Of a stretch of DNA of 64,000 bases, positions 1 to 64,000 are shown one piece after another. The DNA comes from a virus, in IMG/VR virus record IMGVR_UViG_3300030103_004816; one strand, written 5' to 3'. The position numbers were made by a program, and so were the translations under genes. The notes under the pieces were generated by a model, which saw only the letters and a list, made by a program, of their open reading frames with translations, ran no database searches and had not been told where the DNA came from. Within the stretch, counting starts at the first letter, position 1; each line of letters starts with the position of its first letter.

Positions 1-764
1 GCTCCTATACCTATTCCAGCTCTCTTACTTACATACTTTACTATAGAGCTAGCAGTAGCATTTATACTCTCTAAACTATCATCTGTTTCTATAAGTACGC
101 AACTACTGAATTGTCTTACTGATGTTCTTACACCTGCCATTACAGGAGTAGGTAAGTTAAGATCAAAATTAGATAGAGCAGTATAAAGTTCTTTTACATA
201 ATGTAATCTATCTCCGTTGTTATATCTATGAAATAAAGTAGCTGCTATAAGCATAAAAGCCATTTGAGGTGTTTCATAGATAATCTTAGTAGCTCTATTC
301 TGAACTAGATACTTTCCTCTAAGCTGCTCCATAGCTGCATAAGTTAAGTTCTCATCTTTAGAATGATCTATCCACTTTTCCATTAACTCAAACTCTTGCT
401 TAGAATACCATATTAATAAGTTTTTATCATAGAATCCTAATTCAACTAAACGCTCTACATGTTCGCTAATAGAGTCAGGTACAAATGTACCATATACTTC
501 TTTACGAAGATTATAATTTATTAGCCTTCCAGCTACAAATTGATAGTTTGGTGAATGCTCTGATATAAGATCAGCTGCAGCTTTAATAAGAGTCTCTTGT
601 ATCTCTTTTGTAGTCATGCCATCATAAAACTGAAGCTGAGACTTTAGTTCAACTTCTGAAGATGATACTCCTGATAAACCATAGCAAGCATGTTCTACTA
701 CTTCATGTAATTTATCTATGTTGATGGCTTCTTTTTTACCATTTCGTTTTATGACTTCAATCAT
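1..764 (-). CDS. nrdA: Ribonucleotide reductase class Ia alpha subunit, 5' part (runs off window), with N-terminal ATP cone
   Basis: Not in ORF track; manual translation from ATG at 764: MIEVIKRNGKKEAINIDKLH...YETPQ...LPTPVMAGVRT...QFSSCVLIETDDSLESI...AGIGIG. Confidence 0.96.
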   Translation of the reverse strand, partial: MIEVIKRNGKKEAINIDKLHEVVEHACYGLSGVSSSEVELKSQLQFYDGMTTKEIQETLIKAAADLISEHSPNYQFVAGRLINYNLRKEVYGTFVPDSISEHVERLVELGFYDKNLLIWYSKQEFELMEKWIDHSKDENLTYAAMEQLRGKYLVQNRATKIIYETPQMAFMLIAATLFHRYNNGDRLHYVKELYTALSNFDLNLPTPVMAGVRTSVRQFSSCVLIETDDSLESINATASSIVKYVSKRAGIGIG

Positions 765-1164
765 CTAGTATAACCTTTTCTCTATTAGCTAAGTGCTGCT
801 CTTCTATTTCTTCTTTTGATTGTCCATGATAAGCAACTGCGTGATGATTATTAATCATTAGCTGATTAAGAGAAAGGTCACTAGACCCATCAATAAATAA
901 TTCACCTAAAATTCTTCCGAATTTACCTTTATCATGACTATATAAAGTAACTACATCAGCGCTTTCTATTTTCTCTTGTAAAAACTTCTTCGCTGCTTTA
1001 CCATATTTCTTTTCTACTAAGTCTCTTGTTCTAGATTCAGGTGTATCTATTCCATATAATCTTACTCTTTGTTTCTTATATGTCATACCGAAACCTAAAT
1101 CGATATCTACATCGACAGTATCTCCGTCGACCACTCTTGTTACGTCTACTCTATATCTATACAT
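757..1164 (-). CDS. Thermonuclease (staphylococcal nuclease-like)
   Basis: RVVDGDT, VRLYGIDTPE, KFGRILG motifs; start moved to MYRYRV behind an AGGAG SD. Confidence 0.9.
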   Translation of the reverse strand: MYRYRVDVTRVVDGDTVDVDIDLGFGMTYKKQRVRLYGIDTPESRTRDLVEKKYGKAAKKFLQEKIESADVVTLYSHDKGKFGRILGELFIDGSSDLSLNQLMINNHHAVAYHGQSKEEIEEQHLANREKVILDD

Positions 1165-1165
1165 T

Positions 1166-2182
1166 TTATCTCCTATAAGCTGATAAAGCAAGTTTTGCTT
1201 CTAAATCTTTTTTACTGTTGTTATCAATAATAAGTTTTAAGTCAGCTGCTTTCATCCCACTCATAATCATATCATTAACATCTTTCTCAGCTATAAAAGA
1301 AGGCCACACACAGACTCTATATCCTAGATCAATAGAGCTTTCTAACTTTTTTGTAATTGTCTGTGAGCGCGGTTCGTTATCATATACTATTATTGTGTTA
1401 TCTTTTTTGAGCTCTGGTACTTGACTTAGAGCTTGGATTATATCTGATCCGCATACTGCAATAGAGTTCGGGATAAACATTGAATCAAAAGGACCTTCGA
1501 ATACGTAAACTGGTTTACTGTAATCTACTCTGTCTAAACCATAAATTTTAGGCTTACTTTCATCCAACAGTATAGTTATATAGCGGATAGAATCCTTAGA
1601 AATCGACCTTCCTTGAAATCCATAAAGGTTTTTTTTCTTATCGATAAACGGTATGATCACTCGAGGATCTTTCTTACCTTCTTTAAGCTTTTCAGGTATA
1701 AGTTCATTAACAAAATTAACGAAATCTGAAGTATAAAATAATGAAGCATGGTAGGGATTAGGTATCATTCTACCACTAATAAACATCTTAGCTGAATGAC
1801 TATGCAATAGACTAGATATCTTAGATAATTTTTTTAGAGGCCATAAGCCAGTAGTAATCGGTAAAACCTTGTCCTCAGGCTCAGACACAGTCTGTCCCTT
1901 TGTCTCCCTTTCAGAGAGAACTTCAAGCATGTACTCCTTATAAAGTAATGGGGCATGCTTTTTCATGAAGTTAGCGACGTTCGTTCCATAACCACAATTA
2001 TGGCATTTATAGAACCATTTACCTTCTCTTAAATAAAAATATCCTCTTGCTTTAAACTTATTCTTGCTACTATCTCCGCACTCAATACATCGAACATTAA
2101 TAAGCTTATCAGACTTTCTCTTAAACACAGAGAACTGATTAGACATAAGATTAATATATTTAGATTCAAGCCACGCAGACAT
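1166..2182 (-). CDS. 61: DNA primase gp61
   Basis: Zn finger CIECGDS...CHNC, IIPF...GFQGR, TOPRIM EGPFDS and KDVNDM; probable start MSAWLE. Confidence 0.95.
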   Translation of the reverse strand: MSAWLESKYINLMSNQFSVFKRKSDKLINVRCIECGDSSKNKFKARGYFYLREGKWFYKCHNCGYGTNVANFMKKHAPLLYKEYMLEVLSERETKGQTVSEPEDKVLPITTGLWPLKKLSKISSLLHSHSAKMFISGRMIPNPYHASLFYTSDFVNFVNELIPEKLKEGKKDPRVIIPFIDKKKNLYGFQGRSISKDSIRYITILLDESKPKIYGLDRVDYSKPVYVFEGPFDSMFIPNSIAVCGSDIIQALSQVPELKKDNTIIVYDNEPRSQTITKKLESSIDLGYRVCVWPSFIAEKDVNDMIMSGMKAADLKLIIDNNSKKDLEAKLALSAYRR

Positions 2183-2188
2183 AGTATT

Positions 2189-2217
2189 ATTATAGTGACT
2201 TAGGTGTTGAGAATCAA
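2189..2217 (-). promoter_or_regulatory. Sigma70-type promoter for primase
   Basis: TTGATT-17 nt-TATAAT, 6 nt before the ATG. Confidence 0.75.
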
Positions 2218-2630
2218 CTGGAATGCATGAATTCACCGGCCATTTGTATTAGGAATGATATGACCGTTACTGCTCCTATGATGAACCATTTGTATTGTTC
2301 TAGCTTAGACATTCTATCTTCAATAGCTTCAAATCTTTTAGCAGATCTTTCTTCTATTCTATCTAATTTATTAAGTAATTCAGTATCTTGTTTGATATTA
2401 CTTCTTCTTAGATCTTCAATGTCTGTATGGCTATGTTTAAGCTCTTCTAGCATTCTGCCCATCCGTTCATCTTGAACCGCAGATTTAGATTTTAACTCAC
2501 TTGTTAACTCAGCAATATCAGAGATAATACTCTCAGTTCTTGCCATTAAAGTTTCTTGAAAGCGGAGTTCAGCTGCTACTGAATTAACTTTAGATTCTAT
2601 TTCCGCTATTTTTTGAGCTTGAGTTGCCAT
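2214..2630 (-). CDS. Coiled-coil protein with C-terminal transmembrane helix (XhlA-like/lysis-associated?)
   Basis: Heptad-rich body ending RMSKLEQYKWFIIGAVTVISFLI; adjacent to spanin-like pair. Confidence 0.5.
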   Translation of the reverse strand: MATQAQKIAEIESKVNSVAAELRFQETLMARTESIISDIAELTSELKSKSAVQDERMGRMLEELKHSHTDIEDLRRSNIKQDTELLNKLDRIEERSAKRFEAIEDRMSKLEQYKWFIIGAVTVISFLIQMAGEFMHSS

Positions 2631-3139
2631 TATTCCTTCGGTTCATTAGTTGTTACTTCTTTATAATATATAACTACTTCTTGAACCTCACGAATATACC
2701 TTCTTAGTTCTTGAAGATTAGCCGCCATCAATTCATAATCTTGAGTTGAGTAAGCATAAAATACTACATCACCATTATTTAGTTTTTTCATATCATCTAG
2801 AAATCTATCTAAATAAGTATAGCCTACAGGCCAATCAGGATGTTCTCTTTCTTCTAGCTCACAAGTTTTAGGTCGTTTTAATTTCTCAGAACCATCATCT
2901 TTATATTTTTTTGGCTCGAAAGATATTGTTGCAACACATGGGTTTGTTATAACAGCTTCTGAAACTACATATAATCTTGGAACACCTAAGCTTACTCCTC
3001 TTGGCATTTCAGGATGTATAATTTCTAATTGTAATGGTTTACTTACTACTTCTATTTGTTTAGAAGGTAAAAGTGAACAACTACTCAGTACTATCACCAG
3101 ACTTAATATCGTCCAGTTCGTCAATAATTTTTGTATCAT
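2630..3139 (-). CDS. Lipoprotein, putative o-spanin (Rz1-like)
   Basis: Hydrophobic leader plus lipobox LSSC, Pro-rich region; overlaps 3' end of i-spanin-like gene. Confidence 0.6.
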   Translation of the reverse strand: MIQKLLTNWTILSLVIVLSSCSLLPSKQIEVVSKPLQLEIIHPEMPRGVSLGVPRLYVVSEAVITNPCVATISFEPKKYKDDGSEKLKRPKTCELEEREHPDWPVGYTYLDRFLDDMKKLNNGDVVFYAYSTQDYELMAANLQELRRYIREVQEVVIYYKEVTTNEPKE

Positions 3140-3473
3140 TTTCTATAGTCTCGAATACTTCTTTTGTTTCTCTATTACTTCTTATCTCAATAAGACCTGG
3201 CTTTGCTATAGCTAGTTTATTAAGATCATGTCGTCTAAAAATGTCTAAATATTTTTCTTTCTCAGCTTCAATTGCAGCATTTTTTCTAGTTAAGTTATTA
3301 AGAGCTTTGCCTTGTTTTTCAAAACTCTCTTTCATTGCTTCCATAGTTTGTTTTTGCTCTTCAACAGCAGCTTCAAGTTTAATATTATTACCTTTTAGAG
3401 TTTCGTTTTCTGAATACAACCAATAGGTACTTAAACCTAAGGCTAATAATAATCCTATTAATATTTGTTGCAT
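3081..3473 (-). CDS. Putative i-spanin (Rz-like)
   Basis: N-terminal TM helix followed by long coiled coil. Confidence 0.6.
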   Translation of the reverse strand: MQQILIGLLLALGLSTYWLYSENETLKGNNIKLEAAVEEQKQTMEAMKESFEKQGKALNNLTRKNAAIEAEKEKYLDIFRRHDLNKLAIAKPGLIEIRSNRETKEVFETIENDTKIIDELDDIKSGDSTE

Positions 3474-3706
3474 TAGATAACCTCTATTCTATAATTAAGT
3501 CCAGCAGCACTTCTTATTACGACTCTATTGCCTTCTTCGTCTGTAAACTCAAGTAACTTGTCAGTTGTTCTTATAATTTTTTTAACATTATGATATATTC
3601 TATCATCACTGTCACCCCATTGGGAATTATAAGAAACAGAGACTGTATACCTCGTAGTAAACAGACTTAGAAACCATTGCCAAGCCTTTATAAGTGCCTC
3701 TTTCAT
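3473..3706 (-). CDS. Hypothetical protein
   Basis: Translationally coupled ORF (TAATG junctions on both sides). Confidence 0.6.
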   Translation of the reverse strand: MKEALIKAWQWFLSLFTTRYTVSVSYNSQWGDSDDRIYHNVKKIIRTTDKLLEFTDEEGNRVVIRSAAGLNYRIEVI

Positions 3707-3969
3707 TACTGAGCTTTATGTACTTGGTCAACGAGCTTAGCTTTTAAAAGCCTTCTATCAAGCTCTATACCTAACTCTCTACCCTTTTCTTCTAATTGTA
3801 CTTTAGTAAGCTGACTTAATTTAGCTTTGCTTATTTTTGTACTTTTTACGGGCTTTGCGACTGACTTTGATGTCGTCGATACCTTTGTATCCACCACCGG
3901 CGATTTCACCTGAGCCGACTGCGTTAGTGGGGGCGTCGGATTCAGGAAGTTCTTTAGCCAATTTAACAT
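3706..3969 (-). CDS. Basic protein with C-terminal Rho-N/HeH-like helical motif
   Basis: GAGGAG SD before MLNWLK; C-terminus LSQLTKVQLEEKGRELGIELDRRLLKAKLVDQV. Confidence 0.6.
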   Translation of the reverse strand: MLNWLKNFLNPTPPLTQSAQVKSPVVDTKVSTTSKSVAKPVKSTKISKAKLSQLTKVQLEEKGRELGIELDRRLLKAKLVDQVHKAQ

Positions 3970-4006
3970 GATTTTTCTCCTCAATATAATCTAAATAACT
4001 TTTCAT
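3821..4006 (-). CDS. Small protein with capsid-targeting-like N-terminus
   Basis: AGGA SD; MKSYLDYIEE resembles T4 IP CTS (MKTYQEFIAE); DAPTNAVG motif. Confidence 0.55.
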   Translation of the reverse strand: MKSYLDYIEEKNHVKLAKELPESDAPTNAVGSGEIAGGGYKGIDDIKVSRKARKKYKNKQS

Positions 4007-4010
4007 TATT

Positions 4011-4409
4011 TTATCCTAATTCTTGTTGTAAAATCTCTGCTACTTTTATATTTTGTTTAATATTATTAGTAACAATATCTTTTACTGGAAGTCCTATTCT
4101 AGGAACTATATCCGGGCATCTGTTTAAAAATTTAAGAAATGGTAATATTTCACCATGATACCCATCAAGCTTCAAGAACAATAATCTTGTTCCTGCTTCT
4201 TGACCAAACTGGTTATATATAACTATGATGTGATTCATAATTAATCTAAATTTCAATATATCTGTCTCTCTAAATTTATTAAGTAGTCTTTTAATGTACT
4301 TAAATCTTTTTAGATCATCGTAAAACTCTAACGTGTCTGTACAGCCAGGATTATCGTAATGCTTGGCTGCGTATAGACTTGCGTTTGCTGAATGTAAGAT
4401 ATCAACCAT
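4011..4409 (-). CDS. Conserved marine T4-like hypothetical protein
   Basis: YAAKHYDNP..C...EFYDDLKRFKYIKRLL...NHIIVIYN motif; late promoter upstream. Confidence 0.7.
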   Translation of the reverse strand: MVDILHSANASLYAAKHYDNPGCTDTLEFYDDLKRFKYIKRLLNKFRETDILKFRLIMNHIIVIYNQFGQEAGTRLLFLKLDGYHGEILPFLKFLNRCPDIVPRIGLPVKDIVTNNIKQNIKVAEILQQELG

Positions 4410-4427
4410 ATTTGTTTCCTATAATAG

Positions 4428-4435
4428 TATTTATA
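4428..4435 (-). promoter_or_regulatory. gp55 late promoter TATAAATA
   Basis: Exact T4 late consensus, intergenic. Confidence 0.75.
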
Positions 4436-4444
4436 CTACTAGAA

Positions 4445-5059
4445 TCAGAAGGCTGATAATTGGATTCTTTTGATTTCTGTATTTGATACTGCAACATAAA
4501 TGTAATTAGAGTCATAGAACATATCGCCTGTGACTGCTTCAAATGTAGAGTTAACGTAAGAATTATTAGCTGGAGTCGCTGCTCCAGTAAAATTCACTTT
4601 AGTCGCTCTGACTGTATTAAATAATGGATTTTGTATAATATCTTCAGATGAATCAATTGTTATAACAGGAACACCGTTAGCATCATTTGCTACAGAACCT
4701 TGAATTGATCCATCGAAAGAAAGTTTTAATGTTGAGCTATTAGCCGTAAACACTGAATTAGATTCAATTGTTCCTAATGTATTAGCGTACGGAGCTGTAT
4801 TTGATTGTGTTGTTACCCTTGAATCAGTTACGTCAATTTTATTGATTACGGGTGCTGATAAGCTGATTGTTAGAGCGTTACCGGATATACTCGCTGAAAC
4901 CGAGTTAGATCCAGTAACCCCTAATGAATTGTAAAAGTTATTAACAGATACTTTTTTAGTTTCTATTGCTGATGAATTGGCTACCTCATCAACTACGACC
5001 AGGAGATCATCCCCTGTAACCGAAGTTGTAGCGTTAAGCTCACTTATCTTAGTAGCCAT
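4445..5059 (-). CDS. Probable virion structural protein
   Basis: KISEL...DDLLVVVD...TKK N-terminal motif; S/T/N-rich; C-terminal GDMFYDSNYIYV. Confidence 0.55.
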   Translation of the reverse strand: MATKISELNATTSVTGDDLLVVVDEVANSSAIETKKVSVNNFYNSLGVTGSNSVSASISGNALTISLSAPVINKIDVTDSRVTTQSNTAPYANTLGTIESNSVFTANSSTLKLSFDGSIQGSVANDANGVPVITIDSSEDIIQNPLFNTVRATKVNFTGAATPANNSYVNSTFEAVTGDMFYDSNYIYVAVSNTEIKRIQLSAF

Positions 5060-5071
5060 TATAAAATCCTA

Positions 5072-5584
5072 TTAACTATCAGCAAATTCTGTGTCGTCAC
5101 CGAGTGATCCATCACCTGATTGTTCACCTATATCACCTGAAATTCCGCCAGCTACAAGTACTTCAAATTGTACTCTTCCAGCTCTTCCACCTGAACCAGG
5201 CATTCTACGTACCCAACCAGTATGACCAGCGCCTTGTTGTACGCCAACCTCGTCAGTATCTACACCAAAGACAGCTTCAGGGTTACCTGAAATATTGCCT
5301 TTATGTACTTCTGATACTGTAAGTGATTTAGGTTTCTCAGATAATGCATATGCATTGGTAGCTCCAACAGCTGCGATAGTTCCACCTGCAGAACCTGCTA
5401 TGACTTGTGCAACTGTATTTGAAGTAATAGATGTTATTAAGAAATTATCATCGTTAGATACGATATAATCTCCTACTCTAGCTTCTGTCTCAAACTTAGT
5501 TGATGACCCAGTCACTAAGCCGTTAGCAGCAATAGTTACTGTTCCTGTTGATGCTTTATCGTCTTTGTTTCCCCAAAGTGCCAT
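5072..5584 (-). CDS. Probable virion structural protein (MALWG family)
   Basis: MALWG start, HTGWV...GRVQFEVLVA motif, G/A/T-rich. Confidence 0.55.
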   Translation of the reverse strand: MALWGNKDDKASTGTVTIAANGLVTGSSTKFETEARVGDYIVSNDDNFLITSITSNTVAQVIAGSAGGTIAAVGATNAYALSEKPKSLTVSEVHKGNISGNPEAVFGVDTDEVGVQQGAGHTGWVRRMPGSGGRAGRVQFEVLVAGGISGDIGEQSGDGSLGDDTEFADS

Positions 5585-5606
5585 ATCTTTCTCCTATATG
5601 TTCTAT

Positions 5607-6089
5607 TTATCTAGACCTACTAATCAAGTGCCTTAATAAATCAAGTTTATCAGAACTCTTAGTTAAATCTTCTCCTAATTCTTTCTTACGTTTTGCAACA
5701 AGCTTTTCTATTTCTTTTTTAGACATGTTGCCGCCTTTAACTTCGATGTAATCCTCTACACCTTCTTTATTCATTCTTTTCATTCTATCTAGACCTTTAA
5801 ATCTTTTTTCTTGTCTAGCGTTTATTTCTTTTTCTGGATAGCCTTTATGTCTAGCATTTTCTCCAGTTTGAATGTCGTCTTTTGCTGCTCTTTTATATCT
5901 CTTCATTAAATCAGGAGATAATTCTTGTAACTCAGTCTCTTCAACTCTTATAGAACTAGCGCCAGATTTTCTTAGTTGTTCTTGCTTCTTAGCAAGTTCA
6001 TCTTCATTTCTAGCATATCTATAAGTTCTTCTTCCATCTGCTGTTACAGCTGCTATTTTTTTAGGTGTGTCAAATGCTTCTTTTATCAT
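5607..6089 (-). CDS. Charged modular protein, putative internal head protein
   Basis: Contains LQELSPDLMKRYKRAA...KRFKGL module. Confidence 0.5.
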   Translation of the reverse strand: MIKEAFDTPKKIAAVTADGRRTYRYARNEDELAKKQEQLRKSGASSIRVEETELQELSPDLMKRYKRAAKDDIQTGENARHKGYPEKEINARQEKRFKGLDRMKRMNKEGVEDYIEVKGGNMSKKEIEKLVAKRKKELGEDLTKSSDKLDLLRHLISRSR

Positions 6090-7630
6090 TGTGGCCCCTC
6101 TTTGTAAGTTCCTCCGATATGACCTGTAGCCTTTTCATAATCACCAGAAGTGAATGCTTTTTCTGCTTTCTTTCTTTCTTTCTTGTTTTCATGTGATCTG
6201 ATTCTATCAGCTAGATCATCCATATACTCGTTTGATTCAGGAATTTTTGTAATTTTTCCTAATTTACCTTTGATAGGTGGTTTTTGTTGTTGAACACCAT
6301 GCTTGTCCATAGTTCTTTGCATTCTAAGCTTACCATCTTTTACAGATGCTTTTCCTTCTCCAGGCATCATTTCTTTTGCTTCTTTAGTTAATTTACTAAT
6401 TGCAGTTTTAATACCTTTACGCCTTTTAAGTAATTGCTTTCTTTCTGGTGTTTTATCAGATGAATTAAATGCATTATCTTGATTGTCACCACCTGAATGG
6501 TAAGCCATATCAGCTACATCTTGACCAGCTTTCTTTACATAGCTACCCATTGTTTTTTTTGAAATTTCTTGTAATGCTGCTGAAATAGATTCAATATGTT
6601 CTTTATTCACAGGCTTAGGACCAGGAATCTTATCTCCTAGTTTCTTTTTCATGTGTTGATATTCTTTATTAGAATCGAAATCTTTTTGAGTAGGCTTAGA
6701 AGTAGCCTTGCCATCTGCTCCTATAAAGCCAGGAACCATTTTAGCTTCTTCTACTTTCTTTATTGGGCTTTCAGATTTTTTTTTTGACATGGCCATTTTT
6801 ATTGCCTTGTCTTTATTATCCATATATTCTTTATCATCTGGCTCATCTACACCATCACCATCCATATCACCTTTGTCTTTTTTCATCTTTTTCTTTTCAT
6901 CGATGACTTCGACTTCTTCTTTCATTTTGCCTTTCTTTTTGCCTTTAGGATGACCGTGATGCATTTCAGATAGAATTTCTAAATCTTCTACCCAGACATC
7001 TTCTATAATAAATGGACCATCTTCGCCTTGGAACATAACATCGTAATGAGTAACGTATCCGTTTCCGTCTTCGTCCTCTTCTAATGTATGCATTGTTGAT
7101 ATACATTGACCTAGGCCGTGCTCTTCATGTCTCACATGCTTAGCACAATCATGCATAGTTGCCTTTGCGGCATTGTCTGTATTAAGATCTTCAGACTCTT
7201 TCATTTCTTTTTTATCTTTCTTTTTATCGCCGAGTGGAAGCTCTAATTGCTTAGGCTTCTTTTCCATTCCTGGAAGTTCCATCTGCTTAGCTTCTTTAAC
7301 AACCTTTTCACCCTCAAGTTTCATTCCTTTAGGTATAGGTTTGCATTTTTTCTCTATAGTACAGAAAAATTCGCCTTCTTTACAGTTGTCTGATTTTCCT
7401 TCTACTAATTCTTCTACAATAACTGATTCAGCATTTAATTTTTTGTAGTTATTAGATAGGAAATTATCTGCGTGCTTTCTATAGCTATTTCCTAAATCGC
7501 TCTTGTTGAACGATTTCATTGGTGTTCCGTTTTTACTATGAACAGTTGCTTTGTCCCCATCAAAAGAAACTCTAGGTTTTGCTTCTAGAATGGTGCTAAC
7601 TGATTTTAAAAGATCGTCTGAAAATTTCAT
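6086..7630 (-). CDS. Lys/Glu-rich modular protein, putative internal head polyprotein
   Basis: Late promoter; many [ILV]xE sites; LQEISKKTMGSYVKKA module; HDCAKHVRH...YDVMF domain; DMDGDGVDE motif. Confidence 0.55.
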   Translation of the reverse strand: MKFSDDLLKSVSTILEAKPRVSFDGDKATVHSKNGTPMKSFNKSDLGNSYRKHADNFLSNNYKKLNAESVIVEELVEGKSDNCKEGEFFCTIEKKCKPIPKGMKLEGEKVVKEAKQMELPGMEKKPKQLELPLGDKKKDKKEMKESEDLNTDNAAKATMHDCAKHVRHEEHGLGQCISTMHTLEEDEDGNGYVTHYDVMFQGEDGPFIIEDVWVEDLEILSEMHHGHPKGKKKGKMKEEVEVIDEKKKMKKDKGDMDGDGVDEPDDKEYMDNKDKAIKMAMSKKKSESPIKKVEEAKMVPGFIGADGKATSKPTQKDFDSNKEYQHMKKKLGDKIPGPKPVNKEHIESISAALQEISKKTMGSYVKKAGQDVADMAYHSGGDNQDNAFNSSDKTPERKQLLKRRKGIKTAISKLTKEAKEMMPGEGKASVKDGKLRMQRTMDKHGVQQQKPPIKGKLGKITKIPESNEYMDDLADRIRSHENKKERKKAEKAFTSGDYEKATGHIGGTYKEGPQ

Positions 7631-7654
7631 TATTTCCCCTAATTTATTATGTAA

Positions 7655-7662
7655 TATTTATA
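7655..7662 (-). promoter_or_regulatory. gp55 late promoter TATAAATA
   Basis: Exact consensus upstream of ATG at 7630. Confidence 0.75.
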
Positions 7663-7666
7663 ATTA

Positions 7667-7981
7667 CTAGCAGTTCCATCTTCTTCGAGCTGCTTTGCCT
7701 CTTTCACCTGTCCAACCTTTGGATCTTGCACAAAAGGATTTTCTTCTATTTGCTGCTTTACTACCTTTTTTTAATTTACTAGGTGGGGTAGTTACGGCTG
7801 TTTTTAAATTACCACCTGTTCTTCTATTATATTTAGCTACGCCCTTAGCAGTCATTCCAGCTCCTTTATCAGTAGCTCTTTTGTCACCAGACTTTTGAGA
7901 CATTCCTGACATATCTTCCTGAAATGGTTCTGTGAGGCTTGATGCCTCACTTAGAACCCAATTACGATAGCTTTTTATCAT
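7667..7981 (-). CDS. Basic protein, DUF6321-like
   Basis: GMTAKGVAKY...LKTAV...RRKSFCARS...ARRRWNC; CTS-like N-terminus MIKSYRNWVLSE. Confidence 0.6.
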   Translation of the reverse strand: MIKSYRNWVLSEASSLTEPFQEDMSGMSQKSGDKRATDKGAGMTAKGVAKYNRRTGGNLKTAVTTPPSKLKKGSKAANRRKSFCARSKGWTGERGKAARRRWNC

Positions 7982-8182
7982 TTACTTTTTCCAAACATCT
8001 AGTCCTTCAGATTTAATTAAGGTAAAGACACCATATGCCAAAGCAAGCCAGGCTACCCAATCAATTAAATCCCCTAGAAGTATCCAAGCGAGTGAAAGAC
8101 CTATGATGACACCGCCATCCCAAGTTGTTCTTTCAGCCCATCTTGCAAGGACCCATTCTTTTGCGATATTTAACATATCCAT
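7982..8182 (-). CDS. Small two-TM membrane protein
   Basis: Two hydrophobic stretches after ERTTWDG; AGGAG SD. Confidence 0.65.
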   Translation of the reverse strand: MDMLNIAKEWVLARWAERTTWDGGVIIGLSLAWILLGDLIDWVAWLALAYGVFTLIKSEGLDVWKK

Positions 8183-8254
8183 ATATTTCTCCTATATGTT
8201 TATTTAGCTCATGATATAATACTATTTTTAATAGTTAGTATTATTTATGCTTAT

Positions 8255-9247
8255 TTATTCTTCATAAATGAAGTTTTTGTTCTTTTTTATGTCTTCTAAT
8301 AATGGTTTAAAATGATTTTTTATTTTATTTTCTACCCAATGTGTAGCATCATTATTATAAAAATATTGTTCTATCCAAGCATCTCTATCATAAAATAGTC
8401 TTTGTTTCTCAAGAGAAAGCTCATCAATATAATAAGACATATTTTTAGATGGATCTTTGCTAAAATCTAATAAAGCTCTTGCGAGCCATTTATGTCCTTC
8501 TTCTGTAAAATGCTTCAAGTCATTGCTAACCCATTCATTTTTATTTCCTAATCCTTTTGCTAATTGTAAAGCAAAACCAGTACAACCCCACATTTCTATA
8601 GTATCTTCAAATGTTGCATAATGAGGATGTCTTTTAACAAAGTTAAAGTTTTTTAGTTTTGGAGATGGCCAGTTAAAGATATATTTCTCATAATCTATTG
8701 ATTTAAAAAGATCATAAACTTCATCATCAATTTTACTTATAAATTTAAACCAGTTATAATTATCTTGAGTTATAATAGTTAAGTCCATGTTAAACTTTTT
8801 AGCTAATGTTATTAAGTTATGAATAATAGCTAGAGTTTTAAACGTTCCTCCAACCCATAAAGGAACATGTACATTAGGATCTGAAGGATTAGCTTTACTA
8901 TAAGTAAATTTAGTTGATAAGCCTCTATATTGTTTTTCAGGATCTATTTCAAAACCATTTGCAAACCTTTCACTATGAGAAAGATATAATATAACTTTAG
9001 TATGATTCTTTATTATCTTATTAAAGTAAATCATAAAGCTAGTAAAAATTGAATCATTACTTCTTGCTATTTCAGAGTTATTAATAAAAGGTAAGGCACA
9101 GTACTCATGATGGTTTCCGTTCTGATTTTGATGACCATCTACAGGGTTTGATTCCGGATTAATCTGAAGAGGCCAAGCATAAGCTTGAGACTCTACATCA
9201 TGTCCTTTAGTATAAGAACATCCATCAAAATAGAATTTAAGACTCAT
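8255..9247 (-). CDS. SGNH/GDSL hydrolase-like protein
   Basis: YFDGCSYTKG block I, SNDSI block, DLKHF catalytic DxxH. Confidence 0.6.
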   Translation of the reverse strand: MSLKFYFDGCSYTKGHDVESQAYAWPLQINPESNPVDGHQNQNGNHHEYCALPFINNSEIARSNDSIFTSFMIYFNKIIKNHTKVILYLSHSERFANGFEIDPEKQYRGLSTKFTYSKANPSDPNVHVPLWVGGTFKTLAIIHNLITLAKKFNMDLTIITQDNYNWFKFISKIDDEVYDLFKSIDYEKYIFNWPSPKLKNFNFVKRHPHYATFEDTIEMWGCTGFALQLAKGLGNKNEWVSNDLKHFTEEGHKWLARALLDFSKDPSKNMSYYIDELSLEKQRLFYDRDAWIEQYFYNNDATHWVENKIKNHFKPLLEDIKKNKNFIYEE

Positions 9248-9971
9248 ATAAAAATCCTGTTTGTAAAATATTTTTAACTACTCCGCCTAAAAATTTACTA
9301 GATTCCTGTTTAACTTGATAAGTATCCATATTGTTTCGTAGATACATTATAATATTTTCTCTACAATAATCTAAATTAGGTTTATTACCAGTCCCTAACC
9401 AGTTTATTATATCTTTATAAAGTTGAAAGTTAGCATCATTTCCTAAATGAGAAAAGTTATTTCTTAAATCTTTATTTTGAGCTCCGTAAATAGTAATCAA
9501 GCTATGAAGAAGCCAGCTATGTTCCTCTCTATCTAGCATGACATTACTGTTAAACCATTTCTCTTCTGGGAGGCTATCAAAGCAATAAGCTGGTTCAACA
9601 GTTATAAATTTAAAATCTAAATTATGTTTATCGCTATAGTCACTTAAACATTTGATATATCTCTCAGTATTTCTTCTAGTTTCAAATAGATAATTATTAT
9701 TATATGAGCCGTCTTTGTTTATTACATGGCTTCCAAATGCTAAATGTCTTGTTCCTTTATCTGTTTCTACTTCTTGTCTGTCACTATAAGTAAACATAAC
9801 TAGATAGCAATCGTGCTTATTTAATTGCATTGCTTGATAAGTATCGTGAAAAATTGAGATATTTGATTTGCCTGAATAGGCATTTATAGTTTTATTTTTT
9901 AGATGATGAGACCAACTAATATGGTCTTCCCAGTCGCAAGCAAAGCTGCAACCGTCTACATAATATTTCAT
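9237..9971 (-). CDS. SGNH/GDSL hydrolase-like protein (paralog)
   Basis: YVDGCSF, GKSNISI, FSHLG. Confidence 0.55.
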   Translation of the reverse strand: MKYYVDGCSFACDWEDHISWSHHLKNKTINAYSGKSNISIFHDTYQAMQLNKHDCYLVMFTYSDRQEVETDKGTRHLAFGSHVINKDGSYNNNYLFETRRNTERYIKCLSDYSDKHNLDFKFITVEPAYCFDSLPEEKWFNSNVMLDREEHSWLLHSLITIYGAQNKDLRNNFSHLGNDANFQLYKDIINWLGTGNKPNLDYCRENIIMYLRNNMDTYQVKQESSKFLGGVVKNILQTGFLYES

Positions 9972-9974
9972 AAT

Positions 9975-12377
9975 TTATTTTTTCTTATTTCTACCCTTTC
10001 TCATATTAAGTAACCAATGAGCCAGCTGTTTTTTTCTAGGAGAAGCTGAGTCACTTGATCTAACTTTTTTAAGAGATGAGGTAGATTGCTTTCCACTTAA
10101 TCCATGTCTTTTAGAGTCGCCTTTGTCTTGGGGATTTTTTCCGTCTTTAAAATTTTCTTTAACGCAGTTAGGTACTATTTTTTTACCTTTCTTTTTCATT
10201 CCTTGCTGCTTCCAACCGTCCCAGCATTTCTCATCGACTCTTTCTTCAGTTTTAACGTTAATAGGTTTACCACCTTTACCTGGTCTATCTGCTACTGGAT
10301 CTTGTCTTCTTTTTCTTCTAGCTGCTTTACCTCTATCTGCTTTAGACATAGAGTGAGCTTTTGATTGAGGAAGGCACTTAGGTTTGCCCTCACCTGGCTC
10401 TCTTGCGCAATCACCTTTAATATTGCCTTTGGTATCCATACGGACCCATTTATCTTTAAACCAATCTCTTAGATCTTCAGACGCTAGACTTTTTTTTTCT
10501 AATATAAGAGTTTGTAATTGATTAATTACTTTATCTTCTGTAGTTGATGTAACGTTAGGAGCAGTTTTTTTATTTTTAACTCCTCCATATTTCTTGACGT
10601 GTTTACCACCAGGTAAAAAGTCAGATTTTATTTTACCTGTATCTTTATTCTGTCTATAATCAGGAAATCTATTATCAGCCTTTGACTTTTTAATCTTAGT
10701 CTCTAATGAATCATCCTTTTTATATAAATCTTGTTGTTGATCTTTTTTGAATGGAGAAGGCTTATATCTTTGTTGACGACCGAATTGTAGGTTCACTCTT
10801 TTTCTTTGTATTCCTCTTTTAGGTTTTTCAGAATCAAACTCAGCTTCACCTAATTTTTTTTGAGCTTGCCTAATACCAAGCCCTCTCTTCATAACCTTTT
10901 TAGTAGCAGAAGCAGCTCTAATACTTTCACCTCTTTTGCTCTCTTTTTCCATCTTATCAATGTTATGAAGTCTTTCTGCTTGCGCTTTACCTACATACGA
11001 CTTAAGAGTGGATTTATCTAGTTCGTTTATAAAATTTTCTTCCATGTTACTAACATGTCTATGAATATCATTTGCAATTGTTTTATGATCATCTTTCGAT
11101 AAATGTGGGTTATGATTTTTAACAGCTTTATGAATTGCTTTTTTATCAGATTTATGATCAGTAGTTGTATAGCTATGACCTGATGGATGCTTTCCAGAGA
11201 AAGTTAGACCTCCTCTGTCACCGCCTTGATGGAGCTCGTGACCATCAGAAGCATGACCTGACTTAGAATAATCTGCACCTGTTCTAGCATATTTAAACTC
11301 TTTTTTTCTTTGATCTTCGTTTATATCTTTCATATGGTTATCATATTGCTTAGAACCTTTACCATATTCTTTTTTGATACGTCTTCTTTCTTCTTCATGA
11401 CCTCGTTTAAAACTACTTGAATTTTTATACCCTTCTTTACCATACTTAGACATTTTATCTTTTTTGAATTCATCGTAAGATCCTTCACCTAAGTCTTTTT
11501 TTATTTGATCTCTGTCCCATTGCTTACCTTTTGGAAGACCTTTATTTTCTTCTTTTCTTCTATTAGCAGCATCTTTGTTATATTTCTTAAGAAAGTCCAT
11601 AGATTTTTTCTTTTGTTCTGGGGTACTATGATCGGCACTAAATTTACCTTTACTCATAAGATATCTATTAGATGCTTTCTTAAACTCATCTGAAGTTTTC
11701 TTTAATTTACTTACAGCGTCACCTAATCTTTTCATTTCAGATTCATTAGCTAATTTTCTATTCTTATCGCCTTGAGCAACCTTAGCTAATTTTCTTTTTC
11801 CTGCTTCACCAGCTGACATACCTTTAGGTCTCATTTGATGTTTTACATTATCACCTGGTACTCTTTCTTCTTTATTAAGACTTTTTGATAAAGACTTTTG
11901 AAATTGACCTATCTTTCTTGCTCCGGCTGAGAATGTTAATTTTTCATTTCTCTTTTGTTTTTCTGCAGCTTTTTTATATTCTGGATCTCTATGATCATCA
12001 TGCTTTGTATAAGCCGAATGAGTGTTTATTCGTCTTTGCTTTGCAACTTTATTAATTAAATCTGTTGAAAGCTCATTTATATTTTCTTCGTTTTGAGCTA
12101 GTTTAGTAGCTGTAGCATACATAACTGCTTCATGATCTCTTCCATATCGTTTCATAAAGTCAGTCTTATTTTTCTTCATACCCTTAACAATATCTTCTCT
12201 GTCTCTTTTTTCAGCCGCTGAAAGTCTTGACTCAGCATTATAATGCTTTGCCATTTGATTCATTTCTTTATTTGATGGAGCTTTATGCTTGTAAAGCTTT
12301 TTCATATCAGCTTCAGCTCCAGGTGGATATTCTGATTTAGTCTTTTTATTAAGTAGACCTTTAAGATTTTTTGGCAT
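9975..12377 (-). CDS. 800-aa Lys-rich modular protein, putative internal head polyprotein
   Basis: Concatenated cassettes: RYGRDHEAVMYATATKLA, INELSTDL, INELDKSTLKSYVGKA, LRDWFKDKWV...KPKCLP, KCWDGWKQQGMKKKGKKIVPNCVKE. Confidence 0.55.
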   Translation of the reverse strand: MPKNLKGLLNKKTKSEYPPGAEADMKKLYKHKAPSNKEMNQMAKHYNAESRLSAAEKRDREDIVKGMKKNKTDFMKRYGRDHEAVMYATATKLAQNEENINELSTDLINKVAKQRRINTHSAYTKHDDHRDPEYKKAAEKQKRNEKLTFSAGARKIGQFQKSLSKSLNKEERVPGDNVKHQMRPKGMSAGEAGKRKLAKVAQGDKNRKLANESEMKRLGDAVSKLKKTSDEFKKASNRYLMSKGKFSADHSTPEQKKKSMDFLKKYNKDAANRRKEENKGLPKGKQWDRDQIKKDLGEGSYDEFKKDKMSKYGKEGYKNSSSFKRGHEEERRRIKKEYGKGSKQYDNHMKDINEDQRKKEFKYARTGADYSKSGHASDGHELHQGGDRGGLTFSGKHPSGHSYTTTDHKSDKKAIHKAVKNHNPHLSKDDHKTIANDIHRHVSNMEENFINELDKSTLKSYVGKAQAERLHNIDKMEKESKRGESIRAASATKKVMKRGLGIRQAQKKLGEAEFDSEKPKRGIQRKRVNLQFGRQQRYKPSPFKKDQQQDLYKKDDSLETKIKKSKADNRFPDYRQNKDTGKIKSDFLPGGKHVKKYGGVKNKKTAPNVTSTTEDKVINQLQTLILEKKSLASEDLRDWFKDKWVRMDTKGNIKGDCAREPGEGKPKCLPQSKAHSMSKADRGKAARRKRRQDPVADRPGKGGKPINVKTEERVDEKCWDGWKQQGMKKKGKKIVPNCVKENFKDGKNPQDKGDSKRHGLSGKQSTSSLKKVRSSDSASPRKKQLAHWLLNMRKGRNKKK

Positions 12378-15099
12378 TTAAGAAATCCTTATAAGATGTT
12401 ACTTTTAGTTTTCCTGATTGACCTAAACCTTTAAGAGGTTGTTGTGGAGGAATCATTCCTCCTTTACCAGGAACACCATCAATAGCTAAGTCTCTGCTTT
12501 GAGTTTGTCCTGGAGTACCTGCCATATATTTTTGACGTAAAGCATCAGTTCCTATAAATCCTCCGCCATACTCTTCATTATGCTCTCTTTCTTTTTGTCT
12601 TTGATCATAATCTTGTAAACCATGTTTTTTACCTTTAGCAATTAGTCTTCTATTAGCTAAGCCTAATCCTTTTGATCTTTTCATTGCAACATTATCTTTT
12701 TGCTTAGCTAAACCAAGTTTATTATCCATTGCACCTTTTGACTTTTGTGAAGAAGCAGACATTCTATAAGAATCTCTATCATATTCAGCATCGTTTCTTT
12801 GCTTTTTAGCTTTGGCAGAATAGCTTGCTATAGTATCTGAAGATATCTCATCTAAATTTTCTTCTTTAACGGACTTCCATCCTCCGCCTGCAGCTTTATA
12901 TTTTTTAGCTGCCCAGCCATTTGCATATGCTGATGGATATACATCAAATTTTGCCTTAGCTTGAGATTTAAACTTAGACCATAGAGCTGGTTTAGTAGGT
13001 TTATTTTTTTCTTCTATATGCTCTATACCTTCTAATGCTACATTTTTCATTTTTACTTTAACATTTTTAGCTGGTTTAAGCATATGATCGATAGTTGAAG
13101 ATTGAGCTATCTCTTGCATTTGTTGTTCTTTTGAACCATAAGTTTCACATGGATCTTTTCCGCATCCACAATTTTTTACTTTGGCTTCGTTTTGAATAAG
13201 CTTATCTAATTCTTTCTTTTGTTTGAGATGAGCTTTAACTGATCCTGTTAAACCTTTAGAGAGTTTTTTAAGACCTTCAGTATCTTTTGCATTTACTTCT
13301 TCCATCTTAGGCTTCTTATCCATTCTCTTTAGTCTTTTTTGTAATTCAACTCTAGCTGTAGCTCTTTTTCTTGATAAGGTGTTCATATTAAGAGGAGATG
13401 CTTTTACTTTATCTTTAAGATCATCCATCATTCCTTCTTTAACAGGCTTATTAGCTTTTTCTTTAGCAGCACGCTTCTTATCAAAGTCTACTTTTACTTC
13501 TAAAGGTACTGGAGCATAAGCTTCAGGAAGCTTAGGTATTTTATTACGTTGTTTGTCTAGTGGATCAGATCTTAACATCTTTCCACCATCTCCATCTTGT
13601 CCAGCGTCTCCCTTTTTAAGTTGACCAGATCTAGTAAAGTGGTACCCTTTAGGAGCTCCTTTAGTTTCATTCATCCTTTTTATTGGCATATGAGGATCTT
13701 TATTATCTTCTGGATTTCTCTTAGCTGCGTTTTCTTTTCCTCTTTTAATAATCTTATCAACTTTTTTATTCATTCTAAGTTTTGTTGCTGCTTTGTTTCT
13801 TGTTGATGAATAAGCAAAAGGATTCATTGACTGAGCTTTCAGTTTAAGGTTATCCATTATACCTTCATCTAATTCAGAAAGAAATGACTCAAATACTTCA
13901 TCCATGCTAGATGATTTATTTTTATTAATAAACTCATTAAGTCTGTTGTATGCAAACGAATCACCATGATCTCTATATTTGTTATAGACTTCTGATAGTA
14001 TGTTTACTGGAATTTCAGCTGATATAGACTTCTTAATAATACTATTAAGTACCTTTTCAGCTATTGGTTTGTTTTCTTTATGATTGTTTTCTGTTAGGTA
14101 AGAGCTAAAAGCCATATCCATAGCTTCTTTTCTTGTTCTAAATGATTTGAATCTAGCAAATTCCTTACGTCTCGTTACAGGCATAATCCTTGTAGCTAGC
14201 TTCTTAACTATATTACCTCTGCTTCTTACCCTTCTATCGATAGATGCTTTCTCTTGAGGTGATAGTTTAGTATATGATTTACCTCTTGCTCCAGCAATAC
14301 GATTTCTCATAACTCTAATAGCCGCCCTTGCAGTTCTTTTCTTAATTCTACCAGTTTGAGCTATTCTACGAGCTACCCTTCGTCTTGCTACTTTTAATCT
14401 TGCCTTATAACGCCTGGCCGCTATAGCCTTTTTTCTTCGGCCCGCCACGGTCAATACGCCCGCTTCATCAAGATGTTCTTCAAATATATTGTCTAAGTCT
14501 TCTTTTAAGTTCATACCTTCTCTTACCATTTTAAGTATTTTATCTGCATACTTATTTAGCTGATTAGGAAGTCCTCGCTTGAAAGCTTGTACGTCGTTCT
14601 TAGCAGCAGCATCTCTCATTTTAGTTGCTGACATTCCAGTTACTCCATCAGAGTCTGGATCTCTAGTTCCTGCTGACACGACTTCTATATTTTCGAAGTT
14701 AAAATCCTTACCGTTATAAGTAGTGCTAATTCGTTTTAAGTCTTTAACTCTATCAGATCCTACTACTATAACAAGGTTTTTATAGTTGCCGCTAAGTTCT
14801 TTTAACATATCAAATATGTTTTTAGCATTAGATTTTTGCACTATACGACCAAAAGCCATGTTTATTAACTTAGCTTTATCGTTATAACTTAATGGATTCT
14901 TCTTAGAGTCTACGGAATGAGACAGGTAGATTAGCGGTTTTGCTTTTTTCTGTTGAGATACACGTAGCATTTTATTAACTAATGCTAAATGACCAACAGT
15001 GGGAGGGTTCATGCGTCCAAAAGTTACTACAGCTGTTTGCGACGCTGCTTCTGACAACTCACTAGGGTTGAGAACTATATCTAAATTGTCGTTAGTCAT
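12361..15099 (-). CDS. Cytidylyltransferase-like (HIGH/KMSKS) domain fused to about 700 aa of basic cassettes
   Basis: TFGRMNPPTVGH, VVGSDR, GMSATKMR in first ~200 aa; later KFDVYPSAYANGWAAKKYKAAGGGW and EISSDTIASY modules. Confidence 0.8.
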   Translation of the reverse strand: MTNDNLDIVLNPSELSEAASQTAVVTFGRMNPPTVGHLALVNKMLRVSQQKKAKPLIYLSHSVDSKKNPLSYNDKAKLINMAFGRIVQKSNAKNIFDMLKELSGNYKNLVIVVGSDRVKDLKRISTTYNGKDFNFENIEVVSAGTRDPDSDGVTGMSATKMRDAAAKNDVQAFKRGLPNQLNKYADKILKMVREGMNLKEDLDNIFEEHLDEAGVLTVAGRRKKAIAARRYKARLKVARRRVARRIAQTGRIKKRTARAAIRVMRNRIAGARGKSYTKLSPQEKASIDRRVRSRGNIVKKLATRIMPVTRRKEFARFKSFRTRKEAMDMAFSSYLTENNHKENKPIAEKVLNSIIKKSISAEIPVNILSEVYNKYRDHGDSFAYNRLNEFINKNKSSSMDEVFESFLSELDEGIMDNLKLKAQSMNPFAYSSTRNKAATKLRMNKKVDKIIKRGKENAAKRNPEDNKDPHMPIKRMNETKGAPKGYHFTRSGQLKKGDAGQDGDGGKMLRSDPLDKQRNKIPKLPEAYAPVPLEVKVDFDKKRAAKEKANKPVKEGMMDDLKDKVKASPLNMNTLSRKRATARVELQKRLKRMDKKPKMEEVNAKDTEGLKKLSKGLTGSVKAHLKQKKELDKLIQNEAKVKNCGCGKDPCETYGSKEQQMQEIAQSSTIDHMLKPAKNVKVKMKNVALEGIEHIEEKNKPTKPALWSKFKSQAKAKFDVYPSAYANGWAAKKYKAAGGGWKSVKEENLDEISSDTIASYSAKAKKQRNDAEYDRDSYRMSASSQKSKGAMDNKLGLAKQKDNVAMKRSKGLGLANRRLIAKGKKHGLQDYDQRQKEREHNEEYGGGFIGTDALRQKYMAGTPGQTQSRDLAIDGVPGKGGMIPPQQPLKGLGQSGKLKVTSYKDFLNAKKS

Positions 15100-15155
15100 G
15101 TTTATTTTCCTCAGGGTTTGTATCTAACCTTACCTGTCTCATATCTATTTAGCTA

Positions 15156-16349
15156 TTATCGCCTGTTGTCATTGTTCCATCCCTTAACTATTTCAGGGTT
15201 AAAGTTTGAATATGAGAATTCAAGACGGTCTACTAATTTAACGGTATTACCTTTCCTATCTATAGCTACGTAACCTTCTTCTCCAGTCACTTGAAAACCT
15301 TTATTAGTCTTTAGGAAAGTACTAAGCTTACTAGCTTTATTTAACTTATTAATTATTATTTTCTTAGCCTTAGCCAAATGCATTTGCATTTCAAATATAG
15401 AAGCTATTCTATATTCAGGTAATTTAGAAAACATTATAACGTTAGCTAAAGCTATCTTCTTTCTATCTTGACCAGATTCAGTCTTAAGAGCATCAACTTC
15501 TTTACTAACTCTTTGAACTAGATAGCTTTTTAGACTCTTAGTATACTTCATAGGTGATATTATATCCTTACCTTCACGAATGTGCAAGTTATGATGAACT
15601 TTTATATAAGAGAGTAAATGTTTATCTTCTGATATCTTCTTAATTACTCTAGTATCTATTCTCTTTAATGCTTTATTAGCATAGTCTAACTCTCTTTTAA
15701 GTTCCTTGTCTTCATCTTTAGTCATAGTAGCACTTCCAGATAAGTCTTGATATGTAGCATCTATCATCCAAACTTTATCTAAAGGCTGAACCCAGCTCAT
15801 TTTAAACGGCTTCATATCATGAGATACAGTAGTATGAAAAACTATACCTATCTCAGATTGCAGTATTTGATTAGCTAGTTCGGAATCTTTAGGTACTGCG
15901 TACACAATAGTATTAGGGTGAAATATTAAGTAAGTTTTACTATCTATAACTTGAGTCTTTATATCATCTTTAGTATATAAAAAATCACCTTGAATTACTG
16001 TATTAGGTCCTATACTTAGATCTTTTAAATAGTATAGAGCTCTTTTTAACTTATCTGCTAGATCAGGATTCAGATCGGCGGCATCGATCTCCTTCGGAGA
16101 ATAATACATAACCGGTGTCTTATTAAAGTAACTTTTAGTAGATACAAATAATTTACTATCTTCTCTTCCTACTACAATAGCAGGAGCTCCATCCCACTTA
16201 ACAGTAGCGTTAACTGCATCTTCAGAGCTACTAGTTAATGAGTCTCTTAATGATTCAAGAAAGTTAAGAGCTTGATCAGCTCCTTGAATGCCATTATTGA
16301 GAACTAAGTCCTCTAAATGCTCCATATGTGTATTGCTAGTTAAGGTCAT
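15156..16349 (-). CDS. DUF6267-like protein, ligase-type nucleotidyltransferase motifs
   Basis: NTHMEHLED, TVKWDGAPA (KxDG), QGDF, EGYV, VKLVDRLEFS. Confidence 0.65.
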   Translation of the reverse strand: MTLTSNTHMEHLEDLVLNNGIQGADQALNFLESLRDSLTSSSEDAVNATVKWDGAPAIVVGREDSKLFVSTKSYFNKTPVMYYSPKEIDAADLNPDLADKLKRALYYLKDLSIGPNTVIQGDFLYTKDDIKTQVIDSKTYLIFHPNTIVYAVPKDSELANQILQSEIGIVFHTTVSHDMKPFKMSWVQPLDKVWMIDATYQDLSGSATMTKDEDKELKRELDYANKALKRIDTRVIKKISEDKHLLSYIKVHHNLHIREGKDIISPMKYTKSLKSYLVQRVSKEVDALKTESGQDRKKIALANVIMFSKLPEYRIASIFEMQMHLAKAKKIIINKLNKASKLSTFLKTNKGFQVTGEEGYVAIDRKGNTVKLVDRLEFSYSNFNPEIVKGWNNDNRR

Positions 16350-16953
16350 TTTTTAAATCGTATTTTAATTCTTCCCATGTAGGCCATTTTTCTGATCTAC
16401 TTCTATTTACTACTGTTGAAGGATTCACTTGATGAACTTCAGCAGCTTCATTCTTATCTGCATAATAAATAAGATCTATTCTATAATAATACGTCTTATT
16501 TCCAAAAGTGCCAGGATCTTTTACTAATTTTATTCCTGCAAGTTCATATTCTTCTTCCCATGAACTAACTTCTTCGTCTTGCTGATAGCGTCTTAAAGTA
16601 ATATTCTCTTGTTCTTCTACGTAATGGACTTTTCTTCCTTCTTCTATTACGCTTTCTAATTCTTCCGGAGTTAAAGTACCTTCTAGATATTTAGATACTA
16701 TTTCTCTACAAGTCTTAGTTCTAGTTTTAAAATGCTCATGTGTAACTCTGGTCTTTCTATAAACTCTTCCAGTTGGAGGATGCGTCCATAGCAATGACTC
16801 AGAAACTAATCCTGAGTGTATACTTGGGATATCTCCAAAAGCTAGCATAGCTGCTCTAGCAAATTCTTTATCACCCATCTTGCCATCTTTTACAGCAGGT
16901 AATAAATATTCGCAGAAAGCCTTGAAGCCTTTCTTCGTTACGGTTGCTGACAT
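16336..16953 (-). CDS. Hypothetical protein with C-terminal NUMOD1-like HTH
   Basis: YADKNEAAEVHQVNPSTVVNR...W resembles homing-endonuclease DNA-binding module. Confidence 0.45.
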   Translation of the reverse strand: MSATVTKKGFKAFCEYLLPAVKDGKMGDKEFARAAMLAFGDIPSIHSGLVSESLLWTHPPTGRVYRKTRVTHEHFKTRTKTCREIVSKYLEGTLTPEELESVIEEGRKVHYVEEQENITLRRYQQDEEVSSWEEEYELAGIKLVKDPGTFGNKTYYYRIDLIYYADKNEAAEVHQVNPSTVVNRSRSEKWPTWEELKYDLKNDLN

Positions 16954-17178
16954 TTACAGTCCTAATATTCGTGCTGCTTTTTCTGAATCTAAATTGCCGC
17001 CTTCTTTAAGATGATCCTTTACCATCTCAAAATAATATGCAGCGTCTGTTTGACCTCTTTCTTCTAATAAAGTTTGCGCTTTACTAAAAAAGGCTAGGTT
17101 ACCTTTTAATTTTCTTGACTCAGCTCTATCGGCCATGTCAAAAGTCATTTCTCTTTTTGTTGCTCTCGGTCTATACAT
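16954..17178 (-). CDS. Hypothetical protein
   Basis: ORF abutting neighbours. Confidence 0.6.
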   Translation of the reverse strand: MYRPRATKREMTFDMADRAESRKLKGNLAFFSKAQTLLEERGQTDAAYYFEMVKDHLKEGGNLDSEKAARILGL

Positions 17179-17321
17179 TCTCTCACCTTATCCAAACTGT
17201 ACCATACTTTGTTAAAAACTCTTATAGATTTACCATCATCTACAACCCAGCGAGGAACACCAAAGAGACTACGATCTTTAAAGATCCTAGTCTCCCCGAT
17301 TGATTCTACAAAGAGTCTCAA
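17145..17321 (-). CDS. 58-aa hypothetical protein (not in ORF track)
   Basis: TTG start overlapping upstream TGA; MRLFVESIGETRIFKDRSLFGVPRWVVDDGK...EQQKEK fills the gap. Confidence 0.5.
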   Translation of the reverse strand: MRLFVESIGETRIFKDRSLFGVPRWVVDDGKSIRVFNKVWYSLDKVRECIDREQQKEK

Positions 17322-17794
17322 CCGTGTGGTCCTGGCATTTCATACCATCTTTCGATTTCGTCTTCTGCTATTGCATATAAGACTTGATCAGAAGAAGGCA
17401 TCTTGCCTGATAACTTGCCTGAAAACTCTATGAGTTTTTCCATATAAGTCATCATAAATTTGTCTTTTGACAAATAAGAGTTTGCCTCTTTTTCAAGCTC
17501 TTCAAAAAGCTCGGGATCATCATCAATAAGCATTTTAGCAAAATCATAATCGATCTTAGCATTATAATTATCAGGATGATGTTCATCAAAGAGAGGTTCT
17601 ATAGTATCAGGTAATATTCTATAGCGGTTGCCTCTGAATATTGCTCTGGCTTCTACTGAACCATCTAAGCTCTCTCCGTCGTCGCCGACAAACATATAAT
17701 TAATTTCAACGTCTATGACGCTTGAATCATTGAAAGCATTCCAGACATCGTCTGTAATATTTTCTTCCATCATTGTATTCACTTCATGTGACAT
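17318..17794 (-). CDS. Acidic hypothetical protein (early-type)
   Basis: GGAG SD and sigma70 promoter upstream. Confidence 0.65.
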   Translation of the reverse strand: MSHEVNTMMEENITDDVWNAFNDSSVIDVEINYMFVGDDGESLDGSVEARAIFRGNRYRILPDTIEPLFDEHHPDNYNAKIDYDFAKMLIDDDPELFEELEKEANSYLSKDKFMMTYMEKLIEFSGKLSGKMPSSDQVLYAIAEDEIERWYEMPGPHG

Positions 17795-17817
17795 ATTTCG
17801 CTCCGGTTTATAATATA

Positions 17818-17846
17818 ATTATAACCTATATTTGATATAAAATCAA
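17818..17846 (-). promoter_or_regulatory. Sigma70-type promoter
   Basis: TTGATT-17-TATAAT. Confidence 0.75.
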
Positions 17847-18457
17847 CTAATAATATGAGGTTTTGGAACATAATCAGAAGGATAGTGAAACCATCCTGTA
17901 GCAATAAATTTATCTTCTTTTAAATCTGGTGATGCTCTATGCGTATGAGTAAAAGCAGCAGGCCATATTAATAATGAACCTTTCTTTGGTTGAAAAGAGA
18001 TATTCTGATAAAAGAAATCAGTCTTTCCTCCTTTTTCTACATCGTTTAAATAAAACATCCATACTAAAAATCTAGACGAGCATGCATTAGGTCCTTGTTC
18101 GCAATGCCAGTTAGTAAATCCTCCTCCTGAAGTAGACATTTGTAATTTAGGATTCTGAAAATAAGCATCTTCAAATTTAGTTCCTATAGTATATTTTTCT
18201 CTATATAAGTCATAATGTTTATTTAAAGAGGAGTATATACCGTCTACTATTTCTTTACAAGATTGAAAAGCAATAGGAAATATACTTATATCATTTCGAG
18301 TTTTATCATTATCAAATACAACTTCTTTTTTAAATGTTTCTGGATCTTCTTTAGCTCTATCTACTAGAAATCTAATAGTATCTACAGCATTATCACACAT
18401 TTCATCTGATAATGCATTTTCATATGTCTCAATAAAGTGATTATCTACTGATCCCAT
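17843..18457 (-). CDS. 2OG-Fe(II) oxygenase (prolyl-hydroxylase-like)
   Basis: WHCE, WMFYLNDVEKGGKT.F, IWPAAFTHTHR, KFIATGW. Confidence 0.9.
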   Translation of the reverse strand: MGSVDNHFIETYENALSDEMCDNAVDTIRFLVDRAKEDPETFKKEVVFDNDKTRNDISIFPIAFQSCKEIVDGIYSSLNKHYDLYREKYTIGTKFEDAYFQNPKLQMSTSGGGFTNWHCEQGPNACSSRFLVWMFYLNDVEKGGKTDFFYQNISFQPKKGSLLIWPAAFTHTHRASPDLKEDKFIATGWFHYPSDYVPKPHIIS

Positions 18458-19080
18458 AAAGCCATCTTATATCTTTCTCTAGGTGCTCCTAAGAAGTCAC
18501 ATTTCCAATTGCTCATTTGATCGTATTCTAAATTAATCCATTTATCTTTCTTGGCCCACATCTCTTTTGCAGCTTCAGACCAATCAGTATCTTTAACTAA
18601 CTTCTGTATTCTGATTTTCATATCAACAGCTTCTTCTCTATCAAAAGAATCCCACTCCATATGATATACCTCAAATACTACTCCTTTTTCATCAACATAA
18701 TCCATAGAAAAATCTACACCCCATTTAGGTTTAAGATTAATTAGTTTAAATAATAATGGATTAGTTAGCGAATAGTCTTTTAATCTTTGTAATGCATCAC
18801 CATCAAAGCCCCATCTTTCAAATAAAGCTGCATGATTGATATGACAGCCTGTATTTCTAAAGCTATCTTCAAACCAAGGCTTACGAACTGAATATTGCGC
18901 ATGTTGATGTTGATCTAGTTCTACACCATTTACATACGCATGCTCTTTTTCAAGCATAGTCATTTGATATCCATTTTGATCAAAGCAGTGCACAGCATTC
19001 TTATCAGTATAGTATACACCATTGACTGGTTTGGTGAAGCGAGCCTGCTTACTAAACTGCGCAGGAATTAATCGTAACAT
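18445..19080 (-). CDS. Hypothetical protein
   Basis: 211-aa coupled ORF, no recognisable catalytic motif. Confidence 0.65.
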   Translation of the reverse strand: MLRLIPAQFSKQARFTKPVNGVYYTDKNAVHCFDQNGYQMTMLEKEHAYVNGVELDQHQHAQYSVRKPWFEDSFRNTGCHINHAALFERWGFDGDALQRLKDYSLTNPLLFKLINLKPKWGVDFSMDYVDEKGVVFEVYHMEWDSFDREEAVDMKIRIQKLVKDTDWSEAAKEMWAKKDKWINLEYDQMSNWKCDFLGAPRERYKMALWDQ

Positions 19081-19609
19081 TTTCGTCCTCTCTTACTTTT
19101 TCAAGCATAATTTGTCTACCATATTTATACCATTGAGGTGTCTCTAATTTCCATTTAGCAAAGTTACCTTTGTCCATTAAGTAATAAGTCCTATAAGCTT
19201 GAACTGGATCATCTGACTTATATTCGTCAGGCATAGCTTGAGCAAAAGGAGTTAATCCATCTTCTTCAAACTTACATTGATCTAATAACCCTCTATAAAT
19301 CTGATAATGCTCTCCTAGTTTATGATGCTTTTTATATCGTTTAGTATACTCTTTACTAAGAGCTTCTAAATGATCAATAACCCATTCAGCATTTTTACGG
19401 GTAGTCATAGACCATATAGTACAGGGATGCTTTACATGAGCTTTAGGATACTTAGGTAAGTCATACTCTTCTGATAGAAAGCTACCAGACTTAACATCTA
19501 CAACAGCAGACAATATCTGAGCTGACTCTATTATCATTTTAACTACATGCTTATCACACATATTTTCTGCAGCTACAAATGGGTCTCTATCTAATACAAA
19601 TATATTCAT
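19052..19609 (-). CDS. Pyrimidine-dimer DNA glycosylase/endonuclease V-like family protein
   Basis: MNIFVLD...DKHVVKMIIESAQ, HVKHPCTIW, EYTKRY, FAQAMPD...AYRTYY. Confidence 0.75.
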   Translation of the reverse strand: MNIFVLDRDPFVAAENMCDKHVVKMIIESAQILSAVVDVKSGSFLSEEYDLPKYPKAHVKHPCTIWSMTTRKNAEWVIDHLEALSKEYTKRYKKHHKLGEHYQIYRGLLDQCKFEEDGLTPFAQAMPDEYKSDDPVQAYRTYYLMDKGNFAKWKLETPQWYKYGRQIMLEKVREDENVTINSCAV

Positions 19610-19818
19610 TTAAACACCTCAAAATTATTTACTCTAGCTAACGTTGATAAGGAACCAGCTATTAACTCAGCTGAATAACCCATCCTCGTAGTACAATGAT
19701 TATAATGTCTTAATTCACCTAATGCAAGCTCAGTAAATTTTTCACCTTTATGCCATCTTTGAGCTGCTTTAGCTATTTGTTCGAGAGTTATATCACCCTT
19801 CATCTTCCACGTCGCCAT
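19606..19818 (-). CDS. Hypothetical protein
   Basis: GGAGG SD before MATWKMKG. Confidence 0.55.
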   Translation of the reverse strand: MATWKMKGDITLEQIAKAAQRWHKGEKFTELALGELRHYNHCTTRMGYSAELIAGSLSTLARVNNFEVFK

Positions 19819-19984
19819 ACTTTTTCCTCCTAGGAATAACTTTAGTTTTATCTTTATGAACCTGAGTAGCACCATGCTTAGGAGTTTTTTTACGACCAAA
19901 TATCTTATCCCAGTTTTCTTCAAACTCTTTTTGATTAGTTATAGGTCTTGGTTTACTACCTTTGCCTCCGTGCCATTTACTCAT
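19793..19984 (-). CDS. Small basic conserved phage protein
   Basis: MSKWHGGKGSKPRP...FEENWDKIF motif. Confidence 0.65.
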   Translation of the reverse strand: MSKWHGGKGSKPRPITNQKEFEENWDKIFGRKKTPKHGATQVHKDKTKVIPRRKKYGDVEDEG

Positions 19985-19989
19985 ACTTT

Positions 19990-20018
19990 ATTATAAGAAT
20001 TTATTTTATATAATGCAA
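19990..20018 (-). promoter_or_regulatory. Sigma70-type promoter
   Basis: TTGCAT-17-TATAAT, 5 nt before ATG. Confidence 0.65.
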
Positions 20019-20657
20019 CTCTTCGTTAGGTACAGCTTTCATAAGCTCGTGACATTTATGACAATCATAGCTCTTACAATTAATTCTTCTTACATTTGAA
20101 TCGAAGTCAGGACAAGTATATATTTCTCGTTTTAATTCTTCAGGTAAAGTTAGCCATTGTTCTCTTTTAGTTAGATGATCTAAAGGAGCTATAAATTTAC
20201 TTTCTACATGATATATTTTTAGATACTCTTCAAAATTTCTAAAAAGAGATACAGCTCCATCATGCATTCGATCACCTTGACCATCTCCTGTGACTGTAGA
20301 GCCAGCTCCACAATGTCCGTAATAAATTTTTGTTATAGTTGGATTAGTTAAATTAGTAATAAGACACCAATAAACCCATCTATGAATAACTGGTGACCAT
20401 TTACCTTTAAAATTTAATTTATTAGAATAGTAATACCTTGAATCAGGATCTAAAGGTAGTTGACTAGTATCTTCTTCATACTTAAAAACTTCTACATCTA
20501 ATATCTTAGACATATTTTGAACGCTTTCCCATTCACCTGGAGACATCCTATTATGAATGCAAAGAGGATTAAGTTTTTTATTTATAGCCCAGTTTACAAC
20601 AGCAGTAGATTCTACTCCTCCTGACCATGGTATAATACAATCATACTTAGTCATCAA
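20001..20657 (-). CDS. Divergent QueC-like PP-loop ATPase
   Basis: WSGGVEST PP-loop, APLDHLTK, C-terminal C-x9-C-x4-C-x2-C. Confidence 0.75.
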   Translation of the reverse strand: MMTKYDCIIPWSGGVESTAVVNWAINKKLNPLCIHNRMSPGEWESVQNMSKILDVEVFKYEEDTSQLPLDPDSRYYYSNKLNFKGKWSPVIHRWVYWCLITNLTNPTITKIYYGHCGAGSTVTGDGQGDRMHDGAVSLFRNFEEYLKIYHVESKFIAPLDHLTKREQWLTLPEELKREIYTCPDFDSNVRRINCKSYDCHKCHELMKAVPNEELHYIK

Positions 20658-20814
20658 AACTTGTATCAGGCATACTTGTTTGCATCTCTAAATAAGTTTT
20701 CATAAACTTTCTAATTTCTCTAGATACAGAAGTATCATTTTCTCTACAAGCTTCTTTAAAGCTGTCTTTTAATTCACCTGGAACTTTTATAAGTAATTGA
20801 ACTTTCTCATCCAT
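20647..20814 (-). CDS. Ribbon-helix-helix DNA-binding protein, 55 aa (not in ORF track)
   Basis: MDEKVQLLIKVPGELKDSFKEACRENDTSVSREIRKFMKTYLE; GAGGA SD. Confidence 0.75.
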   Translation of the reverse strand: MDEKVQLLIKVPGELKDSFKEACRENDTSVSREIRKFMKTYLEMQTSMPDTSFDD

Positions 20815-20849
20815 CTCAAAATCCTCGTTATTATATATAAGATATATAT

Positions 20850-20857
20850 TATTTATA
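20850..20857 (-). promoter_or_regulatory. gp55 late promoter TATAAATA inside ATATAT-repeat spacer
   Basis: Exact consensus upstream of RHH gene. Confidence 0.6.
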
Positions 20858-20872
20858 TATCCAAGGAGCGTT

Positions 20873-20947
20873 ATGTTTTATAAATTTCATAAATTCATGA
20901 AAACAGGACGAATCTATAAAGTTTGGAACCTGCTTTCAATTAAATAA
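20873..20947 (+). CDS. Candidate 24-aa basic peptide, divergently oriented
   Basis: AAGGAG SD then ATG; MFYKFHKFMKTGRIYKVWNLLSIK; fills intergenic gap. Confidence 0.45.
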   Translation: MFYKFHKFMKTGRIYKVWNLLSIK

Positions 20948-22304
20948 ATTCGTTAAATTTACTAGTTAAACTTTCGCCTGTCTTTGTATTATCGAAGACA
21001 GGTGTATCTTCAACTATGTCTTCTTGAGCTTGCTGCTCAACATCATATAGTTTCATCTTAGATCTATCTACTCCTACTACAAATCTTCTATTATAATTAG
21101 GATCACTATATCTATTTTTTAACTGCTTAATTAATATCTGAGCTAAGTCTTCTAATTCTTCAGAAGATATAAGAGCAAACATAAAGTCAGCAGTAGCAGG
21201 TAAACCAAACGATTCAGAAGTATCAGTAAGATCTATATCTGTATTACTATAACCTGATCTAGTAGTCTGAGTAGCACTAATAATAGGCACATTATATTCA
21301 ACAGCTAGCCCTCTTAGCTCTTCAGCAATAGATTTAACTATAGTATATGAATTAGCAGATGCACCTTTTACTCTATGGCTAGAACATATATTTAAATAGT
21401 CAACATAAACTATATCAGGCATAAATTGTTTCTTTATCTTTAGTTCGTTAAGAAGATGTCTAAAATGACCAGTATGAGCTGATGCAGTAGGGTATTCTTT
21501 TATAATTAACTTTCCATCAGTCTTCTTAGTTACTCTATCTAATTTTTTATCATAAGCATCTTTAGGAAGCATTTTAAGTTCATCAAGAGAAGTATTTAAA
21601 AGGTTAGCGTCTATCCTCTCAGCTATCTTCTCTTCAGCCATTTCAAGAGTTATATACAATACGTTATAGCCTTCTAAAAGATTAGCAGCAGCACAGTGAC
21701 ACATAAAGAGAGACTTACCAACTCCGGTACCAGCTAAAGCTATATTAAGAGTCTTTCTAGAAAGACCACCTTTAGTGACTCTATTTAAATAATCAATATC
21801 AAAAGGAATCTTCTCTTCTTTCATCTTATAGAATTCAAACCTGCTATCAGCATCATCTATAAAGTCATGACCTATATGATTATCAAATGTAACAGATAAC
21901 GCATCAGATAATAGCTGAGGTATTGCGCCTTTATCACTAGTAGTCTTGCCATCCATTATTTGAATACTATCCATGATAGCATTATATACAGCTTTCTCCT
22001 GACAGAACTTTTCAGTCTTATCTAGCACCCACTCTTTTATTTCTTCTGTAGGTTCTTCAAAATCGTTTATTATTTGTTTAGCTGAATCTACTTGATCATC
22101 AGACAGACCGCTTGAGTCATCTAGTTCAACAAGTAATGCTTCTTTAGTAGGGCATTGATTATATTTAAGATGAAAGTCATTTATTAAGTTATAGATCTTT
22201 CTTACTACTATATCAGTAAAGTATTCTTGCTCTAAGAAAGGCAAAGCCTTTCTAGTAAAGTCATCATTATAAATTAAGTTACTTAATATAGTTTTTTCAA
22301 TCAT
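20940..22304 (-). CDS. 41: Replicative helicase gp41
   Basis: AGTGVGKS, ITLEMAE, VDYLN, SATQTTR, SESFGLPATAD. Confidence 0.97.
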   Translation of the reverse strand: MIEKTILSNLIYNDDFTRKALPFLEQEYFTDIVVRKIYNLINDFHLKYNQCPTKEALLVELDDSSGLSDDQVDSAKQIINDFEEPTEEIKEWVLDKTEKFCQEKAVYNAIMDSIQIMDGKTTSDKGAIPQLLSDALSVTFDNHIGHDFIDDADSRFEFYKMKEEKIPFDIDYLNRVTKGGLSRKTLNIALAGTGVGKSLFMCHCAAANLLEGYNVLYITLEMAEEKIAERIDANLLNTSLDELKMLPKDAYDKKLDRVTKKTDGKLIIKEYPTASAHTGHFRHLLNELKIKKQFMPDIVYVDYLNICSSHRVKGASANSYTIVKSIAEELRGLAVEYNVPIISATQTTRSGYSNTDIDLTDTSESFGLPATADFMFALISSEELEDLAQILIKQLKNRYSDPNYNRRFVVGVDRSKMKLYDVEQQAQEDIVEDTPVFDNTKTGESLTSKFNEFI

Positions 22305-22876
22305 CTTTTTATATCAACGTTAAATGAAATAGATATTCTAGGTTCATTAGTTTCTTTTTGCTCGGGTACAGTATGCTCTACCCAACCAGGCCACATTATT
22401 ATTGTACCTACTTCGGGTCTAAATGTCAACTCTTGTTTGAACCTTCCTTGTAGTTCAACATTATTTCCTGCCCAAGACTTTATTAATGCATGCATAGGTG
22501 ATTTAATTTTAAACGGAGCACTTGATTCATTCATTTCAATATATATAGTTCCAGACATAAATGCTCTACCATGATCATGCCAATTATGCTGAACACCTTC
22601 TTGATATACATTATACCAAATATTAAGATGCTCACTATCAACTTTGTACTTACCTTCTTTAAAGATAGAATCAAGATAGCTATTGCTATATTCTATTATA
22701 CAATCAGAGACAGCACTGTTACAATCTAAAGGCATAACAGTGCCATCATAATAAGAAGTATAATTTTTTTTATCTGATGGTTTAGATGATCTATGTTCTA
22801 GTATTTCTTTTTTTATAAGAGGTATATCTAAACTAGTCTTCTCCCACAACATCGGAATCGGAAACAGGTTCTTCAT
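22301..22876 (-). CDS. 2OG-Fe(II) oxygenase (TIGR02466-like)
   Basis: WHDH, SGTIY, WPGWVEHTV, RISISFN. Confidence 0.88.
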   Translation of the reverse strand: MKNLFPIPMLWEKTSLDIPLIKKEILEHRSSKPSDKKNYTSYYDGTVMPLDCNSAVSDCIIEYSNSYLDSIFKEGKYKVDSEHLNIWYNVYQEGVQHNWHDHGRAFMSGTIYIEMNESSAPFKIKSPMHALIKSWAGNNVELQGRFKQELTFRPEVGTIIMWPGWVEHTVPEQKETNEPRISISFNVDIKR

Positions 22877-23894
22877 CTATAGCTCCATACATATACTCTT
22901 TCTTAGCTGCCACTTCTAATTGATCCATAATATCAGATGTAAAGTATTTTTCTGGGTCGTTATAGATAGTCTTAGCATATTGCTTAGTACCATCTGGTAA
23001 TTCTATCCTAGTAGATACTTGCTTAAATACACCATGCTTAATACCTAAATCTAAAAGTCCGTAGTACCTATTTAAACCAGTCTCAAAAGATAGTTTAACT
23101 TCTACTTTCTTACCTTCTTTAGATAATCTAGACTTGAACATAGTAGCTTTAATAATATTTCCTACTAAGTCAGTTCCTTCTTTATCTTTCTTTTTACCTA
23201 ACATTACAATAGTAGACGCAGCATACTTAAGGCCTGAACCTCCACCTATCTCTTTCATAGGTACATATGATCCTACTACATCGTAAACATGGTTAGTAAC
23301 TAGCATAGGTATTTTTACTTTAGCTAGCTTAAGAGTCAATACTCTAAAAGTAGCTTTTATAACCTGAGCCTTAGTCATATCCCTTGTCTCTTTACCGTCA
23401 GCGGTATCTTCCATCTCTTTAGTAGTAGACAATAGTCCGAGAGAGTCAAGTACGAACATCATAGGAGGTCTTCTATCTATAGGTTGCTTGCTATAGTTAT
23501 CTATAACATTAAGAGCATGAGTTCTAAAGTTTTGAATAGTATCAGGTTCAGCTAAGATAACTCTCTTAGTATCAATACCTCTTGATTCCATCATCTCTTT
23601 AGTTACAGCTGCTTCAGTATCATAATATACAACACCTGCATCAGGATTATTCTTCAAGAAGTTCTGTATAACTCCTAATACGAAGAAGGTCTTACCAGTA
23701 GCAGATTCACCTGCAAATGCAGTTACTTTATTATTAGGAACACCTCCATTAAGAGACCCTGATAATGCTGCATTTAATATATAACTACCTGTATCGATAG
23801 AGCCAGTATATTCAGCACTACCCGTACCATCAGCTGCAATTACAGTATCTTCATCTTTAAGATCTTCAACTAAGTTTCTAAAAAAATCACTCAT
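22833..23894 (-). CDS. uvsX: RecA-like recombinase UvsX
   Basis: DTGSYILN, AGESATGKT, DSLG, GGGSGLKYAAS. Confidence 0.96.
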   Translation of the reverse strand: MSDFFRNLVEDLKDEDTVIAADGTGSAEYTGSIDTGSYILNAALSGSLNGGVPNNKVTAFAGESATGKTFFVLGVIQNFLKNNPDAGVVYYDTEAAVTKEMMESRGIDTKRVILAEPDTIQNFRTHALNVIDNYSKQPIDRRPPMMFVLDSLGLLSTTKEMEDTADGKETRDMTKAQVIKATFRVLTLKLAKVKIPMLVTNHVYDVVGSYVPMKEIGGGSGLKYAASTIVMLGKKKDKEGTDLVGNIIKATMFKSRLSKEGKKVEVKLSFETGLNRYYGLLDLGIKHGVFKQVSTRIELPDGTKQYAKTIYNDPEKYFTSDIMDQLEVAAKKEYMYGAIDEEPVSDSDVVGED

Positions 23895-23913
23895 AATTTC
23901 TCCAAATATCTTT

Positions 23914-23942
23914 ATTATATGATACTTCTAGTCTAAAGTCAA
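23914..23942 (-). promoter_or_regulatory. Sigma70-type promoter for uvsX
   Basis: TTGACT-17-TATAAT. Confidence 0.8.
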
Positions 23943-24211
23943 CTTCCTTTATAAACTTTATCAAGAGCATCGTTAAATTGTTCTATTTTATCTAACCTTT
24001 TAGGCCAGTAGATATAATCTTTTTCAGGATTCTGTTTAAGATTATTTAAGAGAGGAATTACCATATTATATAATTTGTTGAATCTATCCTCTAGATCGGA
24101 AGCTGTAGCACTGGCTGTCTGAGCCTCTGCTTTTACTTCTTGTACTGCTTCTAGCTCATCAGCATCCATAGCTGAAAAACCAAAGTCAAATGAAAAGTCG
24201 TTATTTGCCAT
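23939..24211 (-). CDS. Conserved hypothetical protein
   Basis: FDFGFSA...PLLNNLKQNPEKDYIYWP; AAGGAG SD. Confidence 0.7.
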   Translation of the reverse strand: MANNDFSFDFGFSAMDADELEAVQEVKAEAQTASATASDLEDRFNKLYNMVIPLLNNLKQNPEKDYIYWPKRLDKIEQFNDALDKVYKGS

Positions 24212-24220
24212 ATGTTCTCC

Positions 24221-26719
24221 TTATTGAAAAAATAAATCTAAGTTCTGTTGTTTTTCAACTACCCAGCCTATCTTTTCAATTATAGTCTTCATCGGTTCAA
24301 GAAATGATTTATCGAATTGCATATCATAATCTATATAACTATCTAAACCTAACGGCTTAGGAAGCGTATTAGGTACAGCTATCACATTCTCTCTACTAGG
24401 ATTAGGTAGTTTTAAATAACAGAATTTCACCTTATCACCTTCTTGAACGGGTTGAAAACGATCTATCTTTTTCTCGTTAAGTAGATGATTATACATTAGA
24501 GCGCCTCTGACATGAATAGGAGTTCCTTTCCTATAAATCATTGCGGCGTCAGAATATTTAGCAAGCCCTTTACATCCTCTCGGAAAAGCAACCTCTTCGA
24601 AAGGTAACTTTCTAAACTCTTCTCTCTTTTGTTCTATAAATTTTATTATAGCATCTTGATCTTTTTCCATTATTACATCAAGAGCTTCTTTAATATATTT
24701 TCTTACCATTGACGGAGTAGAAGATCTAACAGCTTCTATACCCATCATCTTTAATTTAGGAGTTGCGTATCTTACTCCTTCTGAATCAAAGACGTTCATG
24801 ATATATCTTTTCTTAGCAGTCCATATAGCTTTATTACCTATATTTTCTCGCTTCATAAACATCTTATTTTCCATAGCGTTTACGTAGGTCGCAAGTTTTC
24901 CATAACCCTTTTCAATTTCTGGTTCAAGTATCTCAGCAGAGGACTTATCAAGAAAATCGATGATTCGCTTAGTCTCTGCGCCATCTGGAAAGACTTTATG
25001 TACAAGCGGTGCCATATTAATGTATAGTGAGTCCGTATCAATCGCAATAACGTAGTCTTCATTTTCAGTTCCTAAAGTTTTATTAAGTAAATTATTAATT
25101 ATATTTTCAGCCCAGCGTATAGATAGCTGACCACCTTTAGTAATAGATTCAGTATTATTCATATCGAACCATCTAAAGTATTCATTACCTAAAGCGCCAT
25201 AAGCTGAGTTAAGTTGAATCTTTTTAGCCATCTGCATATTATGACATTGAGCGATTTCGTTCTCTAAAGCTTTAGTAGGAGTCTTTTCATACTTCTTCTG
25301 AGCTTCAATCATTCTATTCTTCCATATTACTCTATCATCATACATCTTACGCATGAGTTTAGGTAAGAAGCCTTCGAAGTCTCTAGTATAATAATCTCCA
25401 TTAGCAGATATAGAACAATTTTCTTCTATAGCGTTATTAAGAGTATTATTATTCCAAGCACCTTCAAGTATCTCTTCTATAGAAGGAGCCCTTCCAGACT
25501 TACCAACGTAAGTCTCAGGTGAGATATTATATTGCATAATTAAATGCGGGTACAATGAGTTGAGATCGAATGATACAACCCAATTATGCATTCCCACCTG
25601 AGGATCTTTAACATAAGCACCTTCAGCAGCTCTTTCTTTATCTACTTTCTTAAACTGAGGTACTACAATATTTTTATCTAGTAAATGATTATGGATAATA
25701 AGATCCCACATCCTAACAGATGTAAAGGTATCTTGATAGTTAACTTTAGCATCGTAAGCAATAGCAAATACTTGCTCTATAAGTTTAAGTTTATCATCTA
25801 ATCGTTTAACTAATTCAGTATCTAAAATATTATAATCAATAAACTTTTCCCAATCATGCTTATAAAGATCAAATAAACTATCATGCTCAGAGTAATCAAG
25901 CTTACGTTCTCCTAACTCTACATGAGCAATATGATCAAGTCGATAAGACTCTTGCATTACAAAAGTAAACTTTCTATATAATTGCATATAGTCTAATATA
26001 GATATACCTAAAGGATCATATACTTGATTAGGTCTTCCTGCTATAAAAACTTCTCTTTCTCTTAGCTGACCAAAAGGTGAAAGCTTCTTAGCCATATCAT
26101 CACCTAATATATTAGATATGCGGTTAATAATATAAGGTATATCAAAGAACTCTACGTTCCATCCTGAAACTATATCTGGGTCTATTGCTTGCCAACAATC
26201 TAAGAAACGAACTAATAAATTAGCTTCATCAGTAGCTTGAATATACTTAACGGTTTCTTGTTTAGGAGTATAAGGTTGCCCTCCTATAGCAATAATTTGA
26301 TCGTTAAACTGCAAAGTTATAGCAGTTATTTCTTTATCTGCTTTTTGTATATCAGGGAATCCTTCATCAGCAGCGACCTCAATATCTATATAAACTGTTC
26401 TAATAGTATCTGCATCATACTTTATTTCACCTTTATAGTTATCATTAATATAAGTATATGCAAACATAGGTAAGCCATAAGTATTCTTACCTTTTATATC
26501 TTTATTTTCTTGTATATATTTTTGAGCGTGATGAGGGTTATCAAAGTCCCTTTTCATTACGTACTGACCTTTTAAAGTAGTATAACCAGTATCGTAATTA
26601 ACGGGACCTGTAAATAGATAAGGTCTACAAGGCTCAGCATAACTAAAACGTTTGCCGTCCTCGTAGCCTCTATGAAGGATTCTTGATCCTCGAATTTGAA
26701 CGTTAGTATAGAATTTCAA
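24221..26719 (-). CDS. 43: Family B DNA polymerase gp43
   Basis: Exo DIE, FDLNSLYP, KIQLNSAYG, DTDS, C-terminal LDLFF clamp motif; TTG start. Confidence 0.98.
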   Translation of the reverse strand: MKFYTNVQIRGSRILHRGYEDGKRFSYAEPCRPYLFTGPVNYDTGYTTLKGQYVMKRDFDNPHHAQKYIQENKDIKGKNTYGLPMFAYTYINDNYKGEIKYDADTIRTVYIDIEVAADEGFPDIQKADKEITAITLQFNDQIIAIGGQPYTPKQETVKYIQATDEANLLVRFLDCWQAIDPDIVSGWNVEFFDIPYIINRISNILGDDMAKKLSPFGQLREREVFIAGRPNQVYDPLGISILDYMQLYRKFTFVMQESYRLDHIAHVELGERKLDYSEHDSLFDLYKHDWEKFIDYNILDTELVKRLDDKLKLIEQVFAIAYDAKVNYQDTFTSVRMWDLIIHNHLLDKNIVVPQFKKVDKERAAEGAYVKDPQVGMHNWVVSFDLNSLYPHLIMQYNISPETYVGKSGRAPSIEEILEGAWNNNTLNNAIEENCSISANGDYYTRDFEGFLPKLMRKMYDDRVIWKNRMIEAQKKYEKTPTKALENEIAQCHNMQMAKKIQLNSAYGALGNEYFRWFDMNNTESITKGGQLSIRWAENIINNLLNKTLGTENEDYVIAIDTDSLYINMAPLVHKVFPDGAETKRIIDFLDKSSAEILEPEIEKGYGKLATYVNAMENKMFMKRENIGNKAIWTAKKRYIMNVFDSEGVRYATPKLKMMGIEAVRSSTPSMVRKYIKEALDVIMEKDQDAIIKFIEQKREEFRKLPFEEVAFPRGCKGLAKYSDAAMIYRKGTPIHVRGALMYNHLLNEKKIDRFQPVQEGDKVKFCYLKLPNPSRENVIAVPNTLPKPLGLDSYIDYDMQFDKSFLEPMKTIIEKIGWVVEKQQNLDLFFQ

Positions 26720-26747
26720 TAGTAGTTACCCGCATCATAATATATTT

Positions 26748-26776
26748 ATTATATACTCTTATGAGTATAGATTCAA
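26748..26776 (-). promoter_or_regulatory. Sigma70-type promoter for gp43
   Basis: TTGAAT-17-TATAAT. Confidence 0.75.
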
Positions 26777-27118
26777 CTAGTTATGCTCTACTATTGTGCC
26801 TTCTTCTAGATTGTCTGATATAAGTCCAACACGTTGTTTAAGGTAAGCAATAAAGCCAGCATCCATAGATGTTCTAGCATCTAATTCTGTCTTTAAAGTT
26901 TCCCAATCAGCAGAATCTACAGCAGCTATTTCAGGAGCTGTAAGATTGTCTTTACCTTCTAATATGATAAGAGCGTGTTGAATTACTGATGGAACTGAAG
27001 CCCAATCAGCTATTTGGTCACTAACAGCTTTTTCAGCTGCAGCAGCCAGTTCGTCAGTAGCAGATCCGCCTATATGTTCGTCCATTTCTAACTTTAATAC
27101 TTCTAATTGTATAGCCAT
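26777..27118 (-). CDS. Acidic hypothetical protein (late)
   Basis: AGGAG SD, TATAAATA at 27140-27147. Confidence 0.65.
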   Translation of the reverse strand: MAIQLEVLKLEMDEHIGGSATDELAAAAEKAVSDQIADWASVPSVIQHALIILEGKDNLTAPEIAAVDSADWETLKTELDARTSMDAGFIAYLKQRVGLISDNLEEGTIVEHN

Positions 27119-27142
27119 GGTTTCTCCTGTTTAAATATTTAT

Positions 27143-27313
27143 TTATACGAACAGGCCTATAGTCCAAAATGCTAAAAGCATGAAGCCAAATACGGTTATT
27201 TGAATAATAGATGCCCAGAATACTTGCTTCATAGGATGTACTTCAACGAGTTTCTCCACCCAGCTTTCACTGGGTGAGAGATTTGCTATTTGCAAAAGTT
27301 TTTCTTCTTTCAT
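27143..27313 (-). CDS. 56-aa membrane protein (not in ORF track)
   Basis: ATGA overlap with upstream gene; C-terminal VFWASIIQITVFGFMLLAFWTIGLFV. Confidence 0.65.
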   Translation of the reverse strand: MKEEKLLQIANLSPSESWVEKLVEVHPMKQVFWASIIQITVFGFMLLAFWTIGLFV

Positions 27314-27600
27314 CCTCTTATTGAAACTGGTTTAGGATGCTTAGGGCAATTTGATCTAAAGATATAATCAGAAGCACTTCTTGCTTCTTTTTTATCTAGT
27401 AAACCATCATCATTTTTATCAGCATAGTTAAATAAGCCTTTTTCTAGTTTAACTACTTTATAGTTACAACCGACAGCCATTAACTCTGACCTTTTTATGA
27501 ATCCATCTTGATCTAAGTCAAACTTTCTCATTCTCCAATCATCAGCAAAAGCATTAGAAATAAATCCAAATAGCACTAATATGCTAAAATACTTTTTCAT
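27310..27600 (-). CDS. Secreted EF-hand protein
   Basis: Signal peptide ending AFA; loops DLDQDGFIKRSE and DKNDDGLLDKKE; two Cys. Confidence 0.8.
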   Translation of the reverse strand: MKKYFSILVLFGFISNAFADDWRMRKFDLDQDGFIKRSELMAVGCNYKVVKLEKGLFNYADKNDDGLLDKKEARSASDYIFRSNCPKHPKPVSIRG

Positions 27601-27609
27601 TTTAAATCC

Positions 27610-27747
27610 TTAATTAAACATAGGTGAAACAGCATAGATACAAAATATAAAAGTCAAAATAAGAATAGTAAGTTCGCCCATAGATGTTAAGTCATGGTTA
27701 CTAACTTTTCTAGTTTTTTTGAATATCTTTCCGACCAATTCAGTCAT
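27610..27747 (-). CDS. 45-aa membrane protein (not in ORF track)
   Basis: MTELVGKIFKK...LTILILTFIFCIYAVSPMFN. Confidence 0.5.
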   Translation of the reverse strand: MTELVGKIFKKTRKVSNHDLTSMGELTILILTFIFCIYAVSPMFN

Positions 27748-27810
27748 TTAATTATAAACCTCATTAATATTTTATTATAAATATGCGTTATACGCAGATA
27801 TTTAGCTCAT

Positions 27811-27836
27811 AAAAAAGGGAAGCCTGACACTTCCCT
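27811..27836 (-). terminator. Intrinsic terminator after hsp20
   Basis: AGGGAAG-tgtcagg-CTTCCCT followed by a T run. Confidence 0.8.
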
Positions 27837-27855
27837 CAAAATAACTTTAGTTATT

Positions 27856-28302
27856 TTATTCAGCTAAAAATGTCTTGATTGAAACATCTTTTCCTATCTC
27901 AATAGTGCGAGGTTTCTTCTCCTCTGGAATAAACTTCTCGAGTTTTATAGTAAGGATTCCGTCTTCGACATCAGCTCTTTTCACTATTACATCAGATGCT
28001 AAAACAAAGTTTTTATGAAAGCCTCTTGATGATATTCCATTCCAAACTGTATTGGCTTTTTCTTTATCTTTCATCTCTCCTACGACAGAGAGATTATTTT
28101 CTCTTAGAGAAATGTCTATATCTTTTTTACCAAATCCAGCAATAGCCATCTTTATAAGATAATTTTCATCATCTTCTTTTATGATGTCATAGGGTGGATA
28201 ATTAGTATTATTAGTTAAACGTGTGGAGGTTAGTTCTTCTATTAGTCGGTCTAACCCAATTGAGTGTTGATAGAAACTATCAAACGGATTGATCTTATTC
28301 AT
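27856..28302 (-). CDS. Small heat shock protein (Hsp20/IbpA-like)
   Basis: NYPPYDI, AIAGF, GISSRGF, DGILTIKL, IPEEKKPRTIEI. Confidence 0.95.
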   Translation of the reverse strand: MNKINPFDSFYQHSIGLDRLIEELTSTRLTNNTNYPPYDIIKEDDENYLIKMAIAGFGKKDIDISLRENNLSVVGEMKDKEKANTVWNGISSRGFHKNFVLASDVIVKRADVEDGILTIKLEKFIPEEKKPRTIEIGKDVSIKTFLAE

Positions 28303-28354
28303 TTTATCTCCTTAAATAAGCAAGTTAAATTGAAGACCCGTTATCGGCGCCTTC
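28303..28354 (-). promoter_or_regulatory. ROSE-like RNA thermometer in hsp20 5' UTR
   Basis: Hairpin GAAGGC-G-CCG-ATAA-CGG-GTCTTC, then CTTGCTT pairing with AAGGAG SD with a bulged G. Confidence 0.75.
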
Positions 28355-28395
28355 TATATATATTTAGGCTTTAATTAAGGAATGTCAAGCAAAAA

Positions 28396-28791
28396 CTACT
28401 TCTTTTTTCCAATATTATATTTTGCAATAAGTTCCCAATCATGCTTTTCTTTGAATGGAATTATCTTAATTTTTGTTATTGGAACAACTGGGTCACTTGA
28501 TTTACTTTTATCAACAAGTTTTACTAAGCCCCATTCATCTAATAGGTTAGCAATTGAATTTCTTCTGCCTTGATCTTCTTCTGAAAAAGTAAAAGGTTTA
28601 CCATCTAATGCGAATAGTTCTTTAAAGTGAACTATGTAGTATTTGCCTTGTTTATGTAGTATATGACATGATTGGAATAAAGTATTTGTCTTTCTAGATG
28701 CTACGCCTATTCTAGTTAACGTCTCTCTTACTTTAAGAAAGTCGTCTTCTTTTTCTAGTAATACCTCAACCATATTTGAAACTGCGTTCAT
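28396..28791 (-). CDS. regA: Translational repressor RegA
   Basis: DDFLKVRETLTRIGVAS, QSCHILHKQGKYYIVHFKELFALDG. Confidence 0.97.
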   Translation of the reverse strand: MNAVSNMVEVLLEKEDDFLKVRETLTRIGVASRKTNTLFQSCHILHKQGKYYIVHFKELFALDGKPFTFSEEDQGRRNSIANLLDEWGLVKLVDKSKSSDPVVPITKIKIIPFKEKHDWELIAKYNIGKKK

Positions 28792-29171
28792 TATTTATTA
28801 CCTTTTGTTAATCTCTTGCGCAGTTTTTCTAATTGAGTTTCTGATAGGATATTTAGATACTCGAGAGCTTTAGACTCACTACACTTATAATATTCTTTTA
28901 ATAGTTCTAAATCCTCGTTCTTTGTTTTCTTGAACCATTTACTGTATCTCTTTCGAGGTCTAATACTATTTAGGTAATAATCATATGCGAGCTTATTATC
29001 TATCCAAGGTCTCCTATTTATTTCATTAGCATATAAAATAGTATCTGCATACAAAGAGAGTCCTTTATTCACTAGAAAGCCTGGATAGTCTTTTTCAGCG
29101 TATCCATCTTTAAGTAAGTTATTTTTCTTAAATGAAACTGAATTTATAAATTCAAAAGGATTGTCACTCAT
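28791..29171 (-). CDS. 62: Clamp loader small subunit gp62
   Basis: PFEFINS, YP.FLVNKGLS, RPRKRYSKW; synteny. Confidence 0.92.
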   Translation of the reverse strand: MSDNPFEFINSVSFKKNNLLKDGYAEKDYPGFLVNKGLSLYADTILYANEINRRPWIDNKLAYDYYLNSIRPRKRYSKWFKKTKNEDLELLKEYYKCSESKALEYLNILSETQLEKLRKRLTKGNK

Positions 29172-29391
29172 TGTCTTTATATTCGCTTTTCAATTTTTCT
29201 ATATAGATAGTTGCATCCATCAACTCTTCTTGCAAATGAGTAAGCCAAGCTAAGAAAGATAAATCGTTTCTATCTGTGGTAGTATTATACTTCTTAGCCC
29301 CCTTCTCCTCACGTCTCTCATAAGCTTCTATAACAGATAGTACATTGCTATCACGTCTACGTTTTCTTTTAAATATTTTACTTAAATTCAC
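29164..29391 (-). CDS. Small all-alpha protein, possible NTP pyrophosphatase-like
   Basis: GAKKY and HLQEELMDATIY motifs. Confidence 0.45.
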   Translation of the reverse strand: MNLSKIFKRKRRRDSNVLSVIEAYERREEKGAKKYNTTTDRNDLSFLAWLTHLQEELMDATIYIEKLKSEYKDNE

Positions 29392-30322
29392 AATTCACCA
29401 TTATTTCTGCTAAGCAAGCAGCTAAATTTACTTCATGATCCGCTACGAAAGCAGCCTTATATTGATAGTCAGCAAGTATTAAACATAGCTGAGGTATAGA
29501 CTGAGCTTTAAACAAGTCACCAGACTTATCATATAGCTTTCTAAAGATAGTATTAGTATCATTATTAATATTTTCAGCTACCCACTTACGTACATTAGTA
29601 TAGTTTTTAGCTTTCATATTATTCATCAGATCTTTTATAGAAACTTCTTGAAGATTAGAAAGTATACCAGCATCTATTTTACCAACAACACTATACCTTT
29701 GAATCTCATTTAAGATTCTTCTCCAATCAGGGAAATGTTTTTGAATAAAAGCAGCTACTACTTTATCTTCATACTCAATACTTTCCATCTCTAAGATCTT
29801 TTTTAATCTTTCAAAGAACTCAGAAGCAAGCTTAGGCTTCTCAGCGCTTTTTATATCAAAGTCAATAACAGAACATCTGCTATGCAGAGGAGATATGATT
29901 CTATTCTTAAAATTACAAGTAAGAATAAAACCACAGTTCTTAGAATACTCTTCCATAAAGTTACGAAGAGCAGGTTGAGTAGAATTAGCGTTTAAGTAAT
30001 CAGCTTCATCTAGTATAACATATTTACGACCACCTTGAAAAGAGACCGAAGATGCGAATTGCATAATCTCAGTTCTTAGCGTATCAATATTACCAGATAA
30101 GGAGCCATTTATAATAATATAATCAGCATTAATCTCTTCGAGCATAGCTCTGGCGACAGTAGTTTTACCGACACCAGGCCCGCCCGATAATATTAGATTA
30201 GGAATATTATTATTAGCTATAAACTCTTTAAATACAGTCTTTAACTCATAAGGTAATATAGTATCATCTATTTTACGTGGACGATACTTCTCCACGAACA
30301 AAAATTCGTCACGTTGTTGCAT
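29378..30322 (-). CDS. 44: Clamp loader large subunit gp44
   Basis: VEKYRP, GPGVGKT, ILDEAD, HSRC. Confidence 0.97.
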   Translation of the reverse strand: MQQRDEFLFVEKYRPRKIDDTILPYELKTVFKEFIANNNIPNLILSGGPGVGKTTVARAMLEEINADYIIINGSLSGNIDTLRTEIMQFASSVSFQGGRKYVILDEADYLNANSTQPALRNFMEEYSKNCGFILTCNFKNRIISPLHSRCSVIDFDIKSAEKPKLASEFFERLKKILEMESIEYEDKVVAAFIQKHFPDWRRILNEIQRYSVVGKIDAGILSNLQEVSIKDLMNNMKAKNYTNVRKWVAENINNDTNTIFRKLYDKSGDLFKAQSIPQLCLILADYQYKAAFVADHEVNLAACLAEIMVNCEFK

Positions 30323-30337
30323 AATATAAAACTCATT

Positions 30338-30850
30338 TTAGGCAGTCTTTTCAAGCCATTCAAGAACAGACTCAGGAGATGATTCACCATACGGATCTTC
30401 CGGATGATCATCTTCTTGCCCGGGCTCATCAAATAGTTTGACAAGAACACCATTATCAATAACAGCTGCATATCGCCAGCTTCTCACACCAAAACATAAA
30501 TTATCTTTACATACTGACATTCCCATACCATCAGTAAATTCACCTGAACCATCAGGTATCATTTTTACTTTAGTTATCCCTTGCTGCTCAGCCCAAGCAT
30601 TCATTACGAATGTATCGTTAACTGATAAGCAATAGACTTCATCTATGCCAAGATCAACAAAGTTCTCATAGTTCTCTTCATATCCTGGTAATTGTTTAGA
30701 TGAACATGTAGGAGTAAAAGCACCTGGTAATGCAAATAGAACTACTCTTTTATGACCGAATAGCTCATAAGATGTTACCTGCTTCCATTCACCTAACTCT
30801 CTTACTTTAAAAGTAACAGCAGGTACAGCTTGTCCTTCTTCTATATACAT
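30338..30850 (-). CDS. Peroxiredoxin (Prx5/PRX5-like)
   Basis: LPGAFTPTCS, SVNDTFVMNAW, RSWRYA. Confidence 0.93.
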   Translation of the reverse strand: MYIEEGQAVPAVTFKVRELGEWKQVTSYELFGHKRVVLFALPGAFTPTCSSKQLPGYEENYENFVDLGIDEVYCLSVNDTFVMNAWAEQQGITKVKMIPDGSGEFTDGMGMSVCKDNLCFGVRSWRYAAVIDNGVLVKLFDEPGQEDDHPEDPYGESSPESVLEWLEKTA

Positions 30851-30851
30851 T

Positions 30852-31532
30852 TTAGTCTCCTCTCTCAAAATTAGATTTAGCTTCAGTAGCAATCCAATAT
30901 TCCATTTTAGGACCATATGAATTACTTGAAGAAAATTTAGCGATACCCTTTTCAGATATCTCTACTATATAATTATAATTCATTAACTTTAGATTCTCAA
31001 CTTTAAATATAAATTGAAACTCATCTTTAGTTTCTCCTACCTCACTAGAATAAACATCCGCGGTAGGATTAGAAGAATCAATAGCACTTAAAGCTATCTC
31101 TCCTGAACTTCCTATAATAGCTATCTCAGGCAGACCCATTACAGAAGCTGCTCTAAGTACCTGTTGCATTTCAGCCCATGATATATCTACAGATACTTCA
31201 GGAGAAGGAAAGTTTATTTCTTTCTCAGGAGGAGTAATAATCATCTGAGGATCAGCATAGGTATAATTTATTTTCTTTTTATCTTTTTGAACAGTTACTT
31301 TCTGATCGCTAAAGAATAATTCAGGTTCATCAAACAAAGATAACACTCCTAGGAATCTATTTAAGTCGTAAATAGCTCCTTCACCAGGAAATGTTTCTTC
31401 AATAGTAGCTCTAGCCATAACAGTCTTTTGAGGTGATACAGTAGATAATACTTGCCCAGCTTTAAACTGAATAGAAGGATTAATTTGAGAATAGTTCTTT
31501 AGAACATTCATAGTATTTTCACTTAATTGCAT
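30852..31532 (-). CDS. 45: Sliding clamp gp45
   Basis: MQLSENT..VLKNY..INPSI, IYDLNRFL, YWIATE. Confidence 0.95.
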   Translation of the reverse strand: MQLSENTMNVLKNYSQINPSIQFKAGQVLSTVSPQKTVMARATIEETFPGEGAIYDLNRFLGVLSLFDEPELFFSDQKVTVQKDKKKINYTYADPQMIITPPEKEINFPSPEVSVDISWAEMQQVLRAASVMGLPEIAIIGSSGEIALSAIDSSNPTADVYSSEVGETKDEFQFIFKVENLKLMNYNYIVEISEKGIAKFSSSNSYGPKMEYWIATEAKSNFERGD

Positions 31533-31546
31533 AATATAATATCCTT

Positions 31547-32548
31547 TTATTTTTTAGAAGTTTCAGCTACAGTTTTCTTTTTAATCTTAGATTCATCAGC
31601 AGTAGCACTAGCGCCTACAGAAGCTAAGTCTCTTAATGAACCACCAAAGATCATAGACCCTACATGAGTAAGTTCCATCCAAGGGCATAACCAGACTTTA
31701 AGTCCTATATTTCTAGCCCATTGACAGAACATATAATCTTCAGATAAATATCTATTAGAGTATTCTTTTCTTTCTTCACCAGTTCTTTTTTCTGATAAGA
31801 ATTCTAATACTTCTTTCTTACCTGCTTCAGGATTCTTATCGTAGAAAGCTGTAACTTCGTTTACTACATTTAGATTCTTATCATCTATTATAGCATCAAA
31901 GTAGGCCATAATCTCTCTACTTCCATCAAATTCTGCAGTTCTTACATGGTCAGGCTTATACCATAATTGAGGATAAGCATCTCTATATTTTTCAAACGTT
32001 GCTCTTCTAATCATCATAAAACCAGTTCCACCTTCTAAAACTTCTTGAGGTTCATCTAGTCTAATCTGGTTATTACCTTGCACAGGATTGAATACATAAT
32101 CACCTACAAACTTGTTTAGTACTTGAGGGTCTTCATCAGCTACTCCTTGATCAACAGCTTGCTTAACCTTTTCCCATGATATACATTTCTTAGCATAAGG
32201 AGCACATAAGATATCAAAAGGATCACCATTATTAATATCTGGATGACCATCTGACATAGCTAACAAAGCAATAACATCATTAGCATTAAACCCTATATCA
32301 CTATCGATAAACATAAGATGCGTACAATCAGATCTCATAAATTCATCTACACAATAGTTACGGGCTCTCGTCACAAGAGACTCATTAAAGAGATAGTAAA
32401 ATTTTACCTCAATATTATGAGCTCTAGCCACAGCTGCTAGATCGTTAGTAGATTTACAGAACATTCCAGCACACTGACCTCCATACATTGGAGCAGCTAC
32501 AAAGAGTTTCTTCTTCTGCAGCTCTTCTATTTTAACTTGTAATTCCAT
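31547..32548 (-). CDS. Glycosyltransferase GT-A fold-like protein
   Basis: PMYGG, ESLVTRARN, THLMFIDSDI (DxD), GTGFMMI, YLSEDYMFC. Confidence 0.7.
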   Translation of the reverse strand: MELQVKIEELQKKKLFVAAPMYGGQCAGMFCKSTNDLAAVARAHNIEVKFYYLFNESLVTRARNYCVDEFMRSDCTHLMFIDSDIGFNANDVIALLAMSDGHPDINNGDPFDILCAPYAKKCISWEKVKQAVDQGVADEDPQVLNKFVGDYVFNPVQGNNQIRLDEPQEVLEGGTGFMMIRRATFEKYRDAYPQLWYKPDHVRTAEFDGSREIMAYFDAIIDDKNLNVVNEVTAFYDKNPEAGKKEVLEFLSEKRTGEERKEYSNRYLSEDYMFCQWARNIGLKVWLCPWMELTHVGSMIFGGSLRDLASVGASATADESKIKKKTVAETSKK

Positions 32549-32988
32549 TACTCACCTATTTTGACTATTACTAATTCAGCTACTTCTGATCCAGGCTGAA
32601 TAAAAGCTTCTCCACCATTTATAATAAGTTGACCAGATACTAATCCTTTATAGCCAGGTTCTAGTAAACTACTTACTACGCTACAACCACCAGCTAACAT
32701 CTCTGTAGGTGTAACTAGATAACCAACATGCCCTTCAGGCACATTAGCATATACGTCACTAGTAAATTCATAACTACCAGGGAACATATGATAGATCTCT
32801 CTTTTCTTTTCTGGGTCACCAGGATCAATCATAGTCTGTATTTCATAAGTTTCTCTTTCGAGCTTTTGATCATCAGTAATAACAAAAGGATTACCTTGAA
32901 ATCCTCTTATTGTTTTAGCGTTAACTGGTACTGAAAAACCAGTAGAATCATCTACACCGTTAACGTGCTTAATTGGGTCTACTAACAT
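32548..32988 (-). CDS. Degenerate dUTPase-fold protein
   Basis: PGSYEF, SLLEPGYKG, VAEL parallel to neighbour; motif 2 RS missing. Confidence 0.6.
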   Translation of the reverse strand: MLVDPIKHVNGVDDSTGFSVPVNAKTIRGFQGNPFVITDDQKLERETYEIQTMIDPGDPEKKREIYHMFPGSYEFTSDVYANVPEGHVGYLVTPTEMLAGGCSVVSSLLEPGYKGLVSGQLIINGGEAFIQPGSEVAELVIVKIGE

Positions 32989-32997
32989 TATATACTC

Positions 32998-33489
32998 CTA
33001 AATATATTTTTTATCATGTTCTTTCGATAAACCATAATCACCATCATATAGTTTAAGACTTTCGGCATCAAATAATAAGAACTGACCGAGTCTAGTTCCT
33101 TTCTTAACTCTAAACAAGCCACCATTTACATGTAATGCACCTGCCATGACTCCTTGATACCCTGAGTCATATAGTCCTGAAGTTATAAACACTCCGTTTC
33201 TATTTAAAGTTGATCTTGTAATAACAAATCCTGCTTCACCAGGAGCTATAGTTACAATATTCTGAAAAGTTATTTCGTAAGAGCCAGGTTTAAGATTAAA
33301 GTATCCATCCTCATCGGACGCGAGCACTTTACTGCCTCTATGCAATTTTTGATCTTCGTCTAAAACAAAGTCTTTATGATTAAGTTCAAATATTTTATCA
33401 AGTCTTAGATCGACTGCATTAGGTTGAATATCTTGAGGTAAGACATTCGATAGTTTAGATTCATTTTTATCACTTGCGATATTCTTCAT
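32998..33489 (-). CDS. Trimeric dUTPase/dCTP deaminase-family protein
   Basis: QPNAVDLRL, RSTLNRNG, GLYDSGYQG, RLGQF, YDGDYG. Confidence 0.85.
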   Translation of the reverse strand: MKNIASDKNESKLSNVLPQDIQPNAVDLRLDKIFELNHKDFVLDEDQKLHRGSKVLASDEDGYFNLKPGSYEITFQNIVTIAPGEAGFVITRSTLNRNGVFITSGLYDSGYQGVMAGALHVNGGLFRVKKGTRLGQFLLFDAESLKLYDGDYGLSKEHDKKYI

Positions 33490-33492
33490 AAT

Positions 33493-34119
33493 TTATCCAA
33501 AGTAGTAAGGGTTCTCTTTTGTGGTAAAGCTAGGCCCTTCATTCATTATATACTCTTTAAAGTCCAAAGTCCATATCTTATTCGGAATTAAAGGTTCAGC
33601 ACCAGGGAATTTGGTACTACTAATATTTAGCTTACTATCAACAAATAGAGGAGAAATTTCGTTACGAAATAATTTTATATCTCCGTCTACATATCTTAAG
33701 CAAGCAAACGTTCCATCTACGTCGTTTAGAGATTTATCTTCAATCAACCAATCATGAAGTAAACCAGTATCCCATTTAAGGTCACTGGAAAGAGCACTTT
33801 GCATCTCTTCAACAAAGTTCTCTTTTAGAATACCGTTGTGCCATAGAAGATCATGTCCATCGTTACGATCGCTAGGATGAATACTTTCTATGGCCGAAGC
33901 CTCGGTAGTAGGAGCTTGGATGTGAGCGACGTAATACATCCCAGCTGTTAGCTCAACATTATCTAAGCTAAACCGCCCCATACATTTCTGCTTCGTTAGC
34001 AACTTTTTAGTGTTCGGGCTATATTCAGATATTGAGAAGCTTCTTTCACCTCTATAAGAGTTTAATAAAGCTAACTCCTTGAGTTTATTAACTTCAAACG
34101 ATCCAAATATTGCACACAT
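33493..34119 (-). CDS. Class II (Ntn) glutamine amidotransferase
   Basis: MCAIFG N-terminal Cys, RG, H.QAPT, HP, HNG, DT, GTFA. Confidence 0.85.
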   Translation of the reverse strand: MCAIFGSFEVNKLKELALLNSYRGERSFSISEYSPNTKKLLTKQKCMGRFSLDNVELTAGMYYVAHIQAPTTEASAIESIHPSDRNDGHDLLWHNGILKENFVEEMQSALSSDLKWDTGLLHDWLIEDKSLNDVDGTFACLRYVDGDIKLFRNEISPLFVDSKLNISSTKFPGAEPLIPNKIWTLDFKEYIMNEGPSFTTKENPYYFG

Positions 34120-34121
34120 AT

Positions 34122-34886
34122 TTAACTAATCTCATGTTTCGAGACAGCTAGACTCCAATCAAAGGAATCAACATAAGGTATAGGATCCTTATGACCTGCC
34201 TTTATAAAATTCATTACTCTTTCAGCACATGAAGGACATGTACCGCATGACTTATCTCCATCAGGATTATAGCATGTTATAGTACTAGAAAGCAACTCTA
34301 ATTTACCCATATCTTCAGCTATTTCAATTTCTTGCTTTTTACTTAGCTGACTAAAAGGAGCTACTATTTCTACTTTAAAGGTTCTATTCTGACTAGCAAC
34401 TGCATTAAGACTATCTACAAACTTCTGAGACGTATCCCAATAACCATATTCATCATGAACTTGCAGCCCAGTAAAGACATGAGAAGCTTTAGCAACTTCT
34501 GCTACTGACATAGTTAAAGATAACATAATCAGATTTCTAAAAGGTACATAGGTAGGTGGCTGCGGGTCGCCAAGGACGTCTTTTATATCTGGCATTTCCA
34601 CGCTTGTGCCACCTATGTTCGCTGACATAGGTTTAGCTATATCGCCAAGAATACTTAAGTCAAGTATCTTATGACGTATACCAAGTTTGTTACATAGTTC
34701 AAAAGCTTTCTCTAACTCTACTCTCTGCTTCTGACCATAATCATAACTTACAGCAGATACTCTATCTTTACCATATTTTTCTACTAGCATCATAGTCATA
34801 ACAGAAGAATCAAGTCCTCCTGAAAGTACTGCTAATACATTCTGATTAGTATCAGGTAAATTATTTAAAGCTTCAGTTAGATTCAT
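34122..34886 (-). CDS. queC: 7-cyano-7-deazaguanine synthase
   Basis: SGGLDS, YGQK, TYVPFRN, TCY...CGTCPSC. Confidence 0.95.
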   Translation of the reverse strand: MNLTEALNNLPDTNQNVLAVLSGGLDSSVMTMMLVEKYGKDRVSAVSYDYGQKQRVELEKAFELCNKLGIRHKILDLSILGDIAKPMSANIGGTSVEMPDIKDVLGDPQPPTYVPFRNLIMLSLTMSVAEVAKASHVFTGLQVHDEYGYWDTSQKFVDSLNAVASQNRTFKVEIVAPFSQLSKKQEIEIAEDMGKLELLSSTITCYNPDGDKSCGTCPSCAERVMNFIKAGHKDPIPYVDSFDWSLAVSKHEIS

Positions 34887-35076
34887 TTAGTACCTTTATT
34901 CCCATTACATAATTTTCTGCTGCATTCTCTGCCCATATCTCTGCTTTACCAGGATATGTTTCCTTTGCAACTTCTTTTCCGTCTATAAAAAATACAGCTC
35001 CATAACAACCATTCTCTACGAAAGTTCTAGCTGTTTTTTCACCGTCCATATATTCACTTAAAAATGTTTCGCTCAT
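34873..35076 (-). CDS. Hypothetical protein
   Basis: Coupled ORF, AENAAENYVMG motif. Confidence 0.6.
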   Translation of the reverse strand: MSETFLSEYMDGEKTARTFVENGCYGAVFFIDGKEVAKETYPGKAEIWAENAAENYVMGIKVLNESN

Positions 35077-36008
35077 TATTGCCTCGCTGTTTTTCTATGA
35101 GGTATATCTGCCTCAACTAAAGTAGAAGCTATCTTATCTATTAGATCTTGCGAAGTAGCTCTGATAGGATTAATATCTATACCACCTCTTCTAGTATATA
35201 AGCATGCTACTAATATTTCAGTATCATCTTCTAATATATCTCTTAGTCTTTTAAATATACACTCACATATTTCCTCATGGAAATGATTCTCTTTTCTCAT
35301 ACTAACTATATACTTCATAAGAGATTCAGGAGTAACACAATCTTCTCCTTCTATATGAATATATACATCACCCCAATCAGGCTGGTTAGTAATTCTACAA
35401 TTAGATCTTAATGCACTAGATGTAACCTGAAAAGGCATAAAGCCAAGCATAGGAGCATGCTCTAGTATTTTAGGATCTTCTTCGTATTCAACAAATTCTA
35501 TATCATCTTGTTCTATAAGAGACTCTAATCTAACAAAGTGACCTTTGATAGGAGCAGCAGGTAGTTCATTCTCATCATCATAATGGAACCAAACATCTAC
35601 ATCACACTCTAAAGCATCTCTTAGATCATCTTCTATCATTTGCTTAGCTTTGACTATAGCTCTAGTTAAACTATTACCAAACCTATGCATATTAAATGAG
35701 TTAAGATATAACTTTAACGATTTAGATTCAACTATACATTCACTATCAGACGGGTATACTATTTTTACTACACCGCTAACAGGGAATCCATTATCTAATA
35801 AAAATGATACTTCGTAACAGTTCCAGGTATCAAAACCTACAAACGGTAAATCATCTTCATTAATATTATATTCTTCTCTATTAAGTACTCTTGGTACCGG
35901 AACAAGCAAGCTTTTATCAGCTCTATCAGGAGTAACATAAGGCTTAACTATAGAGCCGTCTCCTGCTTTACCTAAATGTTTACTAACAATTTTATCTAAT
36001 TTTTTCAT
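35076..36008 (-). CDS. queF: NADPH-dependent preQ0 reductase (bimodular QueF)
   Basis: ESKSLKLYLNSF QueF motif, SNCRITNQPDWG, HFHEE, YTRRGGIDINP. Confidence 0.95.
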   Translation of the reverse strand: MKKLDKIVSKHLGKAGDGSIVKPYVTPDRADKSLLVPVPRVLNREEYNINEDDLPFVGFDTWNCYEVSFLLDNGFPVSGVVKIVYPSDSECIVESKSLKLYLNSFNMHRFGNSLTRAIVKAKQMIEDDLRDALECDVDVWFHYDDENELPAAPIKGHFVRLESLIEQDDIEFVEYEEDPKILEHAPMLGFMPFQVTSSALRSNCRITNQPDWGDVYIHIEGEDCVTPESLMKYIVSMRKENHFHEEICECIFKRLRDILEDDTEILVACLYTRRGGIDINPIRATSQDLIDKIASTLVEADIPHRKTARQ

Positions 36009-36532
36009 TTTATTACCTTCATTATTTGATCTAGTCTTTCTCTAACAGATCCAGATACTCTAACTATCTCTCTAGGCATTTCACTAATATAGCCTTCAAA
36101 TAATTCTACTATCTCATCTCTAAAGCTAGGATCAATTGATCTCACACCATCATCTACTATTTTAAACTCAGGTGGTATATAAAATATATAATCATATTCA
36201 TGTATAATCTTATCGTAGATAGCTTTTACTATATCAAGAGTATCTTTACTAACCTTTTTATGTAGATGTAAATAAGCAGTATATACTAATCCATCTAAGG
36301 CAGTTCTATCAGTTAACATATCATTATACATGAATACATTGAATACATGCTTTTGCATGATTAGTTCTTGCGTTAAGTCAGAACCAGCTTCATTTATATC
36401 TAGTCCTAATTTAATAAGCTCTCGAGTCACTTCATCGCATATAGCATACGTCTTAAATTTTTTCTCAGACCTTAACGCGTTAAGTAAAGTAGTCTTACCT
36501 ACTGATTGAGCACCAGTTATTCCTATCTTCAT
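36005..36532 (-). CDS. P-loop nucleotide kinase (AAA_28/NadR-like)
   Basis: GAQSVGKTT, DRTALD, DDGVR. Confidence 0.8.
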   Translation of the reverse strand: MKIGITGAQSVGKTTLLNALRSEKKFKTYAICDEVTRELIKLGLDINEAGSDLTQELIMQKHVFNVFMYNDMLTDRTALDGLVYTAYLHLHKKVSKDTLDIVKAIYDKIIHEYDYIFYIPPEFKIVDDGVRSIDPSFRDEIVELFEGYISEMPREIVRVSGSVRERLDQIMKVIK

Positions 36533-37038
36533 ACTTTACCTATCAAAAATGATGACCATAAATTTATAGCCAGTTGTCTTAATTCTTCTATCAAATCTTT
36601 CTCACTTATACCTTTCTTAATATCATGAACAGCTACCATTTGAGTCTCACCAGTATCTACACCTTCATCTACTTGATGAATAACAACACCAGTACTATCT
36701 AAGCCTAACTCTAAAGCTTTCTTCTGAGGATCTTTACCTCTTAGTTCAGGATACTTAATAGTATCACCAGGATGAACGTTATACATAGTCTTAGATATAG
36801 CAGCTTCAGGTACAATTCTATTATAACCATGCAAGGTTACAAAAGGATCATCGTCAGCGCAAGCAATTAACCAATCATGTATATCTTTTGCTTCCATATA
36901 AGATACTTTACTTCTTAAACGCTCATCAATTTTAGTAACTTCAAATTGATTAGTAACTATATGATCAGGCTCTTTACCTAACGTATCTATAACTGAAGCT
37001 AGTTCGCTTCCTGAATGACTAAAAATTGCTACCCACAT
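36529..37038 (-). CDS. PurN-like formyltransferase (candidate DpdN)
   Basis: FSHSGS, LHGY, NVHPG, GVVIHQVDEGVDTG. Confidence 0.85.
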   Translation of the reverse strand: MWVAIFSHSGSELASVIDTLGKEPDHIVTNQFEVTKIDERLRSKVSYMEAKDIHDWLIACADDDPFVTLHGYNRIVPEAAISKTMYNVHPGDTIKYPELRGKDPQKKALELGLDSTGVVIHQVDEGVDTGETQMVAVHDIKKGISEKDLIEELRQLAINLWSSFLIGKV

Positions 37039-37823
37039 ATATTTTCTCTAAACTTTAACATATTATAGAATACACTATACTGATGTTCAACCTTTTCTTC
37101 CATTAAAGTAAACAATTTAACTGACTCTTTATCATTTAAACCAAATACTCCATCTTCTAATTCTTCGTACTTAATATTTTTCATACCATGCACTACAGGA
37201 TTAGAAGTATCAATAGTATCAATCCAGTCATACTCTTTATATGCTGTAAACTCCTGAGGTAAACCAGCTCCTAATAGATGATGATCTTTCTCAGTGTTTA
37301 TTATATTCTTATCTAACATATCACTAAGTAATTTTTGCCTACCTTTCATCCATGATACGTATTTATTCTCTTCATCAGGAAATAAATCTTCATAATAACT
37401 ATAGTCAAATGATATAGCAATTATATCTGCATTTTCATTCATATAATTATAGCATTCGATTATTTCATCCCAATCTTTACCTTGAACAACACCAATTTTG
37501 AGACCTGGTAAGTCTTTATATCGTTCCATCCATGAACTAAAGTTCTTAATTGTTGTATCTTTCTGTTCCAATGCATCTGGTACGATATAAGCAGAAGGTT
37601 TTAATTGCTTTATCCAAGCAGCAAACTCATCCGCATTGAAAGCCTCACCAAGCTCAAAAATTGAATTATCAAGAATAGTATATCTACCTTTCTTTTTAGC
37701 TTCTACGAAGTGATTATAGTATGCAGGAAGTTCTTCAAAAAGATGAACTAATGCATAATCATAGTCAGTACTTTCACTGACCTTATCGATTATATCTAAA
37801 GGTGCTTCGTGGGCTATTCTCAT
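37029..37823 (-). CDS. TGT/DpdA-like TIM-barrel protein (candidate DpdA3-type)
   Basis: ILDNS, VPD, GVVQG, HLLG, IDTS motifs in TGT order; located inside que cluster. Confidence 0.7.
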   Translation of the reverse strand: MRIAHEAPLDIIDKVSESTDYDYALVHLFEELPAYYNHFVEAKKKGRYTILDNSIFELGEAFNADEFAAWIKQLKPSAYIVPDALEQKDTTIKNFSSWMERYKDLPGLKIGVVQGKDWDEIIECYNYMNENADIIAISFDYSYYEDLFPDEENKYVSWMKGRQKLLSDMLDKNIINTEKDHHLLGAGLPQEFTAYKEYDWIDTIDTSNPVVHGMKNIKYEELEDGVFGLNDKESVKLFTLMEEKVEHQYSVFYNMLKFRENICG

Positions 37824-38062
37824 TCGAAATAATTTTCTACTATATCTACTAGTTCTTTGTATTCAGCTATTTGTTTAAACTCATGCTCTAAAGAAGACAT
37901 TATATCAGGATGGTCAGCTACACCAACTTGCTTTTGTAATAATACTTCTACATTCAAAACGTGCTTAGAGATATTAGCTGTAAATAATTGTTTACTAGCT
38001 GATAGTAATTCATCTCTAAGATCTACTTTATTAACCTCTACAGGTTTCTGTTCAATACTCAT
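37820..38062 (-). CDS. Hypothetical protein
   Basis: NVEVLL...VGVADHPDI motif. Confidence 0.65.
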   Translation of the reverse strand: MSIEQKPVEVNKVDLRDELLSASKQLFTANISKHVLNVEVLLQKQVGVADHPDIMSSLEHEFKQIAEYKELVDIVENYFE

Positions 38063-38802
38063 TATCCTTTTCCTCCAGCATACTGCTGTTGTAGCATGAT
38101 ATCATCGAAGAACTCCTTCTTAACATCAGCATCATTAAATCTACCTTTGAGTACGGTAGTCTGGGTTAGAGAAGAATGAGCCATAATACCTCTATTCTCA
38201 CAACAACCATGAACTGCATGAATATAAACAGCTAGGTCTTCAGTCCCAGTTGCAGCTTGCAGCTCTTTTACAATTTCATTACATAATTGTTCTTGCAAAG
38301 TACCTCTTCTAGCTACCCATTGAGCTATTCTAGTATACTTTGATAATCCTATAACCATTTTATCAGGTATAATACCAATATAAGCTATACCTACTACAGG
38401 TTGATGATGATGAGAGCACATAGATCTAAGTTCAGATCTTACTACTAACATTCCATCATACTTATTATCATCTTCATTAGGGAATGCAGTAGCAGCAGGC
38501 TTCTCAAAATAACGACCTCTCATTAGCTCGTTAATATACATCTTAGCTAAACGTCTAGGAGTACCCATAGCATTAGGATCGTTCTTCCAATCAATAAGTA
38601 ATCTAGTAAGCACTTCTTCAAATGCTTCCGATACTTCGTCTATAAGTTTATCTCTACCAGACTCGGTAAGAATTTCTGCTATATTATCATTAGACCAGGC
38701 TCGTAAGCCTTTCTCTTTTATCATCTTCCAATATAGCTCATGTACTTTATTATCAGTCATAGCTGTATTATAACCTATTTGCTTATCACTTTCAACTGTC
38801 AT
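38062..38802 (-). CDS. folE: GTP cyclohydrolase I
   Basis: TPRR, SMCSHH, GLSK..R, LQE, HGC...RG. Confidence 0.96.
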   Translation of the reverse strand: MTVESDKQIGYNTAMTDNKVHELYWKMIKEKGLRAWSNDNIAEILTESGRDKLIDEVSEAFEEVLTRLLIDWKNDPNAMGTPRRLAKMYINELMRGRYFEKPAATAFPNEDDNKYDGMLVVRSELRSMCSHHHQPVVGIAYIGIIPDKMVIGLSKYTRIAQWVARRGTLQEQLCNEIVKELQAATGTEDLAVYIHAVHGCCENRGIMAHSSLTQTTVLKGRFNDADVKKEFFDDIMLQQQYAGGKG

Positions 38803-39250
38803 TTGGTTCTCTCCTATAAATAGCTGAATTAGCACCATGCTCCATTACTTCACAAGATACACAATAGCATCTTCCACCTGATTTTCTTTCGACTACTTCA
38901 TTAGCTTTTACCCATGCATGATATGCAAACTTTTCGCATCCTACTCCATCCATAATAACTATGTCTATTAGTCCTTTTTTATCTAATAATATAAAATCAT
39001 CCATAGCTGGATCATCTTTATCTACAGCAGTCTTATGATCAAAATTATCTTTAAGCCATTTTTTTAGCTCTCCTAGATCACCAAAATCAACTGCCCAGTT
39101 CTTATTATCTAATTCTGTAGCCGCAAAGACAAACCTAAATGCTAAAGCATAACCATGTATAAGACTACAATGACTATGCGTAGCATTAGGCTGTCTGAAA
39201 GCACATGAGAGGCCTGACTCATGCCCGTATGTTTTTGTACTTAAATACAT
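38792..39250 (-). CDS. queD: 6-carboxytetrahydropterin synthase
   Basis: HCSLIHGY, VDFGDL, FDH, GCE. Confidence 0.92.
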   Translation of the reverse strand: MYLSTKTYGHESGLSCAFRQPNATHSHCSLIHGYALAFRFVFAATELDNKNWAVDFGDLGELKKWLKDNFDHKTAVDKDDPAMDDFILLDKKGLIDIVIMDGVGCEKFAYHAWVKANEVVERKSGGRCYCVSCEVMEHGANSAIYRREPNDS

Positions 39251-39622
39251 CTATGCTCCTATAATGTAAATTATTAATGCGTAAGTTAAAAAATGTAGAT
39301 ACTGATCAACGCCTTGAAGTATCCAATAATATGTTTGACTATCAGTTAGTTTATATTTTTTCCATATATTACTTTTTACGTAATCAATATGGTAATGAAT
39401 AACACCATCTATTATAGCTAATATAACTGCTAAAAAGTTACTTACTAAAAAAGGTATTAAAACTAACGCTGTTCCTATAGCGTGTGAGCTCGCATGAGCT
39501 ATTCCACCAGGTGCTCCATATTCAGATTTATCTCTTATCATCCACATACGTTGCAAAAAATAATCCGCTATAGTATGCTTAAGCATTAATAAAATAAATA
39601 CTAATAATAATTGTTCATACAT
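39251..39622 (-). CDS. DUF3307-like membrane protein
   Basis: H..ADY.LQ, H...H, HYHIDY.K, DQYLH. Confidence 0.8.
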   Translation of the reverse strand: MYEQLLLVFILLMLKHTIADYFLQRMWMIRDKSEYGAPGGIAHASSHAIGTALVLIPFLVSNFLAVILAIIDGVIHYHIDYVKSNIWKKYKLTDSQTYYWILQGVDQYLHFLTYALIIYIIGA

Positions 39623-39624
39623 AA

Positions 39625-40095
39625 TCACTTGTCCTCCCACCAGAACTTATACCAGCTCTTCTCCTTTGAGCGTTGTATAGATAGGTCAAAAAAATCAACC
39701 ATCAGTTCTTGATCTGAATTATAAATTAAAGAAGCAATACTTATATTATCTTTAGGAAAATCGCCCCAAGATTCAAAGAGCGTTTTGATAGTTTGACCTG
39801 AGTCAACTATATCATCTATTATAAGATACTTTGCTCCATTATTCAAGTCTTCTGGTATCCATTCTACTATTTCTTTTTCACCAGAATCCCTCGTTGACCA
39901 TACTAAAGGTGTTACTGGTATATCTAACTTATGAGATAGAAACACTGCAGGTATTAAACCACCTCTAGATAATCCTATTATTCTACTATAAGGACTTCCT
40001 ACAGCCATTATATTGTTGTATATCTTTTCGATACCTTCTTCAAACGCTTCATGACCGTAAACGATCTCTTTCTTTTTAAACATAATATTACTCAC
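39625..40095 (-). CDS. Purine phosphoribosyltransferase (Gpt-like)
   Basis: GLSRGGLIPA, LIIDDIVDSGQT PRPP motif, FWWE terminus. Confidence 0.9.
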   Translation of the reverse strand: MSNIMFKKKEIVYGHEAFEEGIEKIYNNIMAVGSPYSRIIGLSRGGLIPAVFLSHKLDIPVTPLVWSTRDSGEKEIVEWIPEDLNNGAKYLIIDDIVDSGQTIKTLFESWGDFPKDNISIASLIYNSDQELMVDFFDLSIQRSKEKSWYKFWWEDK

Positions 40096-41113
40096 TTAAA
40101 AATTTTACTCTGTCTCCAAATCCTTTAATTATTTTTAATTCCTCTAAAGGTTTGTGGTTATCACCTCTCTTCTCATCATCTGCATAGTGATGTTCAGTTC
40201 TATCCCACCAATCGAAGCCATGGAGCCAGACTTCATAATTCTGTTTTAAATAATAATCTATTGCTATAAGACCAGTACTTGGAGCTTTTAGCCCGTAGTA
40301 GTTAAAGTCTTCTATTTTATGAACCACTTTTCTTCTATCAGTTAATTTTTTAAATAGATCACATTCATTTTCATTAAACCAGCTATGGCAAATGACATTA
40401 TCAAATTCATTAATATCTTCTATATGTTTATCCATGCAAGTAAACCATACATTAGTTTTACTGCCTGTATACTTTTCGTATCCTTTAGTAGTAAAAGAAT
40501 TAAATCTTACTACTTCATCAAATGAATCTATTTCTTCTCCTAACTCTTTATCAAGAATAGAAGTTCCGTTACCTACTAATAAAACTTTCTTTTGTTTAGT
40601 ATACCAAGTAACTAATACTAATCTTTTTCCTTTAGTAACTTTACTTACACTATGAAATACATTATGTTCATATTCAATAGTCTCACCAACTTCTTGTTTA
40701 ACTATTACAGGTATAATTGGATCACCTGGAGTATAATCACCGTCTCTATATCTATTAAGTACATCAGGAGTAACATCCCAATCAAGCTTATAGTGAGGTT
40801 CGTAAATTATAATATCACCACCCTCTAGGTCTTCTACATCTACTAATGTAATAGCAGTTTTAAATATCTCATCATTATTATCCGTATGAAGTCTAGTAAA
40901 AGAGTTTACTGGATACTCTAAAAAATATTGAGAGTATATGCTAAATCCATCTCTATTGAATTCTTGCATCCAATTATCTCTAGGTATATCTGCTTTATAG
41001 AGATAATGCAAATTATAATATCTTTTTACTTTCTGTTTTTCAAGACTATTATATAAGTTTTTTAAAACTTCAATATCTACAGGTGTACTTACTTGCTTAT
41101 AATAATCAGACAC
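40088..41113 (-). CDS. Fusion of 2OG-Fe(II) oxygenase and GT29 (sialyltransferase-like) domain
   Basis: HTD...GG...HSVSKVTKGKRLVLVTW, then VGNG...LGEEIDSFDEVVRFN...GSKT, PSTG, GFD, HY...H. Confidence 0.8.
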   Translation of the reverse strand: MSDYYKQVSTPVDIEVLKNLYNSLEKQKVKRYYNLHYLYKADIPRDNWMQEFNRDGFSIYSQYFLEYPVNSFTRLHTDNNDEIFKTAITLVDVEDLEGGDIIIYEPHYKLDWDVTPDVLNRYRDGDYTPGDPIIPVIVKQEVGETIEYEHNVFHSVSKVTKGKRLVLVTWYTKQKKVLLVGNGTSILDKELGEEIDSFDEVVRFNSFTTKGYEKYTGSKTNVWFTCMDKHIEDINEFDNVICHSWFNENECDLFKKLTDRRKVVHKIEDFNYYGLKAPSTGLIAIDYYLKQNYEVWLHGFDWWDRTEHHYADDEKRGDNHKPLEELKIIKGFGDRVKFLSE

Positions 41114-41993
41114 CTATTAGGTTCCCCCATAAGTAAGTATGTACTCTAGCTGATACATTATAACCTCTCTGAAATGCTTCTTTAGCTACATCACCATCAC
41201 ATAGCTTCTGACCTTCTACTGTAGCTCCTACAGGCATAATCCATATAGGCCAATCTACATGATAGTCTCTAAACATCTCTATAGTTTCTTCTAACTCTTT
41301 CCAAGTTTCTGGTTTGCCATCAACAACAAATTTAAGCTGACCTCTATTAGTAAACATCTGATATCGTTCTACTACTTCAGGTCTTATAGCTCTTTTTCTT
41401 AGCTCACCAGATACATTATGTAATTTAGGACTGCATGATATAAATAGTTCACTGCCCCATACATCTCTATACTCCTGCCAGAACTCTATTACTTCAGGTC
41501 TTATAGTTTGAGTACCATTAGTTTCATAAGTAACATACCTAGGATAATCTCGTTCTTCTATCCAATGCTTCATCATATTCATACTACATATTTGAGCATG
41601 CTTCATAAAAGGTTCACCACCAGTAAAACACATATGTCTTTCACCCCATCTACCTTTATTATATTTGTTAGTAAACGCATCTCTTACTTTATTAGCTATT
41701 TCTACAGCAGTACCATTATGAGTTAAATGCTTAAATTTTTTAGACCATGAATAAGAACTATCACAGCCAAATTCCCAGACGGGTAAATCTTCCATACGAT
41801 TAACTTCTATTATATCAAAGTCTTTATATGGTAGTTTATAAGTAGAAGGATCAGTAGGGTCATCTTGACCGAAACCATTACATTGTAAGTTACATAAAAA
41901 GAATCTTAACCATGCGGTAGGATATCCAGTATAATGACCTTCACCTTGAATAGAATCAAATATTTCAGAATAAGCGTATGTTTGTTCGCTCAT
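41106..41993 (-). CDS. queE: 7-carboxy-7-deazaguanine synthase (radical SAM)
   Basis: EIFDSIQGEG, CNLQC...CDS, TGGEP, ETNGT, SPKL, RVH. Confidence 0.94.
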   Translation of the reverse strand: MSEQTYAYSEIFDSIQGEGHYTGYPTAWLRFFLCNLQCNGFGQDDPTDPSTYKLPYKDFDIIEVNRMEDLPVWEFGCDSSYSWSKKFKHLTHNGTAVEIANKVRDAFTNKYNKGRWGERHMCFTGGEPFMKHAQICSMNMMKHWIEERDYPRYVTYETNGTQTIRPEVIEFWQEYRDVWGSELFISCSPKLHNVSGELRKRAIRPEVVERYQMFTNRGQLKFVVDGKPETWKELEETIEMFRDYHVDWPIWIMPVGATVEGQKLCDGDVAKEAFQRGYNVSARVHTYLWGNLIGV

Positions 41994-42526
41994 AGTTCCT
42001 CTTTAATTTGTTTAACCCAATCCATTATTCTAAACGGAGAGAGTGTTGGTTCGTTATCTTCATCTATAGCTAATCCATAAAAGGTGTTCTCATCTTTAAG
42101 TCCGTTAGACTTATCAAATTTAAAACCTTGAGTAGAAGTTAGCCCTATCAACCTTCCGCCATTCTTTAAAACTACTTCAGCTAACATACCTAATCCATCT
42201 ACAAAATTATCTGCATACCCTACTTGGTCTCCTAGACCATATAAAGCAACAGTTTGTCCGGTAAAATCTATCTTGCTAAATCTTTCATAAGATTCATTCC
42301 AATCATCAGAATATTCGCCATAAGTATCTAGTCTTGGTTCACACCAAGTTGGAGTTCCAAGTATAAGCAAGTCAGCTCTCCAATCATCAGGAGAGGTATG
42401 ATCTACTTTTACTAGGGAATATGTTTTAGGTTTGAAATGAGTTATTATATCTTCACCGATTGACTTAGTAAAGCCAGTTTCAGTACCATATATTAACTTT
42501 AAATTTATCTCGGACTTGAGATCCAT
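41990..42526 (-). CDS. fldA: Long-chain flavodoxin
   Basis: GTETGFT, GTPTW, GLGDQVGYADNFVDG, GLAIDEDN. Confidence 0.93.
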   Translation of the reverse strand: MDLKSEINLKLIYGTETGFTKSIGEDIITHFKPKTYSLVKVDHTSPDDWRADLLILGTPTWCEPRLDTYGEYSDDWNESYERFSKIDFTGQTVALYGLGDQVGYADNFVDGLGMLAEVVLKNGGRLIGLTSTQGFKFDKSNGLKDENTFYGLAIDEDNEPTLSPFRIMDWVKQIKEEL

Positions 42527-42531
42527 ATAAG

Positions 42532-42567
42532 CTCCTAGTTTTATTTAAAATGTGGAAGGGCACATTT
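42532..42567 (-). promoter_or_regulatory. Leader hairpin with A-rich tail, reminiscent of preQ1-I riboswitch
   Basis: AAATGTG-CCCTTC-CACATTT-TAAATAAAACTAGGAG directly upstream of flavodoxin-queE. Confidence 0.35.
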
Positions 42568-42573
42568 GATATT

Positions 42574-43098
42574 CTATTTAGCTAATCTAGCTGCCTTCTT
42601 TATTAATCTTAATACTTTTTTCCATTTACGTTTAAATCTTTCTAAATGTATAGGATGAGCACGAGTAAAATATTCAATTCCATTTAGGTGATCTAACTCA
42701 TGCTGAAAAACTCTTGCGGCCATACCATCAAACTTTTTAGTACAGACATTCCCATATGGGTCTTTAAATCTTACCCTAATAAATCTTGGTCTTTTTATTT
42801 TTACATAAACACCAGGATAGGATAAACATCCTTCATCCATAGTTATATCTTCTTCGCCGAAGTATGTTATAACCGGATTATAGCAAACCATAGGAGGTTC
42901 TGAATACATACAAAACACTCTTGCTTGTACTCCTATCTGGTTAGCCGCAAGCCCTACACCCTTACCATCTTTCATAGCATTTATAAGTGTATGAGATAAC
43001 TCAACTGGGTCAGTAGAAGGGTTATCAAAATCAAAGTCAGGCATCACTGCTCTGAGCATATCATTATTATCACCTATTGGTATTATAGTTTTACTCAT
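42574..43098 (-). CDS. def: Peptide deformylase
   Basis: GVGLAANQIG, EGCLS, QHELDHLNG. Confidence 0.95.
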   Translation of the reverse strand: MSKTIIPIGDNNDMLRAVMPDFDFDNPSTDPVELSHTLINAMKDGKGVGLAANQIGVQARVFCMYSEPPMVCYNPVITYFGEEDITMDEGCLSYPGVYVKIKRPRFIRVRFKDPYGNVCTKKFDGMAARVFQHELDHLNGIEYFTRAHPIHLERFKRKWKKVLRLIKKAARLAK

Positions 43099-44810
43099 TA
43101 TGCTATTCTAGAAAAGGATTTAACTTTCTCAAACTTAATTACGTTTGTAAATTTATCTATAAGGGTATCACCTTTATGACTTATTATAAACACGTTAGTA
43201 TCAGAAGTCAACTCCTTTAAGAGTTTTAAAAACTCATCAGTACCTGAAGCATCTAAAGATGAATCAAATACTTCATCCATTATTAATAAATTAGTAGATG
43301 CACTATTTCTAATCTTAGCTATAGATCTCCAAGTAAATAAAAGAGCTAAATCTATTCTCATTTTTTCACCTTCAGAAAAAGAAGCATAAGAGAAATCATC
43401 TCTAAATCTAGATCTTATAGTTTCGTTAAACGATTCATCTAATTCAAACTGAACAAAGAAGTCCATGGCAGCAAGATACTTATTAATTAACTTATTCATA
43501 ATAGGTACATATTGTCTTATTATCTTAGTTTTTATTCCTGAATCTTTTAGTATAGTAGATACAACTCCTAATACATTTCTCTTATTTACTTCTTCTACTT
43601 TTATTAATAAGTTACTTTCTTTTTTCTTTTCAAAGGTATCGAGTTGCTTTAAGTTCTTAGCTTTATTTCCGCCAACATCTTTTAAGTTAGCATTCTCTTC
43701 TAGGAGTTTATTAATACTATCATTCAACGTTCTCTCTTTCCACGAGAGCTCTTTAATAGTATTCTGCAAAGAAATGACCTCTTGTTGACTAGTCATTATT
43801 TCTTCCATTCTATCTTCAGCTGATTTAAGTTCTTCTTGCAGCTTCTCGATACCTTCATTAATCTCTTCTACTTTTTTATTATGATCACAAACAATCTCTT
43901 CTTTAAACTCTGCATCTATATCTTGACCACAAGCATCACAGCTATCATTCTCTTCATAAAAGACTACTCTCTTCTTTAAATCTAATATTTTACTGTTAAG
44001 CTTTACTCTTACTTCTTTTAGTTTTTCATATCGAGATTTGACTGTATTCTGATCGTCTATACTCTTATTAAGATCATCTACTTTAGTAGCTAAATCATTA
44101 GATGTCCCTTGCAGAGCCTTTATCTCCCGCTTATTTTCTTCGACCGTAGATAGATTACTCTGTATCTTAGAATTGTTATCAGCTTCAAGGCTCTCCAAGT
44201 GCTCTTCAGTTAGAGCAATCTTCTCTTCTAACATTTTAACTGTATATTCTACTTCAGTTAATTCCTTTTCATTAGAGTTTATTCTATCTTTAAGTAGAGT
44301 ATTCATAGTAGAGAATATTTGAAGGTCTAATAAGTCTTCTATAACTTCTCTTCTATGCATAGATGAAAGCTGCATGAATGGTATAAAAGAAGTAGAACCT
44401 AATACTACTACTTGACTGAAAGCTTTATGAGTTAGTTTTATTATCTGCTTTTCAAGAAACTCTTGATAGTCTCTAGCATTAGCATCTTGATTAATTAGTT
44501 CACCATTCTGCCATATTTCAAATATATTAGGTTTAGCTGCTCTTACTATCTTATAGATATGCTTACCTACTTGAAATACTAATTCAACCCTCATATCTTT
44601 CTTATTGATAGAGTTAATTAATTGACTTTTATTTACTTTACGAAATGGTTTACCATATAGTGCAAATGATAAAGCATCAAGGAAGGTTGATTTACCAGCA
44701 CCATTATCACCTATTACTAATGTAGTAGGGTTTCTATCGAGCTGTAATTCAGTATATACATTACCAGTAGAAAGAAAGTTTTTCCACTTTAGAGTTTTAA
44801 ATTTTATCAA
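43098..44810 (-). CDS. 46: Recombination ATPase gp46 (Rad50/SbcC-like)
   Basis: GDNGAGKST, CDAC hook, FSEGEK, LIMDEVFD. Confidence 0.97.
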   Translation of the reverse strand: MIKFKTLKWKNFLSTGNVYTELQLDRNPTTLVIGDNGAGKSTFLDALSFALYGKPFRKVNKSQLINSINKKDMRVELVFQVGKHIYKIVRAAKPNIFEIWQNGELINQDANARDYQEFLEKQIIKLTHKAFSQVVVLGSTSFIPFMQLSSMHRREVIEDLLDLQIFSTMNTLLKDRINSNEKELTEVEYTVKMLEEKIALTEEHLESLEADNNSKIQSNLSTVEENKREIKALQGTSNDLATKVDDLNKSIDDQNTVKSRYEKLKEVRVKLNSKILDLKKRVVFYEENDSCDACGQDIDAEFKEEIVCDHNKKVEEINEGIEKLQEELKSAEDRMEEIMTSQQEVISLQNTIKELSWKERTLNDSINKLLEENANLKDVGGNKAKNLKQLDTFEKKKESNLLIKVEEVNKRNVLGVVSTILKDSGIKTKIIRQYVPIMNKLINKYLAAMDFFVQFELDESFNETIRSRFRDDFSYASFSEGEKMRIDLALLFTWRSIAKIRNSASTNLLIMDEVFDSSLDASGTDEFLKLLKELTSDTNVFIISHKGDTLIDKFTNVIKFEKVKSFSRIA

Positions 44811-45865
44811 GTTATTGCTAGCGCCTCAGAGTATATTTCTCTTAAGACTTTATTCACTTCATTCTTATCTGCCTGCGTCTCAAGAGCTTCAACATAATGA
44901 TTAAGTATCGTTAATGTATCCTCAGCTTCACCTAAAATATCATCATCATCTTCTAAGTCTAAATTTAAATGATCTTCTACTATTTGTAGATGAACTGGAT
45001 TTTGTTTTTCTAATCTCTCAATGAACATATCGAACCAATAAGGATTAGTTTTATTTTTTACTATTACTTTTATATAACAGTTTTGGTATATGGTAAGGTC
45101 TTGATCTATAATATCAGTAACTACAGCATCTTCGTCATTATACCATATCTTTTTAAACATAGTATTAGGGTTATGTATAAACTCTAATTCTCTTTTATCT
45201 AAATCAAATACATGAAAGCCTTTCTGATCGTCTGCATCAGCCCAGGTCATCTCAAAAGGACATCCAAGATAGTTTACATTACCTTGCTCTGATTTAGTAT
45301 GATAATGTCCAGTACATACAAGATCAAACTTCTTTAGCCAATCATCTTTCATACCGTGGTAGATAGATTGCCCTTTATACATTTGATACCCTGCTAGTTC
45401 TAGATGACCAAATAGAATAGGACACTTAGTTTCTTCTACCTTCTTAAATATTTCTTCTTCGTTACTATCACATATCCATGGTATCATAAGAATATTATTC
45501 CATTCTTTAGGCTCTTGATATGTTATAATATTATCATAATGCTCAGCCAATAAAGCTATAGAATTAAGTTGAATAGTATTTTTATAGAACGAATCATGGT
45601 TACCAACTAAAACGTGATGCTCTATATTTCTTTCTTGCAGAGGAGTAAAGAACATCTTTTTAGCTCTATCTAAAGAATAGAAGTTTACAAATTTTCTTCT
45701 ATCAAAAGTATCACCTAAGTTTATAACCGTTTTTATGTTATGTTCGTCAATATATGGAAAGAATACTTCCTCAAAAAATTTCTCTTGAAAGTCAGCTACT
45801 CTTTGATTATCATTACGAGCACCGAAATGTATATCGGTAATAATAACTACTTTATTCGTCATCAA
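44807..45865 (-). CDS. 47: Recombination nuclease gp47 (Mre11-like)
   Basis: DIHFG, GDTFD, GNHD, GHYH. Confidence 0.96.
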   Translation of the reverse strand: MMTNKVVIITDIHFGARNDNQRVADFQEKFFEEVFFPYIDEHNIKTVINLGDTFDRRKFVNFYSLDRAKKMFFTPLQERNIEHHVLVGNHDSFYKNTIQLNSIALLAEHYDNIITYQEPKEWNNILMIPWICDSNEEEIFKKVEETKCPILFGHLELAGYQMYKGQSIYHGMKDDWLKKFDLVCTGHYHTKSEQGNVNYLGCPFEMTWADADDQKGFHVFDLDKRELEFIHNPNTMFKKIWYNDEDAVVTDIIDQDLTIYQNCYIKVIVKNKTNPYWFDMFIERLEKQNPVHLQIVEDHLNLDLEDDDDILGEAEDTLTILNHYVEALETQADKNEVNKVLREIYSEALAIT

Positions 45866-46403
45866 TAAATTTTCCTAAATTTTCTTTTGCTTTTTTCTTT
45901 TCTCTTTTCTTCTTTCTATCTTCTAGTTTATCTTCAAAATTAGTAACAAACTCTTTCATATAATCAGTATCTAATCTTACTGCTATACCGCTTGTTTCAG
46001 AAGCGCTATCATGATGAGTAGTTAATTCATCTTCTATCATATGATTCTCTAATGCTTTATGCTTAACATATAGCTGTCTTTTCTCTCTTTCAATTCGTCT
46101 AAGAAAAGCATAATAAATAATCTGAGTAAAATAAGCAAATGGATTTTTACTTTTTTCAGGATCAAAATTATTAAGATAGTTTATACAGTTTTCTATTCCA
46201 TCACCAACCATTTCTTCTCTAAACATATAGTTAGCAAAGTTAGGTTTATAAGATAGTCTATTAGCAATCTGTAATAAACATTCACCAACATAATTAGGTA
46301 TTGGTGGTTTAGGCTTATCATTTTTTTCTGCTTCTAGTCTTTCAAACTTATAGTCTAATAAAACTCTATACAACTCTTTGTTGTCAACGTAGTGTTTTCC
46401 CAT
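45852..46403 (-). CDS. 55: Late sigma factor gp55
   Basis: HYVDNKE, NFDPEKSKNPFAYFTQIIYYAFLRRI. Confidence 0.96.
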   Translation of the reverse strand: MGKHYVDNKELYRVLLDYKFERLEAEKNDKPKPPIPNYVGECLLQIANRLSYKPNFANYMFREEMVGDGIENCINYLNNFDPEKSKNPFAYFTQIIYYAFLRRIEREKRQLYVKHKALENHMIEDELTTHHDSASETSGIAVRLDTDYMKEFVTNFEDKLEDRKKKREKKKAKENLGKFIDDE

Positions 46404-46796
46404 TTAATGTATCTCGGTATTTGCTAGAGTTTGATACTCTAGAAAGGCTTTCAGCTTCTCTACATCATCTTTATTGACTTTATCATCATTAGATTCTATA
46501 GTAGCCTCACCTCTTAAATTTTTCCACTTAGCAACATATCGCTGCCAATGATCTAAAACATAATTATCTATATCTTGATGTATAGATATTATATGATCTT
46601 TAAATATTTCAGTTACAATTGCATCTGAAACTGAGAACGGTGAATATACATTCTTAAAAAAATATTGTCTCTCTAAAGTAGTTAAATTTTTTGAACCAAG
46701 TTCAACAGCATCTTCTATAAGATAGGTTTGTTCAGTTTCTTCTGCGATATTTCCTATGAGTGCTGTACCATCAATAAGTTTTATGAAACTAAACAT
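46404..46796 (-). CDS. Hypothetical protein (conserved slot between uvsW and 55)
   Basis: IKLIDG..LIG N-terminus; synteny. Confidence 0.65.
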   Translation of the reverse strand: MFSFIKLIDGTALIGNIAEETEQTYLIEDAVELGSKNLTTLERQYFFKNVYSPFSVSDAIVTEIFKDHIISIHQDIDNYVLDHWQRYVAKWKNLRGEATIESNDDKVNKDDVEKLKAFLEYQTLANTEIH

Positions 46797-48264
46797 TTAA
46801 TTTAACCTGATATATTTTATAATCAAACTTCTCGTCGTTATAATATTTTATTCTTTCCGCGCTATGTTGTAAAGTATAGTTACGTCTCTTACCATGTGAA
46901 AGGTCATCAGAGATATCGAATAGAGTAGCCTTGTCTTTAGTATCAGAAGTTCTTAAACCTCTACCTATAGATTGTAGTACTCGTATTTTCGACTTAGACG
47001 GAGACGCAAAGATAATATTATTTAGGTTACGTATATTAATACCTGTTGAGAAGGTACCATACGAAGCAACTATGACAGCGTCTTTCTCATCTTCGACTAC
47101 TGATCTAATATTTTCTCTTATCTTAGCGTTTACTTCACCACTTACAAAGAAAAACTGTCTATCAAATAAGTCTTTCTTTTGTTGTTCTATTAAGTTATTA
47201 TATAATACTTTCCCGTGTTTTTCAACTAGTTGAAATAATACTAGAGTATTACCTTTCATAGATAGTATTAAGTTCTGAATAAATTTAGCTCTTGCTTCTG
47301 AATTAACTATATAGTCCATCTCTTCTTGATAAGTAGATTTTTTAAGTAGAGCACATTCTGATTTAGGATATGATAAAGCAATACATTTTATTTTAAGATC
47401 AGCTAAGGTACCTTTATCCATTAGTTCTTTTGAAGTAGTAACTTTTTTAACTGCACCAAATAAGCCTTCCAATACTAACTTATGAGTCATAGTACCATCT
47501 AATGTTCCAGTAAAGCCATATCTATACTCACAATCTTCTAGTTTAGTCATAATAGAAGTCAAAGACTTAGACTTAAAATTATGAGCTTCATCTCCCATAA
47601 CACACTTAAATTGATTGAACCATGGCTTAGGCATTTTATATATAGACTGCCAAGTAGATACTACTATATCTTCTATAATATCATTACGCCAAGACTTATC
47701 TTGTGTACCATCAATAACTCTTATATTATTTTCATATCCATATGACTTAAAATCAGATTGCATTTGATATACTAGCGAAGTAGTAGGAACTATTACTAAT
47801 ATTTTTTTCTTTGTCTCTATCATCTTCTTAGCTAGAAGATATATGATTAATGATTTACCTGAAGCGGTAGGTGATAGAAGTAAAGCTCTTCTAGTTCTCA
47901 TAGCATGAGCAAAAGCTTCTACTTGATAATCTCTTGGTTCTAAATTAGTTGCTTGTTTACAGAAGTCGTATGCTTCTTTTACTGAATAACTATCATCATG
48001 CAACTCATCATCTAAGTCTACTTCATAATCTCTATCATAAGCAAACTTTCTTATGTAAGGAGTTAAGCCAGCATATAATCTTTGAGTAGCTACGTTAAAT
48101 AATCTTATCTTACCATCCCAGAATTTATTTCTAACCTGGGGCATAAATTTAGCATTAGGTATTGTAAACGTAAAATATTCTTGCAGCTCATATGCAATGC
48201 CTGGTTCACAATCAACTTTAACGTATGCTTCGTTAAACTTTTCTACGAATATTTTCTCTGTCAT
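46789..48264 (-). CDS. uvsW: SF2 helicase UvsW
   Basis: PRDYQ, SPTASGKS, DEAH, QSIGRGLR. Confidence 0.96.
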   Translation of the reverse strand: MTEKIFVEKFNEAYVKVDCEPGIAYELQEYFTFTIPNAKFMPQVRNKFWDGKIRLFNVATQRLYAGLTPYIRKFAYDRDYEVDLDDELHDDSYSVKEAYDFCKQATNLEPRDYQVEAFAHAMRTRRALLLSPTASGKSLIIYLLAKKMIETKKKILVIVPTTSLVYQMQSDFKSYGYENNIRVIDGTQDKSWRNDIIEDIVVSTWQSIYKMPKPWFNQFKCVMGDEAHNFKSKSLTSIMTKLEDCEYRYGFTGTLDGTMTHKLVLEGLFGAVKKVTTSKELMDKGTLADLKIKCIALSYPKSECALLKKSTYQEEMDYIVNSEARAKFIQNLILSMKGNTLVLFQLVEKHGKVLYNNLIEQQKKDLFDRQFFFVSGEVNAKIRENIRSVVEDEKDAVIVASYGTFSTGINIRNLNNIIFASPSKSKIRVLQSIGRGLRTSDTKDKATLFDISDDLSHGKRRNYTLQHSAERIKYYNDEKFDYKIYQVKLNV

Positions 48265-48661
48265 ATACTTTCTTTCTGAGGCTCGTAGTAGAGAAGTTAT
48301 GATCTCTATTATTAAAGTATAACTTTATGCCTCTTTTTTGGCAGATTTCTTTTCCAGTAAATTCTTTATTTCTATATTCATCACCTAAGATTCTAACATC
48401 AATAGGTAACATACTTATTATATCTAGTAGATCACTCTCAGTCACGTAAGGAATAATTTCGTCTACATAACTTATAGCTTGTAGTTGAGTATATCTTTCT
48501 ACTATTGTTTGAATTGGTTTATTTTTTTCTGCTCTATCTAGAGAAGGATCAACCTGTAATCCACATATTAGATAATCACATTGTGACTTAGCTTCTCTTA
48601 ACATAGCTATATGCCCAGCATGAAGTAAATCAAAAGCAGAACAAGTAAAGCCAGTTATCAT
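48233..48661 (-). CDS. tagD: Glycerol-3-phosphate cytidylyltransferase-like
   Basis: FDLLHAGH, YVDEII, RDHNFSTT. Confidence 0.85.
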   Translation of the reverse strand: MITGFTCSAFDLLHAGHIAMLREAKSQCDYLICGLQVDPSLDRAEKNKPIQTIVERYTQLQAISYVDEIIPYVTESDLLDIISMLPIDVRILGDEYRNKEFTGKEICQKRGIKLYFNNRDHNFSTTSLRKKVYDRENIRRKV

Positions 48662-49374
48662 TTATATTTCCTTGCTATCATATTGCTGCTTAGTACACCA
48701 GCAAATAAAGTATCGTCTGTAAGTGTCTGATAGTGAGTAGTATCTTTAGGTAAGCATTTACCACCAAAGCCAAACTTACCGTCAGGCCCAGGTACATCTA
48801 AATGAGTAGTAGGATCAATATTATTTTTAAGTAGCTCTTTAACTGTATAGTAATTAACATTATACTTATTACAATTATCATTTAGTATATTAGCATAAGT
48901 AACTTTCATACTTAGGAAGGCATTTCGTGACATTTTAAACATAGCAGCTTCTTTAGCTGTTACTTCTTTTACATCTACGAAACTTTTTAACCAAAAACTA
49001 AATGCACTAGAACCAGATTTACCAATAACGTTTTCTACTTCGGGTTGCGATAACTGATCTTCCCAAGTTATCTCTCTTAAAAATTCTGGCCACATAGTTG
49101 GTTCATCAAACTCATCTACTTGATCAGGTCCTATAGTTGATCTTATTATTTGTTCACCTTTCCATTTACCATACTCACTCTTAAGTATAGATATATCTAA
49201 TTTATTTCCGTCTAGGTTAGTAGGTAAACAATAAAATACAAAATCATATTCATAATCAGGAGCTTTAACTCCTTGATCAGGATCATGTAAATAAATTTCT
49301 AGATTTTTAAAGTTCTCTAGGTACTTGGTTGTTGCTTTACCAACGAAACCATTACCTATTATAACACAATTCAT
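48658..49374 (-). CDS. UDP-glucose/GDP-mannose dehydrogenase-like (short form)
   Basis: GNGFVG, LPT, RST, PEFL, GFGGKCLPKD. Confidence 0.88.
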   Translation of the reverse strand: MNCVIIGNGFVGKATTKYLENFKNLEIYLHDPDQGVKAPDYEYDFVFYCLPTNLDGNKLDISILKSEYGKWKGEQIIRSTIGPDQVDEFDEPTMWPEFLREITWEDQLSQPEVENVIGKSGSSAFSFWLKSFVDVKEVTAKEAAMFKMSRNAFLSMKVTYANILNDNCNKYNVNYYTVKELLKNNIDPTTHLDVPGPDGKFGFGGKCLPKDTTHYQTLTDDTLFAGVLSSNMIARKYK

Positions 49375-49583
49375 TCAGGTTTATTCTCCTCAATCCATTC
49401 TTCCATTCCATGGTATTGCGGAACGTTCTTTAACGCTTTTTCTGCTGCCCATTTAGCTTTGTATATCTTTTTCATACAAGCAAAGCCATTGAAGCCATCT
49501 ATATTAGGATCGTGCATTACACCTTCCCATAAGTTAATTGCTTCTTCTACATTCTCTATTGGTGTCTTATCAATATAAGGCAT
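49371..49583 (-). CDS. Hypothetical protein
   Basis: Coupled ORF. Confidence 0.6.
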   Translation of the reverse strand: MPYIDKTPIENVEEAINLWEGVMHDPNIDGFNGFACMKKIYKAKWAAEKALKNVPQYHGMEEWIEENKPE

Positions 49584-50020
49584 TAGATTCCTCCCATCTT
49601 AAATTTTTCCCAATCAATAGCAGCTCTTAAATTATAACCTCTAGTATTAAGTGAACGTATAGCACTATCTAAGAAATCTACTTTCTCTTTCTGGTATGCT
49701 ATCTTAAGATTAAGATCGACTATATCTTTATCTGCGTCTATATATTGAGGTATATCTGCTCTTAGTATTTTTAATGGGTTGGGTTCCCATCCTAGATCTG
49801 TAAGATCTTCATAGTCCATAGAACCACTAAACCATTCATACTTTTGTTTCTTGAGTACTTTAGCATCTTCTTCTAGTTTTCTAAGAGTAAGTCTCTCAGT
49901 AGAATAAAATTTAAAGTACTTAGAATGTAGTTGTGGTATTTTGATAGCCTCATTTCCGAGTTCAGTTCTATCTATCTCAGAGTCGGCTTTCCAGTTTTCG
50001 AGTAGTTCATCCAGAGTCAT
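49583..50020 (-). CDS. uvsY: Recombination mediator UvsY
   Basis: W..DS.ID, IPQLHSKY, YIDAD, AIDW.KF. Confidence 0.93.
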   Translation of the reverse strand: MTLDELLENWKADSEIDRTELGNEAIKIPQLHSKYFKFYSTERLTLRKLEEDAKVLKKQKYEWFSGSMDYEDLTDLGWEPNPLKILRADIPQYIDADKDIVDLNLKIAYQKEKVDFLDSAIRSLNTRGYNLRAAIDWEKFKMGGI

Positions 50021-50026
50021 ATTATA

Positions 50027-50055
50027 ATTATAAGAGCTTTTTAGTCTGAAATCAA
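50027..50055 (-). promoter_or_regulatory. Sigma70-type promoter for uvsY
   Basis: TTGATT-17-TATAAT, 6 nt before ATG. Confidence 0.75.
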
Positions 50056-50580
50056 CTCTATTTCAAACTTTTCATATCTAAAAGAAGCAACACATTCTAT
50101 ATAAGAAACATCACCAGCTCTTAAGTCAAAAGCTAATTCAGAAAGTGTTGAAGGAAATAATCCAGTAAATTTAACTTTTATATTGGCATTAGTATTACTG
50201 TTATGTATAATAAGAGTACCATCTGAAAGTATCTCATTATCTCCGCTAGGGTTTTTTCTTCTATCTTGGTCATCAAGAGCTTTATACTGTTCAAAGCTTT
50301 CTGGGAAACCTAGAGCTTCTATCCAGTTAAACAATTCCCTATAAGATTCCATTTGTTCATCAACTCTAAATCCAATCTGGAATTCAGTAAAGTCAATATG
50401 ATCACCTGCTTGCGGTAGCTTAACAAACGGGGTTGGTACTTCAGCTGCGTTTAAGGATACAGCAGGAAGCAATACACTCTGAACAAAAAAGTTAACATTA
50501 GGCATTTTGTTTACAATAAATGTAAACTTAAGCGGTGATAAGAAATTTAAATTTGCTGGTTGTGTAGTTAAAGCTGCCAT
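50041..50580 (-). CDS. 3: Tail completion / tube terminator gp3
   Basis: NFLSPLKF.F, PNVNFFVQ, F.VDE, FP..LS. Confidence 0.88.
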   Translation of the reverse strand: MAALTTQPANLNFLSPLKFTFIVNKMPNVNFFVQSVLLPAVSLNAAEVPTPFVKLPQAGDHIDFTEFQIGFRVDEQMESYRELFNWIEALGFPESFEQYKALDDQDRRKNPSGDNEILSDGTLIIHNSNTNANIKVKFTGLFPSTLSELAFDLRAGDVSYIECVASFRYEKFEIELISD

Positions 50581-50951
50581 TATTTTACCTCGATAGTATT
50601 TATCTTATTTGGATCCAATGATACAGATACACCACATCCACATGCTGATACTTCTCTTGGGTTTTTAATTTTAAAGAATGAATTAAGGCCTTGTACTTCG
50701 TATGCTATAACAGAACCACCTAGATAATTAGCTGACATAGGATCCATTACTACTTTAAATTTACCAAAGTCTACGAGAAGATCTTGCTCACTAACATCAT
50801 CATCCCATTTAAAAATATACTCATAGCCAGCGCAACCACCACCAGTGATACCAATACGAATAGTATTTCGGCCTTCATCTTCCGACTTCTTAACCGCTTC
50901 AACCAGAGCTTCATTTGTAAAATCTATTAGCACCCTTTTTTCTTCTCCCAA
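50580..50951 (-). CDS. iscA: A-type Fe-S carrier (IscA/SufA/ErpA)
   Basis: GGGCAGYEY, NP...ACGCGVS. Confidence 0.92.
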   Translation of the reverse strand: MGEEKRVLIDFTNEALVEAVKKSEDEGRNTIRIGITGGGCAGYEYIFKWDDDVSEQDLLVDFGKFKVVMDPMSANYLGGSVIAYEVQGLNSFFKIKNPREVSACGCGVSVSLDPNKINTIEVK

Positions 50952-51328
50952 TCTTCTATAGCTTTTTTTATACTATCTTCTGCTAAGACACTACAATGTA
51001 GTTTGATTGGAGGTAATTTTAATGCTTCGGCTATATCTTTATCTTTTACTTGCTTTGCTTCTTCTATAGTTCTGCCTTTAAGCATTTCTACAAACATAGT
51101 AGACGATGCAATAGCTGAGCCACAGCCGTATGTTTTGAACTTAACGTCTATTATTCTTTCTTCTTCATCTAGTTTAAGTTGTAGCTTCATAACGTCACCA
51201 CATGCAGGTGCACCAGTCATACCAGTAGCTACGTTTGGATCATTAGGATCGAAACGACCGACAGAGAACTGCTTAGGTGAATTAAGCACCTGTTCGAATC
51301 TATCTACAACTTCTTTACTGTATGCCAT
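50927..51328 (-). CDS. iscU: Fe-S scaffold IscU
   Basis: GAPACGDVMKLQ, FKTYGCGSAIASS, LPPIKLHCS. Confidence 0.96.
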   Translation of the reverse strand: MAYSKEVVDRFEQVLNSPKQFSVGRFDPNDPNVATGMTGAPACGDVMKLQLKLDEEERIIDVKFKTYGCGSAIASSTMFVEMLKGRTIEEAKQVKDKDIAEALKLPPIKLHCSVLAEDSIKKAIEDWEKKKGC

Positions 51329-51611
51329 TCTTCTTTTCTAAGTCCTCTATTCTTTTTATTAAAGCAGGATAAACATCAAACTCATGTAACTCTTTACAAG
51401 GATGACTATTCTTTTCTAGAATTATTATTCTATTCATTATACCGGGATACTTATCATAGAACTTTTTCTCTTGCTTTATTAAGTCAATACCAAGCTTATC
51501 TTCACACCACTTATCTAACTTTAACAGATACGGATTAAGAAAAGACAATGCACCAGTAGAGACTAGTCTTAAGATAATAGTTTTAAATATTTTAATAAGA
51601 AATGATATCAT
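51315..51611 (-). CDS. Hypothetical protein
   Basis: First gene after sigma70 promoter. Confidence 0.55.
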   Translation of the reverse strand: MISFLIKIFKTIILRLVSTGALSFLNPYLLKLDKWCEDKLGIDLIKQEKKFYDKYPGIMNRIIILEKNSHPCKELHEFDVYPALIKRIEDLEKKNGIQ

Positions 51612-51636
51612 AGTATCTGACCCTACTACATAGACG

Positions 51637-51665
51637 ATTATACTGTCTAATTATTCTAATTGCAA
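51637..51665 (-). promoter_or_regulatory. Sigma70-type promoter for the iscU/iscA unit
   Basis: TTGCAA-17-TATAAT. Confidence 0.7.
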
Positions 51666-51685
51666 CTATATTTAGGCAAAAAGAC

Positions 51686-51713
51686 AAAAAAAGAGCCCAA
51701 AAAGGGCTCTTTT
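51686..51713 (-). terminator. Intrinsic terminator after gp23
   Basis: AAAAGAGCCC-TTTTT-GGGCTCTTTTTTT. Confidence 0.88.
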
Positions 51714-51730
51714 AGTATAAGTAACCGAGA

Positions 51731-53074
51731 TTACATTATGTTGTTAACAAGTACTCGTCTGTAATATACATTTGAGTCTTTTGTTAATGCACCATTACCG
51801 TATGCTGTACCTTCAGCAAATGGGTTAGCAACAACACCATACCTAGTTTTGAAACCAATCTTAGGTTGGAAAGTGTTCTCACCAACTGCTCTAACCATTT
51901 GTAGAGGAACATATGGGCAATAGAATATACCAGCATCAAATGCTGATGATCCTTTATATCCTAATGTGTAATAGTTACCAGTAGTATATGGATCAATGTA
52001 TACTCTATATCTTCCGTTCAATACACCAGCAAAAGTATTACCAGTATCATCTACTTGTAAGTTATTAGAGTTAAGTGCAGGAGTGTAATCCAATACGCCA
52101 GCCATTTGAAGAGCTGAAGCTACGTCAGAAGATGTAATAAGGACATTACCCTTTCCTCTTCTTGTATCTTTCGCGATTTGGTTTGCATCCCTTTCAATTT
52201 GGAACATTAAGCCTTTGAACTTCTCAACAGACCATCTACCATTTGAATCAGTATCTAAATCAAATGTTCCTGATGTTGTTGTGTCGACTGTAGCACCTTG
52301 CTTAGCAACAATGTTAATTGTTCTAATAATCTCTCTGTTGATTTCTGCTAAGATTTCAGTAGAAAGAATATTTGCTAATTCAGTTTCTGCGTCTAGTCCA
52401 TGGATAGCTCTTAAATCTTGAGCAAGTTCCATTGAGTATTCAGCTTTTAAAGCTCTACTTTGAGCTGTTACACTTACCTTCTCGATTGAGAATGCCATCT
52501 CTGGGAAAGCAATATTACTTGCATTACCTAAAGCTTCAGCTTGGTTAGTTGACATACCATCGCCATAGTTATAAGCACCTGTCTCAGCGTTATTAGCTGC
52601 TACTGGAACTGTACCGACGTGTTTGTCACCTTGTGTATTAGCATCTGCAGTTCTTGTTGCAAAAGCTGTATCTGCTTCGTTATAAAATGCTTCAGTAGCT
52701 GAGTTAGCCATTGAGCTGTACTTAGATCTCATTGCGAAGATAAGACCTGTAGGACCACTCATAGGTTGAACACCACACATGTCATAAGCGACAAGGTTAG
52801 GCATTGCTCTACGTACTAAGCTTATTAAAACAGGATCATAGTTCTGTACACCGTCACCGAAACCAGCAGTACCAGTTGCGTTGACAGGAGTATGTGTTCC
52901 TGCTTCAGCGAGAAGAGATTGTTGAGAGTATGAGCTTCCTTCTCTTAAAGCTATCTCTGTATTTTCTAATAGTTGAGCTGTAACTGCACGCTTGTGAGTA
53001 TCACCAATAGATGGTAGATCTTCGTGCTCAAGAATTGGCTGCCACTTCTCAACTAGATTTGTATTAAGGTCCAT
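51731..53074 (-). CDS. 23: Major capsid protein gp23
   Basis: KWQPILEH, GVQPMSGPTGLIFAMR, YCPYVPL, FQPKIGFKTRYG. Confidence 0.98.
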   Translation of the reverse strand: MDLNTNLVEKWQPILEHEDLPSIGDTHKRAVTAQLLENTEIALREGSSYSQQSLLAEAGTHTPVNATGTAGFGDGVQNYDPVLISLVRRAMPNLVAYDMCGVQPMSGPTGLIFAMRSKYSSMANSATEAFYNEADTAFATRTADANTQGDKHVGTVPVAANNAETGAYNYGDGMSTNQAEALGNASNIAFPEMAFSIEKVSVTAQSRALKAEYSMELAQDLRAIHGLDAETELANILSTEILAEINREIIRTINIVAKQGATVDTTTSGTFDLDTDSNGRWSVEKFKGLMFQIERDANQIAKDTRRGKGNVLITSSDVASALQMAGVLDYTPALNSNNLQVDDTGNTFAGVLNGRYRVYIDPYTTGNYYTLGYKGSSAFDAGIFYCPYVPLQMVRAVGENTFQPKIGFKTRYGVVANPFAEGTAYGNGALTKDSNVYYRRVLVNNIM

Positions 53075-53114
53075 TATAGTTCTCCTGTAATTTTTACCCT
53101 ATTCTTCATTATAT

Positions 53115-54140
53115 TTATTTTTTTACGGTACGCGAAATTGCACCGGCATATGATTCCATTAAAGGATCCACTGCAGCCTTTTTCTCTGCTTCTTCTTCGA
53201 TAGGGGTCTCATCAACCTCTTCCGCAATTACGCTCTTGTTCGAAGCAAAGTATTGCTCTTTAATAACGTTAAGCTTTTGCTCAAAATCATCAAAGGTTTC
53301 ATACTCAATGCCTTCTGCTAAAGCAAAAAGCTTTTCCTTTTCTGTTAGTGTTAAGTCCTCAGCGCTTTCAATTACTAAGTCCTTACACATAAGGCTCTCA
53401 ATATCGTTTTTCAACTCTATGTTTTCTTTTAGAGTTGAATTGACTTCTTCTTCTAATGCATCGACTTTTGCTAATGCATCAGAGGCTAGATCTAATTTGT
53501 CTTCTGGAAGTGAAACGTAGTTTTCTTCAAATAGTGATTTAATACCACTCATGAAGTTTTCTGCAATTTCTACTTTAATAGCAGACTCTATTGCTACTTC
53601 GTTTTCTTTCATCCATTCTTCAGAAACATAAGATAGATACTGATCAATTTTTTCGTTAGATTCTTGAACGAATGATTCTTTAGCTTCTTCTAATTTAGCT
53701 TCGAACTCTTCTTCAAGTTTAACTTGTTCAGCTACCAGTCTTGCATTTACTGAAGCAGTGAAAATAGTTTCTGCTTTATCTAAGAACTCTTCAGCTAGAT
53801 CTTCACCAGCGAAAATTTCTTCAACATCTTCTCTCATACCTTTAGCAGAGATAGATGCCATATTCTTTGCAGAATTATTTGGAGCACTTTTTCCAAAAAT
53901 AGTAGCATAAGCGTCATTGACTCCAGATTTACTGAAACCAGATAGCTTTTGTACAACAGCTCCGATCATGCCAGCTCTTGAGAGGGTTGGCATTGCCTTT
54001 TCACCATTCTCTTTATCTGCTGGTCTTTTATTGCTTTTTGTAGGAACAGGATCGGCGACCATAGACGCGTCAGCCGTAGCCTTGAACTCGTCAAGCTGAG
54101 CTGTGTCTTCGCTTACTGCTTCTAATTCTTTATCAGCCAT
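53115..54140 (-). CDS. 22: Prohead scaffold gp22
   Basis: Acidic coiled coil, YLSYVSEEWMKENEVAIE; synteny. Confidence 0.93.
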   Translation of the reverse strand: MADKELEAVSEDTAQLDEFKATADASMVADPVPTKSNKRPADKENGEKAMPTLSRAGMIGAVVQKLSGFSKSGVNDAYATIFGKSAPNNSAKNMASISAKGMREDVEEIFAGEDLAEEFLDKAETIFTASVNARLVAEQVKLEEEFEAKLEEAKESFVQESNEKIDQYLSYVSEEWMKENEVAIESAIKVEIAENFMSGIKSLFEENYVSLPEDKLDLASDALAKVDALEEEVNSTLKENIELKNDIESLMCKDLVIESAEDLTLTEKEKLFALAEGIEYETFDDFEQKLNVIKEQYFASNKSVIAEEVDETPIEEEAEKKAAVDPLMESYAGAISRTVKK

Positions 54141-54173
54141 TTTTAGACTCCCTTAAATTAATATATTTTGTAA

Positions 54174-54181
54174 TATTTATA
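54174..54181 (-). promoter_or_regulatory. gp55 late promoter TATAAATA
   Basis: Exact consensus upstream of gp22. Confidence 0.8.
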
Positions 54182-54187
54182 AAAACC

Positions 54188-54856
54188 TTATACTAGCGAG
54201 TCAAGAAACTTCTTAAAGAACTCGACTTTTCGCTCCTGTAGCTTAGCTACGGACTTGTCACCAGTATTTTTAATGTGTTCAATAATTTCTGCTGTTCTAG
54301 ATCTCCATTGACCTTCGGCAGCATCATAAACCCATTCTGTACCTTCCATTACTCCTTTAACAAATGCATCGGGAGCGGAAGGATCAGCAACTATATCAGC
54401 TGCTGTTGCTAGCATAAAATCACCTTGAACTTCCATAACACCGTTATTTGGTTTAAGTGAACCCATACCTCTTGAAGAGACACCTAATTGGGCTCCTTCA
54501 TCCATTAGATTCTTGACGATGTTACCCATTGGAGTATCCATAATTTTGGCCTTACCAACAAAGTTATCACCATCTTCCTTCAAACTTGTAATCATATGTG
54601 AAACTCTATCTAAGTTAATTGTAGGACCAGAAGGGTGACCTAATTCACCATATGCTCTCTTAGCATCGATATTCTCTTTAATATATCGTCCTACTTCTTT
54701 AGACATTGTCTCTTTAGGATATACTCTACCATTTCTATTTTTTAAGTTAGATTGTAGGAATACTCCTTCTATAAAATAATTCTTTTTATCGCCGTCTTCT
54801 GTCGCTTCTTTTAAATAATTGACTTCGCTAAATTCTACTTCTGTAATTAACTTCAT
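54188..54856 (-). CDS. 21: Prohead protease gp21
   Basis: MKLITE, NRNGRVYP, GELGHP, GVSSRGMGS, DIVADPSAPDA. Confidence 0.97.
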   Translation of the reverse strand: MKLITEVEFSEVNYLKEATEDGDKKNYFIEGVFLQSNLKNRNGRVYPKETMSKEVGRYIKENIDAKRAYGELGHPSGPTINLDRVSHMITSLKEDGDNFVGKAKIMDTPMGNIVKNLMDEGAQLGVSSRGMGSLKPNNGVMEVQGDFMLATAADIVADPSAPDAFVKGVMEGTEWVYDAAEGQWRSRTAEIIEHIKNTGDKSVAKLQERKVEFFKKFLDSLV

Positions 54857-54857
54857 A

Positions 54858-55109
54858 TTAGTCTCCAAACCCTACAGGTGTAAATTTACCAGCTGTAGCA
54901 AAGATTTTATCTCCAGGGCTTTTAGCAAAGTAATGTGAGCCTGCTTCTACAGTAGTATTACCTATTGCTGTATTAGCACTATCTACTAATGTAACAGTTG
55001 CTGCAGCAGTATGATAGAACTTTAAAAGTCTTGCACCATCATAAGCGCTTGCACCGCCTAGGTTAGTTCCAGCTGCTGATTCGTTACCCTTAAGAATTAT
55101 TATCTTCAT
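54858..55109 (-). CDS. Small head-region protein
   Basis: Between prohead core genes and gp21. Confidence 0.6.
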   Translation of the reverse strand: MKIIILKGNESAAGTNLGGASAYDGARLLKFYHTAAATVTLVDSANTAIGNTTVEAGSHYFAKSPGDKIFATAGKFTPVGFGD

Positions 55110-55584
55110 GTTCGCCCTCTATGCTTTTGTAACAGAAATCAACTAGCTCTATAAAAGAGTCTTTTGATTGTTCTAATAGTTCTAAAAATTTGTCTTGATT
55201 GTCTTCTGATAATGAGTCAAATACTTCTAATACAACTTCAGCAGTTTCAGGATCAACGCTTAGCTCAGTTCCGTCTTCTAAAAGAATATTAGATGCTTCT
55301 TCTGATTCATAAATCCCCTCAACGGATTCTAATACAGTAGAAACTTCTGAAGCTATATCTTCATACATTGCTTCTTCTTCTTCTTTAGATAAATGAGTTA
55401 CTTTACTTGTATCTTTTTTTGCACCTCTAGCATTCAATACATTGTCAGTATCTTTTGCTGGGTATTCTTTATCTTGAATATTATCAGTATGCTTTTTCTT
55501 CCACTGCTTTTCGCCTTCAGCTTTATCTCTACCGTGATGCTTTAATTCGCCTACTGCTTCTAAAATTTCGCTAAGTCGTTTCAT
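55090..55584 (-). CDS. Prohead core protein (gp68-like)
   Basis: Start MKRLSEILE; acidic; synteny. Confidence 0.6.
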   Translation of the reverse strand: MKRLSEILEAVGELKHHGRDKAEGEKQWKKKHTDNIQDKEYPAKDTDNVLNARGAKKDTSKVTHLSKEEEEAMYEDIASEVSTVLESVEGIYESEEASNILLEDGTELSVDPETAEVVLEVFDSLSEDNQDKFLELLEQSKDSFIELVDFCYKSIEGEHEDNNS

Positions 55585-55966
55585 TTGGTTCCTCGTTTTC
55601 AACCTCTTCAGGCTCTTCAAGCTCCTCTTCTGGAGTTTCTTCTTGTTCTGGTTCTTCTGCTTCTTCAGGTTCTTCTGGAACCTCATCATTCAAAGCATCT
55701 TCAATTTCATCATCAGTAAGATCTTGATCTAAGACTTCTTCCTCATCTGGAAGTTCTTCTGCTGGCTCAGCCTTAAGGCTTTGGTCACCAAACATGTCCT
55801 TATGAACAGCGTCTTTCTTACCTGCAATAACCTGACTTACTCGGTCTAACATTTCATTATCAAAAGCCCCTTTTACTTCAAAGGGTTTATCTCCTAACGC
55901 TCCTTGTATAAGTTTATCTACATTAACGTAGTTAGGATCGTTCACTTGTTTATTATCTTCAGGCAT
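55571..55966 (-). CDS. Prohead core protein (gp67-like) with Glu/Pro-rich tail
   Basis: Directly after portal; EPEE repeats. Confidence 0.6.
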   Translation of the reverse strand: MPEDNKQVNDPNYVNVDKLIQGALGDKPFEVKGAFDNEMLDRVSQVIAGKKDAVHKDMFGDQSLKAEPAEELPDEEEVLDQDLTDDEIEDALNDEVPEEPEEAEEPEQEETPEEELEEPEEVENEEPNETT

Positions 55967-55991
55967 TATATATCTCCATTATATTTATTAT

Positions 55992-57572
55992 TTAGCTTGT
56001 TTCGCCACCTTGTTCTGGCTCACCTTCTGGCTGCTGATTCCAAGGAGCATCTGGATGTGCACCGCCTCCTGGACCAAAGTCAGCTTCATTAGCTTTTTCT
56101 TGCTCCATATTAGCTTGCATATCGTCAATCTCATCTTGATTAAAGTGTAAGATATTTTTCTTAATCCAGTCTTTACTAAAGTAAGTACCAGTATGGTTTT
56201 CAATATCTTGAAGAAGCTGCAATCTTTCTCTCATCATTTCAGAGTTTTTAAGCTCAGCAAAATGATTATCTTCTACAAAGTCATATTTTACTTGCTGACT
56301 CATTGAGTGCCATTCTTCTAATGACATGACACCCTTGAGTACGAGCTGCTTCTCTAAGATTTTTGTAAATAATAGACTAAATTTAAGTCTAAGTCTTCTT
56401 ATAAATTTATTAAATTTTAATTCGTCTCTAGATATTTCAGATGCTCTACCAAGAGTAAAACCAGCTTCTGGTTCTAATCTACTAATAGGTACATTTAAAG
56501 CTCTATATAGTTTCTTTTTAAAGTATTCTATATCTTCCATCTGACCTAAGTTTTGACCTCCAGGTAGAGTAGTAATTTCAGTACCTCTTCCACCTTCTCT
56601 TCTAGGTAACCAGAAGTCTTCCATCATTGTCATAAACTTACGATCGTCTCTAATCTCGCCTGATGCAGCATCATACACTAATCTATTCTTATGCTTAGTC
56701 ATCATATCTCTTAGATATTGTTCTGCTTTCATCTTAGGCAAGTTACCTACATCTATATAGAATATTCTCCTTTCAGGAGCTCTACTTATTCTATAGATTA
56801 CAGATGCATCTTCTAAAACTTGTAATTGGTTTAATGGTTTAATTGCTTTATGTAAATGTGATAAAACCATTTTATTATATTCATCTGATAGACCAGATGT
56901 AATATGAACTATTGAATCTTTAGCAATCTTTAAGCCTTGAGCTCCGCCCGCTGCTAATGGGTCTGGTGTTTGATAAGCTTTACTATGAAAGCCTTTATCA
57001 TTGTATACAAAAAATTCTTTTACAACTTTAACTACTGTATATCCACCTTTTCTTTCTTTCTTCGTCTGTCTTACTTTTCTTATCTTTCTTGGATCAATAT
57101 ATCTCAGCTCTTGTATCCCTTGTTCTACGTCAGTTTCATCTACAACTGCATGGAAGTATAGTCTTCCATCTACATACCACTTACGGAATAGTTCGTATCC
57201 TGATTGAGTTAAGAATAAAAGTTCACATGATTTTTTGAACTCTTCTTTAATACGTTTTTTAATTGATACAGAAAGATCTAGATTATCTAGATTTATATCT
57301 ACTACGGGTTGAGTAGGATCACTAATAATAGTTTCGTTAATTATATCATCAATAGCATGTTCAACTTCAGGTTGAAGAGCCATTTTTCTATAACGTGTAA
57401 CAAGTTCTGCTTCGTTCTTAGCAGTTCCTTCAAGGTCCACATAGGTACCATACATCCCACCGGATGTAGTAACGTTGACTGCCCCGTCATCGTATTGTGG
57501 TGTTACAAAAGATTGAGCCTTAGACTCTTCTGAGTCTGCTCGTTTGATTTCAAAGCCGAATAATTGAGCCAT
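55992..57572 (-). CDS. 20: Portal protein gp20
   Basis: LFGFEI, WYVDGR, RAPERRIFYIDVGNLPK, EDFWLPRREGGRGTEI. Confidence 0.98.
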   Translation of the reverse strand: MAQLFGFEIKRADSEESKAQSFVTPQYDDGAVNVTTSGGMYGTYVDLEGTAKNEAELVTRYRKMALQPEVEHAIDDIINETIISDPTQPVVDINLDNLDLSVSIKKRIKEEFKKSCELLFLTQSGYELFRKWYVDGRLYFHAVVDETDVEQGIQELRYIDPRKIRKVRQTKKERKGGYTVVKVVKEFFVYNDKGFHSKAYQTPDPLAAGGAQGLKIAKDSIVHITSGLSDEYNKMVLSHLHKAIKPLNQLQVLEDASVIYRISRAPERRIFYIDVGNLPKMKAEQYLRDMMTKHKNRLVYDAASGEIRDDRKFMTMMEDFWLPRREGGRGTEITTLPGGQNLGQMEDIEYFKKKLYRALNVPISRLEPEAGFTLGRASEISRDELKFNKFIRRLRLKFSLLFTKILEKQLVLKGVMSLEEWHSMSQQVKYDFVEDNHFAELKNSEMMRERLQLLQDIENHTGTYFSKDWIKKNILHFNQDEIDDMQANMEQEKANEADFGPGGGAHPDAPWNQQPEGEPEQGGETS

Positions 57573-57597
57573 TTAGAATCTCCATAATGAAAATAGC

Positions 57598-57624
57598 AGA
57601 GAGGCGGACAGTAGTCCGCCCTCT
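57598..57624 (-). terminator. GC-rich hairpin between gp19 and gp20 (terminator or mRNA-stabilising stem)
   Basis: AGAGGGCGGAC-TACT-GTCCGCCTCTCT; weak U tract. Confidence 0.55.
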
Positions 57625-57633
57625 TTCAAATAT

Positions 57634-58179
57634 TTAGGTGCCCGCGCTACCAGTAATGCCACTGACTGTCCAGTAATCATATTGAAATGAAACATCAAAT
57701 TGAGCTATTTCATCTACGATTTCCCAGGAAAGCGGTACGTCAGAGATATCTGTTGGGAATATACCAACAAACTTATACTCTCTTATAGGTACGCCTGTCT
57801 TAGAGAATTGAGTAACTGTAGCATCAGTTTTATATTCTGATGGGCTAGCTTCTCCAAACTCTCTTAAGTTGCCTACGTGACTGTTAATTGCATGAGACCA
57901 CTCTTCCATAGCATTTCTGATTAGAAAATCTTCGTCATTTATAACTGTAACAGGCCATGGAGCAAATGTTCTGTTACCAGCGACTTTAAATTTTCTTCCA
58001 AAATATGGAACCTCTACAAGACCCAGAGTCGAAGCTGGAAGTTGTGAAGCCTTTACCATGAAAGGAGTTTTAAGATCCCCAGCACCATTAACAGGATTAT
58101 TAATCCTTACTTGGAACAGGGAAGGACGTGCACCGCCTAATACTAGCTGCGATCTAATTTCATTTATATTAAATGCCAT
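57634..58179 (-). CDS. 19: Tail tube protein gp19
   Basis: GGARPSLF, YFGRKFKVAGNRTF, INDEDF, FQYDYW. Confidence 0.96.
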   Translation of the reverse strand: MAFNINEIRSQLVLGGARPSLFQVRINNPVNGAGDLKTPFMVKASQLPASTLGLVEVPYFGRKFKVAGNRTFAPWPVTVINDEDFLIRNAMEEWSHAINSHVGNLREFGEASPSEYKTDATVTQFSKTGVPIREYKFVGIFPTDISDVPLSWEIVDEIAQFDVSFQYDYWTVSGITGSAGT

Positions 58180-58192
58180 CTCTCTTTACTCC

Positions 58193-60268
58193 TTAAAATT
58201 TACCAACTACTTCTGAGAACTCTACTCCTGACCTTACGGCTACGAAGTTAAGTTGTATAAAGTTAATTGATTTAGCAGGCTTGACATATATATCACCTAC
58301 AAATTCGTTTCTATCTACGACTTCACCAGTATTGTTTGAATCGTCACAAACAACTCTAAAGTCGAATATACCTCTTCGTCCTTGTACATCTCTTAGGAAA
58401 GGCTCTATTAAGTTAACAAACTGAGCTCTTGTAAACTCATCATTAAATTCGAATAATGAGAATTGAGCTGCATTACTAATTGCCTTTTCTAGTACTATGA
58501 ATAAACGTCTTACGTTAATTCTATCAAAAGCACTTGGCTTATTAAGTAATGTTTTGTCTCCAAATAGGACTGTTCCTTGTCCAGGGAATGAAACAACTGG
58601 GTTAATACCATTCTTATAGAGTTGATCTCTAAAAGCTAGTCTTGGATTGAATGCTAATTTAACTACATTCTTAATCTGACCTCTGCTGAATCCACCTGGT
58701 GAGAACCAAGCATCTCTTTCGCCATCTGCTCTAGCACATAGTCCAGCAATGTCACCGTTCAATGGAATGTATCTATATACATCACCGAACTTATCGTATT
58801 GATATTTGTAACCACTGTCTAATATACCGTAAGATGAAGATCGTACTGAGTTTCTAAATGCAATAACGTTATCTGTTTGTGATGATAAGCTAGTTACGTC
58901 TACTACATCTGCTCTATCTGGAGAGCCGAATACGACGCAATCTTTTCTTACTTCACAGATGTTATCGATAATATAGTTAAGTAATCCTTCTCCATTAGTT
59001 CCACCAACTGCTTTACCAGTTAATAGTAATGAAATATCTACATCAGCTGCATCTGAGAACATATCGTAACCGACTGCTAGATCTCCTAAGCTTATTGCTG
59101 ATTCAGCGTTACCATCATGACCACCTGAGAAGTCATATTTTCTAGGTAAAGCTGTATTTAAAGCAGCCATTGCTGAACCTAATCCTGATGTTAATGGATT
59201 GTTTACTACATATATCCATTTAGAAAATTCATCTAATTTATCTTTCCAGAATAAGGACTCGCCTGATTCGTTTTTAGCGTCTGTTGCTCTTGAAAGGTTA
59301 GACCATTTTTCTATAATAGTTCCTTTTACGCCTGTAATGTCTCCACTACCGTCTTTTACTACGATGTGTACTTCATCACCTGCTCCACCTTTGCCTTCTA
59401 CGTATGGTGAAGTACCTGGTGCTCCATCAAAGTTATCTACATAACCCCAATGTCTTTCTATCACGGTTGGTGATATGTTTGTAGATAATGTATATCTACT
59501 TTCGAATGTTATTGTTCTAGTTACGTCATGAACTCCGCCACCTGTGTCGGAATGAACGTCTGAACCACTTACTGCGATTGATTTAACTTGTAGTTTCTGC
59601 TCACCAATTGTTGAGTTTCCTACAGCTATTAAATCTCCTACTTGGATATCGTTTACAACTTCGTCCATATAAGCCGAAAGTTGAGTATTTGTTATACCAG
59701 AACCTGAAGCGATAACATTTAAATTAGCAGTTAAACTTCCTGTAACAAGATTTAATGTTCCAGAAGTAATATGCGCATTTGTTCCGCCTGTTGCAGCATC
59801 AATTGTTACATTGCTCTGCCATGCATTACTTGAATCACAGATTTCTACTTTTAACCCGTCGCCTTTTACGCCAGGATACTTAGCTATAACATGATGATCA
59901 GCATTAGCTGTATAGCTTCCTGCGTCAAATAATACTTTGTTCTTAATTAATACACCGGAAGTGTTTCCACCACTTCCTGATACGATACCAGTAGAGTTAA
60001 GTGCAGCACTTGAAACTGTTCTGACAACGAATAACTTGTTGCCATAGTTTAAAAAGTTTGATGCGGTAAAGAATGTTTCGAAGTTGGATGCTTTTGGTTC
60101 ACCAAAACGTGAGACTAAAGTTACTTCGCTATCAACGAGAACTCTTTGCTCAACAGGACCCCACTCAAATACACCAGCTATTGCACCTTCCGTACTGGAA
60201 ACTGCAGGCACTACTGTAGTTAAGTCGACTTCGCTAACATTTACACCGGGACTGACTTGAAATGCCAT
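58193..60268 (-). CDS. 18: Tail sheath protein gp18
   Basis: SPGV.VSEVD, WGP, AFDRINVRRLF, SINFIQLNFVA. Confidence 0.97.
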   Translation of the reverse strand: MAFQVSPGVNVSEVDLTTVVPAVSSTEGAIAGVFEWGPVEQRVLVDSEVTLVSRFGEPKASNFETFFTASNFLNYGNKLFVVRTVSSAALNSTGIVSGSGGNTSGVLIKNKVLFDAGSYTANADHHVIAKYPGVKGDGLKVEICDSSNAWQSNVTIDAATGGTNAHITSGTLNLVTGSLTANLNVIASGSGITNTQLSAYMDEVVNDIQVGDLIAVGNSTIGEQKLQVKSIAVSGSDVHSDTGGGVHDVTRTITFESRYTLSTNISPTVIERHWGYVDNFDGAPGTSPYVEGKGGAGDEVHIVVKDGSGDITGVKGTIIEKWSNLSRATDAKNESGESLFWKDKLDEFSKWIYVVNNPLTSGLGSAMAALNTALPRKYDFSGGHDGNAESAISLGDLAVGYDMFSDAADVDISLLLTGKAVGGTNGEGLLNYIIDNICEVRKDCVVFGSPDRADVVDVTSLSSQTDNVIAFRNSVRSSSYGILDSGYKYQYDKFGDVYRYIPLNGDIAGLCARADGERDAWFSPGGFSRGQIKNVVKLAFNPRLAFRDQLYKNGINPVVSFPGQGTVLFGDKTLLNKPSAFDRINVRRLFIVLEKAISNAAQFSLFEFNDEFTRAQFVNLIEPFLRDVQGRRGIFDFRVVCDDSNNTGEVVDRNEFVGDIYVKPAKSINFIQLNFVAVRSGVEFSEVVGKF

Positions 60269-60333
60269 CTTATGCTCCTATATTAAAAATTCAAATAGTT
60301 TGAATATATTTATTAAAACTTAGGGTTAGAAAA

Positions 60334-61941
60334 CTACCAGCTCCCTTCACGCATATAACCATCTGGTACTGGGTCGAAACCATCGTTTACAACTCCAAAT
60401 GGCATTACATCTTCTTCGATCATCTTAGCGTGTTGATCTTGAGCGTGCTTTCTAACGTCTGTTTGTGTTAACTCTTTAAAATAATCTTGAATGCTCAACC
60501 AACCAAATAATACTAAACACATAACTAAGTCATCATGACAGCCGCCTTCGGCTTCATATGATTCACCTTTTTGAGCAAAGTGTGTAAGCTCTTCTAATAT
60601 TTTATAGTCAGATATAAATAGACTATCATTTTCTATTAATGTCTTAAGATTTAGGCATCCAGTTCTTTTGACTTGTTTAGTAGTCCTTACACCGAAATAC
60701 TGACCGCCTGAACCGAATCCAGAGGATAAAACTTGTCCAGCTCTACCTCTTGCAGCTGACATTAATACATTTTCTACTTCTAAATCATTATGTAATGATT
60801 CAGCTACTGACATTCCTATATCATTTGACTCAATTAACATATAAGCATTGTTATATTGTCTTGCTAATCCAGCTATGACAGTAGGAAAGTTCATTGGTGA
60901 TATTTCATTATTTTGATATACCGCTACCACCTTGGCGGGTATCTTCGATACATCTAATACGACAACAGCTGAGTAATCATTATTTACTCCTCTTGCTGTA
61001 TCACATATAGCGACATACATATGACCTTCTTGAGCTTTTTCGTATACTCTAAAATTTTCATTCTCATGAATAGGTCTTTGATATACTAATCTTTTTAGCA
61101 CTGAAGGAGAAATAAGAGTATTAGATGATCCTATAAACTCACATTCAAATTCAACTCTAAATTGATCAGCTGAAGTATTTCTTATTGTTTGTTCTTTCCA
61201 TTCTTTATCTCTGCCAGGTACATCTGACCAATGAACGTCAATACGTTTATATTCATTTATACCCTCCTCACTATCGTTCCATATTTTATAGAATAGATTT
61301 AAACCATTAGGTGTAGACGTAATAAGTACCTTAGAAGTTTTACCAGATGAAATCGTAGGATATACAGAAGCGAAAAACTCTTCTTGAATATGCATAGGTA
61401 CGAAAGCAAACTCATCTAAGTAAATTAAGTTAAAAGATCCACCCCTAATAGCAGATGCAGAAGTAGAAGCAGCTAAAATCTTAGAACCATTTTCTAATTC
61501 TACGTTACCTTTGTTCCACTCAACAACTCCTAATTGTAACCATCTAGGTAAATGCTCATAAGCTAAAGATATTCTAGCTAAAATTTCTCTTGATTGTTGA
61601 GATTTATGAGCTAATATAGCTATACTAAAAGATTCATTAAACATTAAATACCATAATAATGTTGCAGCAATAGTAGTAGTTTTACCAGACTGCCTAGGCA
61701 TTTTACATATAACAAATCTTTCATCTTGAACTAACTTAACTATATCTTCTTGAAAATCATATAAATCAAACGGTACTAAACCTTCGTCTATGTTTACAAT
61801 TTGTATATAAGTTTGAATAAAATAGATAGGATCTTGAGAGCATTTTACAAACTCTTCTATTTGCTCCGGAGTAAACTCTTGTGGAACATTAGCTCGTTTT
61901 AGGTTAGGATTACCTAAGTAATTTTCTCTAGCTTGATTCAT
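60334..61941 (-). CDS. 17: Terminase large subunit gp17
   Basis: PRQSGKTT, YLDEFAF, STPNG, EFECEF, HDDLVM. Confidence 0.98.
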   Translation of the reverse strand: MNQARENYLGNPNLKRANVPQEFTPEQIEEFVKCSQDPIYFIQTYIQIVNIDEGLVPFDLYDFQEDIVKLVQDERFVICKMPRQSGKTTTIAATLLWYLMFNESFSIAILAHKSQQSREILARISLAYEHLPRWLQLGVVEWNKGNVELENGSKILAASTSASAIRGGSFNLIYLDEFAFVPMHIQEEFFASVYPTISSGKTSKVLITSTPNGLNLFYKIWNDSEEGINEYKRIDVHWSDVPGRDKEWKEQTIRNTSADQFRVEFECEFIGSSNTLISPSVLKRLVYQRPIHENENFRVYEKAQEGHMYVAICDTARGVNNDYSAVVVLDVSKIPAKVVAVYQNNEISPMNFPTVIAGLARQYNNAYMLIESNDIGMSVAESLHNDLEVENVLMSAARGRAGQVLSSGFGSGGQYFGVRTTKQVKRTGCLNLKTLIENDSLFISDYKILEELTHFAQKGESYEAEGGCHDDLVMCLVLFGWLSIQDYFKELTQTDVRKHAQDQHAKMIEEDVMPFGVVNDGFDPVPDGYMREGSW

Positions 61942-62332
61942 TGATCTGTTTCTTTATAAGCTTTTGTAGATCACCTGTGCTTCCTACAAACAAAGTATTG
62001 TTTACAGTTGATGGATTTTTACCACCATTAGCAGTTGTTTCTATAGTTTGTTTCTTTTTAGATAGATCCATCAATGCTATATTAGCATCAGATAAAGTTC
62101 TAACTAATGTAGCAACAACTTCAAACGCTCTAGGATGTTGAGATTGTTGTGCTACTTCTAATAATTCTGTTAATGCGTTTGAGCCATTTTCTATTACTTG
62201 ATATAAATTACCTCTTGCATATTCAAAGTCATTGTCAAGCTTACTGTCATTAACAATTTCTTTTGCTTTAGTTATATCTTTTTTAAGAGGTTCAAGTTCT
62301 AAAAACTCACCAATAGTATCTTTGTTATCCAT
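61928..62332 (-). CDS. 16: Terminase small subunit gp16
   Basis: DFEYARGNL, HPRAFEV, FVGSTGDLQKL. Confidence 0.95.
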   Translation of the reverse strand: MDNKDTIGEFLELEPLKKDITKAKEIVNDSKLDNDFEYARGNLYQVIENGSNALTELLEVAQQSQHPRAFEVVATLVRTLSDANIALMDLSKKKQTIETTANGGKNPSTVNNTLFVGSTGDLQKLIKKQINESS

Positions 62333-63158
62333 TAAAATATTTATCTGTCACGAATCCATAGTTATCATTAGCACTTACGCTATCAGTATTTATAGCAACT
62401 GTACTATTAGAAGTTGGGTTACCATTAGCATCTAATCCAGGAGTTATAGTTACTCTGCTGGCAGGAGTAGCAATACTATTAATATTGAATACACCTGGTG
62501 CACCTGGGTCAACATAAAATTGAGTATTTGCTTTCTTAATAAGACCTTTCTTATCTTCAACAGGACCAAATACATATCCTTTTATATCAAATCTTAAAGT
62601 ATGAATTAAAGCTCTTCTTGACTCAAAATTACCTTCATAAGTATCTGATGTATTTAAACTTTGAAATACGACAGGAACATCAAAACCAAAATCTAAACCG
62701 TCTACTAGTTTTAAAGTGGCTGTAAACTCAGGAGTAAAGTAAGGTAATATTTGCTCTAGTATTCTTACTCCATCTTCTGCGTTCTTAACCATAATAGCTA
62801 ATTCAAAACCAATATTAAATGGTGTAGGTGTTCCTACGCTAGATAAATTAAATGATTGATCTCTTTTTGCTTGAACTAAATCTCTCATAGGATTCATTCT
62901 ACGCTCAGGATCATATTGAAACGAGATCATTTCAAAAGACATTCTTGGTAATTGTATTTGAATTTGTCTATCTAAATTAGGATCTACATTTAGTCTTTCA
63001 ATAAACTTTTGTCTCGGTCCATATGAAATAGGCACTCGCATAGTCTGGATAGTCTCACCAGCATTATTCTCTCTATCTATTTCAATGTTATTAAATAAAG
63101 TACCAAAGTAAACTACGTACTTTCTTATAACACCGTTGTAATATTTTTTACCAAACAT
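62325..63158 (-). CDS. 15: Tail sheath stabiliser/terminator gp15
   Basis: FGTLFNNI, VPISYGP, LPRMSFE, EQILPYFTP. Confidence 0.95.
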   Translation of the reverse strand: MFGKKYYNGVIRKYVVYFGTLFNNIEIDRENNAGETIQTMRVPISYGPRQKFIERLNVDPNLDRQIQIQLPRMSFEMISFQYDPERRMNPMRDLVQAKRDQSFNLSSVGTPTPFNIGFELAIMVKNAEDGVRILEQILPYFTPEFTATLKLVDGLDFGFDVPVVFQSLNTSDTYEGNFESRRALIHTLRFDIKGYVFGPVEDKKGLIKKANTQFYVDPGAPGVFNINSIATPASRVTITPGLDANGNPTSNSTVAINTDSVSANDNYGFVTDKYFNG

Positions 63159-63922
63159 TAAAAGTTATTCTCGCTAAATGGATTAAACTCACTAAAGTCA
63201 ATAAACTCTAATCCTTCATCTTGTAAGAATGTAGAGTCATCATCTTTATCTTGAGTTCTCTTATCATAGTTATCGTTTATTATTTCTTGACCTGACTCAG
63301 TAATTAAAGGTAAGCCAGTCTCTAAAGTTAGACCTCTTGCATCTAATAAGAAAGATTGAGATCTATCTACTTCTATATTATCTATTTCAGGTATACCAGT
63401 ACTAAATCTTTCATCAGAATATTCAAATGTCTCTAAAGATAAATCATAAGTCTGTAAATCACCTAATTGATAGAATAGTGCGTCATGTTTTACAAATTTA
63501 ATTTCAAATAATTTACCTATTCTAGTTGGTGTTGCTCCTTTTACCCAAGGTAAAAATATTAAATCACCTTCTCTAGGTCTTGTTATGTCAGGCTGAAACT
63601 CTTCTATCTCTTCAACAAATCTTCGTCTTGCTAAAGTTACATTCATTTGATCTTGAATAGAAAGACCAAATCTTTCCATAAAGGCACCTTGACCCTCATA
63701 GCCTTCTACTGAACGAATATATAATTCTAAAGGATAAGCAGTTTCAAATTTAGATAGAACTGCTTCTGAATATAATTGATCTTGCTCTACTTGATTTCTT
63801 GGAAGGTAAAATGACTCTTGGCCATATATAGAAATAGCTTCTATAATAAGATCTTCTATAAGTTGTGATTCACCGCTAGCTTCGTAGTTTTGAAAGTAGG
63901 TTGATCTTCCTTGTGCTGCCAT
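63158..63922 (-). CDS. 14: Neck protein gp14
   Basis: LIIEAI.IYG, YLPR, RPREGDLI, FEIKFV, FYQLG, DFSEFNPF. Confidence 0.94.
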   Translation of the reverse strand: MAAQGRSTYFQNYEASGESQLIEDLIIEAISIYGQESFYLPRNQVEQDQLYSEAVLSKFETAYPLELYIRSVEGYEGQGAFMERFGLSIQDQMNVTLARRRFVEEIEEFQPDITRPREGDLIFLPWVKGATPTRIGKLFEIKFVKHDALFYQLGDLQTYDLSLETFEYSDERFSTGIPEIDNIEVDRSQSFLLDARGLTLETGLPLITESGQEIINDNYDKRTQDKDDDSTFLQDEGLEFIDFSEFNPFSENNF

Positions 63923-63928
63923 AGTTCA

Positions 63929-64000
63929 TTACCCTACCATGTCGCTTACTGGTAAGCTGTATGAAGAAATCATTTCGGCTTCTAACTTATTAATCTCTGC
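63929..64000 (-). CDS. 13: Neck protein gp13, C-terminal end (partial)
   Basis: ...EINKLEAEMISSYSLPVSDMVG-stop; synteny. Confidence 0.8.
   Translation of the reverse strand, partial: AEINKLEAEMISSYSLPVSDMVG

Follow-up and report, generated by a model that had tools for sequence, protein, structure and literature searches.

In the viral DNA studied here, a stretch of 64,000 nucleotides hereafter called the window, the flavodoxin and queE-like genes of a T4-like phage are preceded by a 47-base gap that contains one copy of a conserved leader motif. Both genes lie on the minus strand. The flavodoxin gene (41990..42526), which is the first under the leader, encodes a flavodoxin of the long-chain type and was assigned with TIGR01752 (160 bits, for a cut-off of 146.75) and with Pfam PF00258. 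Its stop overlaps by 4 nt the start of the next gene (41106..41993), which encodes a QueE-like radical SAM protein of 295 aa (phrog_2076, E = 1.7e-54); only the N-terminal ~40 residues of this protein match solved or curated QueE (structures 6nhl, 4njg and 5tgs). The remaining part of a co-oriented 7-deazaguanine cluster extends over 34122..41113, on the same strand, and was annotated by Pfam, NCBIfam and PHROGs searches. It comprises genes for a 341-aa protein, a purine-type phosphoribosyltransferase, a DUF3307 protein, QueD/PTPS, FolE, an 80-aa protein, a 264-aa DpdA/TGT-like protein, a formyltransferase, a kinase-like AAA_28 protein, QueF and QueC. The placement of the 264-aa protein near TGT/DpdA-like clusters comes from Atlas features and is a lead only. 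A preliminary description of this DNA had put the leader at the head of a que cluster, directly upstream of flavodoxin-queE, and the annotated FolE, QueD, QueE-like, QueC and QueF genes bear this out. No RNA-binding domain was recognised in the cluster by the Pfam, NCBIfam and PHROGs searches. The gp46 region is ~70% like that of pelagiphage HTVC008M, of the Melnitz phages and of cyanomyoviruses, and the source of the window is a marine T4-like myovirus.

On its other side, the gap is bordered by a peptide deformylase ORF (42574-43098, Pfam PF01327), which ends with the stop codon TAG at 42576-42574. This stop is overlapped by a CTAAATA box (42575..42581, minus strand), a look-alike of T4-type late promoters that may well serve as one. 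Six bases separate the TAG from the hairpin stem P1, and the distance from the box to P1 is 7 nt. Read on the minus strand from 42567 to 42532, the leader is AAAUGUG-CCCUUC-CACAUUU-UAAAUAAAACU-AGGAG. The 5' arm of P1, AAAUGUG (42561..42567), pairs with the 3' arm, CACAUUU (42548..42554), and the closing G-C pair is 42561:42554. The 6-nt loop CCCUUC (42555..42560) contains the 5' strand of a second helix, P2 (CCU, 42559-42557), then U 42556 and finally C 42555, the last loop base and a candidate specificity base. The A-rich linker L3, UAAAUAAAACU (42537..42547), whose final AACU is invariant in relatives, leads to the 3' strand of P2, AGG (42534..42536), so that the pairs of P2 are U42557-A42536, C42558-G42535 and C42559-G42534. 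The first two bases of the Shine-Dalgarno sequence GGAG (42532..42535) are therefore inside P2. After AGGAG (42536-42532) come a 5-nt spacer, CUUAU, and the flavodoxin ATG (42526-42524). The sequence and coordinates of the leader, its 6-nt loop and the late-like box had all been reported in the preliminary description, and they were confirmed on the minus strand.

As a single sequence, this 7-bp AU-rich hairpin is unremarkable, and its significance comes from the comparison between phages. Folded alone, the hairpin of the window has an energy of -4.1 kcal/mol, and the leader folds no better than shuffled sequence (z of -0.58 for the 76-nt fold, and of -0.76). Chance alone would give 0.47 occurrences of the hairpin pattern per window when 2 mismatches are allowed, and a terminator scan found no U-tract terminator around the site. 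The leader had been likened to the preQ1-I riboswitches, and a search with the Rfam preQ1 model had been suggested as a check. This model (RF00522, family threshold of 39 bits) gave no match at gathering score in the whole window and, at E-values up to 10, none in 42400-42700 nor in 10 other motif-bearing loci. The sole Rfam matches obtained in E-value mode were a snoRNA and an sRNA located elsewhere (E of 2.7-3.8), and the element is absent from Rfam 15.

Relatives of the leader were sought with a pattern made of the conserved 12-nt top, GUGCCCUUCCAC, a gap of 5-30 nt and CUAGGAG. This exact core is present in 107 viral contigs, and a start codon lies a few bases past GGAG in every one of them (107/107). 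These contigs hold 55 distinct leader sequences and several gene orders and are not near-identical copies. Conservation in related phages, whose absence had been named as one part of a refuting outcome, is present in more than 100 contigs. When the same pattern was applied to 596 Gb of prokaryote genomes, 16 matches were obtained: 14 were chance occurrences in GC-rich DNA, without stem extension, and the two real ones were on short phage-like contigs binned into MAGs. In these searches, the motif was found on phage contigs only, and a bacterial source is not apparent. A covariance model built on 56 distinct leaders gave 59.2 bits for the copy of the window and 50-60 bits for the other real copies, and at most 19.6 bits for 82 chance copies of the 12-mer. 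Relaxing the tail to GGAG only listed 82 new loci, which were all rejected as chance matches in GC-rich DNA, and no genuine hairpin without CUAGGAG was found among the matches listed in that search. Inside the window, the covariance model matches 42572-42532 and no second copy of the motif; its next matches (15 and 14 bits) are tail-only and intragenic.

The motif has a patchy distribution. Of 75 queE-like loci that were chosen blind to the motif and inspected over 1.5 kb upstream, 6 have the canonical form, directly before queE in five cases and before a flavodoxin gene in one, and a variant form (locus L122) occurs in one more. The motif is absent from two loci whose flavodoxins are 63-64% identical (L004 and L005) and from two others whose QueE-like proteins are 70-75% identical (L115 and L117), and the existence of such close relatives without it implies that it is dispensable. 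It is also absent from the cultured phages KVP40 and Aeromonas Ahp1, in which the QueE-like gene is present with 43-45% identity. The QueE-like proteins of motif-bearing phages are themselves as low as 31-35% identical.

Where it occurs, the motif is bound to one operon. Indeed, in all loci with enough sequence (103/103), a queE-like gene is among the first three ORFs after the motif and is followed by folE, queF and queC. The usual order is the opening gene, queE-like, often queD and a phosphoribosyltransferase gene, folE and the DpdA-like 264-aa gene, then the genes for the formyltransferase and the kinase-like protein, queF and queC. The opening gene itself is variable. It is queE-like in 65 contigs, an ORF for a hydrophobic protein of 56-63 aa in 30 contigs (one of them cut off by the contig end), queD in 6, flavodoxin, as in the window, in 4, and a UDP-glucose-dehydrogenase-like gene of 251 aa in 2. 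Tandem copies of the motif occur in loci L294, L307, L354 and L397. Two copies are also found at a greater distance from each other, 224 nt in L039 and L076 and 570 nt in L299 and L300. Tandem or double copies are an arrangement that is seen with riboswitches.

Covariation in related leaders, another check that had been suggested, was found for P1. In an alignment of 69 distinct sequences, 93.5% of the P1 cells are paired and 4 of the 6 aligned pairs covary, both sides changing. The covariation score is 0.43, versus 0.08 in shuffles, and none of 500 shuffles reached 0.43; controls with a slid register gave at most 0.105. The score was also computed on earlier alignments, the range being 56-69 sequences. 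The three outer pairs take all four Watson-Crick types as well as G-U. Counted from the top, the third pair is mostly G-C (61 sequences), with C-G in the other 8. The second pair, otherwise U-A, is A-U in L122 and G-C in L301, two variants that were left out of the 69-sequence alignment. The sole unchanging pair of P1 is the closing G-C (69/69 aligned sequences). Moreover, the G-U pairs exist only when the sense strand is read, which points to RNA rather than DNA as the conserved form.

The loop and the tail behave differently from the outer stem pairs, which drift. All 58 unique instances retrieved by regex have the loop N-CCUUC, in which position 1 is usually C (A, G and U also occur), and every one of the 69 aligned sequences ends its loop with C. 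The tail is AACUAGG in 66 of these 69 and AACUAUG in 3 variants; this near-total invariance of the core is partly set by the search patterns, the only search free of hairpin constraints being the one anchored on the tail and the QueE start. P2, formed by CCU of the loop and AGG of the tail, is 100% paired in the 69 sequences, with a middle pair that is C-G in 66 and A-U in 3. The A-U pair belongs to a recurrent variant in which the loop CCAUCC goes together with the tail ACUAUG, giving a P2 of CAU:AUG with the neighbouring pairs unchanged. At least three real instances of this variant were retrieved with a 15-base pattern, as the first copy of the tandem pairs in L307, L354 and L397. They differ in their own P1 (CGUG/CACG vs AGUG/CACU) and in the downstream gene, which argues that the CCAUCC form is maintained and is not decaying. 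The compensatory change in P2 may nevertheless go back to a single evolutionary event.

These data refine the pairing scheme. The preliminary description had proposed an H-type pseudoknot in which CUUC of the loop pairs with GGAG of the Shine-Dalgarno sequence. The pseudoknot is supported, but its register is not and is replaced by CCU:AGG. Indeed, the first copies in L294 and L299 keep the tail without the trailing AG (ACUAGG-UA, with no ORF behind, in L294; ACUAGG-AU in L299), which rules out CUUC:GGAG, and the CAU:AUG variant favours CCU:AGG. Judged from the aligned leaders, the conservation of the tail is greater than a ribosome-binding site would need. The possibility that ACUAGGAG is simply a generic ribosome-binding site of the phage was rejected: it occurs 3 times in the window, for 2.4 expected, and the other two occurrences are intragenic. 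The start codon is 6-10 nt past AGG in 76 of 79 unique instances. In 50 of these 79, an A/T-rich box (TAAATA, TATAAT, TATATA or similar) ends 4-7 nt before P1, in line with the box seen in the window, and the position of the box just ahead of P1 would place the structure at the very 5' end of the transcript.

The dimensions of the element are also informative. P1 ranges from 4 to 9 bp among relatives. The 4-bp form alone is of marginal stability (-2.6 kcal/mol, 25% of the ensemble), and such a weak stem would need extra stabilisation. The distance from the hairpin to ACUAGG varies from 4 to 15 nt. The length of the linker rises with that of P1 (Spearman 0.43, p = 8e-4, uncorrected for relatedness), stems of 4-5 bp having mostly linkers of 5-8 nt and stems of 7-8 bp linkers of 10-13 nt. 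A linker that has to follow P1 along its length would produce such a relation.

In the solved preQ1-I aptamers, an invariant G-C pair forms the floor of the pocket, a specificity cytidine precedes the 3' arm of P1, the ligand is contacted by uridines of L1 (U6 and, in types I and III, U7 as well), and the minor groove of P1 is occupied by an A-rich L3 (PMC10622847, PMC8752633). Type I has UC before the 3' arm of P1 and CUA in the tail (PMC8752633), and its C31 reads a second, stacked preQ1 (PMC8752633; PMC11625349). The phage motif resembles type I, as known from Carnobacterium antarcticum (PMC8752633, PMC11625349), in its H-type pseudoknot, its G-C floor and its UC. Moreover, its tail ACUAGG after an A-rich L3 matches A30, C31, U32, A33 and G34 of type I, and both have the first two Shine-Dalgarno bases in P2 and are linked to preQ1 biosynthesis genes. 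In contrast, the phage loop has 6 nt, versus ~12 in type I and 9-12 across the known preQ1-I aptamers, it lacks U6/U7 as well as A12 for the ceiling triple, and P1 has 4-9 bp instead of ~5.

A second point of comparison is type III, described for the E. coli yhhQ leader (PMC10622847). Its loop is UUCCCUCAC, and the pairs C9-G30, C10-G29 and U11-A28 join this loop to the ribosome-binding site (PMC10622847). Type III shares with the phage motif a small pyrimidine-rich loop, the CCU:AGG pairing, a cytidine ahead of the P2 strand, a specificity C before the 3' arm of P1 and a linker of variable length. The phage loop N-CCU-U-C thus corresponds to the E. coli loop minus U6, U7 and one L2 base. The tail differs, with CU in the phages versus AA in E. 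coli (A26 and A27, in contact with ligand and floor), and so does the setting, since type III is found in gamma-proteobacteria before a transporter gene whereas the phage motif precedes biosynthesis genes. The base between P1 and the P2 strand is single and variable in the phage motif, so that nothing in it corresponds to the L1 uridines. In the E. coli aptamer, the change U6C costs a 35,000-fold loss of affinity (PMC10622847). Without the L1 uridines, a pocket, if there is one, must differ from the known ones, and given also the small loop and the lack of an Rfam match, we do not file the motif under RF00522. Nevertheless, other hallmarks of preQ1-I are kept, namely the G-C floor, the UC, the A-rich linker, the tail cytidine, the CCU:AGG pairing and the gene context.

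On this basis we lean, with modest confidence, towards the view that the leader is a candidate for a new compact, phage-specific, preQ1-I-like translational OFF riboswitch of ~30-40 nt. A compact riboswitch variant was one of the options raised in the preliminary description, and it fits the near-invariant loop, closing pair and AACUAGG together with the covarying stem. The transcript would probably start just upstream of P1, at the CTAAATA box. Among the free 7-deazaguanine bases, preQ1 and preQ0 would be the most likely ligands, preQ1 being the most logical one because queF is in the operon. C42555, and perhaps C42538, may read this ligand by Watson-Crick pairing, like C17 and C31 of type I. 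The ligand could then stack between P1 and P2 and stabilise the weak 3-bp P2, so that AGG would be locked away, the ribosome-binding site partly hidden and the translation of flavodoxin reduced. Through the 4-nt overlap, translation of QueE would be lowered too. Flavodoxin could plausibly act as the reductant of the radical SAM enzyme. The outcome of such repression might be a feedback control of the pathway that feeds 7-deazaguanine modification in the phage. The further proposal, that the motif represents a phage-only riboswitch class or subtype and the smallest natural aptamer, with a core of ~30 nt that senses a 7-deazaguanine without L1 uridines, is more tentative, and we hold it to be finely balanced and slightly on the doubtful side.

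Alternatively, the motif might be a translational operator bound by a protein of the phage or of its host, which would block the ribosome-binding site by recognising the loop, the closing pair and the single strand next to them. We consider this explanation unlikely. The T4 gp43 operator (a hairpin with the Shine-Dalgarno region) and the pseudoknot of the T4 gene 32 leader are translational operators bound by their own gene product and are, like the phage motif, small conserved RNA structures at the ribosome-binding site of a gene of a T4-like phage. An invariant loop and tail beside a start codon would also be apt for protein recognition, the L1 uridines required for preQ1 in the solved aptamers are missing, and the motif is tied to a single conserved operon, several of whose proteins have no assigned function. 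Unlike in the T4 operators, however, the gene behind the phage motif varies (flavodoxin, queE, queD or the small ORF) and the conserved bases look like those of a metabolite pocket: the unpaired ones coincide with the ligand-contacting set of type I preQ1-I. A hairpin-tail distance that goes from 4 to 15 nt and tracks the length of the stem is more natural for an RNA tertiary fold, as is the compensating change between loop and tail, than for a bipartite protein site, and no RNA-binding domain was recognised in the cluster.

It is also conceivable, albeit rather improbable, that the pseudoknot acts independently of any ligand, as a constitutive 5' structure that tunes translation of the first gene and/or protects the 5' end of the transcript. 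A position just past a promoter-like box would be that of an mRNA 5' end, P2 could in principle mask part of the ribosome-binding site with no ligand at all, and no known aptamer has so small a loop. A purely structural role is, however, difficult to reconcile with unpaired bases (U, C, A, A, C and U) that do not vary while the outer stem pairs drift. Moreover, a 3-bp P2 and a 4-bp P1 (-2.6 kcal/mol) would be too weak alone, and the exclusive tie to one metabolic operon, along with the tandem copies, suggests sensing. Finally, the two other options of the preliminary description, a plain stabilising hairpin (or a terminator) and a bacterial preQ1-I riboswitch that came with the operon and has decayed, have in their favour the ordinary single-sequence fold (z of -0.58 to -0.76) and the lack of an Rfam match, but are very improbable: both are contradicted by stem covariation and conservation in 107 contigs and by the loop, closing pair and tail kept across QueE-like proteins 31-35% identical, no U-tract terminator was found, and the only real exact copies of the prokaryote set are on two phage-like contigs, with no bacterial source apparent.

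If the riboswitch reading that we favour is right and the RNA binds its ligand, the motif would show how far a metabolite-sensing fold can shrink, and it would be a riboswitch that governs a phage 7-deazaguanine cluster and not host-type queuosine metabolism. In the literature library that was searched, no paper describes such an element or ties phages, DpdA or 7-deazaguanine to a preQ1-type riboswitch. Even with a protein effector, the motif is the regulatory landmark at the front of a phage 7-deazaguanine operon that is widespread, and it is a handy sequence tag for such operons in metagenomes. What is new for this window is the flavodoxin-first arrangement, the CCU:AGG register with its compensatory variant, the persistence of the tail in copies where it does not serve as a ribosome-binding site, and the relation between stem and linker lengths. 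In three loci with orthologues of the flavodoxin, the hairpin is kept with different stem sequences and with the same loop and tail.

Besides the FolE, QueD, QueE-like, QueC and QueF genes, the 7-deazaguanine cluster of the window carries three extra genes on the minus strand (within 36005-40095), which encode a purine-type phosphoribosyltransferase (39625-40095), a formyltransferase (36529-37038) and a thymidylate-kinase-like AAA_28 protein (36005-36532). Their joint presence hints that more than base exchange takes place, with the base turned into a nucleotide, or with preQ1 formylated to give a DNA base of the formyl-preQ1 type. The same cluster encodes a 264-aa protein (37029-37823, minus strand), assigned to phrog_19058 in PHROGs and without a match in a Pfam search. 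In protein-language-model features, this protein adjoins clusters named queuine tRNA-ribosyltransferase/transglycosylase (0.97) and also a cluster in which 17% of the members carry PF23859 DpdA (0.94); its gene comes after folE in nearly all operons bearing the pseudoknot motif. The 264-aa protein is probably the DNA transglycosylase, an assignment that we regard as a lead only.

Between the queE-like and phosphoribosyltransferase genes lies the gene of a 341-aa protein (40088-41113, minus strand), which has an equivalent at the same operon position in about 12 other loci. A sialyltransferase-like (GT29) motif was found at residues 173-225 of the protein, and its N-terminal half weakly resembles 2OG-Fe oxygenases. 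Further along the same strand, the listed FolE ORF (38062-38838) shares 47 nt (38792-38838) with the QueD/PTPS ORF (38792-39250). Since the Pfam match of FolE begins only at residue 71, its true start may be further downstream than listed. The cluster also adjoins a peptide deformylase gene (42574-43098, minus strand), which is flanked by it and by gp46/gp47-like recombination nuclease genes, and whose stop codon is overlapped by the promoter-like box of the leader.

In 30 of the phage contigs used for comparison (including L015, L019, L039 and L054), the operon opens with a hydrophobic ORF of 56-63 aa, whose C-terminus resembles ...AEVLGIVEEIV and for which Pfam gave no match. In L039 and L076, this ORF and the queE gene next downstream each have a separate copy of the motif. 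Tandem copies, with one base between them, occur in L294 (666-726, minus strand), L307 (1597-1656), L354 (1525-1585) and L397 (5280-5340). In three of these four loci, the first copy is a CCAUCC/ACUAUG variant, in which the UC ahead of the 3' arm is changed to CC as well, a change that may alter specificity. A motif-like leader, perhaps a relative that has diverged, is also present downstream of a queE-like gene at another locus (L150, 2436-2465). It consists of the hairpin UAGAGG-CCUC-CCUCUA, followed by UAACUAGGAG and then an ORF, and the hairpin loop could pair perfectly with GGAG.
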